From Candidatus Levyibacteriota bacterium (lineage in GTDB: Bacteria; Patescibacteriota; Microgenomatia; Levybacterales; UBA12049): a stretch of 64,000 nucleotides of DNA. The stretch spans positions 399,679 to 463,678 of the forward strand of contig JBEKQZ010000001.1 of NCBI GenBank assembly GCA_049519175.1, in the 5' to 3' direction. A program made the translations under genes and the position numbers. Each line of letters starts with the position of its first letter. Positions within the stretch are counted from its first letter, which is position 1. Of this stretch, positions 1-64,000 are shown in pieces. Below the pieces are notes generated by a model, which was given only the letters and a program-made list of their open reading frames with translations, was not told where the DNA came from and did not search any database.

Positions 1-27
1 TTAAGCAGGTGTAAATTATAGCACAAA

Positions 28-1179
28 TTACGCCCCCAGCAGCCATTTGAAGAAAGCTTCCGATGATTTATTAAACACTTTCTGGATTGACTGAATTGGA
101 TATTTTAAGTTAAATTTCTCAATCGGAAGGAATGTATTTTGTTCAGGCGGTGTCGGCGTTGGGACATAATCGATTTGTGGTTGACCTTTAACTTTCGCTA
201 AATTTTTATATGCGCTGTAAACCGCCGTTGGATTGCCGTTTCTCAAAAAAGTGAACTGCGTAAACGGTCCTGAATCGGCGCGCAAAAGAAACGGCGTCAC
301 CGCGACAACGTTAGGATCATTCCAGTAATTTGCAAAAGCGTCGGTATAATAATCACTTTGCGTTTGGTCGGAAACTTTGTCTGACGTCCAGCCGGTTTCG
401 GTAATAAACACCGGCAATTTTTTACCGGTTAATTGATAAATAAGCTCATTTTGATAGTAAAAACTGTAAATTCCCATGCTGTCGGTCGATGGGGAAGCGG
501 TAAATCCGGGATTTGGATATGAATGACTGGCTAGTCCGTCGACTTCGGCAAAAATTCCCGGTACTTCGTTATTCATCTCCTGCATAAACGTAAATTCATC
601 AATAGATTGTCCGGGAACATTCGCCGCTCCGTTATCCAATCCCGCCGCAATCACAAAAAAATTCGGGTTGGTTTGTTTAAAAATCTTGGTGGCGTAATCA
701 AGGATATCGGCATATGTCGCCGGGTCCGGCGTACCGCCCCATTCGTCGCCGCGATTTGGTTCATTAAAGATGACGACGTAACGATTTTTTGTCGGCCAAT
801 TTAAGGAATTTAAAAAATTGGCAAAATCTAAAACGTCGTAATCGGATGGTTCGGACCATGAACCCTGAACAAAATAGTCTCCGGTGGTCGCTAGTCGGAT
901 AATCGGAATTAAATGTCTTCTCGCGCAATCATCCATAAACGCTTGCCACTTATCTAAATTTCTGTCCGAGGCTTGAATTGGAATCGTCACGTAACCCCAA
1001 TCTCCACCTGAAGAATTAACCAGCGGTGCCGCGTCGGAAACTTCCGCCGGAAACAGAATATGAATGCCGAATTTATTATTTGGAGCACTTAGTGGATCAT
1101 AAGTGGCATGTACAACATTCACAAATTGAGAAATAGCGAATAAACACGCAACCAGTAATAAAATTCTCAATGTTTTCAT
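28..1179 (-). CDS. Secreted glycoside hydrolase, family 5 (cellulase-like); N-terminal signal peptide
   Basis: Hydrophobic N-terminal signal; 'VVIFNEPN' (GH5 acid/base NEP motif) and 'ITETGW' (GH5 nucleophile Glu motif). Confidence 0.6.
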   Translation of the reverse strand: MKTLRILLLVACLFAISQFVNVVHATYDPLSAPNNKFGIHILFPAEVSDAAPLVNSSGGDWGYVTIPIQASDRNLDKWQAFMDDCARRHLIPIIRLATTGDYFVQGSWSEPSDYDVLDFANFLNSLNWPTKNRYVVIFNEPNRGDEWGGTPDPATYADILDYATKIFKQTNPNFFVIAAGLDNGAANVPGQSIDEFTFMQEMNNEVPGIFAEVDGLASHSYPNPGFTASPSTDSMGIYSFYYQNELIYQLTGKKLPVFITETGWTSDKVSDQTQSDYYTDAFANYWNDPNVVAVTPFLLRADSGPFTQFTFLRNGNPTAVYSAYKNLAKVKGQPQIDYVPTPTPPEQNTFLPIEKFNLKYPIQSIQKVFNKSSEAFFKWLLGA

Positions 1180-1208
1180 GTCTTCTCATTTTACACCAAA
1201 CAGCAAAT

Positions 1209-2066
1209 TTAAAGCGAACAGTAGCGAGCGAAGAGGCCGGTGGAAAGTAATCTGCCGTTTGATTTTTGTTCCAAAGCTAATTCTCCGTATTCAATATTTT
1301 CTTTGTTGAGACCTAAATAATCTTCCATAGTATTAACTAACATCAGTGAGCTTGAAGAAATTGCGTAAGCATTCACAATTACAAAAACAGGATTTGGGCT
1401 TAAAATCTTCTTACAGTTTTCTAAAAGCTTGGGGAAACTTTGGTTAAAATCCCAGGTTTCTCCGTTTGGTCCGTGTCCGTAAACCGGCGGATCCGTAATA
1501 ATGGCGTCGTAGACGTTATCCCGCCTTGCCTCTCTGGCGGTAAATTCGGTGGCATCATCCAAAATCCAGCGGATTGGTTTATCTAAAAGTCCGGAAAGCG
1601 TTTGATTTTCCCTGGCCCAGGTAATTGACGGCTTTGAGCCGTCAACGTGCGTTACTTTGGCGCCCGCTTTAGCTGCTACCAAACTGGCAATACCGGTATA
1701 ACCAAATAGATTGAGAAGATTGACCGGCTTTTGCGCTTTTGAGATTTTATCCTCAATAAATTCCCAGTTTAAAACTTGCTCCGGAAATACACCGGTATGT
1801 TTAAAAGGCGTTAATTTAGCATAAAATTTAATGTTCTGAAAAGCTAACGGCCACTTTTCCGGCAAATTATTTTGACTCCACCCGCTTTCAAGATATTTTG
1901 CGTCAGCTTTATCCCATTCAACCGGTGATAAATGCGGTTGCCAAATTGCTTGAGGATCCGGTTTACTAATAATGTATTGCCCAAACCTTTCCAAACGCAG
2001 CCCATTACCACTATCCAAAAGCTCATAATCTTGCCAACCAACTGTTTTAAGAAGTTGCATAATCAA
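1209..2066 (-). CDS. Class I SAM-dependent methyltransferase, probably an RNA methyltransferase (DPPxY-type)
   Basis: 'LFGYTGIASLVAA' glycine-rich SAM motif I-like segment; 'ITDPPVYGHG' motif IV (DPPY). Confidence 0.5.
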   Translation of the reverse strand: MIMQLLKTVGWQDYELLDSGNGLRLERFGQYIISKPDPQAIWQPHLSPVEWDKADAKYLESGWSQNNLPEKWPLAFQNIKFYAKLTPFKHTGVFPEQVLNWEFIEDKISKAQKPVNLLNLFGYTGIASLVAAKAGAKVTHVDGSKPSITWARENQTLSGLLDKPIRWILDDATEFTAREARRDNVYDAIITDPPVYGHGPNGETWDFNQSFPKLLENCKKILSPNPVFVIVNAYAISSSSLMLVNTMEDYLGLNKENIEYGELALEQKSNGRLLSTGLFARYCSL

Positions 2067-2095
2067 ATCTTAGCATAAAATGATAAAATAGGAAT

Positions 2096-3061
2096 ATGTT
2101 AATCGATGAAGCGACAATTACGGTTAAAGCAGGCAATGGCGGCAGAGGCGCCGCCACTTTTAAACGCAATGCCCAAACCGCTAAAGGCGGACCAGATGGC
2201 GGTAATGGCGGCAACGGCGGCGATGTTTACGCGCAAGGTATCAACGACATTATGGCTCTAATGGAATTCCGTTACAAAAAAAGCGTCCGGGGCGAAGATG
2301 GCATAAACGGAGCAAAACAAAATCTCTATGGTAGAAACGGCAAAGAGCTGGTTGTCTTTTTTCCGATCGGCACTCTGATTACGAATTTGAGCACCCAGGA
2401 AACTTTTGAGATTTTGGATACTACCACCAAAATTTTATTGGCCAAGGGCGGCAAAGGAGGCAGGGGTAACAATGAATTTAAATCCGCCACCAACCAAACC
2501 CCTTATTATGCGGAAAAAGGCGAGCAGGGTGAACAGAAAAGATTTTTTCTTGAATTAAAACTTATTGCCGACGTTGGCCTAATCGGCTTACCGAATTCCG
2601 GTAAAAGTTCACTTTTAGACGCACTGACCAATGCCCATCCGAAAATTGGCGATTATCCGTTTACCACGCTTGAACCGAATTTAGGCGTGATGAATGGCCT
2701 AATCATTGCCGACATTCCCGGGTTAATCGAAGGCGCTTCAGAAGGCAGAGGACTAGGTGATAAATTTTTAAGACACGTTGAAAAAACTAAAGTCCTGATT
2801 CATTGCTTGGATTGTCAGTCTGAAAATTATGACAAAGACTATGAAACTGTCAGGAAAGAATTAAAAGAATACAAAAGCGATTTAACCGTTAAAAATGAAT
2901 TACTTGTTCTGACAAAATCCGACCTTATTAGTCAAAAGGACTTATCAAAGATATTAAAAATTGTGGACAAACTGAACAAAAATAATCTGGTAGTTTCTAT
3001 TTATGACGACAAAAGTCTGGAAGAACTTAAAGCCAAAATCCTCGAACTTACGCAAAAATAG
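2096..3061 (+). CDS. obg: GTPase Obg/CgtA
   Basis: Glycine-rich Obg fold ('GGNGGNGGDVY'); G1 'GLPNSGKSS'; G3 'DIPGLIEGA'. Confidence 0.9.
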   Translation: MLIDEATITVKAGNGGRGAATFKRNAQTAKGGPDGGNGGNGGDVYAQGINDIMALMEFRYKKSVRGEDGINGAKQNLYGRNGKELVVFFPIGTLITNLSTQETFEILDTTTKILLAKGGKGGRGNNEFKSATNQTPYYAEKGEQGEQKRFFLELKLIADVGLIGLPNSGKSSLLDALTNAHPKIGDYPFTTLEPNLGVMNGLIIADIPGLIEGASEGRGLGDKFLRHVEKTKVLIHCLDCQSENYDKDYETVRKELKEYKSDLTVKNELLVLTKSDLISQKDLSKILKIVDKLNKNNLVVSIYDDKSLEELKAKILELTQK

Positions 3062-3139
3062 CACCGCCATATCTTGCCGTTCGCCTTTTCAGTTCTAATC
3101 GAACACGGCTAGTTGTGCGATTTATTGACGGGTAAACGC

Positions 3140-3166
3140 AAAAAAACCCCTTGCGGGGTCTTTTCG
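3140..3166 (+). terminator. Rho-independent terminator after obg (A-tract, hairpin, T-tract; possibly bidirectional)
   Basis: 'gcaaaaaaa CCCC ttgc GGGG tcttttc': GC stem followed by a T-run, preceded by an A-run. Confidence 0.55.
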
Positions 3167-3399
3167 GGGTAATCTGCCTTGCGGCGGATCTCCTGCCTCT
3201 TCGTACTTTCGTATTCGAAGGTAAAAGCCATTATATATACTTATGAATGGTTTGTCAAGTAGCACAATTTACGTCAAACCCACCCAAAACAAAAATAGTA
3301 CCCCATCTGGACCGAAGTTCGAACCTATCTAGCCTCAATCGATCCAACTGAGAAAACTACTTTTTTAGCATTTTCTAAATTTAAAAAGGAGGAGGAAAA

Positions 3400-3840
3400 A
3401 TGAAGGATTTCACTCTTTACGACGAAACCACTTTCTATCAGAAATTTATGGCGGATTTAAAGAATTGTACCAAAGAAGTAATTATTGAGAGTCCGTATAT
3501 AACCACCGGAAGAATGAATATGCTTATGCCGATCTTCAAAAACTTACTTAAACAGAAAGTAAAAATTTACATTATGACCAGGGATCCTAAAGAACATAGT
3601 GAGAGCATGGAAATACAGTCCGAAGAGACAATCTCCCAATTTGAAAGAATGGGAGTTCAGGTTTTACTTTGCACTGGAAATCATCATCGAAAACTGGCAA
3701 TTTTAGACAGAGAAGTACTTTGGGAAGGAAGCCTAAACATTCTATCTCAAACAATAAGTAGAGAAATTATGAGAAGAATTGAGAGCAGACAGTTTGCAAT
3801 AGAGATGTTTGAGTTTCTAAAACTCGGGAGATTTATTTAG
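3400..3840 (+). CDS. Small PLD-family (HKD motif) nuclease-like protein, Nuc-like single HKD domain
   Basis: 'HHRKLAILD' = HxK(x4)D phospholipase-D/nuclease signature; 146 aa like the dimeric Nuc endonuclease; strong RBS AAGGAGGAGG upstream. Confidence 0.6.
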   Translation: MKDFTLYDETTFYQKFMADLKNCTKEVIIESPYITTGRMNMLMPIFKNLLKQKVKIYIMTRDPKEHSESMEIQSEETISQFERMGVQVLLCTGNHHRKLAILDREVLWEGSLNILSQTISREIMRRIESRQFAIEMFEFLKLGRFI

Positions 3841-4026
3841 GAAGTTAGTTGGTCACACAACTCAAGATATACGCCCGCTTATAAACAACGTTTGAAACCC
3901 ACTATATTTTTTATATTTTAATTGTCAAGAGGCAAAAAACGGTCATTTTGAAGCTAATTTTAATTAATAAATATATATAAATAATAAAGGTGTATAATCT
4001 CTCCACCTAATTACTATAGGTGAAAT

Positions 4027-5130
4027 ATGACAGAGCAAAGAGCTGAAAACACAAATGCAGCAGAGACGCAAAAGATACCACTTGTAAGCGAGGGAGGAGT
4101 TATCCGAGTCGATACGGGTATTGTTAGCGTTAATAGTAGACTACGTCATTTCTTAGCTAAACCGGCCACTTACGAACAATCACACGAAGCTCAGAGCGCA
4201 GTTTTAAAAAGCGTAGATCCCTCAATTCTAAAGCTTGTTGAAGGCTGGGACTGGGGAAGTCACAAAGTTAAGCAATTACCAGTAGGTACAAGAGCGGTTA
4301 TTTCAATTTCATATCCCAACCCCACTCATCCAGACATAAGTGTCTTCAGGCTTGGTGGAGTAATTTTGGATTCGAACGTGCCCGTAGGGACCCCACATTT
4401 CACATATCCGTGGGGAGAAAAGCCATTATTTTACAACTTTCCAATAGTAAAGGACAAAGATTGGGAGAAAAAAGGAGAAAAAGCGCAAGATTTCTTGAGA
4501 GCGAACCCAAAATTCTTACAGCTTTTGAGTCAAGGAGCTGTACAGTTCGAACTTAATAAGATTAGGGATGTAGAATTAATAATAGGCGTTGAAGAAATCA
4601 CTAGGGGAAGATTTAATAATCTTTCGGAATATCTGGCATGGCTAGAGCCAGGATTGGATAAGGCTTGGAATGTTGCTATGGAACTTAAAAGGAAATTGGA
4701 AGCAGCGGGAAAACTAAGAAGAGACACTGAAAGAGCAGGGACAATTATCTATAGACAAGAATTTGAGTACGGTAAAGATGGAAGAGATTATTACAGAGAT
4801 TCTTACAGTGCAAGTTTTTCAAGGAATTCGTGTACTTTTGAGTATTCTCACGCTACGATAAGTGGTAGCCGAACCGATTCTTTTACTCTCGAGCGAGGAA
4901 AGCAATTGTCTGATACTACTTATTCGTTACGTTCTGTTGGTTACACGACACCTGTTGTTCCTGGAGGTCAATCAATCTATACCTCATTTATCAACAGAAC
5001 TGGAACCGAGCAAGAGAAAGTTGATCCGGATCCAAATAAGCCCGTGCTCATCAGATCAAGAATAGATATGTTTGACGAATTCGCTAAGGTCTGCGATGAA
5101 GTTACAAGATCTGTTCCAAAAAAATCTTGA
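4027..5130 (+). CDS. Hypothetical protein (367 aa), no recognisable motif
   Basis: Long ORF with an AGGTGA RBS; codon usage consistent with the neighbouring island genes. Confidence 0.4.
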   Translation: MTEQRAENTNAAETQKIPLVSEGGVIRVDTGIVSVNSRLRHFLAKPATYEQSHEAQSAVLKSVDPSILKLVEGWDWGSHKVKQLPVGTRAVISISYPNPTHPDISVFRLGGVILDSNVPVGTPHFTYPWGEKPLFYNFPIVKDKDWEKKGEKAQDFLRANPKFLQLLSQGAVQFELNKIRDVELIIGVEEITRGRFNNLSEYLAWLEPGLDKAWNVAMELKRKLEAAGKLRRDTERAGTIIYRQEFEYGKDGRDYYRDSYSASFSRNSCTFEYSHATISGSRTDSFTLERGKQLSDTTYSLRSVGYTTPVVPGGQSIYTSFINRTGTEQEKVDPDPNKPVLIRSRIDMFDEFAKVCDEVTRSVPKKS

Positions 5131-5222
5131 TCACGACCAAGGTTATGATGATCATAATACTACTAGTCAAAGAGTTCGGTTTGGTTGACACTAGAAGGCT
5201 CTAGAGTTTAGTATTTATATAC

Positions 5223-6377
5223 ATGGCTAACAATTCTATGAAAAGGAAAGAATTGACTCAGGACGTAAAATTAATCAAAAAGTGCAGGAAAACCTTAATT
5301 GATTTATATTCCAGCGACATAAATAAATTTATTGATATATTTTTCTATGAAAAAGGGGTCAAGCTCGAAAATGACAGCTTCCAAATTCTCGAGCAAGCGG
5401 GAATATTAAGAAAAGAAAATAAACAATGGTTTGCAAACGTGATGGTCTTTCCGTTTAAGGGGAAATTAATTGTTACCGATTTCCTTTTATCCTTGTATAA
5501 GAAAAAGAATGGAAAATTTACGAGAGGATTAGATGATGTATGGGTAATGTTTCCGCATGAAACTCTTCTATTTATTGATAGACTTGATGATATAAAAGGG
5601 AAAGTGGCTTTGGATATGGCATCAGGCTCTGGGGCAATCTCGTTATTTTTGGCAGACAGATTTGAAAAAGTTATTGCTTCAGACATAAACCCCAAGGCAG
5701 TTAAATATGCAAGATTTAATGTTGTTTTAAATAATCTTGAGGGAAAAATAACTAATGTTCAATCGGATTTATTTTCTGCGCTTAAGGATATTAGATTTGA
5801 TTATATCTGTTGGAATGGACCAACGGTTGCACTGCCGGAAGTTAAAGAACCAGAAAAAGTTTATCCTCTTTACACTTACGGAGGTCCAGACGGAGCTGAA
5901 TTCACAAAAAAGTTTTTAGATGAGGTCTTTACGCATGTTAACGACAAATTCAAGATTAAATGGTGGGATGGTTCCTTAGGCGACTCAAGTCAATCTGTGG
6001 TTGAACAATATATTCGGAAGAACCTTTCTAAGTTTCCAATAAAAGTGACAATTGACTTTTTAAATAAGAGGCGAGGCGTTCCCTTAAGGGAATATGACAG
6101 ACTATATAAGAAGTATTGTTTGGATAAGTTCGATTTAAATCAAGGTGAAAATGGAAGAACCAAGATCGTTGAGAAATGGTACGAAATGTTAAGAAGACAA
6201 AAGCTCTTAAACGTATATATTTCCCTTATATCCATAGAGCCAAATAATCATTTCGAGGTGATCTATAAAGAAACAGACAAAACCTACGTAGGGCCAAGGC
6301 AAGTTTATGGTTTTGAATGGCATTATACATCCCGTAGATTCATTACTAATTATTTGAGAACTAATAGCGGCTTCTAA
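5223..6377 (+). CDS. SAM-dependent methyltransferase-like protein (HemK/N6-MTase-like core)
   Basis: 'LDMASGSGAISLFLA' motif I; 'DYICWNGPT' degenerate (D/N)PP(Y/F)-like motif IV; 'DIN' motif II-like. Confidence 0.45.
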   Translation: MANNSMKRKELTQDVKLIKKCRKTLIDLYSSDINKFIDIFFYEKGVKLENDSFQILEQAGILRKENKQWFANVMVFPFKGKLIVTDFLLSLYKKKNGKFTRGLDDVWVMFPHETLLFIDRLDDIKGKVALDMASGSGAISLFLADRFEKVIASDINPKAVKYARFNVVLNNLEGKITNVQSDLFSALKDIRFDYICWNGPTVALPEVKEPEKVYPLYTYGGPDGAEFTKKFLDEVFTHVNDKFKIKWWDGSLGDSSQSVVEQYIRKNLSKFPIKVTIDFLNKRRGVPLREYDRLYKKYCLDKFDLNQGENGRTKIVEKWYEMLRRQKLLNVYISLISIEPNNHFEVIYKETDKTYVGPRQVYGFEWHYTSRRFITNYLRTNSGF

Positions 6378-6494
6378 TCTTGTTTCCCTTTATTACTGCA
6401 TTACAGGTTTAAGTTGCGCATTCTAAATTTTTCCATGGATAAAGGTTCGAGCCATCCCAGATGGGTGTCTATTTTTGAAGCTATAATTCCCGAG

Positions 6495-6568
6495 TACCGC
6501 GTGCGGGAGTCGAACCCGCGATTTGGTGGCTGAAAACCACCCGTCCTAGGCCACTAGACGAACGCGGC
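6495..6568 (-). tRNA. tRNA-Glu(TTC)
   Basis: Cloverleaf on the minus strand; anticodon loop 'ttTTCag'; T-loop GGTTCGACTCC; ends +/-2 nt. Confidence 0.8.
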
Positions 6569-6650
6569 ACGAACTTTATTATAGCGTAATTGACTACTGC
6601 TAGTAAATAGCTTGTAAAGTTATAGTTGCGCTTGATATAATTCAATTTAT

Positions 6651-6725
6651 GGGCCGGTAGCTCAGCGGTAGAGCAGGAGCCTTTTAAGCTCTTGGTCCAG
6701 GGTTCGAATCCCTGCCGGCTCACCA
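6651..6725 (+). tRNA. tRNA-Lys(TTT), CCA encoded
   Basis: GGGCCGGTAGCTCAGCGGTAGAGC...; anticodon loop 'ctTTTaa'; GGTTCGAATCC; 3' CCA. Confidence 0.9.
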
Positions 6726-6732
6726 AAAAAGT

Positions 6733-7587
6733 TTAATTTATTTTATTGAGGTCGATTTTGATATCTGTAGACTTATAAAACAAACATTGTCTGGCAACTG
6801 CATTAGCAAATCTTCCCGCTTCTTCTAAATTTCCCGCCTGTTTATATTCGTAGGCAAATGAGGCGCTAAAAATATCTCCCGAACCAACTGAATCGACTAT
6901 TTCATTTTCCGGAAGCGGAACTGTCGGTAGCAGAATTTCGTTCTCGCCTTTAAAAGCAACTGCGCCTTTTTCGCCAAGTGTAACAACGGGAATGACATTC
7001 AAATCTTTAGCCCATTCTTTTGCTTGAGCAAGCATTGTCGGCGAATCCTGCTCGGAAACAATAACGATATCCATCAACGGTAGAATATCTTTTGCTTCTA
7101 TAAATTCCCTCACCAAAACATTATTCTCGGAATCGAAATTTCGATAAAATCCTTGCGGAATAAACACTTTCAAAGCACCTGATTTTAGATTTGCCGTAAC
7201 TGATTGGATATATTCCTTGGTATAAATTGGTGACTGGGGAGCAAAAAATACAATGTCAGCCTGTCGTAAAACTTCGATAATAGAATCGTCTAAATCGACT
7301 GCAAAAGCGTCTTCTCGGTTGTAAGATTTTTGGGTTCGCAGACCTCCTCTGGAAACATTTTCATAAACTAAGGTTTTGTCTGCATTGGGCTGTGTGGGAA
7401 AAATATTCACACCGGTTAGATATTGAAAAAAATCTGGTCCGTAAGAAGCAATAATACTAACGTTGCAATCACCAAATTGTTTAAAGATTTTATTCATAAA
7501 CATCGCCGGACTACCGGCGGAAGTATAAGAAGCGTTTTCCGAAACATTTTTATCAATGCAAACTGTGCCGACAATGCAGGTATTCAT
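6733..7587 (-). CDS. PfkB-family carbohydrate kinase (ribokinase-like)
   Basis: C-terminal 'GSGDIFSASFAYEY' PfkB signature 2-like anion-hole motif. Confidence 0.7.
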   Translation of the reverse strand: MNTCIVGTVCIDKNVSENASYTSAGSPAMFMNKIFKQFGDCNVSIIASYGPDFFQYLTGVNIFPTQPNADKTLVYENVSRGGLRTQKSYNREDAFAVDLDDSIIEVLRQADIVFFAPQSPIYTKEYIQSVTANLKSGALKVFIPQGFYRNFDSENNVLVREFIEAKDILPLMDIVIVSEQDSPTMLAQAKEWAKDLNVIPVVTLGEKGAVAFKGENEILLPTVPLPENEIVDSVGSGDIFSASFAYEYKQAGNLEEAGRFANAVARQCLFYKSTDIKIDLNKIN

Positions 7588-7659
7588 AGGAATGATTATA
7601 ACATAGACACTACTCTTGTTTGTTCGTAAATTTGGGACTATAATAAATGTTCGCTAAAT

Positions 7660-10539
7660 ATGGATAAATTGGTTATTAAAGGCGCAAGAGAAAACAATCT
7701 TAAGAACATTGATTTGGAAATTCCCAAAAATAAACTGGTGGTTTTTACTGGACTTTCGGGCAGCGGAAAATCGTCATTAGCTTTTGACACCATTTACGCC
7801 GAAGGACAAAGACGTTACGTCGAAAGTTTGTCATCTTACGCCAGGCAATTTTTGGGGATTATGAAAAAACCGGACGTCGATTTAATCGAGGGACTTTCTC
7901 CGGCAATTTCGATTGACCAAAAATCCGCTTCGCATAATCCGCGCTCAACCGTTGGCACGGTGACGGAAATTTACGACTACTTAAGGCTTTTATATGCGCG
8001 TATCGGGCATCCGCATTGTCCAAACTGCGGCCGGGAAATAAGCAGAATGACCAAAGAACAAATCACCAACGCTGTTTTTGAACTGTTGGATAAAAAATTA
8101 AGTAAAAATTTAAAACTGCTAATTTTAGCGCCGATTGTCAAAGACCGCAAAGGCGAATACACCGAACTATTTACGGATTTAAAGAAACGCGGTTACAAAA
8201 AAGCCAGAATTGATAAGCAGGTCTTTTCCCTTGACGAAGAATTCGTGCTGATTAAAACCAATAAACACACCATTGAAGCAATAATTGACCAAATTGTTTT
8301 AACCAAAACGACCGATCGTAGTCGAATTGCCGCCGACGTCGAGCAAGGTTTAAAACTCGGTAGCAGTGAATTGATAATTTCGATTATTAGAGACATTGGG
8401 TTTGACCTGCCCGACAAACCAAAAAAAATGGAAGATGAATTTTTTTCCGAAAAATTTGCCTGCCCGGTTTGCAATATTTTTTTGCCCGAAATTGAACCAC
8501 GCATTTTTTCTTTTAACACTCCGCACGGCGCCTGTCCGACCTGTAGCGGCCTGGGAAATATCTTAACGGTTGATAAAGATTTGGTGTTTAATGATAATTT
8601 GACGATTGGCGAGGGCGGCTTAATGCCTTACCAAAATTTGTTAAGCCACGAAACATGGGCGTCACGAACTTTTAAAGTTTTTTGCGCAGAAAACAATGTC
8701 CCATTGAATAAACGCTTGTCTGAATTTAGTAAAGAGCAAAAAGAACTGTTGCTTAACGGCACCGGCGAAAAATTGTATTACGTCGAAGGCGAAAACCGCT
8801 GGGGCAGAGAAACCGCGATTGAAGAACCGTTTATTGGCATTCTTGAAGACTTAAAACAAAAATACCAATCCACCGAATCTACTTTTCTTAAATCCCAAAT
8901 CGAAAAGTATATGCGTTTTGAAACCTGTCCACAGTGCCAAGGCGCCAGACTGAAAAAAGAAGCTTTGTCGGTCACGATTAATACTAAATCGATTGTGGAT
9001 TTTTCCGATTTGTCAATTACCGACGCTTATGCTTTTATTACCAACCTAAATTCCATCAGCGACCGGGAAAAAGAAATCGGCAAACTGATTCTTAAAGAAA
9101 TTAAGCAACGTTTAACTTTTTTAATTGATGTTGGTTTGGATTATTTAACCCTGTCCCGCGGCGCACAAACTTTAGCCGGCGGAGAAGCGCAAAGAATCCG
9201 CTTAGCATCGCAAATCGGCAGTGGTCTAACAGGCGTTTTGTATGTTTTGGATGAACCATCGATTGGATTGCACCAACGGGATAATCAGAAACTGATTGAC
9301 ACTTTAAAAAAGTTAAGAGACTTGGGCAACACGGTTCTGGTGGTTGAACACGACGAAGAAACCATGCGGCAGGCGGACTATATTATTGATTTCGGACCGG
9401 GAGCGGGCGAGCAGGGCGGACATATTGTCGCCCACGGAACAATTGCGCAAATCATTAGTAACTCCAAGTCTTTAACCGGTGAATATTTGTCAGGAAAGCG
9501 GAAAATTAAAATTATCACCGATAAGGAGGTCGCGGAAAATATGAAAATATTGAGGATTGAAGGCGCCAAAGAACATAATCTAAAAAATATCAACGTTAAT
9601 TTCCCTTTACATAAGTTAATTGTCGTGACCGGAGTTTCGGGCAGCGGCAAATCAACCCTGGTTAACGATATCTTATATCACGCCTTAATGCAAAAAAATA
9701 ATCCTTATCACCGCCAGAAGCCGGGAAAATATTCAACCATTAACGGTTTTGAAAACATCAAAAACATTTTTATGATTGACCAGTCGCCGATTGGCCGGAC
9801 GCCACGTAGTAATCCTGCCACATATATTGGCGCTTTTAATTATATCCGCGACCTTTTCGCCAAAACCAAAGACGCCAAAATTAAAGGTTATGGTCCTGGG
9901 CGGTTCTCGTTTAACGTTAAAGGTGGACGCTGTGAAGCTTGTGAGGGTGAAGGACGGATTAAAATCGAAATGCAGTTTTTGCCCGACGTTTACGTCACTT
10001 GCGAAGTTTGTAACGGAGCGCAATATAATCACGAGGCTTTGGAAGTTGAATATAACGGCAAAAATATTTCCCAAGTGCTTAATATGAGTGTCGCCGATGC
10101 ACTAACCTTTTTTAGTTTTGTTCCCGGACTATCACACAAGTTACAGACTTTGAATGACGTCGGACTTGGCTACGTTAAACTCGGGCAGCCGGCACCAACT
10201 TTGTCGGGCGGAGAAGCGCAACGGGTTAAACTGGCAGCCGAACTTTCCAAACGCGGCTCCAACGCTTTATATCTTTTGGATGAACCGACCACCGGCTTGC
10301 ATTTTGCCGATTTGGAAAAATTACTGAACGTTTTAAGAAGATTGGTTGACTTGGGTAATACCGTCATTGTCATTGAACACAACCTGGACGTTATCAAGAA
10401 TGCCGACCATATTATTGATCTTGGACCCGAAGGCGGAGAAAAAGGCGGAGAGTTGGTAGTTGCCGGAACGCCGCAGGAAGTGGCGAAAAATAAATTATCC
10501 TACACCGGAAAATTCCTCAAGACAAGACTTGGAATTTAA
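7660..10539 (+). CDS. uvrA: Excinuclease ABC subunit A
   Basis: Two ABC ATPase modules ('GLSGSGKSS', 'GVSGSGKST', 'LSGGEAQR' x2) and zinc-finger Cys clusters; 959 aa. Confidence 0.95.
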
Positions 10540-10558
10540 AATAAGCTATAATGTTTTA

Positions 10559-12424
10559 GTGAAAAAAATCGGCTATTTTCTGTTTGCCTTAATCTTATTT
10601 TTCAGTTTTTCTACTAAACAGGTTTCTGCCGACTCCAATTTCTCCACCGACTATAACGTTACTTACACCATCAATCAAAATGCTATCACTCACGTTGACA
10701 TTAATGCCAACCTGACCAATTTATCCACCAATTATTACGCTTCATCTTATTCCGTCGCAGTCGGTTTTAAAGACGTTGAAAATATTACCGCCCATGACGC
10801 GGGCGGAGCAATTACGCCTAAGATAACTCAAACCGATCAGGGAACAAACATTAAACTTAATTTTAATACCCGCACCGTAGGCTACAATGTGAAACAGAAT
10901 TTTGACATTGGGTTTGACACTAGCGAAGTTGCCCAGAATTTCAACCACGTTTGGGATATCAATATTCCTGGCATTGCCAACCAAGCAGATTTTTCCTCAT
11001 TTAACGTTTCCGTGATTTATCCGTCATTCTTGGGAAATCCTGCATATATTAAGCCAGCGCCTTCGGGCATAAACGTTCAAAACGGCAACCAACTTGATTT
11101 TACCAAACAGGATTTAGGCAGCTCCGGCATTTCCATTTCTTTTGGCAACTTCCAAATTTATAACTTTAATTTAACTTATCATTTGGCTAACCCGAATTAT
11201 TTTCCGATTTCCACCGAAATCGCTTTACCGCCGGCTACTAATTACCAGGATGTTGAAATTGATAATATTAACCAAAAACCGACCAACGTTAAATTAGATA
11301 GTGATGGAAATTGGTTAGCAGAATATTCGCTGGTGCCTTACAAAAAGTTGGACGTTAAAGTCAGCGGAAAAGTTAAGGTCTATTTAAATCCCCGGCTCGA
11401 AGACTTAAGCAGTAACCAGCTAACCGAAGACTTACAAAGTCAGACTTATTGGGAATCCGATAATCCAAAAATTGCCGGTTTGGCAAAAACATTAAAAACA
11501 CCGTATGCAATTTACCAATACGTTGTCAAAACTTTAAATTACGATTATAATCGCGTACAAGCTAATAGTCCGCGGCTCGGCGCTTTGCAGGTTTTGAATA
11601 ACCCAAATTCCGCCGTCTGTTTGGAATTTAGCGATTTGTTTATTGCGCTCTCGCGAGCCGCGGGAATTCCGGCCAGAGAAGTAGAAGGTTACGGTTACAG
11701 CAACAACTCCCGCGAGCGGCCATTGTCGCTTGTCGAAGACGTGCTACACGCCTGGCCGGAGTATTATGATTTTGACAAAAAAGCCTGGGTGATGGTCGAC
11801 CCGACTTGGGGAAACACCACTAGCGGAGTTGATTATTTTAATACTTTGGATTTTGATCACATTGCTTTTGTTATTCAAGGCGCTGCCAGCAACTATCCGA
11901 TTCCCGCTGGCGGTTATAAACTACTAACCGGTAAAAATACTAAGGATATCGATATGCAAATTGGTTCTACTTTTACTCAAAATGCACCAATACTTAACGC
12001 TTCTCTGGAAATTCCGGACACTTTAATCGCCGGCCTACCTACCGACGGATTTATCAAAATCACCAACAGCGGCCGGGATTTTATTCAGGCGCAAACTGTT
12101 TTGGCCTCAACAAATTACTTAGAACCTTCCAATCAAAGCTTTACAGTTAAAGATATCCCACCTTATGGTTTTGTCAGTATCCCAATTTCTTTTTTCAAGA
12201 CACCGTTTTTGACAAACCGTACCGATACGGTTAAAATTACAGCTGGTAATAATACTTTTAACAAAAATATCCGGATTCTGCCGTTTTTTGTCAATAAGTT
12301 AGTTATCTTAGGAGGAATAATATTTGTTAGTCTCTGTATCATTATATCGCTTGTTGCCCTCGTGCTCCGGCGTCTATCTCTTTTTCGACAAAGACGGAAA
12401 AATAATTTACGTGGGGAAAGCTAA
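10559..12424 (+). CDS. Membrane-anchored transglutaminase-like cysteine peptidase superfamily protein; likely GTG start at 10559
   Basis: N-terminal TM/signal segment; 'CLEFSDLFIALSRAAGIPAR' (Cys), 'HAWPEYYD' (His), 'VMVDPTW' (Asp) transglutaminase-core triad; C-terminal TM helix. Confidence 0.55.
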   Translation: MKKIGYFLFALILFFSFSTKQVSADSNFSTDYNVTYTINQNAITHVDINANLTNLSTNYYASSYSVAVGFKDVENITAHDAGGAITPKITQTDQGTNIKLNFNTRTVGYNVKQNFDIGFDTSEVAQNFNHVWDINIPGIANQADFSSFNVSVIYPSFLGNPAYIKPAPSGINVQNGNQLDFTKQDLGSSGISISFGNFQIYNFNLTYHLANPNYFPISTEIALPPATNYQDVEIDNINQKPTNVKLDSDGNWLAEYSLVPYKKLDVKVSGKVKVYLNPRLEDLSSNQLTEDLQSQTYWESDNPKIAGLAKTLKTPYAIYQYVVKTLNYDYNRVQANSPRLGALQVLNNPNSAVCLEFSDLFIALSRAAGIPAREVEGYGYSNNSRERPLSLVEDVLHAWPEYYDFDKKAWVMVDPTWGNTTSGVDYFNTLDFDHIAFVIQGAASNYPIPAGGYKLLTGKNTKDIDMQIGSTFTQNAPILNASLEIPDTLIAGLPTDGFIKITNSGRDFIQAQTVLASTNYLEPSNQSFTVKDIPPYGFVSIPISFFKTPFLTNRTDTVKITAGNNTFNKNIRILPFFVNKLVILGGIIFVSLCIIISLVALVLRRLSLFRQRRKNNLRGES

Positions 12425-13604
12425 AGATTTAAAAAAGCGTGTCTCCTCATATTTCTCCAATAAAGACTTAGGTGAAAAAACCCGCATTTTAGTTTCGCAA
12501 ATTAGGCGGATAAAAATTATCGAAGTTGCTTCGGAAATTGAAGCGTTTCTCTTAGAAGAAAGGTTAATTAAGAAATACAAACCGCACTACAATATTAAAT
12601 TGCTTGACGATAAGCGCTATCCGAGCCTTAAAATTACGGTTAAAGATCAATATCCAAAAGTTTTGTTGGTGCGAAAGCAAGAAGCGGATAATGCCCGCTA
12701 CTTTGGACCTTACACTAGCGCCACGTCGCTTCGCACAGTTTTAAAATTACTGCGCCGGATTTTTCCCTACCAATCCGTGATAAATCACCCCAATAAACTT
12801 TGTCTTTATTATCATCTTAGCTTATGCCCGTGTCCAACTGTCACCAAAGATCAAAGCTATCGGAAAAACATTAGTCATATTCTCAGCTTTCTAAACGGCA
12901 ACAAAAACTTATTGCTCAAAGATTTAACCAAAGAAAGAGAGAAAGCCAGTATTGCAGAAGATTTTGAAAAAGCCAAAACCATTCAACAGCAAATCGATTC
13001 AATTACGCTGATTACCAGCTCATTTTACCAACCGTTTGAATATGAGCTAAACCCAAATTTAAGAAATGATACTGTCGCTTTAACTTTACAAGACTTAAAA
13101 GAAACCCTGAATGAAAATGATGTGCCTGTTTTAAATCTCGATCGGATTGAATGCTATGATATTTCCAACACTTCGGGTTTAAATGCCACCGGTTCAATGG
13201 TGGTTTTTACCAACGGCGAAAAAGATTCTTCAAGTTATCGACGTTTTAAAATTAAAGCTGATTATAATAATAAGCCCAATGATTTTGCCATGATGCAAGA
13301 AATGCTCACAAGAAGATTAAAACATAATGATTGGCCAAAACCGTCATTAATTATCGTTGACGGTGGAAAAGGACAGGTTTCTTCGGCCAAAGAAATTATT
13401 CACAGTCTAAAACTTGATATTCCCTTAATTGGACTGGCCAAAAGAGAAGAAACTATCATAACCAGTGAACTTTCGGAAATCAAACTACCAAGAGACTCAA
13501 AAGCTTTACAATTGATAATGCGTTTACGGGATGAGGCGCACCGTTTTGCCATTACTTATCACAAAAAGTTACGAGCCAAAGCTCTCCTGTACCCTTCCGA
13601 TTAA
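12324..13604 (+). CDS. uvrC: Excinuclease ABC subunit C, short form without the C-terminal (HhH)2 domain; start uncertain (overlaps the upstream ORF)
   Basis: GIY-YIG 'GVYLFFDKDGKIIYVGKAKDLKKR'; RNase H-like region 'IVDGGKGQV', 'RDEAHRFAITYH'. Confidence 0.8.
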   Translation: MLVSVSLYRLLPSCSGVYLFFDKDGKIIYVGKAKDLKKRVSSYFSNKDLGEKTRILVSQIRRIKIIEVASEIEAFLLEERLIKKYKPHYNIKLLDDKRYPSLKITVKDQYPKVLLVRKQEADNARYFGPYTSATSLRTVLKLLRRIFPYQSVINHPNKLCLYYHLSLCPCPTVTKDQSYRKNISHILSFLNGNKNLLLKDLTKEREKASIAEDFEKAKTIQQQIDSITLITSSFYQPFEYELNPNLRNDTVALTLQDLKETLNENDVPVLNLDRIECYDISNTSGLNATGSMVVFTNGEKDSSSYRRFKIKADYNNKPNDFAMMQEMLTRRLKHNDWPKPSLIIVDGGKGQVSSAKEIIHSLKLDIPLIGLAKREETIITSELSEIKLPRDSKALQLIMRLRDEAHRFAITYHKKLRAKALLYPSD

Positions 13605-13644
13605 TTAATAACTGATGCAAAACCAAGCTTAGAAGGTGCAGGAT

Positions 13645-15006
13645 CTATTTTCGGATAATGGTATATTCGTAGGGGAAATAGAGAAAAGTTGCCGGCGGAT
13701 CATCCAGTAGATATTTTTGGAAATCGGAATAGATTTTTTGTCTATCGCTAATATCAACCGTTTGCCGCCCGTCTTCCAAGAGCTGATCGATTCTCAAGTT
13801 TACATAATGCGTAATGTTATTTGGTTGCGTCGAATGCCAGAGCGTGTATTGGTCGGGGTCTTTGGAAACATTAAACTCGCCTAAAAAAACCTGAAAATTT
13901 TTTGGGAAACTGTCAACAATTCTAACGTTGGTTTTAATACCAATCTTTGCCCATTCAGTTTTTATTTGGTCCGCTAATTGTTTATATTCCGGCAGAGCTT
14001 TTAGCTCTAGAGTTAGAGCGGAGCTTTGTGACGAACTGACGGATTCGCCCAATAAAAGCTTGGCATGTTCAAAATCCTGATTGTAAGTCGTTAAACCTCC
14101 CTCACTAACCCAAGAATTTGGCGGAAATGGACCGTCATTTCTTTGACCGGAAGAAAAAGTATCTGGCATGGCATAAGCGAGCGCTTCTCTTAACCTTTTA
14201 TCCGACAAATCTTTGTCTTGAGTATTGTAAAAAATCGTTACCAGTTGGGAGTAGTTTGTGCTTTCCGAAATGCTGACGTGTTTAAAATCCGCCAGACTTT
14301 TCCCGTTAAAATCCAAGCTCCGCACGCCGATAATTTCGTTAACATCACCCAAGGCAAAAGCGGTTTTTAAAGCGTCTTCGGTCGGATAAAATTGGTAAGT
14401 AATTTCCTGATTATGTCCTTTGTTGGTAACCAGACTAATCGATTGAACAAAACTGCCGTTAAGATTCAATGCGCTCACTCTATAATCTCCGATTCCCACA
14501 AAACCATTCTTAAAGATTGGACGTGAAACTGTCAAAAGAAACGGAGAATAGATACTTTTGAGATTGAAGATGATTGTTTGGCTATCCGGCCTCTGGACGT
14601 TAACATCGGCAAAATTATATTGAATCTGGTCCGATGTCAGCCTTGTTCCGTCGCTAAAGAAAACATTGTCTTTCAAATGGAAAACGTAGGTTTTGCCGCC
14701 ATTCTTAATTTCCCAGGATTTGGCCAAATCCGGTTTTGGCAAATCATCCGGTCCGGCATAAACTAAACCTCTGGAAACTTTGGATAAAATTACGGCAGGC
14801 AAATTGTCCACGCTATAAGCGCCGACTATCCCAACCGTTTGCTCTTGAGTAAAAGGCATTAACGGCACAAAATAATTAACAACAAACCGCAGCAGAAAAA
14901 AAACAATTAAACCAAGACCAAAGGAAATCAAAATGGTTCTTCGCCACTTTCGAAAGTATGCTTTTAAAAGCCACAAGATAAGACGTCTTCTTTTAAAGAA
15001 AATCAT
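13645..15006 (-). CDS. Solute-binding protein family 5-like (peptide/nickel ABC SBP-like), N-terminal membrane anchor
   Basis: N-terminal TM helix; 'LKDNVFFSDGTRLTSDQIQYNF' resembles the SBP_bac_5 core. Confidence 0.5.
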   Translation of the reverse strand: MIFFKRRRLILWLLKAYFRKWRRTILISFGLGLIVFFLLRFVVNYFVPLMPFTQEQTVGIVGAYSVDNLPAVILSKVSRGLVYAGPDDLPKPDLAKSWEIKNGGKTYVFHLKDNVFFSDGTRLTSDQIQYNFADVNVQRPDSQTIIFNLKSIYSPFLLTVSRPIFKNGFVGIGDYRVSALNLNGSFVQSISLVTNKGHNQEITYQFYPTEDALKTAFALGDVNEIIGVRSLDFNGKSLADFKHVSISESTNYSQLVTIFYNTQDKDLSDKRLREALAYAMPDTFSSGQRNDGPFPPNSWVSEGGLTTYNQDFEHAKLLLGESVSSSQSSALTLELKALPEYKQLADQIKTEWAKIGIKTNVRIVDSFPKNFQVFLGEFNVSKDPDQYTLWHSTQPNNITHYVNLRIDQLLEDGRQTVDISDRQKIYSDFQKYLLDDPPATFLYFPYEYTIIRK

Positions 15007-15007
15007 A

Positions 15008-15235
15008 CTATTTTAAGGGGAGTAGCAGAAGCAAAGAAACTATGGCAAAAATGACAGTCGTTACGACCGTTGCCCACATTAACAGCTTTTCTACGCTTCT
15101 TTTGCTTCGGTAAAATTCACCCGTTCCGCCAAAGGCTGACGACAAACCACTGCCTTGCATCTGTAAAAGTACTAAGACGATTAAAGCGATTGCGGCGGCG
15201 ATTTCAATGATGTTTAGAATAATCATTATGCACAA
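15008..15235 (-). CDS. secG: Preprotein translocase subunit SecG
   Basis: 75 aa, two TM helices; 'VLLQMQGSGLSSAFGG' SecG signature. Confidence 0.7.
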   Translation of the reverse strand: MCIMIILNIIEIAAAIALIVLVLLQMQGSGLSSAFGGTGEFYRSKRSVEKLLMWATVVTTVIFAIVSLLLLLPLK

Positions 15236-15275
15236 TTATATCTTTTCCGGCAGTATTTTTGCAAGTCTCGAGGTT

Positions 15276-15680
15276 TTATTTCTTTACCAACCAGGTTAAA
15301 AAAGAAACTATCAAAGATTGTAAGAATGCTACCAACAGGAAAGCGAAAATAACGTTAAAGTAAAAGCTCGGAATTACAAAACCCGAATACGAAAATCCGG
15401 GAAAAGTAAAAGCAATAATATTAATTCCCGGCACAATCACTGTTAAAAGATAAAAAATGATGATATTGGTGACAAACGAAAAAAGTCCCAGCGTAATAAT
15501 GTTTAAAGGTAACGACAAGATATTTAGAATTGGCTTGAGAAAAACCAGTAAAATTGTCAAGGCAATTCCGCCGAAGAGATAAGTCGGTAATCCACCGGTT
15601 ACCTTTACTCCGCCGACAATTTGCGTCAGTAAAAAAATGGAAAAGGCATTAAATAAAACGTTTCGGATAAATCCCTTCAT
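15276..15680 (-). CDS. DUF360/phage-holin-4-like four-TM membrane protein
   Basis: 134 aa, four predicted TM helices; 'KPILNILSLPLNIITLGLFSFV' resembles Phage_holin_4_2/DUF360. Confidence 0.5.
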   Translation of the reverse strand: MKGFIRNVLFNAFSIFLLTQIVGGVKVTGGLPTYLFGGIALTILLVFLKPILNILSLPLNIITLGLFSFVTNIIIFYLLTVIVPGINIIAFTFPGFSYSGFVIPSFYFNVIFAFLLVAFLQSLIVSFLTWLVKK

Positions 15681-15774
15681 AACTTAATGCTAGCAAATAC
15701 GGCTGTTTTAGTCAATTAAATATTGAAATATTTTTACTTTGAGCGTATTATAAAACACACTGTTTAAATAAATT

Positions 15775-16968
15775 ATGAAAACCGTAAAAGTATCTGTACA
15801 AGATGAAAACACTCTAGTTCTTGATGAGGATGCAAGTAAAGGAGATTTAATTGATCTAAAATCAGTTAACAAAACAGACAATAGCACAATTAAGAATGTC
15901 ATAAATTCAATTAAAAAAGACAGGTTTGATGAAGAATTGCAAAGAGCACGCGAGAGCGACAGGCTAAAAATGGAGCTTAAAGAGCAGGAGAATGTCCAAC
16001 GCTCAAAAGATGAATTAAGTAAAAAAGACTCCGAGATAGCTACTCTTAAATCGCAAATCGATAAGAACGAAACGGAAAAGAAACTTGCTGTAAGTGAAGC
16101 TGTCAATGACCTTAAAGTCGAATTAACAAAAAAAGAAGGCGAAAAATCAGAAATTAGAATAGAATACGATTTAAAACTTAAGGATCGTGACGAACAAATA
16201 GAGCGCCTAAAGGATAATAAAATAAAACTCTCCACAAAAGGTTTAGGAGAATCTCTTGAACAATACTGTGAGAATGAATTCAACAAAATTCGCATGACCG
16301 CATTCCCAAACGTGTATTTTGAAAAAGATAACGACTCAAGTAGTGGCAGTAAGGGCGATTACATCTTTCGTGATCCCGCAGAAGGAATCGAATCCGTATC
16401 GATTATGTTTGACATGAAGAATGAAAATGATACAACAGAAACAAAGAAAAAGAATGAAGATTTTCTAGCCAAACTAGATAGAGATCGTAACGAAAAGAAA
16501 TGCGAGTATGCCATTCTTGTTTCAATGTTGGAAGCAGAAAGTGACTTATATAATCAAGGTATTGTTGACATATCGTACAAATATCCAAAAATGTACGTAA
16601 TACGCCCACAATTTTTCATACCAATGATTACGCTGCTTAAAAATGCCGCTGAAAAATCATTTGCAGTAAAAAATGAATTAGCAATAATAAGAAGCCAGAA
16701 TATAGACATCACTACATTCGAAGATGACGTAAATAATTGGAAATCTGGATTTCTTAACTCGATGAAAAATGCCGGCCAGAAACATAGTGAGGCAATTGAG
16801 CAGATAAATAAAGCTATTAAAAATCTTGAGAATGTTCGGGACGCCCTGACTTTGTCAGACAAACATCTGTTAGCGGCTGAGAATAAAATGGATGACCTAA
16901 CAATTAAAAGACTAACTCGTAAAAATCCCACCATGGCCGCGAAATTTGACGAATTAAAGAAGAAATAA
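15775..16968 (+). CDS. Coiled-coil protein with a globular C-terminal domain (possible RmuC/DUF2130-like; uncertain)
   Basis: K/E-rich heptad region over residues ~50-160, then a non-repetitive C-terminal domain; the opposite-strand ORF 15708..16295 is its Ser/Leu-rich antisense artefact. Confidence 0.4.
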   Translation: MKTVKVSVQDENTLVLDEDASKGDLIDLKSVNKTDNSTIKNVINSIKKDRFDEELQRARESDRLKMELKEQENVQRSKDELSKKDSEIATLKSQIDKNETEKKLAVSEAVNDLKVELTKKEGEKSEIRIEYDLKLKDRDEQIERLKDNKIKLSTKGLGESLEQYCENEFNKIRMTAFPNVYFEKDNDSSSGSKGDYIFRDPAEGIESVSIMFDMKNENDTTETKKKNEDFLAKLDRDRNEKKCEYAILVSMLEAESDLYNQGIVDISYKYPKMYVIRPQFFIPMITLLKNAAEKSFAVKNELAIIRSQNIDITTFEDDVNNWKSGFLNSMKNAGQKHSEAIEQINKAIKNLENVRDALTLSDKHLLAAENKMDDLTIKRLTRKNPTMAAKFDELKKK

Positions 16969-16986
16969 TTAATTACTACAGCAATC

Positions 16987-17610
16987 ATGCAAAAGAAACC
17001 CTCGTTTAATTTAGAAAAGGAATTACTTAACAAAGTTGATTTAGTTTTTGGTATGGATGAGGTTGGTCGTGGCAGTTTTGCCGGACCGTTGGTTGCAAGT
17101 GCTGTTTGTTTTGGAAATGAATACAAATGGTTTAAAGACATAAATGATTCAAAACTTCTGTCGGCGAAAAAACGTGAACAGCTTTCGAAATTGATATTAA
17201 AAAATGCTAAATGCTTTACCAAAATTATTGAAGTCGAAGAAATTAATAAATTCGGCATAGGGAAGTGCAACCAACTGGTTTTCAAAAGATTGATAAAGAA
17301 AGTTTTAAGTGCGCATAAAGAAAAACAAGTTCATTTCCTGATTGACGGAAACAAGCAGAAAATCAGGAGAAAGAATCTTCAGTTTATTGTTAAAGGGGAT
17401 AGTAAAATTATTTCTATCGCTGCTTCCTCAATTATCGCTAAAGTTTATCGCGATAAACTGATGCGGGATTTGGGAAAAATCTATCGGGAATATAACTTTG
17501 GTAAAAATAAAGGTTACGGCACAAAATTTCATCGGGAAGCGATTAAAAAACTGGGCTTATGCGCCATTCATCGCAAATCTTTTAATTTGCAAAAGTTCTT
17601 GCGCGCCTGA
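16987..17610 (+). CDS. rnhB: Ribonuclease HII
   Basis: 'GMDEVGRGSFAGPLVASAV' RNase HII active-site motif. Confidence 0.9.
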   Translation: MQKKPSFNLEKELLNKVDLVFGMDEVGRGSFAGPLVASAVCFGNEYKWFKDINDSKLLSAKKREQLSKLILKNAKCFTKIIEVEEINKFGIGKCNQLVFKRLIKKVLSAHKEKQVHFLIDGNKQKIRRKNLQFIVKGDSKIISIAASSIIAKVYRDKLMRDLGKIYREYNFGKNKGYGTKFHREAIKKLGLCAIHRKSFNLQKFLRA

Positions 17611-17674
17611 AGGGAATCGAACCCCCAACCCCTTCGTCCGAAGCGAAGTGCTCTATCCGTTGAGCTACAGGCGC
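17602..17674 (-). tRNA. tRNA-Arg(TCG)
   Basis: Reverse complement GCGCCTGTAGCTCAACGGATAGAGC...; anticodon loop 'ctTCGga'; its 3' end overlaps the rnhB stop codon. Confidence 0.85.
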
Positions 17675-17696
17675 ATTTCGTCACTTTTGAATCTTG

Positions 17697-17769
17697 TGAG
17701 CCGCCAGGGAGTCGAACCCTGAACCTATTCCTTAAGAGGGAATTGCTCTACCAGTTGAGCTAGCGGCCC
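17697..17769 (-). tRNA. tRNA-Lys(CTT)
   Basis: Reverse complement GGGCCGCTAGCTCAACTGGTAGAGC...; anticodon loop 'ctCTTaa'; GGTTCGACTCC. Confidence 0.85.
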
Positions 17770-17867
17770 TTCGTAGCTAGTATACAATATTTGGCTTTAT
17801 CTGACAATTCGGGCAAACTCTTGACTTTTAAAAACTAAAGGGTAACAATTAACTCAGAACTTATTTT

Positions 17868-18188
17868 ATGGCAGTCTGTAGAAAGGCTATAGAAAGTGGA
17901 AGGATTTGTTCAGATTGGCTTGATAACGAATATTTTATCCCCGCTGAAGAACCGGCATACGCCATTATTCTTAATCCTCGTAAAGATTCTAATGCCCGTA
18001 ATTTTGTAAATGAAACTGTCCTTTTTTATCAAAAACCCTTTAATCATTTATACCCAAATTTAGCAACAGACAAAAACTCACAAAGAGCTTTCGATATTGA
18101 CGTTGCAGATCAAGAACCTGGTGGAAGAGTAATATATCAAACATTAAGACGAAGACAGTTCGCAAGTTCCTCAAAAACTAAAAAGTAA
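17868..18188 (+). CDS. Hypothetical protein (106 aa)
   Basis: ORF only; no motif recognised. Confidence 0.3.
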   Translation: MAVCRKAIESGRICSDWLDNEYFIPAEEPAYAIILNPRKDSNARNFVNETVLFYQKPFNHLYPNLATDKNSQRAFDIDVADQEPGGRVIYQTLRRRQFASSSKTKK

Positions 18189-18241
18189 ATAAAAAAGAAT
18201 CTCTCTTTACATCATCATCTTTTATTTAGTAGTATAGTTGT

Positions 18242-19297
18242 GTGGGGAGAATAAAAAATTTGTTTTCGAGGGTAAAGAATTTGGTTTGGGGACATAAAAA
18301 GATCTCCATCACCGTCTTAATTATTTTACTGCTGGTAGTTGGGTTTATCCTCTGGCCAAAGAATTCTAACTCCGTTCTAACGGAAGTAGCTAAAAATCAG
18401 GATGTCGTTAAAACGGTTTCGGTCACCGGCAATGTCGATGCCGAAAATTTTGCCAACCTCACTTTTCAAACTGCGGAAACTTTATCTTATGTCGGAGTAA
18501 AATTGGACGACCCGGTAAAAAAATATCAATTAATCGCCTCTTTAGACCAGACTCAATTACAGGCAACTCTAAGACAAGCGCAACAGGATTTTGTCGCCGC
18601 CAAAGCCGCTTCGCAACAATATTATGATAATAATACCAGCGGAACGGAAAGTGACGCCCAAAAAGTGCAAAGAACCGCTATCGATGACGTGCAAAATAAA
18701 GCCTACGATCAAATGTTAAAAGTCGAACATGACATCGCAAACTCCAGTCTTTATGCGCCGATTGCCGGTATTGTCACCCGGATGGACGCGCAAACCGCGG
18801 GGGTAAATATTACACCGGCCACCACTTTTACCATTACCGATCCTAACTCTCTGGATTTTAAAATGGAAGTCGATGAAGCCGACATCGGTCAGGTAAAAAT
18901 AGGCCAAAGCGTTAATGTCTCGCTGGACTCTTTCCCCAACGATAATCTTAAGTTAACTGTTGATAAAATAGATTTTGTCAGTCACGTCACATCGTCGGGT
19001 GGAAATGCTTTTTATGTTCAGGCTATGCTTCCTCAACCAAATAACGACAGGGTGGGAATGAGCGGTAATGCGGACATTATCATCAACGCCAAATATAACG
19101 TGCTGGGAATACAATCCACCGATATCTTTGATAATAATTATGTTTACGTCAAAACTAAGAAGGGTTTTGTAAAAAGAGCATTAAGTCTAGGCTTACAAAA
19201 TGATACGCAAGCCCAAGTTTTATCAGGACTGTCCGCAGGGGATACTGTTGCTCTTGATCCAACTTCAGTTCCTCAAAATTTGGTGGTCAAAAATTAA
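18242..19297 (+). CDS. HlyD-family periplasmic adaptor (MacA-like) of an ABC exporter; GTG start
   Basis: N-terminal TM anchor, central coiled-coil, beta-barrel C-terminus; first gene of a three-gene operon with the downstream ABC genes. Confidence 0.6.
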   Translation: MGRIKNLFSRVKNLVWGHKKISITVLIILLLVVGFILWPKNSNSVLTEVAKNQDVVKTVSVTGNVDAENFANLTFQTAETLSYVGVKLDDPVKKYQLIASLDQTQLQATLRQAQQDFVAAKAASQQYYDNNTSGTESDAQKVQRTAIDDVQNKAYDQMLKVEHDIANSSLYAPIAGIVTRMDAQTAGVNITPATTFTITDPNSLDFKMEVDEADIGQVKIGQSVNVSLDSFPNDNLKLTVDKIDFVSHVTSSGGNAFYVQAMLPQPNNDRVGMSGNADIIINAKYNVLGIQSTDIFDNNYVYVKTKKGFVKRALSLGLQNDTQAQVLSGLSAGDTVALDPTSVPQNLVVKN

Positions 19298-19302
19298 CCC
19301 GC

Positions 19303-19986
19303 ATGAAAACAACAGACGATATCATAAAAATGGCCAACATCACCAAGGTCTACAGCGGCGCCGACGTGGGGACAACCGCTTTGAGAGATATTGATTTAGT
19401 CGTCAAAAAAGGCCAATTTCTAGCCATCACCGGTCGGTCGGGTAGCGGAAAATCGACGCTGATGCACGTCATTGGACTTTTAGATACCCCTACCTCCGGC
19501 ACTTATTTTCTAAACGGCACCGATGTCTCAAAATTAGGCGAAGACGAGCAAGCTTTCCAACGCAATAAAGAAATTGGTTTCGTTTTTCAGTCATTTAACT
19601 TATTGCCGAAACTAAACGCGTTGGAGAATGTCATTCTACCGGCTATTTACGCTGGTGTCAAAACCAAAGAGCGGACCGAAAAAGCCGTCGAGCTACTAAC
19701 CGAATTGGGATTGGAAGACCACTTGAATAAAAGACCCAATCAGATGTCAGGTGGACAACAACAACGCGTCGCCATTGCCAGAGCTTTAATGAACGACCCT
19801 GAATTAATTTTGGCAGACGAACCAACTGGTAACTTGGATACCAAATCGGGAGACGATGTCATGAAAACTTTAAAACAATTAAATAAAGAGGGCAAAACAA
19901 TTGTTCTTATTACCCATGAACACGATATTGCTTCGCAAGCACAAAAAATTTTGCATTTGGAAGACGGAGAGCTGGTTACAAAATGA
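19303..19986 (+). CDS. ABC transporter ATP-binding protein (MacB/LolD-like)
   Basis: Walker A 'GRSGSGKST', signature 'LSGGQQQRVAIARAL', Walker B 'ILADEPTGNLD'. Confidence 0.9.
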   Translation: MKTTDDIIKMANITKVYSGADVGTTALRDIDLVVKKGQFLAITGRSGSGKSTLMHVIGLLDTPTSGTYFLNGTDVSKLGEDEQAFQRNKEIGFVFQSFNLLPKLNALENVILPAIYAGVKTKERTEKAVELLTELGLEDHLNKRPNQMSGGQQQRVAIARALMNDPELILADEPTGNLDTKSGDDVMKTLKQLNKEGKTIVLITHEHDIASQAQKILHLEDGELVTK

Positions 19987-21167
19987 ACATTGAAGAACTT
20001 TTAACCCTATCTTTAAAAGCCATCTGGGGAAACAAATTAAGAAGTTTCTTAACCACGCTTGGCATCACGATTGGCGTGTTTGCCATTATCGTTTTAGTGT
20101 CAATCGGCTCCGGTTTGCAAAGCTATATTACCAACGAAATTTCCTCTTTGGGCTCAAATGTGATTTTTGTTATGCCCGGCAGTTCGGTCGGAATTGGTTC
20201 TATCTTATCAAATAAACTAACACTGCAGGACAGCAAAGATCTTGAGAGAAGAATGATTTCCACCGCTAAAGTTTCTCCCGAAATTAGACAAGTTGAAATA
20301 TTCAAATATAAAAACATCAAAGATAAAGGCGCTTTTGTTCTCGGCGTTTCCTCCGAATACCCTCAAGTTGTGCAAGTGGTTAAAATGGCAGAGGGAAATT
20401 TCTTTAGCTCCGGACAGGAATCAGCGGGCGCAAACGTGGTGGTAATCGGACAAACTGTCAAGACTAAATTTTTTAATGGCACTACCCCTTTAGGAAAAAG
20501 AATCTTCTTAGGCACTAAACTCTATACCATCGTCGGAGTGATTGATAAACTTGGCTCGGTAGCGGGAATTGATGAAGATAATTCCGCCTTTATACCGGTT
20601 GAAGCGGCTAGTGCGCAATACGGCATAAATTCGGTCGCCAGAATTGACATTGCCGCCGATAGTCCAGATCTTCTGCCAATTGTTACCCGGCAAATAAACC
20701 AAACCCTGCTGAAAACATTAACTACGGATGATTTTTCGATTGAAACCGCTGACTCTCTGGAATCGACTATCTCCGACATCACTAATGTACTCTCTTTGGC
20801 TTTAGGGGGAATTGCCGGCATTTCGCTCTTGGTCGGCGGAATTGGGGTTGCCAACATTATGCTGGTTTCGGTAACGGAAAGAACCAGAGAAATCGGGTTA
20901 CGAAAAGCGCTCGGCGCAAAAAGAGGCGACATTCTTAAACAATTCTTGATTGAAGCCGTCGTGCTTTCGGTAACCGGCGGGATCGTCGGAATAGCTTTAG
21001 GAATGCTGGTTTCGGTAGTGATCGCCATTTTGCTTGTCTCAACAGTCACTTTATGGTCGGTCGCTTTAGCCTTTGGATTTTCGGTCGCAATTGGTATAAT
21101 CTTTGGCATGGCTCCGGCAATCAGAGCATCTAAGCTTAGTCCGATTGACGCTTTGCGTTATGAATAA
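19983..21167 (+). CDS. ABC transporter permease, FtsX/MacB-type
   Basis: N-terminal TM, large periplasmic domain, three C-terminal TM helices; stop overlaps the upstream gene (ATGA). Confidence 0.85.
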   Translation: MNIEELLTLSLKAIWGNKLRSFLTTLGITIGVFAIIVLVSIGSGLQSYITNEISSLGSNVIFVMPGSSVGIGSILSNKLTLQDSKDLERRMISTAKVSPEIRQVEIFKYKNIKDKGAFVLGVSSEYPQVVQVVKMAEGNFFSSGQESAGANVVVIGQTVKTKFFNGTTPLGKRIFLGTKLYTIVGVIDKLGSVAGIDEDNSAFIPVEAASAQYGINSVARIDIAADSPDLLPIVTRQINQTLLKTLTTDDFSIETADSLESTISDITNVLSLALGGIAGISLLVGGIGVANIMLVSVTERTREIGLRKALGAKRGDILKQFLIEAVVLSVTGGIVGIALGMLVSVVIAILLVSTVTLWSVALAFGFSVAIGIIFGMAPAIRASKLSPIDALRYE

Positions 21168-22098
21168 AACCATCTCTACTCTTAAATTCCTGGTCGGCTG
21201 GCCGCTGGCGCTTTTGGCCATATTTTTTTTGATTAGACTTTTTCTGCCGCAATTTACCTCAATTCAAACTCGAATGGTCAATGTTAATTTATTTTTGATA
21301 GTCCTCTCAATAATATTTTTTGTAATCTATTATTTTTTACGCTGTTATTTGTGGCAAAAGATTTTAGAATTCAAAGGATATAAACTGCCGCTGATGAAAA
21401 CCGCATACCTTTGGGAGTTTTCCGAATTTAAACGTTATGTTCCCGGAAACGTGTGGTCTTTTTTAAGCCGGGTGTCGCTATTTGAAAATGCGGGCGTCGA
21501 AAAAAAGGTTTCCGGTCTGGCGCTTTTGGACGAAATACAACTGATTATTATTTCTTGCACTTTAATTTCGATTTTTTGCTTACCGCTAATTTTAAGCTCT
21601 GGTGAACCGGTACAGCTACTTAAGGAAATGCAAATTATTATCTTGGGATCATTAATTGCAATCATCGCTTACTCAATTACGGTCGCTTATATTTTTAAGA
21701 AACGGGGAAATAGTAATTTAGCCGCTAATCTTTTCTTGCCGGGCTATTTATGGAAACAAAAACTCATTTTAACCTTAATTGCGGTTGTCACTTTTTTTAT
21801 TTTTGGCCTTGCTACATTGATAGCTTGTCTTGCAGTGTTTAGTTTCGACGTGAGATTATATTTCGAACTGTCGGCTTTTTTTACTTTTGCGCTTTTGGCC
21901 GGTTATCTATCGTTTATTACACCGATGGGTTTGGGAGTGCGCGAAGGAGTCATTGCACTTGGCCTTAGCAAGCTTACTGCAATTGCGAATTCGGGATTCT
22001 TAAGCATTTTCTCAAGAGTAATTTTAATAATTTCCGAAGTAATTTTTATCTGTATCGTTTTTACATTTGAAATTTTAAGCAAAATTAAAAACAAATGA
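21163..22098 (+). CDS. Polytopic membrane protein, flippase-like/lysylphosphatidylglycerol-synthase TM-region-like (UPF0104)
   Basis: About 8 TM helices; start ATG overlaps the preceding stop (ATGAATAAA). Confidence 0.45.
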   Translation, partial: NKTISTLKFLVGWPLALLAIFFLIRLFLPQFTSIQTRMVNVNLFLIVLSIIFFVIYYFLRCYLWQKILEFKGYKLPLMKTAYLWEFSEFKRYVPGNVWSFLSRVSLFENAGVEKKVSGLALLDEIQLIIISCTLISIFCLPLILSSGEPVQLLKEMQIIILGSLIAIIAYSITVAYIFKKRGNSNLAANLFLPGYLWKQKLILTLIAVVTFFIFGLATLIACLAVFSFDVRLYFELSAFFTFALLAGYLSFITPMGLGVREGVIALGLSKLTAIANSGFLSIFSRVILIISEVIFICIVFTFEILSKIKNK

Positions 22099-24503
22099 TG
22101 AATTTCATTAAAAAACACAAATACGGAATAGCATTGATAATTTTGGTTATTTTTTATATTGTTTATTTTACAATTGCTAGTTTTTTGCGCTATAGCAATT
22201 TTTATACCGGCCGGTTTGACTTGGGAAACATGGACCAGACCGTTTGGAACACAATTCACGGCCGAATTTTTCAGATTACGGACCCCAATGGAACAGCCAC
22301 TATTTCGAGATTAGCTTTTCATGCCGATTTTATTTTAATTTTGATTTCTCCCCTCTATTTAATCTGGTCCAATCCCCAAATGCTACTTCTTTTACAGTCG
22401 GTTGTTTTAGGACTAGGGGCAGTCTTTGTCTATTTAATTGCCGACAGTCTTTTGCGCAATAAAAATTTGGCTTTAGCTTTTTCAGTAGTTTATCTACTTA
22501 ATCCGGCGCTGCAATTTTCCAACCTCTTTGATTTTCACGCGGTAGTTTTGGGGACGGCACTTCTTCTGGCAACATTTTATTTTTATCTTAAGCGGAAATA
22601 TTTATTTTTCCTCATCTTTGCCGCGCTGGCAGGACTAACTAAAGAAGAAGTGTGGGCGGTTATCGCGCTATTCGGGCTGGCGATTAGCGCTCGTGTAGTA
22701 TTGGAAAATCGATTAAGTTTTAAACTTGTCAGAAAACAGGTTTATGAGATTATTTTCGGTTTTTTCATCTTCTTAGTATCGGCTTTTACATGCTACCTTT
22801 TGATTTGGATGATTATTCCTTTGGTAAAAGGCGGGGAGCATTTCGCTTTAGCTTACTACTCCGATTTTGGGGGAAGCGCTTCGGACATTTCCAAAAATAT
22901 AATACTGATGCCTTTAAAAACTATTTCTATTATCTTACAACCACAGAAAATTCAATACTTATTTATACTCCTAATACCTTTCGGCCTAACATCGTTGCTT
23001 TCACCATTTTATTTAATTTTAGCTCTTCCCGATTTAGTAATTAATCTTTTAAGCAGCAATGCACAGATGCATGAAATTTATTATCAGTACACGGCCACAA
23101 TCACTCCGTTCTTGGTAGTTTCCGCTATTTACGCCGTTGGATTTTTAAAAAAGCGCTTTCCAAAAATTAATATCCGCATTATCATTATTTATCTTCTTGG
23201 GGCAACTTTTATTTCCGCTTATTTTTACGGACCTCTGCCCGGCGCTATCCACGCCAATATTGCAATGTTTAATCATCAACTGGCAAACAGAAAAAGTATT
23301 GACGATTTTCTCGCAAACATTCCTACACGTTATAGCATTGCCGCCAGCAACAACCTCGGTTCGCATTTGTCGCACCGGAGAAATATCTATACCATTCCGG
23401 TGGGCATTGGACAAGCCGATGTGATTTTGTTTTTGTTAAACGACCAATTTGCTCAACCGTCTCTACAAGCCCAAAAAAACATGGTAAAGGAAATGTCCAA
23501 CGACAAAAAGTATATCCAGGTATACAAAAGCGGGGATTTCGTCGCTTTTGAAAAAAGAAATCTCTATACTAAAGCTAGCCCAAAACCGAAGAAAGGACTG
23601 GTTTCGCTTTTCCCTTACTCGATAACCGCTTTATCGAACCGCAGCTATCAAAAAAGTGATATCACCGTTGAAAGTAACGTGCCGGAAAATGGCAATTTTA
23701 CGAGCTATATTATTTCTTTTACCGCCGATGGCTTAAAGGAATATGCCCTGATGAATATTCCAAATTCTCCGGTGCCGTCCGGCGGATTTCCGGTTGTAGT
23801 TGTTGACCATGGCTATATTCAACCTAACCAATATAGTACTACCGATTCTTATAAATCCGAAACCGATTATTTTGCCAATCAGGGTTTTCTAGTTTTAAAA
23901 CCCGATTACCGGGGCAACGGCAATTCGGAAGTTACCGATGCCCCGTTAATGCGTTTTGCTTATCCGGTTGACGTTTTGACACTTCTTTCGTCGCTTGGCA
24001 ACATTCCGCAAGCTAATCTGCATCAGGTTTTCCTCTGGTCGCATTCGATGGGCGGTGAAGTTACGCTGGAAGTTCTAGAAGCAATTAAAAATAAGCCTTC
24101 GCTAACTTCCGACATCAAAGGCGCAGTATTTTGGGCACCGGTAACTGACGCCGTCAAATGGTTTTCCACCAATAACTTACCGAAACTTCCCGAGGCAAAA
24201 ATCACGCCCTATCCTTACACGCAGACCTTTCAAATTCTAGGCACTCCGGAAAGCAATCCTCAGCTTTGGCAATCACTTTCACCTTTAAACTACTTAAAAA
24301 ATATCAACGTTCCGATTCTATTGCAGCACGGAACAGGGGATACCACCGTACCATACAGCTGGTCGGTTGAGCTAAATAGTGATTTGGTAAAGTTAAACAA
24401 AAAAGTTCAATTTATTTCTTACCCGAATGACACTCACAATTTACCGCTCAATTGGTCTGCAGCAATTTCCAAAGACGCCAGTTTTTTTAAATCACTTCTG
24501 TAA
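22095..24503 (+). CDS. Fusion protein: N-terminal polytopic membrane domain (DUF2079-like) plus C-terminal alpha/beta-hydrolase (S9/dienelactone-hydrolase-like)
   Basis: More than 10 TM helices in the first ~500 aa; C-terminal 'WSHSMGGEV' (GxSxG nucleophile elbow), later 'HGTGDTTV' and 'NDTHN' consistent with the Asp/His of the triad. Confidence 0.5.
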   Translation: MMNFIKKHKYGIALIILVIFYIVYFTIASFLRYSNFYTGRFDLGNMDQTVWNTIHGRIFQITDPNGTATISRLAFHADFILILISPLYLIWSNPQMLLLLQSVVLGLGAVFVYLIADSLLRNKNLALAFSVVYLLNPALQFSNLFDFHAVVLGTALLLATFYFYLKRKYLFFLIFAALAGLTKEEVWAVIALFGLAISARVVLENRLSFKLVRKQVYEIIFGFFIFLVSAFTCYLLIWMIIPLVKGGEHFALAYYSDFGGSASDISKNIILMPLKTISIILQPQKIQYLFILLIPFGLTSLLSPFYLILALPDLVINLLSSNAQMHEIYYQYTATITPFLVVSAIYAVGFLKKRFPKINIRIIIIYLLGATFISAYFYGPLPGAIHANIAMFNHQLANRKSIDDFLANIPTRYSIAASNNLGSHLSHRRNIYTIPVGIGQADVILFLLNDQFAQPSLQAQKNMVKEMSNDKKYIQVYKSGDFVAFEKRNLYTKASPKPKKGLVSLFPYSITALSNRSYQKSDITVESNVPENGNFTSYIISFTADGLKEYALMNIPNSPVPSGGFPVVVVDHGYIQPNQYSTTDSYKSETDYFANQGFLVLKPDYRGNGNSEVTDAPLMRFAYPVDVLTLLSSLGNIPQANLHQVFLWSHSMGGEVTLEVLEAIKNKPSLTSDIKGAVFWAPVTDAVKWFSTNNLPKLPEAKITPYPYTQTFQILGTPESNPQLWQSLSPLNYLKNINVPILLQHGTGDTTVPYSWSVELNSDLVKLNKKVQFISYPNDTHNLPLNWSAAISKDASFFKSLL

Positions 24504-24544
24504 ATGTATTTGCAAAAAATAATGACAAGTTTTACGATTAGCTT

Positions 24545-25348
24545 ATGACGACAATTGTCAAAGCCTCCGGTTTAAAAGAGCAATTTGATGAAGAAAAATT
24601 ACGGGCTTCCGTAAAAAGAGCCGGACTTCCTACTGGCATCGAAAATAAAGTCGTTGAGCATGTTCAATCTAAATTATATGAAAACATTCCTTCCCAAGAA
24701 GTTTATCGACACGTTAACGAATTTTTGCAGCAAGAGCCGCATCCCAATGCCGTTAAATACAAATTAAAACAGGCGCTGATGGAGCTGGGCCCAACCGGCT
24801 ATCCGTTTGAAGATTTTGTTTCCGAAATACTAAAAGCCGGAGGATATTCGACCCAGACCCGCACCATTCTGACGGGCAAGTGCGTTAGTCATGAAATTGA
24901 TGTGATTGCCCAAAAAGAAAATGAGAAATTGATGGTTGAAGCAAAATATCATAATGCGCCCGGGATTCATACCGACGTCCACGTTTCGCTTTACACCAAA
25001 GCCAGATTTGACGACTTAAAGGATAAATATCAATTCACCCAACCCTGGCTTTTTACCAACACCAAAATTACGCCCGACGCACTTACTTACGCGCTTTGTG
25101 TTGGCATGGGCGTAACCGGCTGGAATTATCCCGCGGAAGAAGGATTAAGAAATTTAATTGAGAAATACAAACTTTACCCGGTAACAATTTTGTCTTCGCT
25201 TTCCGGCAACCAAAAACAGCTGCTTCTGGAAAATCACTTTGTTTCCATCGGAGATATTTTGCAAAACCAGAGTTGTCTTGACTTACTAGAAATTCAAAAT
25301 GACAAAAAGGAATTAATAATCAAAGAGGTTATGTCAATTTCGGGTTAA
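24545..25348 (+). CDS. ATP-cone domain fused to a restriction-endonuclease-like (Mrr/PD-(D/E)xK) domain
   Basis: N-terminal ATP-cone-like region (NrdR-like 'KASGLKEQFDEEKLRASVKRAGL'); 'EIDVIA...VEAKYH' PD-(D/E)xK motif. Confidence 0.55.
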   Translation: MTTIVKASGLKEQFDEEKLRASVKRAGLPTGIENKVVEHVQSKLYENIPSQEVYRHVNEFLQQEPHPNAVKYKLKQALMELGPTGYPFEDFVSEILKAGGYSTQTRTILTGKCVSHEIDVIAQKENEKLMVEAKYHNAPGIHTDVHVSLYTKARFDDLKDKYQFTQPWLFTNTKITPDALTYALCVGMGVTGWNYPAEEGLRNLIEKYKLYPVTILSSLSGNQKQLLLENHFVSIGDILQNQSCLDLLEIQNDKKELIIKEVMSISG

Positions 25349-26591
25349 AGTCTGCGGCCAGTTTCTGCCGTTCGTATCTATCCGCCATGAAACCGTTGGG
25401 AACCGTTGTTAATTTGTCCGCGTGCAACAAAAAACCTTTTCTAATCGTATGGTCACCAAATTTTTCGTTGATCTTATCCACCGTTTTAACAATTTGGTCT
25501 TTCTTGACATCGAAATTAAACAAAGACTGTTCTAAATTGGCAACTTCCTGCAAATTACCTACCCAAACACTAATTCTTCGCACATAATCATTTCTTCCAA
25601 AATAAAATCCATTTTCCGCCAAGATTTTTTGGCAAAGCTCAAACATTTCCTGCCCGCTGTCAAAATATTGTTTGATTGATTTGCGGCCGTGCACATTTTT
25701 GCTCCCGCCCAAATAGATTCCGGCAGTTTTGGCCTTTTTACCTAATTTCCGCAGCTTGAGAACGACTTCTTCACACAGCTCATAAACATTTTGCATTGCC
25801 AATCTTTGATCATATTGATTTTGCGGCAAACAATAATTCCGGCCGATTGATTTTGTTTCCGCTGGAAAATAGTAGGGAATAACTGCAGAATCATCTTCAC
25901 CGTCACCAAGCTGTTTTAAAAAATGTCCTTCAACCTGTTTAAATTCTTTCAGAAGAACTTCAAGCGGCGTATTATGAAGCTCTAGTGGAGTATAAATTTT
26001 TAGGCGATTGAGTCTTTCTTCAATTCTTCTCCCAATTCCACAAAAACCACTAAGCTGAACTTTGGCGTAAACTTCTAAAAGATTTTCCGGCGTTATCTCG
26101 ACTTGTCCGTTTGGCTTTTTAAGCCCAGATGCCAACTTTGCCAATAATTTATTATAAGAAATTCCGACTGAAACCGTAATGTATTCACCAATTTCGGTTT
26201 TGATGCGTTGCTTGATTTTCTCAATTAATTGATGTTTTCCGCCGAACAGACTTTGGGTTGAAGTAATATCCATAAAAACCTCATCCAAGGAAAAAAGCTC
26301 AACGAATGGTGAAAAATCTTTACAAATATCCAAAAACTTCTGCGTGATTTCCCAATATCTTTCAAAATGCGCCGGGACAAAAATCATATTGGGAATTTTT
26401 TGCAATGCCTCGAAGGTCCGACTGGGGGATTTAACGCCCATTTTTTTCGCTTGCCGGCTAGCGGCAATGATACAGGTCCGGCCATTTTGCGCCGTTACGC
26501 CAATCGGTTTCCCACGCAGTTTTGGATTAAACTGTTGTTCGCAGGAAGCAAAATAAGAATCGAAATCAATGTGCAGAATCACTTTTTGCAT
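25329..26591 (-). CDS. dinB: DNA polymerase IV (Y-family)
   Basis: 'ILHIDFDSYFASCEQ' catalytic motif; Y-family palm, fingers and little-finger layout. Confidence 0.85.
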   Translation of the reverse strand: MQKVILHIDFDSYFASCEQQFNPKLRGKPIGVTAQNGRTCIIAASRQAKKMGVKSPSRTFEALQKIPNMIFVPAHFERYWEITQKFLDICKDFSPFVELFSLDEVFMDITSTQSLFGGKHQLIEKIKQRIKTEIGEYITVSVGISYNKLLAKLASGLKKPNGQVEITPENLLEVYAKVQLSGFCGIGRRIEERLNRLKIYTPLELHNTPLEVLLKEFKQVEGHFLKQLGDGEDDSAVIPYYFPAETKSIGRNYCLPQNQYDQRLAMQNVYELCEEVVLKLRKLGKKAKTAGIYLGGSKNVHGRKSIKQYFDSGQEMFELCQKILAENGFYFGRNDYVRRISVWVGNLQEVANLEQSLFNFDVKKDQIVKTVDKINEKFGDHTIRKGFLLHADKLTTVPNGFMADRYERQKLAADFNPKLT

Positions 26592-26728
26592 AACTATAAC
26601 AAGAGCCAGTAAAGATAAATTCTAAGGATTTTCTTGAAGATTATTAAGGACAGCATATAACCAGTTTATGAGAATTTTATACGAATATCAATAGAACAAA
26701 ATAAGACAATCGCAGTCAGTTCTTAATC

Positions 26729-27718
26729 CTAAAGCCCGTAGGCGGAAAGTGGGGCGTTGCCGATTCTGGTGCGGTGCAAAGTCATCACGAAACTATCACA
26801 CTGATATTGTCCCGGAATTTCGGTAAACGCACCATCATAACCTTTCCGTTGCAAAGTTTGAATGGCGTTATTATTAAACTCGCCGTATGGATAAGTAAAA
26901 ACTGTTACGGTTTGTCCAGTATGATCCTGGATTTGTTGTTGTGCAATATCGATTTCCGATTCAATTTTATCTTGCGGGCCGTTGGTAATCGCATAATGCG
27001 ACCAGGTGTGATTGGTAAAGTAAATTAATCCGCTGCTTTTTAATTGATCGACTTGGTCCCAAGTTAGCATGTCAGGATTTCCGCCCACCAAACCCGTCGC
27101 CAACATCAAATTCGCCTTGATACCGTATTTTTGCAAAATTGGCAACGCGTAAGTGGCATTATCGGCATAACCATCATCCATTGTTACCATCACCGGTTTT
27201 CCGGGTAGCTGTGAGTGCGTCAAAAGCGCGTTAATTAGTTCATTTGCCCAAACCGGCGTATAGCCATTGGCCACAAGATAAGCCATTTGCTGGTCGAAAA
27301 CACCGTTGTCAACCGATAATGAAGTCTGCCCAAGAGATTGAGCTACCGACTCCGGTTGAATATGGTGATACATTAGAACCGGCACGTGCAAACAGAAACC
27401 GGTTAAAGGCACAGGCGTCGGCGTTATAGTAGTTGTCGGGTATGGAGTAACTAGGGGCGTATAACGAAGCGGCGTAGAATAATCTTTTGTTTTTAAGGAA
27501 ATGTTAGCGGCCGCTTTGTAAGCAGGGAGTTTATTTTGACCGCTTACTATTGAAAATAAACCGCAGAAAAATAAAACCAATAGTCCCAGAAAAATAAATT
27601 TAAACCACGAATTATGTTGTTGCCGACGAGCTCTTTTTAATTTTCGCAGACCTCTAACTTTATGTTTTCGCTTAACCGGCATTAACAAATTATAACACCA
27701 AAGACGCGCTGGCTTCAA
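26729..27718 (-). CDS. Polysaccharide deacetylase (NodB homology domain), membrane-anchored
   Basis: Basic N-terminus plus TM; 'VMVTMDDGYADN' NodB motif 1; His-containing motifs downstream. Confidence 0.7.
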   Translation of the reverse strand: MKPARLWCYNLLMPVKRKHKVRGLRKLKRARRQQHNSWFKFIFLGLLVLFFCGLFSIVSGQNKLPAYKAAANISLKTKDYSTPLRYTPLVTPYPTTTITPTPVPLTGFCLHVPVLMYHHIQPESVAQSLGQTSLSVDNGVFDQQMAYLVANGYTPVWANELINALLTHSQLPGKPVMVTMDDGYADNATYALPILQKYGIKANLMLATGLVGGNPDMLTWDQVDQLKSSGLIYFTNHTWSHYAITNGPQDKIESEIDIAQQQIQDHTGQTVTVFTYPYGEFNNNAIQTLQRKGYDGAFTEIPGQYQCDSFVMTLHRTRIGNAPLSAYGL

Positions 27719-27766
27719 ACCTGTGGTATAATAAAAGTACAGCTCCTCAAAAAGCTGTTTTTTATT

Positions 27767-29602
27767 ATGAACCTGGACGAGTTTACATCAGACAAAATCA
27801 GAAATGTGGCGGTTATCGCCCACGTTGACCATGGCAAAACCACTTTGGTGGATTTTATGCTAAAGCAATCACATACTTTCCGTGCAAACGAAGCCGAAAT
27901 GCAGCAAACTACTATTCTAGATTCCAATCCTTTAGAAAGAGAACGGGGAATTACAATTTTGGCCAAAAACACCGCCATCTATTATAAAGGTTACAAAATT
28001 AATATCATTGATACTCCCGGTCACGCCGATTTTTCCGGCGAAGTCGAAAGAACTTTAAATATGGCAGACGGCGCACTGTTGATTATTGACGCGCAGGAAG
28101 GTCCGATGCCACAAACTAAGTTCGTTTTGAAAAAAGCTTTGGAGTTGGGATTAAAAATCATTGTCGTTATTAATAAACTTGACAAACAATTGGCTAATGT
28201 ACAAAAAACCGTTGACGAAACCAACGATTTATTTTTAGAACTGGCAACCGACACTAAGCATTTGGAATTTCCCATTTTTTACGCCATCGGACGGGAAGGT
28301 AAAGCCGCCGCCTCACTTGAGGAATTGAAAACTAGCGAGAATTTGGAGCCGATTTTAAACGAAATCATTGAATTTATTCCTAGTCCCAAAGTCGGAGAAG
28401 GTAAGTTTCAAATGCTAGTTTCCAATTTGGATTACGACGTCCATAAAGGCAAACACGCCATCGGCCGAATCCACAGAGGGGGTTTGAAAAAAGGGCAAAG
28501 CTTAGTTGTTATCAACGCCGCAGGGAAAATTTTTCCGGGCAAAGCGGAAAGCATCCGCTTAAGCCACGGTCTAAAAAAAATTGAAGTTGATCAAGCTTTT
28601 GCCGGAGACATTGTTGATATCACTGGTTTTCCGACCGTCACAATTGGCGACACTATTGCCGATTTTTCCGACCCGCAAGCGCTGCCGCGCATTTATTTGG
28701 AAGAACCAACTATTAAAATTGCAATTTCCGCTAACACTTCGCCGTTTGCCGGACGGGAAGGAAAATTTACCAACTCCAGGCAAATTTTGGAAAGATTGGT
28801 AAAAGAGCTGGAAACAAATATCAGCCTGCGTTTGGAAAAAGAGGGCGATAAAATGATTGTTTCGGGACGCGGTGAATTGCACTTGGCAATTTTAATTGAA
28901 ACGCTGCGGCGCGAAGGATACGAATTTCAGGTTGAAAAACCGCAAGTAATTACTAAAGTTGTTAACAGTGTTGTAATGGAACCGGTGGAAATTGCGATGA
29001 TTGATGTTCCCGACCAATTTTTGGGTATTATTACCGCCGAAATGGGCACCCGCAAAGGACAAATGATTAATATGCTCTCCGACGGCAAAGGCAATACTAA
29101 ATTTGAATATAAAATACCGTCCAAAAATTTATTTGGCATCAGAAACGATTTGCTCACCAATACCAAAGGCACCGCGGTTGTCAATATGTTGTTTTTAGAT
29201 TACGAACCGATGTCTCCGGCAGTTTCGCAAATTCGAAACGGTGTTTTGATTGCTTCGGAAAGCGGCAACGCTTTAAAATACGGTTTGAACAACGCGCAGG
29301 GTAGAGGAATTACTTTTATCGAGCCGGGCATGCCGGTTTATGAAGGAATGATTATCGGTGAAAACACTCGGCAGGACGACATTGAAATTAACGTTACTAA
29401 AGAGAAAAAACAAACCAACATGCGTGCTTCTACCGCCGACGTAAGCTTGGGCGCCTTAACTCCGGCGGTAGTGATGAGTCTTGAAGAATGCATTGACTTT
29501 TTGGAAGACGACGAACTTTTGGAAGTAACTCCAAAAAATTTAAGACTACGCAAAAAATTTCTTACTAATCTTGAAAGAGTCAGGCAAAGAAGAGCTAATT
29601 AG
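27767..29602 (+). CDS. typA: Translational GTPase TypA/BipA
   Basis: 'IRNVAVIAHVDHGKTTLVD' G1; 'DTPGHADF' G3; 'NKLD' G4; 611 aa. Confidence 0.9.
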   Translation: MNLDEFTSDKIRNVAVIAHVDHGKTTLVDFMLKQSHTFRANEAEMQQTTILDSNPLERERGITILAKNTAIYYKGYKINIIDTPGHADFSGEVERTLNMADGALLIIDAQEGPMPQTKFVLKKALELGLKIIVVINKLDKQLANVQKTVDETNDLFLELATDTKHLEFPIFYAIGREGKAAASLEELKTSENLEPILNEIIEFIPSPKVGEGKFQMLVSNLDYDVHKGKHAIGRIHRGGLKKGQSLVVINAAGKIFPGKAESIRLSHGLKKIEVDQAFAGDIVDITGFPTVTIGDTIADFSDPQALPRIYLEEPTIKIAISANTSPFAGREGKFTNSRQILERLVKELETNISLRLEKEGDKMIVSGRGELHLAILIETLRREGYEFQVEKPQVITKVVNSVVMEPVEIAMIDVPDQFLGIITAEMGTRKGQMINMLSDGKGNTKFEYKIPSKNLFGIRNDLLTNTKGTAVVNMLFLDYEPMSPAVSQIRNGVLIASESGNALKYGLNNAQGRGITFIEPGMPVYEGMIIGENTRQDDIEINVTKEKKQTNMRASTADVSLGALTPAVVMSLEECIDFLEDDELLEVTPKNLRLRKKFLTNLERVRQRRAN

Positions 29603-29617
29603 TGCTACAATGGTGGC

Positions 29618-30820
29618 ATGAATTTGGCTTTAAAACTAAGACCCAAAAATTTTTCCGAGTTTGTCGGACAAGAACACTTAGCAGGCGAGCAGGCAATTCT
29701 TCGCAGAATAATCAAAGCCCAAGCGCCTTTTTCCTTAATTCTTTGGGGACCACCGGGCAGCGGCAAAACAACACTGGCTTATATCATCGCCAACGAAATT
29801 AATGCCGATTTTCACGCGATGTCGGCGGTTGCAGCAGGCAAAGCCGACCTCAATAAGATAATTGACCAAGCTAAAGAAAATCAAAAGAAAAATATCAAAA
29901 CGATTTTATTTATTGATGAAATTCACCGTTGGAACAAGGCACAGCAAGACGCGCTTTTACCTTATGTTGAGAATGGAACATTGAACTTGATTGGCGCTAC
30001 TACCGAGAATCCTTCGTTTGAAGTTATCTCCGCACTTTTATCCCGCTCCAAAGTACTGGTTTTACAAGCTTTAAGTTTTGAGCAGTTGGAAATAATTTTA
30101 GACCGAGCTTTAAAAGATAAAACTAACGGCTTGGGAAAATTAAACAAGAAAATCGATAAAGTTGCCAAAGAACTTTTAATTCGGCTTTCCGGCGGAGATG
30201 CTCGGATAATGCTCAACGCTTTGGAAATTTCCGCCAATTCTTACCGTAATGAAAAAATAACTCCTGAAATTGTCAAAGAAGTTTTCCAAACCAAATCTGC
30301 CGGACTCTACGACAAAAAAGCCGACGAACACTACAACATTATTTCCGCCTTTATTAAATCTATGCGGGGTAGCGACGTCGACGCCGCTTTATATTATTTG
30401 ACGCGGATGCTGGAAAACGGCGAAGACCCGAAGTTTATTGCCAGAAGAATGATTATTTTTGCCTGCGAAGACATTGGTATGGCAGATAGGGGAGCGTTAA
30501 TTCAAGCCGATGAAGCGTTTGAAGCGGTGAATAAAATCGGCATGCCCGAAGCGCAATTAATTTTGGCCTACGTTGTCATTTATTTAGCTAAAGCGCCCAA
30601 GTCGCGGGCAGTTCCTAACGCCATGGGGAAAGCCAAAGAAACGGTTTATGAATTTCCTAATGAACCGGTGCCATTGCATTTACGCAACGCACCGACCAAA
30701 CTGATGAAAAATTTAGGTTACGCCAAAAATTATCAGTGGAGTGAAAAATATGTCGGTCCTACGGCAAACTTACCGTTTCTGCCCAAAAAATTAGCGGGCC
30801 GCAAATTCTACGAGAAGTAA
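29618..30820 (+). CDS. rarA: Replication-associated recombination protein A (AAA+ ATPase)
   Basis: 'LILWGPPGSGKTTLA' Walker A; 'LFIDEIHRWNKAQQDALLPYVE' Walker B/sensor; MgsA C-terminal domain. Confidence 0.9.
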   Translation: MNLALKLRPKNFSEFVGQEHLAGEQAILRRIIKAQAPFSLILWGPPGSGKTTLAYIIANEINADFHAMSAVAAGKADLNKIIDQAKENQKKNIKTILFIDEIHRWNKAQQDALLPYVENGTLNLIGATTENPSFEVISALLSRSKVLVLQALSFEQLEIILDRALKDKTNGLGKLNKKIDKVAKELLIRLSGGDARIMLNALEISANSYRNEKITPEIVKEVFQTKSAGLYDKKADEHYNIISAFIKSMRGSDVDAALYYLTRMLENGEDPKFIARRMIIFACEDIGMADRGALIQADEAFEAVNKIGMPEAQLILAYVVIYLAKAPKSRAVPNAMGKAKETVYEFPNEPVPLHLRNAPTKLMKNLGYAKNYQWSEKYVGPTANLPFLPKKLAGRKFYEK

Positions 30821-31078
30821 TTAAGCTTTTACATCTACGTTTGTGCCTTTAGATGGAACTCTTTTTATTCCCTGAACATAATCAGGTAGCTTAGTAAATA
30901 GTTTTCTAGTAAAAGGCACAATCCGAGTGTCAATAACTTCTCCTCGAATAGCGCCACCTGTTTCGGTTTGTTTATTATCTGGGTTTGATAAATCTTCAAG
31001 CATATGGGTAGTTTAGCACACGATGTCAGGACTTACTACTTGAAAAGCAAAAATAAGTAGAGTAGTATAAAAAAACAT

Positions 31079-31348
31079 ATGGATAACAAAAAATTATTAA
31101 AAAATATTGGCGATTTAATTGATACAAAGCTAGATAATAAGTTAAAACCAATTAACGAAAAACTTGACACGCTAGACTTAAAAATTGAAGCTGTTAACGC
31201 AAAAGTTGATAAATTAGATAAAAAAATTGATAGATTTCAGGAAGAAACAATTGACACGCTTTCGGAATTGATTACAACGGGATACAATTCGCATGAAAAA
31301 AGAATTAAAAGAATAGAAGACCATCTACAACTTCCCCAAATTCAATAA
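31079..31348 (+). CDS. Small coiled-coil protein (89 aa), hypothetical
   Basis: Heptad-repeat K/L/D-rich sequence. Confidence 0.3.
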   Translation: MDNKKLLKNIGDLIDTKLDNKLKPINEKLDTLDLKIEAVNAKVDKLDKKIDRFQEETIDTLSELITTGYNSHEKRIKRIEDHLQLPQIQ

Positions 31349-31406
31349 GTAAACTAAACTTCTAAAGATTTCGTATAAATGGCCACTATGTGAAGGACTC
31401 TCGAAT

Positions 31407-31515
31407 GGTTTGAGTTCGGTGATACATAAATATGTTCCCGGCTAAGTTCTAAAACTTTTTGAGGCTAAGAAGCGATGGGTCACTGGGTGCGGGATTTTCG
31501 AACCGCAATGCAGAA
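31407..31515 (+). repeat. Diverged direct-repeat copy A (~110 nt, ~70% identical to 32329..32430); contains a degenerate tRNA 3'-end-like segment
   Basis: By-eye alignment: ggtttgagttcggtgatacataaat...gaggctaagaagcgatggg vs ggttcgagtccggtaatacgtaaat...gaggccaataagcaatggg; its end resembles a T-arm/acceptor on the opposite strand (gcggttcgaaaatcccgc). Confidence 0.5.
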
Positions 31516-31644
31516 AACGAAATTCCAGTTTACAATTCCATGTTTTGAATAACCTAGATTTACTAGTTTTGGATTATTGGCACATTCTTATCAAAATAAT
31601 TAGTGTTCTACATTCTTAATTATGATTAACTGTATAATGTAAGC

Positions 31645-32328
31645 GTGAAGATTATCATTTTTTCAGATACTCACTTAACCACTGATTTTGAGGAAGATAG
31701 ATTCCGTTTTCTTAAGCATATAATTTCTCAGGCGGATAAGGTTATCATTAACGGAGACTTTTGGGAAGGGTGGCAAATAACATTCTCAGAATTTATCGAA
31801 TCTCCTTGGAATAAACTCTTTCCGTTCTTAAAAGGAAAAGAGACCATCTATCTTTATGGGAATCATGATAAAAAAGAATACTGCGATAAACGGGTTTTTC
31901 TATTTTCTTCTCACCAGGCTACGCACTATAAATTCAAGATAGGTAATCAATCGTTTTTTGTAGAACATGGTGATAGAATTAACTTTGCCTACAAGAAGCT
32001 TTTCTATAAACAATTCTTCAAAAGTATTTCTCACTATCCCTTCTTTGTAAAGAGAGCTGCTCTCCTCGAGAAGATAATTGTAAAATCTGGTCTAAAAAGG
32101 CTTCTTGATAGAAATGGACGACTATTAACATTCGAGATAATTAAACAGAGGGACCATGAAAAAGGGAATAGCGAAATATATATTTGCGGCCATACCCATT
32201 TAGGCTTCTATGACAAGAAACACCAATTTCTTAATGATGGATTTATTAGACACGGTGTAGGACAATATGTTGAAATAAATGAAAAGGGAGAAGTATTTTT
32301 GCGTGATATGAACTATTCTACGAAATAA
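31645..32328 (+). CDS. Metallophosphoesterase (calcineurin-like phosphoesterase)
   Basis: 'IIFSDTHL' (motif I), 'INGDFWEG' (GD motif), 'GNHD' (motif III), 'GHTH'. Confidence 0.65.
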   Translation: MKIIIFSDTHLTTDFEEDRFRFLKHIISQADKVIINGDFWEGWQITFSEFIESPWNKLFPFLKGKETIYLYGNHDKKEYCDKRVFLFSSHQATHYKFKIGNQSFFVEHGDRINFAYKKLFYKQFFKSISHYPFFVKRAALLEKIIVKSGLKRLLDRNGRLLTFEIIKQRDHEKGNSEIYICGHTHLGFYDKKHQFLNDGFIRHGVGQYVEINEKGEVFLRDMNYSTK

Positions 32329-32430
32329 GGTTCGAGTCCGGTAATACGTAAATCCGTTTCAAGGCTAAACCCTAAAATTCTTCGAGGCCAATAAGCAATG
32401 GGTGGAAGACGGGGTTCGAACCCGCGACCC
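32329..32430 (+). repeat. Direct-repeat copy B; overlaps the 3' portion of tRNA-His (minus strand) and ~70 nt of its 3' flank
   Basis: See copy A; begins immediately after the metallophosphoesterase stop codon. Confidence 0.5.
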
Positions 32431-32473
32431 CCTGGACCACAACCAGGTGCTCTACCACTGAGCTACATCCACC
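32399..32473 (-). tRNA. tRNA-His(GTG) with genome-encoded G-1
   Basis: Reverse complement G-GTGGATGTAGCTCAGTGGTAGAGC...; anticodon loop 'ttGTGgt'; GGGTTCGAACCCC; C73. Confidence 0.85.
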
Positions 32474-32511
32474 ATAAGTAAATTATAGCATTTTCCTAAA
32501 GCCAAATAAAA

Positions 32512-33282
32512 TTAGAGTAAGTAGGGAACACGGTGTTTGAAAGAATTCTTTTTGGCAAACTCGATAATCTTGTCTGCATTTTTTAAGCCTCGCTTTTGGA
32601 TTTCTTCAACCGGAAGTTTTTTATCAAAATATAAGTTGAGGACCTGATCCGCTTCGGCGTAAGTAAACTCGAACTGACCCTCATCGGTTTGGTCTTTCCA
32701 TAAATTGGCTGACGGTTGTTTTTGAACAATTGCTTGGGGGACATTGAGATATTTTGCCAACTCATAAACTTGCGTTTTGTATAAATGTCTGATTGGCTCA
32801 AGGTCCGAAGCCTCGTCACCAAAGCGCGTAAAATATCCCAGTAAGTTTTCCGAACGGTTCTCCGTCCCGCAAACCAACGCATTTTCTTTTTTGGCCAAGT
32901 CATAAATCTTAATCATTCTAATCCTTGCCATCACATTTCCACGTCTAACAATATCTTCTTTGGAAATTTTAAAAGTATCAATCAGTTGGTCGACCATCGG
33001 TTTAATATGGAGGACATAAAAATTTTCCTTCGGCAAATTGATTGACTGAATTAACTCACTAATATCCTCGAGTTGGTTATCAAAGTAAGGAAGTGTGACC
33101 GCGTAAATATTTTTCAGCGGAACTGAATTTTTGAGTAAATAAAGAGTAGTTGCCGAATCAATCCCGCCCGAAACACCAATCACGACTTTTTCTATTTTTT
33201 GTCTTGCTAAAGTTTTTTTGATAAAAGCGGAAATTTTATCCGTTTCCTCTTTAACGTTAATTTTTAATAAATCATTTTGCAT
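32512..33282 (-). CDS. nadE: NH3-dependent NAD+ synthetase; probable start at internal Met (33282) overlapping nadD by ~11 nt
   Basis: PP-loop 'VIGVSGGIDSATT'; the six-frame ORF extends to 33348 but would then overlap nadD by 77 nt. Confidence 0.85.
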   Translation of the reverse strand: MQNDLLKINVKEETDKISAFIKKTLARQKIEKVVIGVSGGIDSATTLYLLKNSVPLKNIYAVTLPYFDNQLEDISELIQSINLPKENFYVLHIKPMVDQLIDTFKISKEDIVRRGNVMARIRMIKIYDLAKKENALVCGTENRSENLLGYFTRFGDEASDLEPIRHLYKTQVYELAKYLNVPQAIVQKQPSANLWKDQTDEGQFEFTYAEADQVLNLYFDKKLPVEEIQKRGLKNADKIIEFAKKNSFKHRVPYLL

Positions 33283-33841
33283 AAAGATTATGTTTCCGAA
33301 TATACTCTTCAACGCCTTCGGGCACAAGATATTTAATGGGTTCGCCATTTTTAATTTTCTCGCGGATGGCGGTCGAGGAAAAATTGGTGGTTAAAAGTTT
33401 TGGCGAGGAAACCACTTCAAAACCCTGCGGAATTATTTTTGGCAGAGCAGGCGGGTCTCTGGGAAAAACCAAAAAAGTTGCTAACTTTAGCAAATCGTCA
33501 ACATTTTTCCAACGGTGAAATTCAGATAGAATATCCGACCCGACAATCCAAAAAATCTCCGCGCCCGTCTGTTTTTTGATTTCTCTAACCGTGTCAATGC
33601 TGTAACTTATTCCGCCCCGCTTTATTTCAATGTCGGAAATCTCCATGCCCGACTCCAAAAAAGATTGCAGCATTGCAATTCTATCTTTAGGACTGGCAAT
33701 AATTAACTTCCATTGGTGCTGAAACGCGGGGACAAACAAAACTTTGTCGATATCTTTTCTTAAATCTAGAACCTGTTTGGCGACTAAAAAATGTCCGATG
33801 TGGGGCGGATCGAATCTTCCGCCTAAAATAGCAATTTTCAT
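33272..33841 (-). CDS. nadD: Nicotinate-nucleotide adenylyltransferase; start at the 'MKIAILGG' Met to avoid the upstream tRNA
   Basis: 'IAILGGRFDPPHIGH' (H/T)xGH motif; 'SSTAIRE' C-terminal motif. Confidence 0.85.
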   Translation of the reverse strand: MKIAILGGRFDPPHIGHFLVAKQVLDLRKDIDKVLFVPAFQHQWKLIIASPKDRIAMLQSFLESGMEISDIEIKRGGISYSIDTVREIKKQTGAEIFWIVGSDILSEFHRWKNVDDLLKLATFLVFPRDPPALPKIIPQGFEVVSSPKLLTTNFSSTAIREKIKNGEPIKYLVPEGVEEYIRKHNLYAK

Positions 33842-33849
33842 TTTCAAAG

Positions 33850-33922
33850 TGACCCGGGAGGGAATCGAACCCCCAACCTGGTGCTTAGAACGCACTCGCT
33901 CTATCCGTTGAGCTACCGGGCC
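33850..33922 (-). tRNA. tRNA-Arg(TCT)
   Basis: Reverse complement GGCCCGGTAGCTCAACGGATAGAGC...; anticodon loop 'gtTCTaa'; GGTTCGATTCC. Confidence 0.8.
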
Positions 33923-34020
33923 TCAAGCAACATTTGACGTTGCCATAACTGTATTTTAGCAAAAAACAGCGCAAAACAAAAATTTATTTTTGTTGTATAA
34001 TCTTTGGAGAATTTATCAAC

Positions 34021-34869
34021 ATGAATAAAAAGCTCAAAAAACTCTTAATTGAACAGGCATTCCCGATTTTTCTGACTTTTTTAACCTTCCTCGGGCTGTC
34101 AACTTTACTTTACGGACTATTGCTTATTCTTTCGTCTTTTAACGTTGGCCAGCCGATTATTTTAGACTTCCGAAGACGTGAAGTCTTATTCGGCATCATT
34201 ATCTATTTAAAAACCGCCATTGATTTTGCCATTTTTACCGGAAATTTGATGAAGACAAATCCGGGTTGGAAAAAACGCATCGCGATAGAGCTCGGAACCG
34301 CAGTCGGCAATGGTTTCGGCACTTTCTTAATTTTGATCATCTGGACCGTCTTCAAAGCTATTCCGCCGCTGATGATAATCATGATTTTTATCGCGGCCGT
34401 TGTGTTGCTTCGCATGGCGCAAGAAAGTTTTGAAGAATTTTTAAAACAGCACCAAAGCTTTATCAAACTGAAAATGCCGGTTTCGCTTTTGCAAGACCAG
34501 TTGAATATCGTCAACAGGCTTTTCCGGCCAATCCTGAAATTCGTAGTGCCGAATTTAAATCTAACCAAAACCAAGAAATTATCGTTTATAAACCTAATCG
34601 TCTTTTCACTGACAATTCCTTTTGTTTTGGGACTGGACGACTTCGCCGGCTATATTCCTTTATTTACTTTAATCAATGTGTTTGGATTTTCGTTGGGCAT
34701 TTTACTCGGGCATATGCTTTTAACTATCGGGCTATTTGCATTTCCGGAAAAAACCGTTGAAGTGGTAAAACATCCTATTGTCCTCATCGCCGGAGGATTG
34801 GCGTTTATCGGCTTGGGACTCTACGGTTTCTGGGAATCGGCAAATATTTTCCTGGCGTGGGTTCATTAA
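34021..34869 (+). CDS. Polytopic membrane protein, hypothetical
   Basis: About 8 hydrophobic helices; no catalytic motif recognised. Confidence 0.4.
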   Translation: MNKKLKKLLIEQAFPIFLTFLTFLGLSTLLYGLLLILSSFNVGQPIILDFRRREVLFGIIIYLKTAIDFAIFTGNLMKTNPGWKKRIAIELGTAVGNGFGTFLILIIWTVFKAIPPLMIIMIFIAAVVLLRMAQESFEEFLKQHQSFIKLKMPVSLLQDQLNIVNRLFRPILKFVVPNLNLTKTKKLSFINLIVFSLTIPFVLGLDDFAGYIPLFTLINVFGFSLGILLGHMLLTIGLFAFPEKTVEVVKHPIVLIAGGLAFIGLGLYGFWESANIFLAWVH

Positions 34870-35009
34870 ATTTTTGAGCGGAAGACGCAAATTATTCCGA
34901 AATCCTGCTCTCTTAAATACTATTACATTTTACCAACTTAATAGAAGCGTATCAAACACCTACATCTTGACATATAAGGGTTGAGTAGTGTAATATATAT
35001 ATATTAACG

Positions 35010-35046
35010 CCTCAGCCAGTACTGCAAAGTCCGCTGAGGTTTTTTA
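35010..35046 (+). terminator. Rho-independent terminator
   Basis: 'CCTCAGCcagtactgcaaagtccGCTGAGG' followed by TTTTTTT. Confidence 0.6.
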
Positions 35047-35086
35047 ATGTTTACTTTCATTAATTTTAGATAGATAATAGCTCTAT

Positions 35087-35674
35087 ATGTCAAAAACAAT
35101 TCTTTTTATTGATGGCGAAAATTTTATCAATAAAATTGAAGAAGTTTTAAGAAATCAAGGAATTGATAAGAATAAAATAGACCTGGCCGTAATAGATGTA
35201 AGCAAATTATTAAAAGAAGCGCTTAAGGGACTTAATATCTCAAGAAAAATATTCTACGCTGCAAAATTACATTCTCATCCTGAAACGAGAAAGAAATCGG
35301 AAGAGTTAATCAGCTTTCAAAGAAAACTAAGAAATAATCTCGTAAAACACGGTTATGAGTTTATACTAGCTGGAAATGTTAGGGCTCAAAAAGTCGGAGA
35401 TAAACTTGTTTTTAGAGAAAAAGGTGTTGATGTAAGAATCGCAGTAGATTTAGTTTCTTTAGCTTGTGACGGAGAGCTTAAAACGGCTATTCTTTGTAGC
35501 TCCGATTCTGACTTGCAACCGGCGGTTAAAGAACTTAAACAAAGAGGAGTTGAAGTTATGTATTTAGGCTTTGAGAATAATCCTAATAAAGGACTTGCAT
35601 ATACTACAGACAGGACAGTTCTTCTTAGGAATCCTGAGGTGATTGGAGCCTGTCCTCAATTGGTGAGAAAATAA
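35087..35674 (+). CDS. NYN-domain (LabA/YacP-like) putative RNase
   Basis: 'ILFIDGENFINK' N-terminal NYN motif with conserved Asp/Glu; 'VLLSGDSD'-like 'LCSSDSDLQP'. Confidence 0.6.
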   Translation: MSKTILFIDGENFINKIEEVLRNQGIDKNKIDLAVIDVSKLLKEALKGLNISRKIFYAAKLHSHPETRKKSEELISFQRKLRNNLVKHGYEFILAGNVRAQKVGDKLVFREKGVDVRIAVDLVSLACDGELKTAILCSSDSDLQPAVKELKQRGVEVMYLGFENNPNKGLAYTTDRTVLLRNPEVIGACPQLVRK

Positions 35675-35821
35675 TTTAAGGACTATGAGGTCGAGTTCGA
35701 GTCCCGTCCCCGGAAAACTTTTTTGAAGCTAACAAAGAATCAAAAGAAATACTACATTATATTCTACGATTAGCCCGCTATATCAATATATTCGACACTT
35801 TGATGAACAAGGTGCCCCGTC

Positions 35822-35896
<75 letters not shown>

Positions 35897-35928
35897 AAGC
35901 CTATACTATTATATATACTAAAGTTAAT

Positions 35929-36004
35929 TGGTCGGGGAAAGAGGACTCGAACCTCCGACCTCACGGTCCCAAACCGCGCGCTCTACCAACTGAGCTATTC
36001 CCCG
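35929..36004 (-). tRNA. tRNA-Pro(TGG), CCA encoded
   Basis: Reverse complement CGGGGAATAGCTCAGTTGGTAGAGC...; anticodon loop 'ttTGGga'; GGTTCGAGTCC. Confidence 0.85.
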
Positions 36005-36019
36005 AAAAAATGTAAGGGG

Positions 36020-36094
36020 TGCCGCGGGAGAGAGTCGAACTCTCACGCCCGATTAAAGGCAAAGGCTCTTAAGGCCCTCGTGTATACCATTTCA
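36020..36094 (-). tRNA. tRNA-Leu(TAA), class II with long variable arm
   Basis: Reverse complement GCCGCGGTGGTGAAATGGTATACAC...; anticodon loop 'ctTAAga'; variable stem-loop; GAGTTCGACTCTC. Confidence 0.75.
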
Positions 36095-36100
36095 CCACCG

Positions 36101-36144
36101 CGGCGCGTATAGACTCGACCCCGACAAGCGGGAACAGCGGTCGA
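36101..36144 (-). promoter_or_regulatory. Leader hairpin (11-bp stem with one mismatch, 18-nt loop) between a sigma70-like promoter (TTGATT-17-TAAAAT, ~36150-36180) and the tRNA-Leu/Pro/Gly operon
   Basis: Minus strand: gtTAGTCTCGACCgctgttcccgcttgtcgGGTCGAGTCTAtac; no T-tract, so not an intrinsic terminator. Confidence 0.4.
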
Positions 36145-36185
36145 GACTAACGTATCTACAATTTTACCTTAAGAAGTAAATATAA

Positions 36186-37151
36186 TCAACCGTGCGGGGG
36201 CGGGGTGATACCGAGGGATTTTAAAGAATAATCCAAAAGCTCAATCATTTCACCGCGCCTGTCACCGCTGCCTAAAACAACACCGATAATCTTATGTCCG
36301 CCGTAATCTAAATATGTCACCAAACACAAACCCGCCTCCGGCGTGTAACCGTCCTTAACGCCCTTAACTCCCGGATAGCTGGTTAATAAATTAGTTTCGT
36401 TTTCCAGATAAAAAGCTTTGTGAGTAGCGGTTTGGGGAATATTATAATCGAAGGTCGAAACTACTTGAGCGAACAAAGGAAAATTCGTCAACGTATATTC
36501 CGTCATCACGGTTAGATCATAAGCGGTTGTATATTGTTTGCCATCGCCCTCCAGTCCGGTCGGATTAGTAAAATGCGTATCCGTTAATCCAAGCGATTTT
36601 ACTTTATTATTCATCGCCTGGATAAAAGCGCTTCTCCCACCCGGAAAATTATTGGCCAGCACTTCGGCCGCATCATTTGCGCTATGCAACATCATTCCGT
36701 ACATCAATTCTTCCAGAGAAAGCCTTTCGCCGGCATCCAAACCCATTGAATCTTCACCCACTAAATCATCTTTACTAACAACATAGGTATCGTCTTTCTT
36801 TTTGTTTTCCAAAGCCACAATCACGGTCATAATTTTGGTTAGCGATGCCATCGGCAATCTTTCGGTGGGATTTTTAGAATAGAGCACTTCTTTAGTCGTC
36901 GTATCAAAAACTAAAGCAGACTTGGCAGTAATGTTTGGCGATTGTAAATTAGCGGAAATCCGATTTTTTAAAGACGGCAGCCATAAATTAAGCGTTGAAA
37001 CTTCCTTATTGGCAAGAATCGTGAGGAAATTCGGAATCGGGGAGACAAGCGAAGATTTATTGCCAGAGGCTTGTGAATAAATATTATTGGCTAAAAAACC
37101 GGTCAGAACTAAAATCCCCAAAACAACCAGCAAAAATATAATTTTCTTCAC
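36186..37151 (-). CDS. D-alanyl-D-alanine carboxypeptidase (PBP5/6-like serine peptidase S11)
   Basis: Signal peptide; 'ASLTKIMT' SxxK; 'HSANDAA' SxN; 'KTG'-like downstream. Confidence 0.8.
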   Translation of the reverse strand: MKKIIFLLVVLGILVLTGFLANNIYSQASGNKSSLVSPIPNFLTILANKEVSTLNLWLPSLKNRISANLQSPNITAKSALVFDTTTKEVLYSKNPTERLPMASLTKIMTVIVALENKKKDDTYVVSKDDLVGEDSMGLDAGERLSLEELMYGMMLHSANDAAEVLANNFPGGRSAFIQAMNNKVKSLGLTDTHFTNPTGLEGDGKQYTTAYDLTVMTEYTLTNFPLFAQVVSTFDYNIPQTATHKAFYLENETNLLTSYPGVKGVKDGYTPEAGLCLVTYLDYGGHKIIGVVLGSGDRRGEMIELLDYSLKSLGITPPPHG

Positions 37152-37262
37152 AAAGATTTATTCTACACGATTTTTCCTCTTTATTGAAGCCTGAAGGTTA
37201 TTTTGGTATCATACAAACAGACCCTTAATCCAAAATCCTAAGGGCATAAGGAGGTGAGACTT

Positions 37263-37517
37263 ATGGCAGATAAAGATTTGGTAGGGAAAGTTATCCACTA
37301 CTTCGACAAAATTGGCGTTGCGGTAGTAAAACTTGATAAAGCTTTGAAGGTTGGGGACAAAGTAAAATTCGTCCACGGCGAAAAAGAATTTGAGCAAGTA
37401 ATCGAATCAATGCAACTTGAGCACGAACAAATTAGCGCGGGCAAAAAAGGGCAGGAAGTTGCAATCAAAGTTAACGAGGAAGCAAAATCAGGAACACTTG
37501 TTTATTTTGTAAAATAA
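37263..37517 (+). CDS. Small hypothetical protein (85 aa), beta-barrel-like
   Basis: Strong SD AAGGAGGTG 8 nt upstream of ATG 37263. Confidence 0.4.
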   Translation: MADKDLVGKVIHYFDKIGVAVVKLDKALKVGDKVKFVHGEKEFEQVIESMQLEHEQISAGKKGQEVAIKVNEEAKSGTLVYFVK

Positions 37518-37552
37518 TTGTTGTCGGATCATAAAGAAATAGAAAGTGAACT

Positions 37553-38305
37553 TTGATGTTCGAACAAGAGTTATGTATACTAGATACTATAGCCTTTGTT
37601 CATATGAAAGGACGACTAAAAGAGGAAGCAATTAGTTTAAGACGCGAAGGATTATCATATTCGGAAATACTCCAAAGAATACCTGTAGCAAAATCAACAC
37701 TATCATTGTGGCTTAGATCCGTAGAACTCTCCAGAGAACAAACGCAAAGACTCACTGAAAAAAAATTATTAGCTATTCAAAGAGGCGGTCAAAGTAGGAG
37801 AAATTGGAGACTTTCTACAACAAAATCAATTAAGAAACAGGCACACTTGGAAATTAAAAAGAGAATTAAAAGAATAGATGCAAGAGATTTGTGGTTAATG
37901 GGCATTATGCTTTATTGGGCTGAAGGAGCAAAAGATAAAGAATATAAGCCTGGTCAAAGTGTAATTTTTTGTAATTCAGATCCGTTAATGATAAGAATAT
38001 TCCTAAAATGGCTTGATATTTGCTTAAAAATTCCAAACAAGAATATACAGTTTTCAATATATATTCACGAAAACCATCAACATAATATTGAAAAAATCAA
38101 AGTATTCTGGTCTAATGCGACTGGATATTTAATAGAAAACTTTGATAAAATATACTACAAGAAGCACAAAGCAAGAGTTTACAGAAGAAATACCGAGGAA
38201 AATTATCATGGTTTATTAAGAATCAGGATTAGAAAAAGTAGTGCTTTAAACAGAAGAATATCGGGGTGGATAGAAGAAATTTATGTTCAATGCCGGGTCG
38301 TCTAA
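37553..38305 (+). CDS. HTH plus LAGLIDADG-like (degenerate motif) putative homing-endonuclease-like protein; 3' end overlaps tRNA-Gln
   Basis: N-terminal 'LRREGLSYSEILQRIPVAKSTLSLWL' HTH; 'LWLMGIMLYWAEGAK' resembles a LAGLIDADG block (…G-x-x-x-x-EG); stop codon lies in the tRNA-Gln D-arm. Confidence 0.4.
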   Translation: MMFEQELCILDTIAFVHMKGRLKEEAISLRREGLSYSEILQRIPVAKSTLSLWLRSVELSREQTQRLTEKKLLAIQRGGQSRRNWRLSTTKSIKKQAHLEIKKRIKRIDARDLWLMGIMLYWAEGAKDKEYKPGQSVIFCNSDPLMIRIFLKWLDICLKIPNKNIQFSIYIHENHQHNIEKIKVFWSNATGYLIENFDKIYYKKHKARVYRRNTEENYHGLLRIRIRKSSALNRRISGWIEEIYVQCRVV

Positions 38306-38361
38306 TGGTAGGACGGTAGTCTTTGGAGCTACCTATTTTGGTTCGAATCCAAGCCCGGCAG
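38291..38361 (+). tRNA. tRNA-Gln(TTG) (U1-A72, G73 as is typical of bacterial tRNA-Gln)
   Basis: TGCCGGGTCGTCTAATGGTAGGACGGTAGTCTTTGGAGCTACC...GGTTCGAATCCAAGCCCGGCAG; anticodon loop 'ctTTGga'. Confidence 0.75.
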
Positions 38362-38457
38362 CAGGATAACACGCATAGCGACCGTAGTGCCTCGAAGAGC
38401 TTGATTTTGCTTGCTAAACCTCCAAATATATTCTAGGAGATTCGTACGGGGCTCTTG

Positions 38458-39780
38458 TTATTCAGGGAGATTATTTACCTTTGTGGATACGACCTTTTGG
38501 TCGTGTATATAGAGTTGCTCGTTAAAAAGCTGGATAAGTTGCCTCTTTTTCTCTATATCTCCATTACTTAGCACTTGCCTTGCGTAGTCTCTTACGTCCA
38601 TTATTTTTGTCTCAGGGTCGATATCTTGCCTAAGAAGCACGTCATCTCTTATCTGTCTGTATTCTTCCATACCGTTTCTAATATCTTCTGTTAAATTAAT
38701 AAGTTGGGGATGAGCAATATAGGTAAAATTAATATATCGAAACAATGCCTTAACTAGTTTTTCTTCTGTAATATACACTTCGGGACAATCGTAATTAATT
38801 TGTCTAGTGCAATGATAATAAATGTGATGCACGGGATCTCTGAATTTTCTCAGTCGATTTCTTTCTTCTCCCACCAGACTTGATCCGCATGAGGCACATT
38901 TAAATAACCCTTTAAACGTAAAAGTTTTGCTGCCCCATTTTGATTTTGGAGGAACATATAGTTGCTTTTGGACTTTTTCAAAAAGCTCCTTTGTGATTAA
39001 AGGTTCGTAGGAGCCTTTATACCAATTCCCACTACCAATGGGGTACTCAAATTCTCCATAATAAAATGGATTTTTTAGTATTTGGAATACTTGACTTAAG
39101 GTAGTTGGTATCCCTGATCTATTAGTAAATCCTTTCTTAATTAACCAATTTCTAATTTTCCTGCCAGATGCTTTCTCGTATGCAACCTTCTTGAAAATCT
39201 GGGCAATAACTGGTCCACGCTCCTGATCAACAATTACATCCTTAACGCCATTAAAAGCCCGATTAAAATATCCAAGTGGTGCCATTCCCGGACGGAAACC
39301 CATTTTGCATTTGGCTCTTATTCCTCTTTTAACATTTAGTCCTTTCTGGTCATTCTCGAGTTTTGCCTGAGAACAGAGAATCATTAAAAGAAATTTCTCA
39401 TTAGGGTTATTTGAAAATACTTGTGAATACGTTTTAATTCGAATAAGTTTCTTTTGATCAATTAAATCTACAATCATTCCTAAGTCTCCAGCGTTTCGAC
39501 TCAACCTATCTGGTGCCCAAGTAAGAATGCCAGTAAATACACCATTTCTAATATCACTCAGTAATTGCTTGAAAACGGGGCGTTGTCCTGATTGCTTTGC
39601 GGAATGGCTTTCTTTCTTCACGTCCTTGATAATTAATCCTTCTTTTTGGGCTAAATCGGTCATTTCCTTGACTTGTGAATCTATGGACATTGCCTGTCTC
39701 TCATCGTCTTCGGAAGACTTGCGAGCATATAGGCAATATAGGACGTTTTCGTTGTTTTGGGTATTATTTATACTCGGCAT
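38458..39780 (-). CDS. Large serine recombinase (phage-integrase type)
   Basis: 'YCLYARKSSEDDERQAMSIDSQ' resolvase catalytic Ser region; recombinase domain; zinc ribbon 'CASCGSS...YYHCTR'. Confidence 0.85.
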   Translation of the reverse strand: MPSINNTQNNENVLYCLYARKSSEDDERQAMSIDSQVKEMTDLAQKEGLIIKDVKKESHSAKQSGQRPVFKQLLSDIRNGVFTGILTWAPDRLSRNAGDLGMIVDLIDQKKLIRIKTYSQVFSNNPNEKFLLMILCSQAKLENDQKGLNVKRGIRAKCKMGFRPGMAPLGYFNRAFNGVKDVIVDQERGPVIAQIFKKVAYEKASGRKIRNWLIKKGFTNRSGIPTTLSQVFQILKNPFYYGEFEYPIGSGNWYKGSYEPLITKELFEKVQKQLYVPPKSKWGSKTFTFKGLFKCASCGSSLVGEERNRLRKFRDPVHHIYYHCTRQINYDCPEVYITEEKLVKALFRYINFTYIAHPQLINLTEDIRNGMEEYRQIRDDVLLRQDIDPETKIMDVRDYARQVLSNGDIEKKRQLIQLFNEQLYIHDQKVVSTKVNNLPE

Positions 39781-39856
39781 ATTTGCAGGTCAACAGTACC
39801 GCAAAAATGCGAGAAAGTCTAGATGGACGATTTTGTTATAAAGTATAAGGGTTTAT

Positions 39857-41239
39857 TTGTCCTACGCTTTTAATTTTTCCTTCAAAGTGTTAGTATTGAT
39901 CTATATTATGCACCTGCCATATAGCATTATAAAAGACAGTTTTTTATCAACTAAACCAGACGATAAATGGTCCTTTAAGGAAGCAAAAAGATCAGAAACT
40001 AACTACATAAGTCATGGTTATCATAGGTATCCTGCAAAATTTATTCCTCAAATTGTTCATAAGTTAATACTAGAATATACTAAAGAAAACGATTTTGTTC
40101 TAGATCCTTTCGGAGGATGTGGTACCACATTAGTGGAGGCAAAGGTTCTCGGTAGGAAAAGTTTAGGATTCGATATAAATCCAGTTGCTAAACTTATTAC
40201 CGAAACTAAAATTACTCCTCTAAAACCCGAAAGGCTGGAAAAAAGTCTGCAAATTTTTGAAAAGAAATATATAAAAATTAACAAAGAGAATGTTACTTCC
40301 GAACACTCTGAGCGAATAAATTATTGGTTTGAGCCAAAAATTCAGGTAGAACTAGATAAATTATTAAATTCAATAAATACCATCAGTGATCTTAATATTA
40401 AAAGATTTTATCTATGTGCTTTTTCTCAAATCTTAAAAAATTGTTCCAAATGGCTAATGAAGAGTACAAAACCTCAAATAGACCCAAATAAAATCTCTCC
40501 CGATGTTTATACTACTTTTATTAGTCATTTAAAGAGAATGATGGTAAAAAATAAAGAGTTTTATTCAATGCTTGAAAATTCAAATAATTTAAAGACCTCA
40601 TCGAAAATGAAATTAAAGGATTCTACTAAGAAATTTTCCCTTGAAGCAAATTCTATTGATTTAATTATTACGTCTCCTCCTTATGTAACCTCTTATGAAT
40701 ATGCAGATTTACATCAACTAATTTTGTTATGGTTAGGAGAAAATCCTAAAAGATATTATAGATGGAGCAGATATGCTAAAGAATATCAGGCATTTAGAGA
40801 AAAATTTGTTGGGACAAAACTTGCTATTAATAAAAGAAACGAAAAATTTCTTGGTTTTTTTGCTCACCAAATTATTAATCAATTACCTGATACAAAAGAA
40901 TACGCAAAAAGCGTTGCTAAATATTTTTCTGACATGCAGAAGGCTATTTCTGAGATGTATAGAGTACTTAAACCAGAAAAGAGAGCTTGCCTAATTATAG
41001 GCAATACAACCCTGGCAGGAGTAGAGGTTAAAAATGCGGAGGTTGCAGTTGAGCAAATGCAAGATGCAGGATTCATCATCGAAAAAATAATTAAAAGAGA
41101 GTTATCTAATAAAATGATTACGCCCTGGAGAGATAAACAGAATGGAAGATTTACTAATGCATCAAATACTGAAAAAAAACGTGTGTATGAATACGAATTT
41201 ATTCTAATTGCCAGAAAACCATTAAAACTACCGAATTAA
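39857..41239 (+). CDS. DNA methyltransferase, amino-MTase (N6-A or N4-C), alpha-class order (motif I ... IV)
   Basis: 'LDPFGGCGTT' motif I; 'IITSPPYVTSYEY' motif IV (SPPY); start may be the internal Met at 39908. Confidence 0.8.
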   Translation: MSYAFNFSFKVLVLIYIMHLPYSIIKDSFLSTKPDDKWSFKEAKRSETNYISHGYHRYPAKFIPQIVHKLILEYTKENDFVLDPFGGCGTTLVEAKVLGRKSLGFDINPVAKLITETKITPLKPERLEKSLQIFEKKYIKINKENVTSEHSERINYWFEPKIQVELDKLLNSINTISDLNIKRFYLCAFSQILKNCSKWLMKSTKPQIDPNKISPDVYTTFISHLKRMMVKNKEFYSMLENSNNLKTSSKMKLKDSTKKFSLEANSIDLIITSPPYVTSYEYADLHQLILLWLGENPKRYYRWSRYAKEYQAFREKFVGTKLAINKRNEKFLGFFAHQIINQLPDTKEYAKSVAKYFSDMQKAISEMYRVLKPEKRACLIIGNTTLAGVEVKNAEVAVEQMQDAGFIIEKIIKRELSNKMITPWRDKQNGRFTNASNTEKKRVYEYEFILIARKPLKLPN

Positions 41240-43765
41240 CTTTTTTATATTATTCAGAATTAGTTTTCTCATCCCTCTAATGGCCATATCGAATGTTTCC
41301 ATTTTAATATCAATCGTATCCCCATCGTTACTTTTCAGATTTTTTAATTCTAAATATAACCAAATTGAGGCAAAATATATTTGGTTAATTAAGTATTTCT
41401 GAGCTTTTTCTTTATTAACGATATCTAATTGTTTAAGTTCTTCGAATATAATTGAATCGACGTTTATGTATACCTTCTCGAGCTTACTCCATTGAGGGAT
41501 ACGGGCAATATTATGTATTTGAAAGGGTGGTTCCATATTATCCCAATCTTCTCTGCGAATCATTTTGGGTTCCGGAAGATTAAGATTCGGTTCATAATTA
41601 GGTGGAACAATTTCAACAGGTACAGCAACGTTAAATTTATGTCCTGCATCATCTGATACATTAATTCTAATATCTTCCACCTGTTCAATTCTGTCTCCCT
41701 TATGCTTAACACCTATTTCCAAAAAACCATCTGAAAGTTTTGTGTGCGTGAATTCAAAAACACTTGAGCCTAATACTTCAAGGGTACCTTTATCTTTTTC
41801 TCTAGTGAAATAATCGTTAACTACATCTGTTGATAAAATTAGTTTTCGCTCTGTCCCTACTGGAATTTTAAATACTTTCTTCGTTAGATTAAAATAAGTC
41901 GGAAAGTGTTCTCCCATATAATCAGGAGTATTGATTAGTTGAAACTTAACTACAGATGAAAACCTAATGCCTTTATTGGGTACTGTAAGTTGAAATGTAA
42001 TTTCAGATGTAGAACCTATCTCTATATACGGTTTTGCATCTATTCGAAAATTAATTACGCCCCTATGGATGCCACCGAATGTCACAAAGAATTTATCTGA
42101 CTCTGTCCAGTTATATTCACCTCTATCTTCAGCGCGTATAAATAAATCATCAGAAGCTTCTGTCTTAAAAGAAATTCTTGAAAATGTTTTCTCTTCAACA
42201 AATTTTGTATCTGATCCGACCAATTCAAATTTAGTAGGAAGATGTTCTCCCTGATATGGTACCTTGGATGTTCCTTTATCTTCTTGAGCAGGAAAGTCTT
42301 CACCTAAATCAAAAAGTTTTTTTAATTCGGGATCTTTTATGGCCTCTTTTGCTAATTGTTTTCTTAAATCTTTATCCTCAATTTCAGTATCCGCAGCTGT
42401 TAAGCTTCCATATTCTTCGTCAAGTTCCTTAAAAGAGTCTAAAAATATTTTTAATCTTTCAAGTGTTAATCTAGTTGTAGGAGTATTTCGAAACTGTTCT
42501 CTTCCGGAATGTAACATATTAGCTAGAGGAGCACTTATCTCAGATATGTCAACAAAGATAAACATATAAGGTGCTAAGTCAGGAAGTCCACAATACTCCC
42601 TTAGCCATGAAGCGTTTTCCGAATGTAATGTCATACCATTGCGAATAAAAAATATTTTTTCCTTTTGGGCTAAATAAGAATCTATATTTTCCTTGTGTTT
42701 CGATTTATGTTGCAGAATAAATATTCGAATAGCTTTTTTCCCAATTTCGCCCAAGTCGACAGGATAATCATTAGGAAACCCAGGATGCATAATTTTTGAA
42801 TCCAAACGCTCCATTTTCTCTCTAAATCCAAAAATTGTATATTCGGTCCCACCTCCGTAATTTCGCAACTCATTTAAAAACATTGGTAAAGGAGAATAGG
42901 AGAGTTTTTTTTCTATTGCCTCATTTAATCCACGGAACACAATATTTCCTGCATTTGTTAATTCATAACCATAAAGGCGTATTACGCAGCCCTCCGAAAA
43001 ATCAAAACCATTAATTCTTATTGGTTCATTAAATGAAAAGCGTGGTATCTTATTGTCTTTGTCAACAAAATACTCGTAAGTAAAATTGCCTCCCTCTTCG
43101 TCATAGCGAGATCTTACAATAGTAAAACCAAAACAGCCCGAATCCGCTTCCTTATCTGAAATTGATTGTGCTCTGCGGCAAATTACTAATTGGATGTAGT
43201 CAACTATATTGCTGCTATCATGACAAAAGCCTAAAGCACTTGATCCACCCTGATTGTATGTCCCATAGACAAACCTAATTTTCTTTTTTATTTCTTGTTG
43301 CAAGCTTAGAATTGTTTTAGGAATTGCGTCTGGGGTTTGACCTTCTCCAGTATCAAGTATCGTAATTGTGGGTTTTTCTCTCTTTCCTTCGGCTGTAACT
43401 CTTATCATTTGCTTAGCAAGCTCAGATCTGTTTTTACGTATCTGTTCTCTACCACCAAAATAAATATTAATAGCATCTTCCATATCTTTTGGAGATTTAG
43501 TTTGGTCTTTTGGATCAATGCCAGATTCTTGGCATTTTCTCATCAATATAGCGTCAATAGAATTTGTTATTTTTTCAATCAAAGAATTTTCAGGCTCTCT
43601 CATTTGCCCATTAACTATTCCTGTATTATTAGAGAATCCACCGTAAGGTAACCATTTTCCTTGAGAAAAGTAGATTTCTTTTTCAATAAGCTCTCTAAGT
43701 TTTTCTCCTGTATCACATTGAAGGATTTTTAAGAGTAAACTTTTCTGAGCTTCTTCGTTACTCAT
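41228..43765 (-). CDS. 845-aa protein with an N-terminal GHKL/Bergerat-fold ATPase-like domain (MORC/paraMORC/HSP90-like) and a large uncharacterised C-terminal region
   Basis: 'ENSLIEKITNSIDAIL' matches the GHKL N-box (E…N..DA); 'ITILDTGEGQTPDAI' matches the G1 box (DxGxG); start ATGA-overlaps the upstream small ORF. Confidence 0.5.
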   Translation of the reverse strand: MSNEEAQKSLLLKILQCDTGEKLRELIEKEIYFSQGKWLPYGGFSNNTGIVNGQMREPENSLIEKITNSIDAILMRKCQESGIDPKDQTKSPKDMEDAINIYFGGREQIRKNRSELAKQMIRVTAEGKREKPTITILDTGEGQTPDAIPKTILSLQQEIKKKIRFVYGTYNQGGSSALGFCHDSSNIVDYIQLVICRRAQSISDKEADSGCFGFTIVRSRYDEEGGNFTYEYFVDKDNKIPRFSFNEPIRINGFDFSEGCVIRLYGYELTNAGNIVFRGLNEAIEKKLSYSPLPMFLNELRNYGGGTEYTIFGFREKMERLDSKIMHPGFPNDYPVDLGEIGKKAIRIFILQHKSKHKENIDSYLAQKEKIFFIRNGMTLHSENASWLREYCGLPDLAPYMFIFVDISEISAPLANMLHSGREQFRNTPTTRLTLERLKIFLDSFKELDEEYGSLTAADTEIEDKDLRKQLAKEAIKDPELKKLFDLGEDFPAQEDKGTSKVPYQGEHLPTKFELVGSDTKFVEEKTFSRISFKTEASDDLFIRAEDRGEYNWTESDKFFVTFGGIHRGVINFRIDAKPYIEIGSTSEITFQLTVPNKGIRFSSVVKFQLINTPDYMGEHFPTYFNLTKKVFKIPVGTERKLILSTDVVNDYFTREKDKGTLEVLGSSVFEFTHTKLSDGFLEIGVKHKGDRIEQVEDIRINVSDDAGHKFNVAVPVEIVPPNYEPNLNLPEPKMIRREDWDNMEPPFQIHNIARIPQWSKLEKVYINVDSIIFEELKQLDIVNKEKAQKYLINQIYFASIWLYLELKNLKSNDGDTIDIKMETFDMAIRGMRKLILNNIKKLIR

Positions 43766-44007
43766 AGTTTAAATTTTTCGTGTTTACCGTAAAATTTTCC
43801 CTTTGTAATCTTTAATTGATGCTCAACTGCCTTAAAAATTTTATTAATATCACTGTCATTATAATCATAATAACTTTTATTAGACAAATTCCCCAATATT
43901 CTTAGTTGATTCAGTACATTGTTTACCCTTTTATTTCCAAGTCTTTTAAATCTTTGTTTTCTTGTTTCCATTTTATTTATTATAGCACCTTTATATAAAT
44001 AGTACAA
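43762..44007 (-). CDS. Small basic protein (81 aa), translationally coupled to the GHKL ATPase gene
   Basis: K/R-rich, 4-nt start/stop overlap (ATGA) with 41228..43765. Confidence 0.35.
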   Translation of the reverse strand: MYYLYKGAIINKMETRKQRFKRLGNKRVNNVLNQLRILGNLSNKSYYDYNDSDINKIFKAVEHQLKITKGKFYGKHEKFKL

Positions 44008-44087
44008 TCATTTATAAAAAATAGAGGGTGTATAAAAAAATAGACAAATTTAGCAATGTATTTAAGATAAAAGCGTTTGATTTGTTA

Positions 44088-45608
44088 TTACCACCAACCG
44101 TTTTTAGCCCTTTCGTTTTGTTCGGCAATCAATTTTAAATCTGCCTCCATTTCTAATTTCTTTAGTTTTTCAGGATCTTTAAGCACTTCTTTTATCTCCC
44201 TATCCTTTTCCTGATAATAAGATTGCGGAAGCGCTTCGGGAGTTTCAATGGGAAACCAGGAGAATCTACTTTTATATGACAAAACAGCATATCGAAGTGC
44301 TGCCAGTAAATCAAAGTGTCCCTTAGGATCTCTTGTATCATCAAGAATAGTTGAATTAGTGCCATCAGTGGCTTCCTTATAAGAAAGTGTTTCCAATTCT
44401 TCTATGAGAAGTTGATTTTCTGCAGTCCGAAGAATAAAAAATGTAGGGGCATTTTCAATTACTTTTCCGTTTGGCAATATAACCGTATGCCCTTCACGAG
44501 GTTGAAGTTTTTGGTTTATTTGATCTATGCCAAGCTGCAGCCAATTCGTACCGGAGGTGTTTGCATCTTTTCGAGCCGCCTCTATGTTGATTCCTTTATT
44601 TTTAAATTCCCTGATCCATTGGGCCCCGCTTGGGTCACCGTAACCATACACGTTAGGAAATCCATAATCTTGCCTTTGGATATTTTCTACATGTTGATCG
44701 ATAGATAACTCTGCCTTTTTATAACATATTTCCACAAGCCAGTTATCATCTGGATCTATCGCTATACGAAGGGAGGCTGTCGGATGACTACTTCCAAAAT
44801 CCCACCCTCTTATTCTCCTCCAGTCTTTTGGAATTTCAAAAAATGGAATTATGTGTGTTTCACGGGAGAATAATTTATGCACAAGTCCCGTAAATTTAGT
44901 AAACATTGCCAGATATTCTTGGCTAAATGCATCTTCTGTCAGTTGTCTTCTGGCTGCTTCTATTTCCTCATGTCTAATATATCCGCCGTTATGGTCTTTA
45001 CAATTTTGTTCCGTTTCGTAGCGATAAGTAATAAAATCCTCATCTAAAACAACTCCCTCAGCCTCTCCTTCAATGATGCCATTGTGATCTCCGAGTTTTG
45101 CAAGGGTATGAAATATGTTGTAACCACGCGGTTTGCTTATAAAAATAGCCGGGGATTGATGGTCTGAAAGCATCGGCCTTAAGGTTTTTTCCCAAAGGGA
45201 TTGGAAATGGGGAATTGCCGCTACTTCATCCACAATTAATCCCCCTAATGCAATTCCTTCAAGAGATAACGGATTATCAGCTCCTTTTAAAACTATTTTT
45301 GCCCCATTTATTAATTGCAATGTTAATTCGTTTTCGTTTGGTTTCTTCTTCCATAATTCTTTTGGCGTGTATTTTAATAGTAAGTCCCAAGCGATGGTTT
45401 TAGCTTGGTGATAGTATGGCGCGACATACCAGTAAGGAACTTGAAGATTTCTGGAAAAGGCAAGTTTTAAAAGTTCATTTACCGAAAACGTAGTTTTTCC
45501 GGCCCTTCTGCCGGCCACAATTGTACGGAAACGATGCTGATCATCATGTAATTTCTGCTGATAAGGCAGTGGAGTATAGTTAATTATGACTTTTACTATA
45601 TTTTCCAT
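44088..45608 (-). CDS. Phage terminase large subunit
   Basis: Walker A 'VAGRRAGKTT'; Walker B-like 'GLIVDEVA'; C-terminal RNase H-like nuclease region with acidic residues; 506 aa. Confidence 0.8.
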   Translation of the reverse strand: MENIVKVIINYTPLPYQQKLHDDQHRFRTIVAGRRAGKTTFSVNELLKLAFSRNLQVPYWYVAPYYHQAKTIAWDLLLKYTPKELWKKKPNENELTLQLINGAKIVLKGADNPLSLEGIALGGLIVDEVAAIPHFQSLWEKTLRPMLSDHQSPAIFISKPRGYNIFHTLAKLGDHNGIIEGEAEGVVLDEDFITYRYETEQNCKDHNGGYIRHEEIEAARRQLTEDAFSQEYLAMFTKFTGLVHKLFSRETHIIPFFEIPKDWRRIRGWDFGSSHPTASLRIAIDPDDNWLVEICYKKAELSIDQHVENIQRQDYGFPNVYGYGDPSGAQWIREFKNKGINIEAARKDANTSGTNWLQLGIDQINQKLQPREGHTVILPNGKVIENAPTFFILRTAENQLLIEELETLSYKEATDGTNSTILDDTRDPKGHFDLLAALRYAVLSYKSRFSWFPIETPEALPQSYYQEKDREIKEVLKDPEKLKKLEMEADLKLIAEQNERAKNGWW

Positions 45609-45618
45609 AAATAATTAC

Positions 45619-45990
45619 CTATTTGGTAACTTCCTCTCCGTTTAACCACGAAACGATAATTTTTCTATTGTCTCCGACATTTACTTCTGTTTTTAATTCG
45701 CTCCTATATTGAGGGTGGTGGTTTTTCAACCAAAATATAATGGCGGTTAAATCCTGTTCTTTTATCCGGGAGATCAAATGTGATTCCGCTAAATCATTAA
45801 TAAGGCTTGCTCCTTGAGTTAAAGCTTCATCTGCCTCTTTGGCAAAAGTTTTATCTTTTTCTTTCCAACGATAAAACGTTGCACGGGATACTCCTGTTCT
45901 TTCGCAAACTATTTGGACTATTGGCGTTTTCCTTAATAAATCCAATACATCCTGTTTTTGCTTTTCCTGTCTTACCTCAATACTCTTCAT
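45619..45990 (-). CDS. HTH protein, terminase small-subunit-like; probable start at the internal Met overlapping the upstream stop
   Basis: 'TGVSRATFYRWKEKD' HTH; position immediately upstream of terminase large. Confidence 0.45.
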   Translation of the reverse strand: MKSIEVRQEKQKQDVLDLLRKTPIVQIVCERTGVSRATFYRWKEKDKTFAKEADEALTQGASLINDLAESHLISRIKEQDLTAIIFWLKNHHPQYRSELKTEVNVGDNRKIIVSWLNGEEVTK

Positions 45991-47363
45991 ATTAGCTTTA
46001 CTGCTTTTCTCCCGGTTAATTTTTCCCATCTGTAACGAATTACCTCGGCATAAGTTGGGCTTTTTTCCATTACGAAGCATCTTCTTTTAATTTTTTCTGC
46101 TGCAATTAAAGTTGAACCACTTCCACCAAAAGGTTCAATAATTAAATCGTGTCTTTTTGTCAGAACTTTAAGGTAGGGAACGATGATTTCGAGGGGTTTC
46201 GTTCCAAAAACCACTGACTGCCCGCTACTTTTTTCATCACTAGCATTAAATTCAACGAAATCAGTCGGCTGAACTCTTTTGTTTTTTTGGTATCCTTCCC
46301 AGTGTGGTTTACCAGAAATCGCATACAAGGCTGTTTGGTAAGTTTCTTCAAGCCCATCAGATTCTACTTCATAATTAAATTCTATGTCGGTATTCTTACT
46401 CGCACCGCAGAGAGCAATGTCGTGTTTTGAGAAAAATCGATATTTTGAGCTGAATCCCTGATGCCTATTGGGTAGGTGCCAAACAATCATGTTTTTAACT
46501 TTCCAGTACTTTTCCATTACTCCCCAAATTATGCGTATATTCTTCCAATTCTCATAGCAAATAATAGAAAAGTGTTCTTTTTGCACCTTATTTATATTTG
46601 ACATCCACTTTTCAGTAAAATCAGGAGGCAAGACGTCGGTTTCAAGATATCGACGGTCACGTTTAGCACCAAAACCTGTAATTGCACCGTTCTTTTTCTT
46701 TTTACCATGTAGATAGTCCAGAATGTAGGGAGGGTCGGTAAAGCACATATCCGCTTTTTCGTCTCCCATTAGCTTTAAGACGTCGTCTTCTACTGTCGAA
46801 TCTCCGGCCATTAATTTATTTTCCCCAAGCTTCCAAACATCGCCCTTTTTAATTTGTATATTCGCGATATTCAGCTTCCTAAGTTCTTTTTCAAGATCAA
46901 ATTGTTCCGGACTTTCTTCAATGTCAAATATTTCATCAAGTTCTTCACTAGAAAAGCCAACGTCTGATAGGAAATTTTCGTCAAATTCGGCAAGAAGATC
47001 CATATCCCAGTCGCCTAAGTTTTTATTTAGCCTCAGGTTAAGTTCTTTTTCTTTTTCTATTTCAGGGATATTAACAAATACCACGGGAATTTCTTTGAAT
47101 CCTAAATCCTTGGTGACTTTAAGGCGAAAATGGCCTCCGACAACAATATTCTTTCTGCCTGGAGCAGAGTTGACAATAATTGGATCTACAATCCCGAAGC
47201 GTTTAATGCTTTCAGTAAGATCCTCAATTGCTTTCTGATCCCATTTTCGGGGATTATACGGAGCCGGGTTGAGTTCGCTTACGGGAAGATAATGAATAGC
47301 CAAATCGCTTCTTTTGGAAGTTAAGGCTTTAGCTTTGTTGTTTAAAGTATTTTTTAGATACAT
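45987..47363 (-). CDS. ParB-like nuclease domain fused to a DNA methyltransferase (beta-class amino-MTase, motif IV then I)
   Basis: N-terminal ParB/Sulfiredoxin 'LNPAPYNPRKWD...GIVDPIIVN'; 'CFTDPPYILDY' motif IV; 'IIEPFGGSGSTLIAAE' motif I. Confidence 0.85.
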   Translation of the reverse strand: MYLKNTLNNKAKALTSKRSDLAIHYLPVSELNPAPYNPRKWDQKAIEDLTESIKRFGIVDPIIVNSAPGRKNIVVGGHFRLKVTKDLGFKEIPVVFVNIPEIEKEKELNLRLNKNLGDWDMDLLAEFDENFLSDVGFSSEELDEIFDIEESPEQFDLEKELRKLNIANIQIKKGDVWKLGENKLMAGDSTVEDDVLKLMGDEKADMCFTDPPYILDYLHGKKKKNGAITGFGAKRDRRYLETDVLPPDFTEKWMSNINKVQKEHFSIICYENWKNIRIIWGVMEKYWKVKNMIVWHLPNRHQGFSSKYRFFSKHDIALCGASKNTDIEFNYEVESDGLEETYQTALYAISGKPHWEGYQKNKRVQPTDFVEFNASDEKSSGQSVVFGTKPLEIIVPYLKVLTKRHDLIIEPFGGSGSTLIAAEKIKRRCFVMEKSPTYAEVIRYRWEKLTGRKAVKLI

Positions 47364-47596
47364 TCTAATTATACACCCTTTTTAAGGAAAATTTTTAATC
47401 CTACTTTATTTACGTTTAGCTTGGAATGACAAACTAAACCTTTCTATTCTAGATTGTTTAGTTTTGCCAAAGAAAGTTTTTTGTCAAGCGTTTGTCAAGG
47501 GTTTTAGGATAAATTGCCTTCAGTCGCACTCGCAAGAGCTACTCGGACAAGGATTACAAGCAAGAAAGCGTTCTAAACGATAGATTTTTCTTGAAA

Positions 47597-47646
47597 TTTC
47601 TGCTATAATTTGCATACAAAAATCCGGATACAATCTTGTATCTGGA
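47597..47646 (+). promoter_or_regulatory. Extended -10 promoter (TGcTATAAT) followed by an 11-bp-arm palindromic operator
   Basis: 'tcTGCTATAATttgc' at 47601-47609; 'TCCGGATACAAtcTTGTATCTGGA' inverted repeat at 47623-47646, ~45 nt upstream of ORF 47691. Confidence 0.5.
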
Positions 47647-47690
47647 TGACAGGATAACTGCCACCCACCTAAATTGCCTCCGGATATTTT

Positions 47691-48263
47691 TTGGATATGA
47701 AATGCTGTCAGTGTGATAAAAAAGCAATATTTACGTATGACTTCGGTCCTCTTTGTGTGGACTGTAATTTCAAATTTCAACAAGCGAGCGAAATAAGGCA
47801 GTCTCAAGATGAGAGAATGATAAATTATTTAAAAGATGTTATGTATGATACCGCTGGGTTACCTAGAACAGGTGCGAGATTTCCAGAAAGAAGACCACCC
47901 GTTCTTCATACGGGACCCGTAAACATGCAGTCGGTTGTACTCAATAATAGTGTTGTTGGAAACATAAACCAGGGCACGGTTTCAAGTCTTAATGCAACCC
48001 TTCAAAATGTTACAGTTGCAAACTATACTTATGCAGAACAAATAAAAAATTTTGCGGAATCAGTTGCCAGAGATGGAGAATTAAGTAAAGAAACTAAAGA
48101 TGAAGTACTTCAAAAATTAGATTTTCTTGCTCAACAAATTAATCAGCAACAAATGAACGCCCCAGTAATTAAAACTATTATTTCTTCTATCACCACGGCA
48201 ATTAACATTTCAGCCGGGCTTGCCACCTTATGGATGGCTTTAAGCCCTATATTTATAAGGTGA
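47691..48263 (+). CDS. Hypothetical protein with an N-terminal zinc ribbon and a C-terminal hydrophobic helix
   Basis: 'CCQCDKK...CVDCNFK' CxxC-CxxC; C-terminal TM-like segment. Confidence 0.4.
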   Translation: MDMKCCQCDKKAIFTYDFGPLCVDCNFKFQQASEIRQSQDERMINYLKDVMYDTAGLPRTGARFPERRPPVLHTGPVNMQSVVLNNSVVGNINQGTVSSLNATLQNVTVANYTYAEQIKNFAESVARDGELSKETKDEVLQKLDFLAQQINQQQMNAPVIKTIISSITTAINISAGLATLWMALSPIFIR

Positions 48264-48269
48264 AGCGGG

Positions 48270-48470
48270 GTGATACATATGCCACTCGGAAAACATACAA
48301 GAACAGAGAAAGGGCCTATTAGGAAAGAACGGGCAGACTCTTTAGTAAAAAATCTCAAAGAAGATTACCCAGTTTTAGACCAATTCGATGATAGAACCCA
48401 ATTGGGTACGCTTCGCGATAGGTATGGAGTAAATTCTTTGGATCAACTCCTTAAAAAGTTAAGAAAATAG
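48270..48470 (+). CDS. Small hypothetical protein (66 aa)
   Basis: ORF closely following the upstream gene. Confidence 0.3.
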   Translation: MIHMPLGKHTRTEKGPIRKERADSLVKNLKEDYPVLDQFDDRTQLGTLRDRYGVNSLDQLLKKLRK

Positions 48471-48491
48471 ATTTTCATTAAAGAACATATT

Positions 48492-49124
48492 ATGAAAAAA
48501 ATTGTTCACACTGACGCGCAAATTAAGAGTTATTTGGATACAATTAAGAATTCTATTGAAGGAGATGTTGGGAAAGCTTTACCAGTTTATTCCTCTATTC
48601 CTTGTGGATTTTTTGCAGTTCCACGGTTACTATTCCCTGAAATTGATGGACTGGGTTCATATTTAACAGGAAAGCCAGAGGCAACTGTAGAAAATATAAC
48701 AACTTATTTAAGATTAATTTTATCAAAACTCGATGCTCGTTATTCTAAATATGCTGTATTTATAACATTTGTTTATAGGCATGGTTTATTGCATCAACAC
48801 GCACCTAAAAATTTTGAATATAAGAAAAAAGATATTAGCTGGATGTTTAATATTAATAACCCTAATAACCCAATAGATGTTCAACGTGAATTTCATTTAC
48901 GTTTTGAGCATAATTTTCTTCAAATAGATATGAATGTATTCTATAAAGATGTAGTTGATTCAATAGATCTAGCTTATGAAGAAATAATAAAATCCTATAA
49001 AGAAAAATTTGACCGATCCGTTTTTATTCAGGCATCTCCCCTTAATAAAACTAATATTCTAAAAAGAAAACAATACGCTAAATTTATAAAGAATTCAGAT
49101 TTTACATTCTTCAAAAAAATTTGA
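48492..49124 (+). CDS. Hypothetical protein (210 aa)
   Basis: ORF; operonic with 49134..49526 (10-nt gap). Confidence 0.4.
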   Translation: MKKIVHTDAQIKSYLDTIKNSIEGDVGKALPVYSSIPCGFFAVPRLLFPEIDGLGSYLTGKPEATVENITTYLRLILSKLDARYSKYAVFITFVYRHGLLHQHAPKNFEYKKKDISWMFNINNPNNPIDVQREFHLRFEHNFLQIDMNVFYKDVVDSIDLAYEEIIKSYKEKFDRSVFIQASPLNKTNILKRKQYAKFIKNSDFTFFKKI

Positions 49125-49133
49125 CAATCTATC

Positions 49134-49526
49134 GTGTATACCGTAACTGTTGACATAAATTCAGATTCGCCCAAGATAAGAGCTCTTGAAGCAAAAGGGA
49201 TTATAAAAATTTACAGAATAAGAATTGAGAATAATAAAAATAAACAGAGCGCTATTTTACCAACTAGCGTTCTTGGACGAACTGTTTTAGGTCAAATGCG
49301 CTTTGGATCAGATCAGCAAACTAAAGTATTTAACAAGTTAAAGAAAATTATTGGAATAAATAATATCAATGATTGTATTCATTTAGAAGCACACATAAGA
49401 GATAGGCGAGACTATTTCGTAACCGAGGACCATGATATCTTAGATGCGAGAACTCAATTAAAAGAAGACTTTCCGGAATTAGAGATTAGAACTGTTAACG
49501 AAATCATTAATGAACTCCAAACTTAG
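49134..49526 (+). CDS. Hypothetical protein (130 aa)
   Basis: ORF; acidic 'DYFVTEDHDILD' segment; tightly linked to the upstream gene. Confidence 0.4.
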   Translation: MYTVTVDINSDSPKIRALEAKGIIKIYRIRIENNKNKQSAILPTSVLGRTVLGQMRFGSDQQTKVFNKLKKIIGINNINDCIHLEAHIRDRRDYFVTEDHDILDARTQLKEDFPELEIRTVNEIINELQT

Positions 49527-49648
49527 CTAGATTTTATTATTTTACCAAGGCTTGCGTTGCACAACTCAAGGTGAGAGACGCTAAATATAAGATTTGACAT
49601 AAGGATTTAAAAAGCTTATATAAGTAATAGAGTATTATATTTTTCGGA

Positions 49649-50662
49649 ATGAAACGAATTTATTTAAATCTTAAAAAGATAATTGCAATTTGCTTAGTAC
49701 TCTTATTTCTAATTGTCATTGGATCAATATTTATTAAAACTTCATATAATTGGGCAAAATTATATTCTACCGATGGATCTTTTTCTATTAATTTCCCTTC
49801 AGCGCCTACAAAAACAGTTTCCGAACAACAGTTAAAAAACGACTCTAGAAAGGTAGCAATTACTGAATACAGAAGCGAACCAAGCAAAAATATAATTTTT
49901 AGTCTGTACTTTACTAAGTATCCTTTTTATTTTGATGATACTACGAAAACTCTAGTTGGGTTACGTGATGAAACTTTATCTTCAAATGGTAAGTTTAAAT
50001 TATTAACATCTAATTTAGGGAAATATTTTGGATTGCCAGGAGTAAAATTTACAGCAATAAATCAAGACTCAACATCCCCAAAATATTTAAATGACTTAAT
50101 AATTTTACTAGGAAACTCTGCATATATCATGGAGCTCGACGACAATAATAATGATTTAGCGAGTTTTAATAAGTTTTATTCTTCTTTTAGCCTATCTGAT
50201 ATTTGGCAAACATACACCTCTAATGAAGGCAATTTTAGGATTTCATTTCCCACCGCGAGCAGAAATATGTGGTCATCCGATATAAGTCTTTCCGCAACAC
50301 AGAAGAAGCATGAAATAACTATCGATACATTTGATGCAAAAGGTGATCAATACTCTGTACAACTAGATATTTATCCTTACAATCTTAGTGGTTCGCAAGA
50401 AGAATTAAATTCTATAAAGAGTCATATTGAACAAGCACTTGCAGGTTTCACGGTAATATCAGACAAGGATAGTACTTTTAAGGGATATCGCTCCTTTGAT
50501 TTGCTATTAAAAAAACAGAATAATTTTATTAAATATCGGGACTTTGTCGTAAATAATTATGCTTATATAATAATTTCAAGCTCAACCAATAGTGATTTTC
50601 CGAAATTTGAGGATTTTGCCAATTCTTTTCAGTTAATAAATACTAATCCAACTATAAAATAA
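49649..50662 (+). CDS. Secreted/membrane-anchored hypothetical protein (337 aa)
   Basis: N-terminal signal/TM 'IIAICLVLLFLIVIGSIFI'; Ser/Asn-rich. Confidence 0.45.
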   Translation: MKRIYLNLKKIIAICLVLLFLIVIGSIFIKTSYNWAKLYSTDGSFSINFPSAPTKTVSEQQLKNDSRKVAITEYRSEPSKNIIFSLYFTKYPFYFDDTTKTLVGLRDETLSSNGKFKLLTSNLGKYFGLPGVKFTAINQDSTSPKYLNDLIILLGNSAYIMELDDNNNDLASFNKFYSSFSLSDIWQTYTSNEGNFRISFPTASRNMWSSDISLSATQKKHEITIDTFDAKGDQYSVQLDIYPYNLSGSQEELNSIKSHIEQALAGFTVISDKDSTFKGYRSFDLLLKKQNNFIKYRDFVVNNYAYIIISSSTNSDFPKFEDFANSFQLINTNPTIK

Positions 50663-50843
50663 ACGCTTTAAAAACCAATGAGAATCTCTGTCCCCTAATT
50701 TTTTTATCCACGTCGCACATCTCAAAAATGTTCCTTGTTTGACTTCTATTCTTTAAGGGAGTACAAAGTTATAGGAAGTGACCTGAAGTTTGAAGTGGGG
50801 TCGCTGTGAGAAGCTAGGGCTGGGAAACCAGCCCTAAAGTAAT

Positions 50844-51767
50844 ATGCTATCGGATAAATCAATTCAGGAATTTAAGGCTATTTATAAAAAGGAATACGGA
50901 ATAGAGCTTTCTGATGTAGACGCAAGAGTCGCTGGGGAAAGATTAACTAGTTTTGTAGGTTTGTTGCTCGATCAAGTAATGACCGAAGAACAAAGAAAGA
51001 GAAGGCTTAAAGAAGAAAAGATAAAAGGATTTTTTCTAAAGGAAAGCGATGGTCATTATACGTGTGCAATTTGTAGGGAAACACTTCCCGGTAACGAAAT
51101 ATGGTGGAATCCGAAAGGCTTAAGATGTAAAGACTGCTGGAGAAATATTCAGCAAAAGGTAATTCCTCCTCTTGATTACGATAGCGATGATAGGGTTTGG
51201 ATTAAAGAATGGGAAATTCAGTCTGAGTTCGGTATTCACCCGGCAACCCGAAGAAAACTTGAAAGACAAGGGATTTTAATAGGAAGGGATTTAAAAAGAG
51301 AAGACGGAACAATTTATTGTACTGTCTATCTAATCAAAGAGAATGAAAAATTTCTCAAGACTTACAAAAGGAAACCTAAAATGAAAGTGAAGTTTGTAAG
51401 TGCCCAAAGCAATAATGTGAAAGCTAAAACCACCTATCCCACAGAAAAGGAATTACTTGAAATTAGAGATCGGGACAAAAGATGCGTATACTGTGGTAAG
51501 AAATTTGATAAAACTAGAGAGAAGGATTTACCAACGATTGAGCATCTAAATCACAGACAGGATTGGGATAGTGTGGGTGACTATAGACGGCAAGGAAAGC
51601 CAGTTTCGGAAATCTTAGCAATCTGTTGTATGGAATGCAATAGAAATAGAGGATCTAAATCTCTACATAAATGGTTTGAAACTAAATACTGTGTGGATAA
51701 CGGTATTAGCTATCAGATGGTTACTGAAGTAGTTAGAAAATACATAGACAAATACGAAAAAGATTAA
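50844..51767 (+). CDS. HNH endonuclease with an N-terminal zinc-finger region
   Basis: 'CVYCGKKFDKTR...IEHLNHRQDWDS...CCMECNRNRGSK' HNH beta-beta-alpha-Me motif; N-terminal 'CAICRET...CKDCW'. Confidence 0.65.
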   Translation: MLSDKSIQEFKAIYKKEYGIELSDVDARVAGERLTSFVGLLLDQVMTEEQRKRRLKEEKIKGFFLKESDGHYTCAICRETLPGNEIWWNPKGLRCKDCWRNIQQKVIPPLDYDSDDRVWIKEWEIQSEFGIHPATRRKLERQGILIGRDLKREDGTIYCTVYLIKENEKFLKTYKRKPKMKVKFVSAQSNNVKAKTTYPTEKELLEIRDRDKRCVYCGKKFDKTREKDLPTIEHLNHRQDWDSVGDYRRQGKPVSEILAICCMECNRNRGSKSLHKWFETKYCVDNGISYQMVTEVVRKYIDKYEKD

Positions 51768-51788
51768 CTATATCAAACTACATCATCA

Positions 51789-51847
51789 TTGAGACACCCT
51801 TTTTATACTGTCTCATTCGTCTCATTTAGCCTCAAATGTGAGACACC
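51789..51847 (+). repeat. Symmetric tandem-hairpin element TGAGACACC-N13-GTCTCA-N3-GTCTCA-N13-TGAGACACC
   Basis: Two adjacent stem-loops, each GAGACA/TGTCTC, immediately after the HNH gene stop. Confidence 0.45.
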
Positions 51848-51968
51848 GCTATAATGATATAATGGGTCTAGACCGAGATGCTCAGCTGAAAGAAGTGAAG
51901 CTGTGGGCTGGATGAGAAACGCCGCTAGCTCTTTAATTTCGGCTTCCGAAACGCTATAATCCCCAAAT

Positions 51969-52721
51969 ATGATCGCTATGGAAAGAAAACCGGAAGTTAC
52001 TTCTGAAATACCCGCATTATATTTTTTAGACACAGGTTTACCCGTTAAATACCCTGTTTGGACGGGATTGAAAGAAGAGTTGCGGACTGAAGAAAATTTG
52101 TTTACTGCTGTGCAAGAACGGAAATCGGGACCGGTTGATGTTTATGTTGATGCTTATCGCAGAGCACGGCAAAAAATTAAGCCAAGAGAATATTTTCATC
52201 ACGTGGGCCAAAGAATTAATCCTGAAGGCTGGACCACTGCAACAGCCACCGATATCACCTCTTTTTTTGTTTTACCTGGCGCGCAAGCCTTAATTGCCCT
52301 CAATCTCAATATGGGCCTAGATATGACAGCTCCCAAATTAGCAGTCGCTGCGGCATTGACCGGCATAAGCCTTATGGCAGATTGGTATGCACTTCGCAAA
52401 AAAGGCTGGGATATCTCGATTGTCGGATGTGTTGCACAAGCAATTACCGGAAAACCTGCTCTGTCTGCAATGCTTGAGCATACTATTAATTACATGGGAC
52501 CATTTAATGTTGTGAATATCGGTGCCATCACCGCTGGTATAGCCACAGGTAATTTTTCCTTCCTGATTGATAATATAACGGCGGCTCCTTTTGTTTTGGC
52601 GCCATGGTATATTGTAATGAATACGTTAATCGGTCATGGGCAAGCCGACAAGGTCTTGAATCCAATAGGAAAAGCTGAAGACGCTATCGCAGGCAACATT
52701 AAGCACGCGATTAAAGGATAA
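51969..52721 (+). CDS. Hypothetical protein (250 aa), hydrophobic C-terminal half
   Basis: ORF; Ala/Gly-rich hydrophobic segments. Confidence 0.35.
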   Translation: MIAMERKPEVTSEIPALYFLDTGLPVKYPVWTGLKEELRTEENLFTAVQERKSGPVDVYVDAYRRARQKIKPREYFHHVGQRINPEGWTTATATDITSFFVLPGAQALIALNLNMGLDMTAPKLAVAAALTGISLMADWYALRKKGWDISIVGCVAQAITGKPALSAMLEHTINYMGPFNVVNIGAITAGIATGNFSFLIDNITAAPFVLAPWYIVMNTLIGHGQADKVLNPIGKAEDAIAGNIKHAIKG

Positions 52722-52811
52722 GTTAACGGATCAAGACCTGAATGCTCAGCTAGACAAATTCCTTTTTACTAACATTTGACAAAGTTTTACATAAAATGAG
52801 ATGCTTAATTA

Positions 52812-53186
52812 ATGGAACCGCAAGAACAACAGCAACAACCTCAATTACCGCAACAACAGCAGACTTGTCCGTTCTGTCATTTCCAACTTTTACAAAATTA
52901 TTATTTTTGCCCAAACTGCGGCAAAAAAATCAGTGAGCCGCCAATCACGATTATCAAACAAATCGGTGTATACCTATTGAGTATTTTTTTACCGCCCTTG
53001 GGACTTTGGCCGGGCATTCGGTATCTTTTTTCCAAAGATGAAAAAACGAAAAAAGTCGGAACCATCGCCATTGTCTTAACTATTATTTCAACCATAGTTA
53101 CGCTTTGGCTATCGGTAGCAATGTTTAATAATCTAACTAAAAACGTCAACTCACAATTAAACCAATATCAAAACCTGGACTATTAA
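52812..53186 (+). CDS. Zinc-ribbon membrane protein with a Gln-rich N-terminus
   Basis: 'QQQPQLPQQQQ'; 'CPFCHFQ...CPNCGKK'; two TM helices. Confidence 0.4.
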   Translation: MEPQEQQQQPQLPQQQQTCPFCHFQLLQNYYFCPNCGKKISEPPITIIKQIGVYLLSIFLPPLGLWPGIRYLFSKDEKTKKVGTIAIVLTIISTIVTLWLSVAMFNNLTKNVNSQLNQYQNLDY

Positions 53187-53203
53187 TTTGCTATAATAAT
53201 TTT

Positions 53204-53770
53204 ATGCTTGGGCTAACCAAATCACAATTTTTCAGTGTGTTAAAGATTTGGATTCCGCTTGCCATCGTCACCACAGGACTGTGCGGGTTAATTTATTTGG
53301 CGGTCCAACAAGATATTAGAATCGGCGCCAACGATCCGCAAATTCAAATTGCCGAAGACGTTGCCCGACAAATCTCGACCGGAGAAAGTCCACTGGCTTT
53401 TATTCCACCGATAAAAGTGGAAATTTCCGAAAGTTTGGCTAACTACATTATAATTTTTGATGACAAACAAAAAATAATCGGCTCTTCGGCTGTGCTAGAT
53501 GGCAAAACACCAGTCATTCCGCAAGGAGTGCTTGATAAAACCAAAGCTGTTGGAGAAACGCGTTTTACCTGGCAACCAGAAGGTGGCGTTAGAAGCGCCG
53601 TGGTGGTTGATTATTTTAAAGGAGCAACCAATGGCTATGTCCTGGTAGGCAGATCGCTTCGGGAAATTGAAAATAGAGAAAATAATTTGGAGCTAATCGT
53701 TTTTCTAACCTGGGCTGTAACTCTAGGAGCCAGTCTTGCCGCCACCACAATTCTTAGCAAGCTCAAGTAG
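53204..53770 (+). CDS. Membrane-anchored hypothetical protein (188 aa)
   Basis: N- and C-terminal TM helices. Confidence 0.4.
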   Translation: MLGLTKSQFFSVLKIWIPLAIVTTGLCGLIYLAVQQDIRIGANDPQIQIAEDVARQISTGESPLAFIPPIKVEISESLANYIIIFDDKQKIIGSSAVLDGKTPVIPQGVLDKTKAVGETRFTWQPEGGVRSAVVVDYFKGATNGYVLVGRSLREIENRENNLELIVFLTWAVTLGASLAATTILSKLK

Positions 53771-55310
53771 GATTAATGTGCAAAATTAACGTCTTCCCAA
53801 AACAACCTTTTTTTAACGTGTAAACTCCAATCGTATTTTTGCCGTAAGGATTACTAATGGTTTTAATTTTTTGGAAAAATTTTTCCAACCCCGCCTGCTG
53901 CTCGTCCCTAGCTGCAAAATAAAATGGCGAATTTAAAGATAGACAGTCGTAACTATTTAATTTAATTGGAAAAAGCTCTGTTGCAAAATAGACCACTTTG
54001 ACATTGGTTGAATTAGCAAAATAATCGATTAAAGCACTTTCCGGATTGCCGGTATTTTCGGCAATACCAACTACTATTGGTTTGTCTTGGGAAACACTTT
54101 TGAAATAATCAACCGCCTCATTAATCCCGTATCCCGACGTCACCCCGCTCAAATAGCTGGCGTTAACCGACGGCGCATAAGGTAGCGTCTTAGTTAAATA
54201 CAGCGGCGGATTAAAAATTTGCAGTAGCGTTAGCAAAAAGGGAATTGATGCAATAATTAGTATTAATAAAATCCCTAAGACTTTTTGCCTTTTAAAACAA
54301 ATCCATAATAGATATGCAACCGGAATTAATAAAAACGGCAAGAAAGAAACTACATATCTATCCGAGGGAATTTTAACTAGCAACGTTGTTCCCAAAAGCG
54401 GCAAAATAAAAAATAGAAGAAGGATAATTTGGTTTTTTTGTCCTTTCCAAAAAATATAAATGATTCCAACGATACTTAGTAAAAATAACAGCGGCGTCAT
54501 AAAAGTTAAACCGATTTGCGTATTAACAGTCAAGGAATTTGCCCAAGTTTTGAGAGGAAAAGCGAGAATTTCCGTAAACGTTAACGAATAACGAGCGTTA
54601 CTTGATAATGTCTGCCAAAACTGCGGATTGATTAACAGAAAAAATATTGCTACCAGAAAAGTTAAAATTGTTATCACTAACGAATTTAACAAACGAACTT
54701 TTTTTGCAAAAACAGAATATCCAATCAAAACGAAAAAACCCGAACCGAGAAATAACAGTGCCGAAGATTTTATAAAAAATCCAATCCCTAAAACTATTCC
54801 CAAAAGAATTGGAGATAATTTCGATGCAGGATTTAGTAAAGTTTTTAATAAGAAATAGCCGGTCCAAATTCCGACCGCCGCAATTGCACTTTCCATTAAG
54901 GCTTGGCGGTCGTAAAAAGAGAATAGGGGAGTAATGGTATATAGAAAAACCGCTATCAAACCAACTTCTTTGGCAAAATATTCTTTGCAGATTTTATAAA
55001 TTCCCAGCATTGTAAAAAATCCGGCTAAAACTGAAATTAGTCTTCCGGCAAAAAGCGGATCGGATAAAATGCTTTCTGCGATTCCGAAGATCCACATTAA
55101 CAATGGCTGCTTGGCATCATAAAGTGAATAGTATAAAAACCCGGCGCGGTGAGTTTCCCGAAAACCCCAATCCAAATAAATTGCCTCGTCATTAAATATC
55201 GGCAGCTTAGTTAAGTTGATTAAACGGAAAACAAAATAGAACAGCGACAATAATAAGAGCAGTTTGTTTTTTCTTCCCCAATCAAATAATTCTTCGAATA
55301 ATTTCTCCAC
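53763..55310 (-). CDS. GT39/GT83-like (ArnT/PMT-type) polytopic glycosyltransferase
   Basis: About 12 TM helices; ArnT-like N-terminal loop with 'DEAIYLDWG' (DE motif). Confidence 0.6.
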   Translation of the reverse strand: MEKLFEELFDWGRKNKLLLLLSLFYFVFRLINLTKLPIFNDEAIYLDWGFRETHRAGFLYYSLYDAKQPLLMWIFGIAESILSDPLFAGRLISVLAGFFTMLGIYKICKEYFAKEVGLIAVFLYTITPLFSFYDRQALMESAIAAVGIWTGYFLLKTLLNPASKLSPILLGIVLGIGFFIKSSALLFLGSGFFVLIGYSVFAKKVRLLNSLVITILTFLVAIFFLLINPQFWQTLSSNARYSLTFTEILAFPLKTWANSLTVNTQIGLTFMTPLLFLLSIVGIIYIFWKGQKNQIILLLFFILPLLGTTLLVKIPSDRYVVSFLPFLLIPVAYLLWICFKRQKVLGILLILIIASIPFLLTLLQIFNPPLYLTKTLPYAPSVNASYLSGVTSGYGINEAVDYFKSVSQDKPIVVGIAENTGNPESALIDYFANSTNVKVVYFATELFPIKLNSYDCLSLNSPFYFAARDEQQAGLEKFFQKIKTISNPYGKNTIGVYTLKKGCFGKTLILHINPT

Positions 55311-55411
55311 TGGCTTTATTATTGATTATCGAATATCTTTAGTCAAATGCTGTAATTTCGATACCGAAGATATCTAATGACAAAATAATTTTGTGCTGAT
55401 ATAATCTATTT

Positions 55412-55861
55412 ATGGCCAAGAAAAACGGGATTTACAGAAAACTTTACCGCTCAGAAACAAACCGCGTCATAGCCGGCGTAGCCGGTGGGTTAGGGGAATA
55501 TTTTGAAGTTGATCCAACCATTATCCGGCTACTTTTTGTGCTACTGACGGTTTTTGGCGGTGGAGGAATTTTGGTTTATATCATACTTTGGATTCTTATT
55601 CCCTGCGAAAGTTGCATTAATAAAAATTCTGAAGACACCATTAAACAAAATGCCAAAGAATTAAAAACTAAAGCAAAAACTTTCGCCCAGGAATTTAAAG
55701 GTATGTCTATGGAAGACCATCCCCGTAACTGGCTCGGCTTCTTAATCATTATTCTTGGACTACTATTCTTATTTGATAACCTGGGATTCTTGCAATTTCA
55801 TCTTTTTTGGCCACTGCTTTTGGTTGCGTTAGGATTTTTTCTGCTTTTTAAAAATAAATAA
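55412..55861 (+). CDS. PspC-domain membrane protein
   Basis: 'KLYRSETNRVIAGVAGGLGEYFEVDPTIIRLLFV' PspC domain. Confidence 0.7.
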   Translation: MAKKNGIYRKLYRSETNRVIAGVAGGLGEYFEVDPTIIRLLFVLLTVFGGGGILVYIILWILIPCESCINKNSEDTIKQNAKELKTKAKTFAQEFKGMSMEDHPRNWLGFLIIILGLLFLFDNLGFLQFHLFWPLLLVALGFFLLFKNK

Positions 55862-56208
55862 TGGTCAAAGAAACTAAAGAAACAGACGAACAAATTATCG
55901 AAGGCATTCCGGTTGGATATTACCATAAGAAACATAGCGGAGAATCGGTTTTGGGGTTGGTAATATTATTCATCGGCATCCTTTTTCTTTTCAATAATCT
56001 TGGGTTGGTTCCCTGGAGCGTGTGGAATGGCCTTTGGAAATTCTGGCCGGTTATCATCATTCTTATTGGTATAAAAATGTTCGCGGGAAGGAGTTTATTA
56101 TCCAGAATTTTATTAACACTACTTTTGATTTTTGTTTTTGCCGGAGTCCTAGCCTACATTCTTTATTACTACGGAGTCTTCGCAACGCTTGGCATTTCCT
56201 TCTTCTAA
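55861..56208 (+). CDS. Small membrane protein, operonic with the PspC-domain gene
   Basis: Three TM helices; start overlaps the upstream stop. Confidence 0.4.
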   Translation: MVKETKETDEQIIEGIPVGYYHKKHSGESVLGLVILFIGILFLFNNLGLVPWSVWNGLWKFWPVIIILIGIKMFAGRSLLSRILLTLLLIFVFAGVLAYILYYYGVFATLGISFF

Positions 56209-56984
56209 TGAGCACTAGTCGAAGCTCCCGGATTTGTTATTCCCAAACCTTTTAGGCCTTGTCTGATGGAAACAGCATCGCTATAAGCAACTTTTAAATC
56301 TTGGACAGCGGCTTGGATTTTTGTCCTGGCGTCTTGAAGGCTAGGCTTATTTCCCGGATATCCTTGCGCGTTTAAAGGAGTCAGCTCTGCTTGCGCCACG
56401 GCAGTCTGGATGCTTGCATCATTAATTTTTGCTTTCATATCAGCAAGCGAAATATTTAATTGGGATACATTATCACCGGCGGCTTGAGCTTGGTTAATTC
56501 TGGTTTGCAACTTAGTATAAATTTGACTGAAAGTATCTATGGTAGTAGAGGTTCTGTCCGTCGCCACCAGTAAATTCACTTGTACCCTAAAAAACAAGAA
56601 AATATAATAGTTGTTGATGATTGATTTAACATCGGTTTTTAAAGTTGCATTGTCCGTATCCGCGTTGATTTTTGTTTGTAGAGCATTGAGTCCATCAATT
56701 TGGGCTTGAATTTGACTTTGCAAGCTGGCTTTTTCTGCCAATGAAAGCTTTTTAACGCCATTAATCTGGGCTATCAATTGAGTCAAGAAATCTACTCTTC
56801 TGGTAATTTCTTTTTCCGCCCTACTTCTTAAATCCTGTGAGACATTTGCTTGAATTTGCGTGATTACTGCGGCTCTTGAAGCAATTCTTGCTTCTCTTGC
56901 TTGCAACAGATTCCCTCCAACCGCATAGGAAGAATTGGCTGAAAGAATTAATCCGAACAATGTTAATATGATTATTTTTTTCAT
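56205..56984 (-). CDS. Secreted coiled-coil protein, hypothetical
   Basis: Signal peptide 'MKKIIILTLFGLILSANSSYA'; Gln/Ala-rich heptads. Confidence 0.4.
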   Translation of the reverse strand: MKKIIILTLFGLILSANSSYAVGGNLLQAREARIASRAAVITQIQANVSQDLRSRAEKEITRRVDFLTQLIAQINGVKKLSLAEKASLQSQIQAQIDGLNALQTKINADTDNATLKTDVKSIINNYYIFLFFRVQVNLLVATDRTSTTIDTFSQIYTKLQTRINQAQAAGDNVSQLNISLADMKAKINDASIQTAVAQAELTPLNAQGYPGNKPSLQDARTKIQAAVQDLKVAYSDAVSIRQGLKGLGITNPGASTSAH

Positions 56985-57359
56985 TTATTGTAAATTTGTT
57001 TGCTGATCATTGAAACTTTGGTTTACGTTATTCAAGTTGCTATTAAGATTATTTAAGTCCTGATCAGCCGCTTGCGTGTCCTGATTAATCGCGTTATCGC
57101 TCGTGTCTTTCACATTGATTTGATATGTCGATGGAATAGGCGTAATAGTCGGCGTTACTGTTGATTGATTATAGACTTGAATATTGGGAGTTGTTTTTTG
57201 TCCTTTATTGAAAAAAAGGAGATATCCCGACAACACTAAAACAATTACTATTATTACTATTGAAATTAACATCGCCAAAATTCTTCCCGTGCCAATTTTT
57301 GCCTGCGGAGCTTGTGGTAGAGGAGTAATCGGTTGTGGAGTTTCTGAACTATTTTCCAT
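56985..57359 (-). CDS. Small single-TM protein with an Asn/Gln-rich tail
   Basis: One TM helix 'ILAMLISIVIIVIVLVLSGYLLFF'. Confidence 0.35.
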   Translation of the reverse strand: MENSSETPQPITPLPQAPQAKIGTGRILAMLISIVIIVIVLVLSGYLLFFNKGQKTTPNIQVYNQSTVTPTITPIPSTYQINVKDTSDNAINQDTQAADQDLNNLNSNLNNVNQSFNDQQTNLQ

Positions 57360-57383
57360 AATAAAAAGTTTACTCCTTATGAA

Positions 57384-57425
57384 AAGTTTTTGTCAAGCGA
57401 ACAAATTACAATAATTTGCTATAAT
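57384..57425 (+). promoter_or_regulatory. tRNA-Leu promoter: extended -10 TGcTATAAT preceded by the conserved 17-nt motif AAAGTTTTTGTCAAGCG
   Basis: -10 at 57420-57425, 8 nt before the tRNA 5' end; the same 17-mer occurs at 47474-47490. Confidence 0.5.
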
Positions 57426-57433
57426 AGCCTTAA

Positions 57434-57517
57434 GCCCAGGTGGCGGAATTGGTAGACGCGCACGCTTCAGGTGCGTGTATTCGCAAGAATATGGGAGTTC
57501 GAGTCTCCCCCCGGGCA
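57434..57517 (+). tRNA. tRNA-Leu(CAG), class II
   Basis: GCCCAGGTGGCGGAATTGGTAGACGCG; anticodon stem-loop cacgc-ttCAGgt-gcgtg; variable arm tattcgcaagaatat; GAGTTCGAGTCTC. Confidence 0.8.
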
Positions 57518-57556
57518 CATTATATATACACTTAGATTGAAAAGATAGGAGCCTAG

Positions 57557-58210
57557 ATGAAATGGACAACTAGTCTTGCGTATAGCGTAGGACTAATCGT
57601 TACCGACGGTAATCTCTCAATAGACGGAAGACACATAAGCTTGACTTCTAAGGACTTGGATCAGATTACAACATTTGCCTCCTTATTAAATTTGAAAAAT
57701 AAAATTGGAAGAAAGAAGAGTTCATACAATCCTAAGGGCATTTATTATCAGCTACAATTCGGGAATGTGAAGTTTTATCGTTTTTTACTATCAATCGGAA
57801 TAACTCCCAACAAAACTAAGAGTTTAGGAGACATAGATATTCCACCTAAATATTTCGCAGACTTCTTACGGGGACATTTAGACGGTGATGGATTTACATA
57901 TTCTTATTGGGATAAAAGATGGAAAAATAGTTTTATGCTCTACACAGGTTTTATTTCAGCAAGTAAGGATCATATTTCATGGCTACAAGATCAAATAGAG
58001 AAAACTTTTCTAATAGAAGGCGTTATTAACTTCAATCGAACAGTTTATAGATTAATGTACGCAAAAAAGAGCTCTTTGATACTACTTAATAAACTTTATT
58101 ACAAAGACGATTTGCCCTGTCTTAAAAGAAAGAGATTTAAAATCGCGCAATGTTTAGCTATAATAAGAAGACGTGCGGATATGCTGGAACTGGTAGACAG
58201 GCATGCTTGA
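57557..58210 (+). CDS. LAGLIDADG homing endonuclease (two-motif, single-chain); the C-terminal 12 codons lie inside the tRNA-Leu(GAG) gene
   Basis: 'LAYSVGLIVTDGNLSIDG' and 'FLRGHLDGDGFTYS' LAGLIDADG blocks; stop TGA = nt 35-37 of the downstream tRNA anticodon loop. Confidence 0.7.
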   Translation: MKWTTSLAYSVGLIVTDGNLSIDGRHISLTSKDLDQITTFASLLNLKNKIGRKKSSYNPKGIYYQLQFGNVKFYRFLLSIGITPNKTKSLGDIDIPPKYFADFLRGHLDGDGFTYSYWDKRWKNSFMLYTGFISASKDHISWLQDQIEKTFLIEGVINFNRTVYRLMYAKKSSLILLNKLYYKDDLPCLKRKRFKIAQCLAIIRRRADMLELVDRHA

Positions 58211-58258
58211 GGTGCATGTGCTATAAAAAGCGTGGAGGTTCGAGTCCTCTTATCCGCA
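58175..58258 (+). tRNA. tRNA-Leu(GAG), class II
   Basis: GCGGATATGCTGGAACTGGTAGACAG; anticodon stem-loop catgc-ttGAGgt-gcatg; variable arm; GAGGTTCGAGTCCTC. Confidence 0.75.
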
Positions 58259-58396
58259 CAAGACCGGATATCCTCGTTGTCAAATTTCCAGAACTTGATA
58301 CACTTTAGCCAGCTTACTGAAATAGACAGGTAGGGTTCAAAACGAAATTGGTCTTTTCAAGAGTGGTATAATAGTGCTATAAACAATTTTTGAAAT

Positions 58397-59173
58397 ATGG
58401 ATATCCTAACTACAATAATAATATTTATAATTGTTGTACTGATAGTTTTATTTTTCTTGAGCGTTAGAATCGTTCAGGAATATGACAGGGGAGTAATTTT
58501 CCGCCTGGGAAGATACACGGGAGTCAGAGGACCTGGACTCATTCTTCTAATTCCTCTAATTGAAACTATGATTAAGGTTACACTTCGAACCATCACCATG
58601 GCAATTCCTTCGCAAAAAATAATCACAAAAGATAATGTTTCGATAGACATTGCTGCCGTTGCCTATTATCATATTGTGGATCCGAAAAAATCCGTAATTG
58701 CGGTTGAAAACGTTTACGAAGCGGTAAACCAAATCAGCCAGACAACGGTCCGAAACGTAGTTGGACAATTCGTTTTGGACCAACTTTTGTCGAAGACAGC
58801 CGATATCAATACCAAAATAAAAAATGTTATTGACGCCCACACCGAACCATGGGGTGTTAAAGTAACGGCAGTGGAAATAAAAGACATCACTCTTCCGGAT
58901 AATATGCAAAGAGCCATGGCTAAAGAAGCGGAAGCTGAAAGAGAGAGGAGAGCAAAAATTGTGGCAGCAGAAGGAGAATTCCAGGCAGCGCAAAAACTTG
59001 GTCAGGCAGCGGAATTAATTGCAAAACACCCTGTTGCGCTTCAGCTTAGAACCCTGCAAACAATGGCTGAAATCGCCACCGAGAAAAATTCTACCATTAT
59101 TTTTCCGGCGCAGTTTATGACCACTGTTCAAGAAGCAATCAAAACAATCGGTAAAGACCTCATAAGCAAATAG
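58397..59173 (+). CDS. SPFH/band-7 (stomatin/slipin-like) membrane protein
   Basis: N-terminal TM; '[15 protein letters not shown]'; band-7 core; C-terminal 'AEAEAER' coiled-coil. Confidence 0.8.
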
Positions 59174-59280
59174 CTCTGTCTTAATAAGTCCGAAGCGATA
59201 AAACTCCTCCTTTTAATAAAGAAAAAAGAATTATTGTTTGATTACAAACTCAAATTCATTTATAATTTGAAATGCGGTTC

Positions 59281-59352
59281 GGGCACTTAGCTCAGTGGTA
59301 GAGCGCTGCGTTTACATCGCAGATGTCAGGGGTTCAAGTCCCTTAGTGCCCA
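59281..59352 (+). tRNA. tRNA-Val(TAC)
   Basis: GGGCACTTAGCTCAGTGGTAGAGC; anticodon loop 'ttTACat'; GGTTCAAGTCC. Confidence 0.85.
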
Positions 59353-59507
59353 CAGAACTTCTGGATTTCAGTTTGATATAATTTTTTGGATGGCTCCCTT
59401 AATAATCTAGGTTGACCTAGAGCATCCTTAATTAAGGCATAAAGGGGGCGAAACCTTAATCGTTTTATTTACTTTTGAACGTAAAATTGCTATTATCTGA
59501 TAACCTT

Positions 59508-59580
59508 GCTGAGGTAGCCAAGGTGGTCAAGGCACCTGTCTGAAGAACAGGCTATGTCAGTTCGACTCTGACCCTCAGCA
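59508..59580 (+). tRNA. tRNA-Phe(GAA)
   Basis: GCTGAGGTAGCCAAGGTGGTCAAGGC; anticodon loop 'ctGAAga'; GTCAGTTCGACTCTGAC. Confidence 0.85.
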
Positions 59581-59605
59581 CAATAACTTAATTGTATATC
59601 TAGAA

Positions 59606-59650
59606 GCGGGCGTAGTTCACCGGTAGAACGTCTCCTTGCCAAGGAGAGGA
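59606..59650 (+). pseudogene. Truncated tRNA-Gly(GCC) 5' fragment (acceptor, D-arm and anticodon arm only)
   Basis: GCGGGCGTAGTTCACCGGTAGAACGTCTCCTTGCCAAGGAGAGG, about 85% identical to the 5' 45 nt of the downstream tRNA-Gly; no T-arm. Confidence 0.55.
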
Positions 59651-59689
59651 AAGCGGACTGGATGAACTACTTTCGTTAGAAACAAATTC

Positions 59690-59761
59690 GCGGGTGTAGT
59701 TCAGTGGTAGAATGCTTCCTTGCCAAGGAAGAGGTCAGCGGTTCGAACCCGCCCACCCGCT
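59690..59761 (+). tRNA. tRNA-Gly(GCC)
   Basis: GCGGGTGTAGTTCAGTGGTAGAATGCTTCCTTGCCAAGGAAG; GGTTCGAACCCGCC. Confidence 0.85.
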
Positions 59762-59863
59762 CAAATAAATGAGTGTTAATAAATAATACTTACGTGTTCC
59801 GACATATTCGGACAATGCAATACAAGGTTTCTTGTGCGTAAGAACTCAAAAGGATGAGTTCTT

Positions 59864-60874
59864 ATGTTACAGGGGAAAAAATTAGAAATAGCGTACCACG
59901 ATTATATTGTCAATTATTCTGCTGAAGCAAATTTAGCTCCTAGTACAGTGGCTAATAAGAATGATGTCCTCAAACGATTGATTGCTTTTCTTGATGGTCG
60001 ACCGTTTAATCTTAATACGTGCCGAGAGTTTATTGCCTATATGTGTAGCCACGGGCGGAAAGCTCCAAATAGCCGCATGGATCTAGTACGGGTTTTAAGA
60101 GCTTTCGTTAATTTTCTTAATAATAATGACTACACAAAAGACAATTTTGCTCACCAGATAGTAAAGCCAAAAATACCCAAAAGAGAATTTGATTATATCG
60201 ATCCTGAAATTGTTGAAAAGATTATTTTAGCGGGAACAGAATATGGTGTAATGGATAATTCAAGGAATCGTGCAATAAAAGATGAAATGCGGGCAGGTTT
60301 ACGATTCATTCTTCGAACAGGGCTGAGGATAAACGAGCTTATTACGCTTAAAGGTAGCGACTTGAACATTTATGATAATCCCCCCACCTTTTGGGTATTA
60401 AGCAAAGGCGGCAACCGTGAACTTCTTCCCCTGCCCAAAGATATGCTTGAAGAGTTAAAAAAGCGTCTAAACTATGACAGACTTTTCAGTGTTACCAGAG
60501 AGACATGTAATTTTGTGCTTAAAAGAGGAGCAAGGAAATTAGGGATAACAACAAAGCTGACAAATCATAGCTTAAGGCATATTTTCGCCTCCAACCTTGT
60601 TAAAAACGGTGTTCCTATCCAAATGGTATCCCGCCTCATGCGTCATAGCAGTGTTGACATTACGGATAAAACGTATACGCATCTTAACGTTAATGATCTA
60701 GCCTTAGTATTGAACAGCAAACAAAAAATTATCGTAGGTGGACTGACTGTTGATGAAGTATTTGATAACGTAGAGAGTGCAATTCTTCAGACTGGCATAA
60801 AGGAAGATAAACGTTTTGCGCTGGATATAAAAGTTGAAAACAATATGTTGCAAATAAAAGTGCAAGTCCAGTGA
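59864..60874 (+). CDS. Tyrosine-type site-specific integrase/recombinase
   Basis: C-terminal 'HSLRHIFASNL...RLMRHSSVDITDKTYTHL' (R…HxxR…Y catalytic tetrad). Confidence 0.85.
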   Translation: MLQGKKLEIAYHDYIVNYSAEANLAPSTVANKNDVLKRLIAFLDGRPFNLNTCREFIAYMCSHGRKAPNSRMDLVRVLRAFVNFLNNNDYTKDNFAHQIVKPKIPKREFDYIDPEIVEKIILAGTEYGVMDNSRNRAIKDEMRAGLRFILRTGLRINELITLKGSDLNIYDNPPTFWVLSKGGNRELLPLPKDMLEELKKRLNYDRLFSVTRETCNFVLKRGARKLGITTKLTNHSLRHIFASNLVKNGVPIQMVSRLMRHSSVDITDKTYTHLNVNDLALVLNSKQKIIVGGLTVDEVFDNVESAILQTGIKEDKRFALDIKVENNMLQIKVQVQ

Positions 60875-60927
60875 GGAATGTTATTTGTGTCATTTGATTT
60901 TGTTTACTGAGAAAGTTAACAATAATA

Positions 60928-61347
60928 TTATCTTTTCCCCAATCGTTTCCTGCGGTTTGCTTGTTGTATTCTATTACATGCTTTACAATATCTTGTCCCT
61001 TTCTTAAATCTAAGATTTTCTTTATCATATTGATGTCCTCGTGGACAAAATTTTAATAGAACTCCATGTAGTCCTCGTTTCTGATTCTCTTTTGGCGTCA
61101 CTGCTTCAAGATGGTTTGGATTGACACATCTCCTATTTCTACATAAATGGTCAATCTCAAGATTCTCACTAACTTTTCCGTATACGTATTCATATAAAAC
61201 TCTATGTGCCTGTCTTGTTTTATCTTCAAAATAAAACGCCCCATAACCTCTACCAGTTATTCCTCCAATCCAATTCCAACATCTATCAGTCTTCTCGACT
61301 TTCCTCCAGAATCTAGTTAGCCAATCCTCCGTTTTTTTAAATGTCAT
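60928..61347 (-). CDS. HNH endonuclease
   Basis: 'EIDHLCRNRRCVNPNHLEAVTPKENQ' HNH motif; 'CPRGHQY...CKAC' zinc binding. Confidence 0.7.
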   Translation of the reverse strand: MTFKKTEDWLTRFWRKVEKTDRCWNWIGGITGRGYGAFYFEDKTRQAHRVLYEYVYGKVSENLEIDHLCRNRRCVNPNHLEAVTPKENQKRGLHGVLLKFCPRGHQYDKENLRFKKGTRYCKACNRIQQANRRKRLGKR

Positions 61348-61456
61348 AGTTATTTGGTCTAATATATCTAGTATGTATAATATAAATCTATTGCCAAATC
61401 AAGTTTTACATACTTTTACTTGATAATTTTGAGCTCTCTTAGTATGAAGTTTTAGC

Positions 61457-61807
61457 TTAAACAAACCAGTATTTTTTACTGTACTTCTTTGTCATTCCCC
61501 CATACCATTGCACTCGTTCATTAAACATTCCATGTCTGATTAAATCTTCTCGTTTAACACTACTAAAGTTTTCTACAAAGCCTTTAGCTACTCCATCTTT
61601 CTCTCCCCATATCCAAGCTTTTGGTCTGGAATAAGTTGCAAAGATATTGATTGCATTTTTTGCTAGTCTTAGTCTGTCATCACAGAATACCAAAATTTGA
61701 CCGTCTGCTTCGATTACAGCCCTGTTTCTAGCTTGAGCCAATGAATATGTCCCTTTTCTATCAAAATAAATATATTTAATTGACACATCTGTCTTGAAAA
61801 AGAACAT
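61457..61807 (-). pseudogene. Fragment of a family-2 glycosyltransferase (C-terminal portion only)
   Basis: 'SLAQARNRAVIEADGQILVFCDDRL' resembles the GT2 A..N.A…A.G..L.F.DDD region but only 116 aa remain. Confidence 0.35.
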
Positions 61808-61861
61808 TTCTCATAATAGAGAAAGGTGTTTTTTGTTCACCTTGAGGCTTATCTTCAAATC

Positions 61862-62161
61862 TTAAATAGCTTTGTGTTTTATCATGAAATCCTGGAGAGG
61901 TTTATAAGGTATTCTTTTCAACTTTCCAAAATTGGTATCAAGCTCATAATCTGTTTCTAAAAGCTTTTCTCCTCGTTTCACTTTCCCTCTTGCTTTGTTT
62001 GTAATTACTTTGGGAGTTCCATCTGCCCAAATTCCTCCAGCGTTTTTCAATCTATTGTCACGTGCTTCGATACAGTCTATCATTGGAAATAAATCGAAAT
62101 CTACTATTACAGGATGGCATTCGCCTTCAAATACCTCTATTCTTACTGCTGCCACGAGCAA
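61862..62161 (-). CDS. Hypothetical protein (99 aa)
   Basis: ORF only. Confidence 0.3.
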   Translation of the reverse strand: MLVAAVRIEVFEGECHPVIVDFDLFPMIDCIEARDNRLKNAGGIWADGTPKVITNKARGKVKRGEKLLETDYELDTNFGKLKRIPYKPLQDFMIKHKAI

Positions 62162-62168
62162 TATGTCT

Positions 62169-62585
62169 TTAATCAGGTTGGATATTGCTTATTGTGATAT
62201 TTCCTTTAATTCTTGCAGATTGCTCCCTTTTTGTCGGAGGTCTTTTAAGATTGAGCTCCGCATTATCAACAAATAATCCCTTTAACTCTACTCTTTTCCC
62301 TGATTTATGAAGATAATCTGGATAAGTTTCTCTTTGTCCAATAGCTCCAACATATTTTGAGAGACCTAATGATGTTACCTTTTTTTTATTCTCTTCATCC
62401 GTTAACAATAACTCCATTTGAGGTAAAGCAGCATCAAGAATGGTGTTCGTAATTACAGCAATCTGACTAGGTTCAAAGCCAGGAAGTGCGTTTAGTGGTA
62501 TTGAAAGCCATGAAATTTTCAATCCGATAAGAGGCTTAAACTCATTTTTTAGGTCCTTGAGGTCGTTTTGAGTTAATCTCTTCAT
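62169..62585 (-). CDS. HsdS-like C-terminal portion (second target-recognition segment plus conserved tail); probably the downstream half of a frame-split specificity gene
   Basis: 'LNLKRPPTKREQSARIKGNI' resembles the HsdS conserved 'lP.PPl.EQ..Ia' repeat; overlaps ORF 62542..63225 by 44 nt in another frame. Confidence 0.35.
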   Translation of the reverse strand: MKRLTQNDLKDLKNEFKPLIGLKISWLSIPLNALPGFEPSQIAVITNTILDAALPQMELLLTDEENKKKVTSLGLSKYVGAIGQRETYPDYLHKSGKRVELKGLFVDNAELNLKRPPTKREQSARIKGNITISNIQPD

Positions 62586-63225
62586 TTTGCAATATTTGCT
62601 TGTATCTGATAAGAATTTCGTCGGTTCTAGTATACTGCATCCATTCCTGTTTTGCCACAGCAGAGAGTTTTTTATCTATCTCTTTTCTTACGATAAGGTC
62701 CGGAACAGAAACCGGAATTTTTGCTAACATTTCTGCACTGAGCCGTGGTCTTGTTCCCCCACCGCCAAGAGGTAACTTTTTTAAGAATAGTTCTGATTTA
62801 AGATAAAACCACCAAAAGTAAACTAATTCATCTTTTGGCAATATCTGAAGAAACTCAGATTTTGTCGGAAACACAAGCTCTTTTTTCTTTAACCATTTAC
62901 TTTTCGGAGTAACTATTACATTCCCAAGGTAAGCTCTCATAGTTCCGAAAAGCAAGCTATTTTCTGGAGCTGAAGTATAACTTTTTGGGATGTTATCTTT
63001 ATCTTCTTGAGCCTTAAAGACAAAAGACCAATCTTTCGTTATGTTTCTATATTCTATAGGAGTAAGAAAGTAATTTTTTTTAACACTTTTTAGCCTTGTA
63101 ATTTTAACAAGTTTACCTAAATTTTCTATTTCTTTAGAATGTTCATAAAAATAAGGGTCCCAAACTCCCATTATATAAATTTCAGGTTCGATTATTGATA
63201 AAAAACTTATATTATTTTTGACCAT
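62542..63225 (-). CDS. Restriction-modification specificity (S) subunit-like protein, TRD1 plus central conserved region
   Basis: 'LAKIPVSVPDLIVRKEIDKKLSAV' matches the HsdS central conserved repeat (iPlPpl.eQ..I…L). Confidence 0.5.
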   Translation of the reverse strand: MVKNNISFLSIIEPEIYIMGVWDPYFYEHSKEIENLGKLVKITRLKSVKKNYFLTPIEYRNITKDWSFVFKAQEDKDNIPKSYTSAPENSLLFGTMRAYLGNVIVTPKSKWLKKKELVFPTKSEFLQILPKDELVYFWWFYLKSELFLKKLPLGGGGTRPRLSAEMLAKIPVSVPDLIVRKEIDKKLSAVAKQEWMQYTRTDEILIRYKQILQNEEINSKRPQGPKK

Positions 63226-63937
63226 AACTTTGGAAAATTTTCTTTACTTCTTGATTACTAGCTATCTCACTCAAGAAGTCTTCTTCAAAAGATTTCATTC
63301 TTGAATTTAACTGTATGCCAACAGTCGATGCATAACAAAAAAAATGTTTATCGAGGTTATCTCCCCTTTTCTTTTTAAGAAAGATAATATCAGCACGTGT
63401 TGTTGTATTGGCAGTTAAATGGAAAATACCTTCAGGTAATCCTATTACTCCTAACAAATCGCCTATTTTCTCAACTTCAATTCTGAACCTTCTAAAATCG
63501 TTGTTTGTTATCAAGGAATGTGGTAAGAGACATACCAAAATTCCCCCCGGTTTTAACAGATTTAAACAAACATCTATGAATAAGGCGTCACTATTCCTAT
63601 AGCCTAATTTAAATAAAGCACTTTCATTCTTTATAGTTTCAATTTTCAAGGAAAATGGTGGATTAGCTAATATATAATCGATTTTCCCATAGTACTTTTC
63701 AAATAAATGGTCTGGTTGAAAAATGTTACTATTTATATAGGATTTCTTTTGGGTTTTAGGAGTTGAGAGAGCTAATACTACACGAGAGAGGTCAACTAAA
63801 GATTTATCAATGTCATTTCCTATTAGTTGACATGACGTGTTTCCCCATCTCAAAGACGCTTCATGAAGAAAAGTTCCGCCACCACAAGTTGGGTCCATAA
63901 TTTTGGCATTATTTTTTATCGGAAGTAATGATGCCAT
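63212..63937 (-). CDS. N6-adenine DNA methyltransferase (M subunit of an M+S type R-M system); N-terminus may extend beyond the first Met or the window
   Basis: 'DPTCGGGTFL' motif I; 'ILANPPFSL' motif IV (NPPF); gamma-class order. Confidence 0.75.
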   Translation of the reverse strand: MASLLPIKNNAKIMDPTCGGGTFLHEASLRWGNTSCQLIGNDIDKSLVDLSRVVLALSTPKTQKKSYINSNIFQPDHLFEKYYGKIDYILANPPFSLKIETIKNESALFKLGYRNSDALFIDVCLNLLKPGGILVCLLPHSLITNNDFRRFRIEVEKIGDLLGVIGLPEGIFHLTANTTTRADIIFLKKKRGDNLDKHFFCYASTVGIQLNSRMKSFEEDFLSEIASNQEVKKIFQSYGQK

Positions 63938-64000
63938 TACTCTCGCAATCTTTTGGGGAGTAAAAAACTTCCCCGAATTTGACCTAAATTTGATGCTTAA

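Follow-up and report, generated by a model that had tools for sequence, protein, structure and literature searches.

A LAGLIDADG gene family tied to the 5' side of tRNA-Leu(GAG) in Microgenomates bacteria, and a proposed route of homing by partial tRNA gene replacement

The endonuclease gene and its overlap with tRNA-Leu(GAG)

The window, i.e., the whole stretch of 64,000 nucleotides that was analysed, contains an ORF with two LAGLIDADG motifs located between tRNA-Leu(CAG) and tRNA-Leu(GAG) (Table 1), as reported in the first-pass annotation. Both tRNAs are genuine and were accepted by covariance models (the gathering score of the Rfam tRNA model being 29 bits), although tRNA-Leu(GAG) ends one nucleotide further than the 58258 initially given. 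The intergenic gaps of about 40 nt that had been described on either side of the ORF were found only upstream (38 nt); downstream, there is no gap and the ORF runs into the tRNA. This overlap is 36 nt long: nucleotides 1-36 of tRNA-Leu(GAG) also make up the last 12 codons of the ORF, i.e., 11 residues (ADMLELVDRHA) plus the stop, in agreement with the earlier reading. The stop codon does lie in the anticodon loop, but it corresponds to linear nucleotides 34-36 of the tRNA and not to nucleotides 35-37. The extended -10-like box located upstream of tRNA-Leu(CAG) is arranged in the same way as those that precede tRNA-Leu(GAG) in loci devoid of the gene (empty sites, see below), and the Shine-Dalgarno sequence is common to the close relatives L003 and L088.

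Table 1. Features of the tRNA-Leu locus (positions are those of the window).
Feature	Position	Strand	Basis and remarks
-10-like box, extended, TGCTATAAT	57417..57425	+	Read from sequence; 8 nt 5' of tRNA-Leu(CAG); putative function
tRNA-Leu(CAG)	57434..57518	+	ARAGORN; Rfam tRNA model 47.9 bits
Possible stub remnant, decayed, TATATATACACTTAGATTGAAAA	57521..57543	+	Weak match to family stub consensus
Shine-Dalgarno AGGAG	57547..57551	+	Read from sequence; 5 nt 5' of ATG
LAGLIDADG homing endonuclease gene, 217 aa, ATG start, monomeric two-motif type	57557..58210	+	ORF listing
LAGLIDADG motif 1, YSVGLIVTDG	57581..57610	+	Catalytic Asp17 codon 57605-57607
LAGLIDADG motif 2, FLRGHLDGDG	57863..57892	+	Catalytic Asp111 codon 57887-57889
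Promoter-like site for tRNA-Leu(GAG), inside endonuclease gene 3' end	58136..58164	+	Consensus scan; putative activity
tRNA-Leu(GAG), intact	58175..58259	+	ARAGORN; Rfam tRNA model 49.7 bits
TGA stop, U33-G34-A35 (canonical numbering) of tRNA-Leu(GAG) anticodon loop	58208..58210	+	Read from sequence

A total of 951 homologues of the ORF was identified at E ≤ 1e-3, the best with 92% identity, and the comparison of the window gene with its homologue in L003 gave a pN/pS of about 0.09 (pN 0.039, pS 0.449). The number of homologues and the low pN/pS together indicate that the ORF is a true gene instead of a fortuitous reading frame. Judged by these comparisons, purifying selection on the gene is strong, and both catalytic aspartates have been kept: among 77 aligned homologues, Asp17 and Gly18 were invariant, as was the D109-G110-D111-G112 stretch, so that the check on acidic residues proposed with the first-pass annotation did not refute the endonuclease reading. 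The Pfam LAGLIDADG_3 model scored 21.8 bits, just under its cut-off of 22.5 (E 2.2e-4), and covered residues 8-81 only; no NCBIfam model matched the 217-aa protein, and many homologues have a precomputed PF14528 match.

According to AlphaFold2 (pLDDT 92.7, pTM 0.88) and Foldseek, the protein is predicted to adopt a pseudo-dimeric alpha-beta-beta-alpha-beta-beta-alpha fold. In the PDB, the best Foldseek match was I-Tsp061I (E 1.7e-11, TM 0.70/0.74), the structure of which (2dch) was also retrieved by sequence search (E 2.4e-5); further matches included I-AniI, I-DmoI, and I-SceI, as well as WhiA structures. The protein consists of the LAGLIDADG core alone and ends directly after the second LAGLIDADG domain, followed by the tRNA-encoded tail, which is predicted to be disordered (pLDDT below 50 for residues 209-217). 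Endonuclease activity and homing are inferred for the ORF product.

The presence of WhiA among the fold matches is consistent with another reading, in which the gene would be a domesticated, WhiA-like LAGLIDADG regulator of the adjacent tRNA-Leu(GAG), binding for example the tRNA gene or the short tRNA-like stub upstream of the endonuclease gene (see below), and would be inherited vertically, without homing and with many losses. We consider this unlikely, since both catalytic aspartates are invariant here whereas WhiA lacks them, and no helix-turn-helix domain has been added to the 217-aa protein.

Moreover, the 3' end of the gene contains a promoter-like site, composed of TTTAAA (codons F-K), a 17-nt spacer and TATAAT (58159-58164, codons x-I-I), as detected by consensus scan. 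In 28 loci, TATAAT ended 10 nt before the tRNA +1. The first Ile codon of this box was ATA in all 46 genes compared, versus 35% elsewhere in the same genes, and the codon preceding the Ile pair ended in T in 45 out of 46, even though the amino acid varies. The last helix of the protein thus appears to be encoded by DNA that also carries the -10 box TATAAT of the tRNA, conserved at the DNA level, and the site as a whole probably works as the promoter of tRNA-Leu(GAG).

A family associated with tRNA-Leu genes and its sporadic distribution

The gene belongs to a large, uncharacterised family of CPR Microgenomates (253 clusters at 50% identity, E ≤ 1e-30), which is tied to the 5' side of tRNA-Leu(GAG). 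This tRNA adjoined the gene in 82 of the 86 gene-bearing loci, where it started 1-28 nt (mostly 3 nt) past residue 205. The overlap with the tRNA had been taken as an unusual case; the overlap stands, but it is a family-wide arrangement and not a one-off. The upstream neighbour was more variable, with tRNA-Leu(CAG) in 35 gene-bearing loci and no tRNA within 600 nt in 26 others, so that the tandem tRNA pair describes the setting in the window, whereas the constant partner across the family is the downstream tRNA-Leu(GAG) alone. A sister subfamily adjoins tRNA-Leu(UAG). No viral relative of the endonuclease was found in 2.9 million viral contigs, and a phage origin of the gene was dropped for this reason.

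The ORF overlaps the tRNA in 57 of the 82 loci. An overlap of 36 nt, as in the window, was found in 34 of the 82 loci; in other frames, the overlap ranged from 10 to 48 nt, and 19 loci had their own stop ahead of the tRNA. Most family members therefore have no stop codon of their own, and the junction sets the frame in which the tRNA is read. Since the tails of homologues make use of all three frames of the tRNA, a stop that falls in the anticodon loop is a by-product of the frame.

Gene callers were also observed to extend the ORFs of the family through tRNAs at both ends, a systematic error of which annotators should be aware.

To describe the locus independently of the endonuclease, loci were sampled blind to it, by a scan via a neighbouring protein with one genome per species. 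Among the 46 sampled loci with both tRNAs, 3 carried the gene and 43 did not, and 30 of these 43 had spacers of only 2-65 nt; the search for empty sites suggested with the first-pass annotation was thus productive. In empty-site spacers of 14-70 nt, a TAnnAT box was present in 24 out of 27, preceded by TGn in 18 of these 24. The ancestral and commonest locus is made of tRNA-Leu(CAG), a 2-65 nt spacer with an extended -10 box, and tRNA-Leu(GAG); an insertion of about 650 nt, formed by the endonuclease gene, occurs sporadically on the 5' side of tRNA-Leu(GAG). Endonuclease-free alleles being the majority and the catalytic aspartates being invariant, the earlier proposal of a free-standing LAGLIDADG gene that has invaded, and may target, a tRNA-Leu locus is supported. 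The gene's presence in only 3 of the 46 sampled loci, as well as the association of the sister subfamily with another tRNA-Leu gene, further argues against a WhiA-like regulator. Conversely, none of the 13 enlarged CAG-GAG spacers (96-1847 nt) contained an endonuclease remnant below E 0.9 (hmmsearch --max, family profile), whereas a purely selfish gene passing through cycles of decay would usually leave degenerate copies. These enlarged spacers contained unrelated inserts, including an MsrB gene and an REP-associated tyrosine-transposase-like ORF, among others.

Gene and host histories could be compared in one clear pair, formed by the window and L003, the other pairs being saturated. The synonymous difference between these two was 0.45 for the endonuclease gene versus 0.67-0.87 for five flanking genes. 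In addition, two flanking genes of the window shared 72-77% amino-acid identity with those of L048, which lacks the gene, and 56-60% with those of the gene-bearing L003. The lower synonymous divergence of the gene relative to its neighbours and its absence from the nearer relative are both unfavourable to vertical inheritance of a regulator. Endonuclease distances were weakly correlated with the distances of both tRNAs (406 pairs, rho 0.16 and 0.23), and these correlations are uninformative because of saturation.

The tRNA-Leu(GAG) sequences of the window and L003 were identical (85/85), the tRNA-Leu(CAG) sequences sharing 67 of 85 positions. This identity was rejected as evidence of co-conversion, given that the gene-free allele of L048 is only 3 nt from that of the window. 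In L099 and L101, the gene is followed by a chimeric pseudo-tRNA, in which a 5' part of donor type is joined within the T loop to a 3' end that differs, as expected if a conversion tract had ended inside the tRNA.

Near-isogenic genomes that differ by the gene were looked for without success, the best flank identity being about 65-70%; the boundaries of the insertion are consequently deduced from family-wide patterns. Within the species of the window, 14 contigs with at least 99.8% identity yielded no gene-free allele: every contig that reaches the site carries the gene, which therefore looks fixed in this species, and several of the contigs break within the endonuclease gene. This apparent fixation is what a WhiA-like regulator would also show.

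Mobile elements of other types lie close to some of these tRNAs. In the window, a tyrosine integrase (59864-60874) lies beside a replaced tRNA-Gly; a serine recombinase adjoins tRNA-Leu(GAG) in L003; and islands occur at the tRNA-Leu(GAG) 3' end in strain variants. The ORF might accordingly be cargo of a larger integrative element with tRNA attachment sites, and not an autonomous homing gene. This is extremely unlikely, since such elements lie 3' of the tRNA, vary between strains and are missing from most gene-bearing loci, whereas comparison with empty sites delimits an ORF-sized segment between the two tRNAs only. No recombinase was consistently linked to the gene.

A tRNA-like stub upstream of the gene

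Just upstream of the gene, most family members carry a conserved 21-nt stub (consensus TTGGTATACGCTATnnnCTTGAG) that mimics positions 18-36 of tRNA-Leu(GAG). This stub ends exactly at the anticodon, after nucleotide 36, and the -10 box that belongs to the gene itself comes next. A strict stub pattern was found outside tRNAs in 43 out of 90 gene-bearing loci, versus a single match in 77 gene-free loci; the latter, in L061, is located inside an msrB ORF and was discarded as due to chance. Degenerate forms were observed in further gene-bearing loci, so that most family members bear a stub. In the window, the corresponding sequence is barely recognisable and its match to the consensus is not significant alone. 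At the family level, a part of the target gene is thus present on both sides of the endonuclease gene, as a stub upstream (decayed in the window) and as an intact tRNA downstream; no 3' tRNA stub was found downstream of the gene.

The stub differed from the resident tRNA in all 37 loci compared. It is 21 nt long, versus 20 nt for the corresponding segment in all 107 real tRNAs, and it is conserved across distant family members. The first 9 nt of the stub (GGTATACGC) were found in 17 of 43 gene-free alleles versus 4 of 64 resident tRNAs, a comparison confounded by taxon sampling. Given this additional nucleotide, and a conservation greater than a relic should have, deriving the stub from a displaced 5' half is a formal interpretation rather than an established event.

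Two other roles were considered for the stub and rejected. It is unlikely to be a -35 element, as the -10 box lies 5-6 nt past it and the hexamer at -35 to -30, ATACGC, does not resemble a -35 box. A hairpin was not retained either, the GTATA/TATAC dyad being present in some copies only. A conserved DNA motif over the promoter region of the gene is, in turn, compatible with binding by a WhiA-like regulator.

The end of the stub after anticodon nucleotide 36, which is also where the new 5' half ends, corresponds to a known site of bacterial tRNA group I introns. Together with the fact that the closest solved relative, I-Tsp061I, is intron-encoded, this would fit the remnant of an endonuclease-bearing group I intron in the tRNA-Leu anticodon loop, the ribozyme having since been lost, an alternative already raised in the first-pass annotation. 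Such an origin is very unlikely. Rfam models of group I and group II introns had no match at E ≤ 10 in positions 57300-58450, and none at the gathering score in the five related loci L001, L089, L092, L149, and L181. With about 5-20 nt between the stub and the start codon and none between the ORF and the tRNA, a ribozyme could not be accommodated. Moreover, the two tRNAs are contiguous and intact without splicing, and empty sites contain a plain spacer.

A proposed homing cassette and its closest known counterparts

Taken together, these sequence patterns probably reflect a free-standing homing cassette that replaces the promoter and 5' half of a tRNA gene, with cleavage and target being predicted. 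Formally, the cassette would be inserted at position 36/37 of tRNA-Leu(GAG), within its anticodon loop. It would supply a replacement promoter and 5' half, so that the tRNA stays functional, while the old 5' half would be left behind as the stub; replacement of the 5' part of the tRNA would thus make the insertion harmless without an intron. The predicted targets of the enzyme are tRNA-Leu(GAG) alleles that lack the gene, with cleavage within or close to the segment between the D loop and the anticodon; donor-templated repair would then transfer the cassette to the recipient, usually together with the entire tRNA. As for the conserved stub, it may mimic the target while resisting cleavage, and serve as an operator for the promoter of the gene. 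In the clade of the window, the stub would have decayed and a Shine-Dalgarno site would have replaced the leaderless promoter arrangement. One finding counts against the proposed target, namely that the resident tRNA of gene-bearing alleles keeps the D-loop-to-anticodon segment intact. If this segment is cut, the protection of such alleles is not accounted for, the sole hint being the rarity of GGTATACGC in resident tRNAs noted above.

A broader version of this proposal is more tentative, and we hold it to be possible but somewhat doubtful. It would be a bacterial cassette, free of introns and inteins and harmless despite its insertion into an essential tRNA gene at the anticodon loop, with the promoter and 5' half carried in its C-terminal codons and the 1-nt-longer mimic serving as operator; co-conversion would spread tRNA-Leu alleles between CPR lineages, and sister subfamilies would behave likewise on other tRNA-Leu isoacceptor genes.

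Among known systems, the mORFs are LAGLIDADG or GIY-YIG ORFs found in atp6, atp9, cox2, and nad3 of Allomyces, Glomus, Rhizopus, and Mortierella mitochondria (PMC3630166). As proposed here, they are free-standing, intron-free endonuclease ORFs in a host gene, in which the element brings a replacement gene end that keeps the gene functional, while the displaced native end persists as an adjacent stub (PMC3630166). Some also have no stop of their own and are in phase with the host sequence, and the replaced part can derive from another lineage (PMC3630166). The host gene is, however, a bacterial chromosomal tRNA in our case and a mitochondrial protein gene for mORFs. Moreover, the layout is a mirror image, since the 5' half and promoter would be replaced here, within the C-terminal codons of the endonuclease. 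Finally, the mORF stub is a fresh native copy, whereas the stub described here exceeds the real segment by 1 nt and shows family-wide conservation.

A second counterpart is SegB of phage T4, one of the free-standing Seg/Mob homing endonucleases, the gene of which is located among tRNA genes and associated with 'intronless homing'; its target site includes a conserved tRNA motif, and SegB spreads with the neighbouring tRNA genes (PMC2330249). As with SegB (PMC2330249), the family comprises free-standing genes next to tRNA genes that are missing at the same place in relatives. Unlike SegB, which is a GIY-YIG protein of a phage genome that spreads in mixed infections, it consists of LAGLIDADG proteins encoded on bacterial chromosomes, and the gene overlaps the tRNA and contains its putative promoter.

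With regard to the protein itself, I-Tsp061I (PDB 2dch) has the same monomeric two-motif, LAGLIDADG_3-like fold, with a sequence identity of only 18% to the window protein. LAGLIDADG genes are found in rRNA insertions of archaea and CPR bacteria, and CPR genomes are rich in them; tRNA is unmentioned in the CPR survey, with 0 occurrences of the term (PMC11270868). Both I-Tsp061I and the CPR rRNA genes differ from the present family in being located inside rRNA introns or insertion sequences. The formal insertion point in the anticodon loop recalls the group I introns of bacterial tRNAs, such as tRNA-Leu(UAA) and others, but here there is no ribozyme, the tRNA is contiguous and no splicing is needed.

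If the proposed mechanism is true, partial replacement of the target would be a third harmless route into essential genes, beside self-splicing introns and inteins. Partial replacement of target genes by endonuclease ORFs has been described for mitochondrial protein genes (PMC3630166), and the present family would extend it to a bacterial tRNA, with capture of the promoter. Because sequence allows a guess at the tRNA gene segment that they probably target, these enzymes should be easy to test and might provide new meganuclease scaffolds. More generally, our results suggest that selfish elements drive a horizontal exchange of tRNA genes in CPR bacteria, which bears on how tRNA diversity in these organisms is interpreted.

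The tRNA-Leu locus and the predicted endonuclease

The first-pass annotation had placed a LAGLIDADG endonuclease ORF between two tRNA-Leu genes, with its end inside the downstream tRNA. This layout held up with ARAGORN, the Rfam tRNA model, the ORF listing, the protein motifs and the overlap itself, and only small numbering details needed correction. The ORF is preceded by a 38-nt gap that includes a Shine-Dalgarno sequence (AGGAG), and it shares its final 36 nt with the 5' end of tRNA-Leu(GAG), nucleotides 1-36. Run over the whole window at its default gathering threshold, Rfam found 14 of the 15 tRNAs and missed tRNA-Leu(CAG), which was scored in a region-only search; its Rfam alignment contains one non-standard pair in the acceptor stem.

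Features of the tRNA-Leu locus and its surroundings in the window
Feature	Position	Strand	Evidence
Region with extended -10 box (TGnTAnAAT) before tRNA-Leu(CAG)	57417-57433		
tRNA-Leu(CAG)	57434-57518	+	ARAGORN; Rfam tRNA model 47.9 bits (region-only search), threshold 29
Putative decayed stub	57521-57543		
LAGLIDADG endonuclease ORF, 217 aa	57557-58210	+	ORF listing; motifs GLIVTDG and LRGHLDGDG
Promoter-like site	TTTAAA 58136, 17-nt spacer, TATAAT 58159-58164; tRNA +1 58175	+	Consensus scan
tRNA-Leu(GAG)	58175-58259	+	ARAGORN; Rfam tRNA model 49.7 bits, threshold 29
TGA stop of the endonuclease ORF	58208-58210	+	Equals canonical U33-G34-A35 of tRNA-Leu(GAG)
Remnant of native tRNA-Gly(GCC), first ~43 nt only	59606-59648		
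Complete tRNA-Gly(GCC), different sequence	59690-59762		
Tyrosine integrase gene	59864-60874		

The window protein had no match in NCBIfam and scored 21.8 bits against Pfam LAGLIDADG_3, just under the cut-off of 22.5; its best solved relative by sequence was I-Tsp061I (2dch, E 2.4e-5). An AlphaFold2 model built from 77 homologues was confident (pLDDT 92.7, pTM 0.88) and predicted two alpha-beta-beta-alpha-beta-beta-alpha halves, with pLDDT below 50 only at residues 209-217, the tRNA-encoded part. When the PDB was searched with Foldseek, I-Tsp061I was again the top match (E 1.7e-11, TM 0.70/0.74), followed by I-AniI, intein endonuclease domains, I-SceI, I-DmoI and WhiA. Asp17 and Asp111 were invariant in the 77 sequences.

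Distribution of the family and of empty sites

A total of 951 homologues was found in the protein database at E ≤ 1e-3, the best 120 of which were 57-92% identical and nearly all 205-225 aa long. Where the source gives a host, these are Levy-, Davies-, Woese- and Curtissbacteria, all CPR Microgenomates. When 1.84 billion cluster representatives were searched with a profile, 253 clusters (50% identity) matched at E ≤ 1e-30. Genomes and metagenomes together provided 86 distinct loci with the gene for comparison. In 82 of them, tRNA-Leu(GAG) started 1-28 nt (mostly 3 nt) past the residue aligned to position 205; two contigs stop short of this point, and two loci of identical sequence (L099 and L101) carry a chimeric pseudo-tRNA in its place. 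The upstream neighbour varied, being tRNA-Leu(CAG) in 35 loci and another tRNA in 9, with no tRNA within 600 nt in 26; the fixed partner is therefore the downstream tRNA. A member of a sister subfamily, P0137 (locus L181, 1850-2544, GCA_021733325.1; E 3.6e-63 against the family profile), adjoins tRNA-Leu(UAG) instead, with a 52-nt overlap, so that no fewer than two tRNA-Leu isoacceptor genes have become hosts to the family. Several remoter cluster representatives also have C-termini that correspond to translated tRNA-Leu sequence.

The pseudo-tRNA (~5625-5710 in L099, ~780-865 in L101) resembles tRNA-Leu(GAG) and was rejected by ARAGORN. Its 5' acceptor strand (ACCGGGA) is unpaired with the 3' strand and its T stem is mismatched; the 5' part has a GCCGGGATGC-like acceptor strand, here ACCGGGATGC, the 3' end is CTCCTCTCTTCGAC, and the junction lies in the T loop. 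It has the look of two tRNA alleles fused at that point, and could be the footprint of a gene-conversion tract whose end fell within the tRNA.

Sampling that was blind to the endonuclease (one genome per species, scanned with the neighbouring hypothetical-protein family) gave 80 loci, 46 of which had tRNA-Leu(CAG) and tRNA-Leu(GAG) co-oriented within 3 kb. The endonuclease gene was present in 3 of these and absent from 43, and in 30 of the gene-free loci the two tRNAs were 2-65 nt apart; the empty allele for which the first-pass annotation had proposed a search thus exists. Of the other 13 gene-free spacers (96-1847 nt), most held unrelated inserts and one is a masked run of N; no endonuclease remnant was found in any of them. 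Inserts between the two tRNAs (L018, L063, L034, L082, L017, L029 and L030) included an MsrB gene on the opposite strand, an ORF resembling REP-associated tyrosine transposases, a membrane protein and a repeated TGGTAGGCGGGCAyGCAGTGTTCAGAAC element.

Compared with its counterpart in L003, a gene-bearing close relative, the window's endonuclease was 92% identical in amino acids (pN 0.039, pS 0.449), whereas five real flanking genes were 47-65% identical, with saturated pS (0.67-0.87). For two flanking genes common to all three genomes, the empty-site genome L048 was nearer to the window (72-77% amino-acid identity) than was L003 (56-60%). The lower pS of the gene than of its flanks, together with a nearer yet gene-free genome, suggests that the two endonuclease copies diverged more recently than their host genomes did, or at any rate than this region of them, which fits horizontal spread. 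The remaining pairs were saturated, leaving a distance-correlation test powerless. The gene appears fixed within the window's own species, and no relative was found in viral contigs.

Strain variants of this species (≥ 99.8% nucleotide identity) diverged exactly at the 3' end of tRNA-Leu(GAG) (window 58256-58400, L170 1-785, L179 1-1724, L168 1196-2082). One strain has an island there, including a 154-aa ORF and a PLDc_2 gene, and another an additional gene of 193 aa; the corresponding tRNA of L003 directly adjoins a serine recombinase. The 3' end is therefore also an integration hotspot. Further downstream, the native tRNA-Gly(GCC), intact 24 nt after tRNA-Phe in strain variant L177, is truncated in the window and followed ~41 nt later by a complete tRNA-Gly(GCC) of different sequence and then the integrase gene. 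The 59606-60874 segment looks like a second stub plus replacement tRNA, with an integrase-bearing element supplying its own tRNA-Gly.

Overlap, putative embedded promoter and upstream stub

All three reading frames of the tRNA 5' half occur, in translation, as C-terminal tails among the homologues: frame 1 (...ADMLELVDRHA) stops at the anticodon TGA, frame 2 (...SRDAGTGRQARLRF) continues without a stop there, and frame 3 stops at the TAG within the D-loop GGTAGAC. The overlap measured 36 nt in 34 loci, another positive length (10-48 nt) in 23 and zero in 6, while 19 ORFs terminate at a stop of their own ahead of the tRNA. This variety and the predicted disorder of the tail argue that the overlap is a by-product and that neither tail nor exact stop position is under selection. 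RNase P may also play a part: by cutting at the tRNA 5' end it would strip endonuclease mRNAs of their stop codon in the 57 of 82 loci that have an overlap, which could limit expression. Gene callers ran the N-termini of P0099, P0104 and P0118 through the upstream tRNA-Leu ('AEVAELVDAHVSEACGSNPLEVRVLSPAQ') and the C-termini of P0084 and P0104 right through the downstream tRNA; such over-extension is a systematic annotation artefact.

Empty-site spacers of 14-70 nt contained a TAnnAT box in 24 out of 27 cases, preceded by TGn in 18 of these and mostly ending 7-13 nt before tRNA-Leu(GAG). In gene-bearing loci, an invariant TT(A/G)nnTATAAT, ending 10 nt before the tRNA in 28 loci, forms the codons L-x-I-I of the last endonuclease helix. 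The first Ile codon was ATA in 46 out of 46 distinct genes, versus 35% for Ile codons in the rest of those genes, and the preceding codon ended in T in 45 out of 46 despite coding variously for G, S, D, A or N, which indicates conservation at the DNA level. We infer from these patterns that the endonuclease gene contains the promoter from which tRNA-Leu(GAG) is transcribed. An extended -10 box also lies only 7-13 nt before the mature tRNA 5' end in the window and in the empty-site spacers of L007-L086; tRNA transcripts of these genomes may therefore start with hardly any leader.

Just 5' of the start codon, most family members carry TTGGTATACGCTATnnnCTTGAG, a mimic (stub) of tRNA-Leu(GAG) from D loop to anticodon (G18 to G36). 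The homology ends right after the anticodon; in some loci, such as L089 (GGGCGAGTGGTGAAATGGTATACGCTATAAACTTGAG), the whole tRNA 5' half is kept, and no 3' tRNA remnant was found downstream of the gene. In the main clade, a -10-like box follows the stub by 5-6 nt (TGCTACAAT, TGATACAAT, TGTGATAAAAT) and the start codon lies 6-9 nt past this box, which suggests leaderless mRNAs. In the window, L003 and L088, another gene-bearing close relative, the stub looks decayed and AGGAG has arisen.

Outside tRNAs, the stub motif (≤ 2 mismatches) occurred in 43 out of 90 gene-bearing loci versus 1 out of 77 gene-free loci, the lone hit being a chance match within an msrB ORF; inside real tRNAs, it was found in none of these loci. 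The stub has 21 nt versus 20 nt for the same segment in 107 out of 107 real tRNAs, and differed from the resident tRNA in 37 out of 37 loci. One hypothesis is that it is an uncleavable target mimic serving as an operator, which its conservation, extra nucleotide and fixed place over the promoter fit. In the same manner, phage I-TevI represses the promoter of its own gene. The stub-like GGTATACGC was present in 17 out of 43 gene-free tRNA alleles versus 4 out of 64 resident tRNAs of gene-bearing loci, in samples that differ in taxonomy; this contrast would be in line with a target mimic, as a hint only.

A cassette reading and its analogues

Formally, the order would be a stub ending at G36, the endonuclease gene, a promoter and new 5' half ending at G36, and the 3' half, as if a cassette bringing its own promoter and 5' half had been placed at position 36/37 of the tRNA gene. 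Of the systems described so far, mitochondrial mORF elements come closest: LAGLIDADG or GIY-YIG ORFs insert in atp6, atp9, cox2 and nad3 with a replacement C-terminus, leaving the native one behind as a stub (PMC3630166). Among tRNA genes, the closest functional analogue is SegB of phage T4, a free-standing gene in a tRNA cluster whose target contains a tRNA motif and which spreads with the tRNAs (PMC2330249). Full-text literature searches returned no description of this LAGLIDADG/tRNA-Leu family, and a survey of LAGLIDADG genes in CPR rRNA insertions makes no mention of tRNA (PMC11270868). The kind of element is itself known; what appears new is to see it on a bacterial tRNA gene, where a putative free-standing cassette for a homing endonuclease would replace part of its target and contain an embedded promoter.
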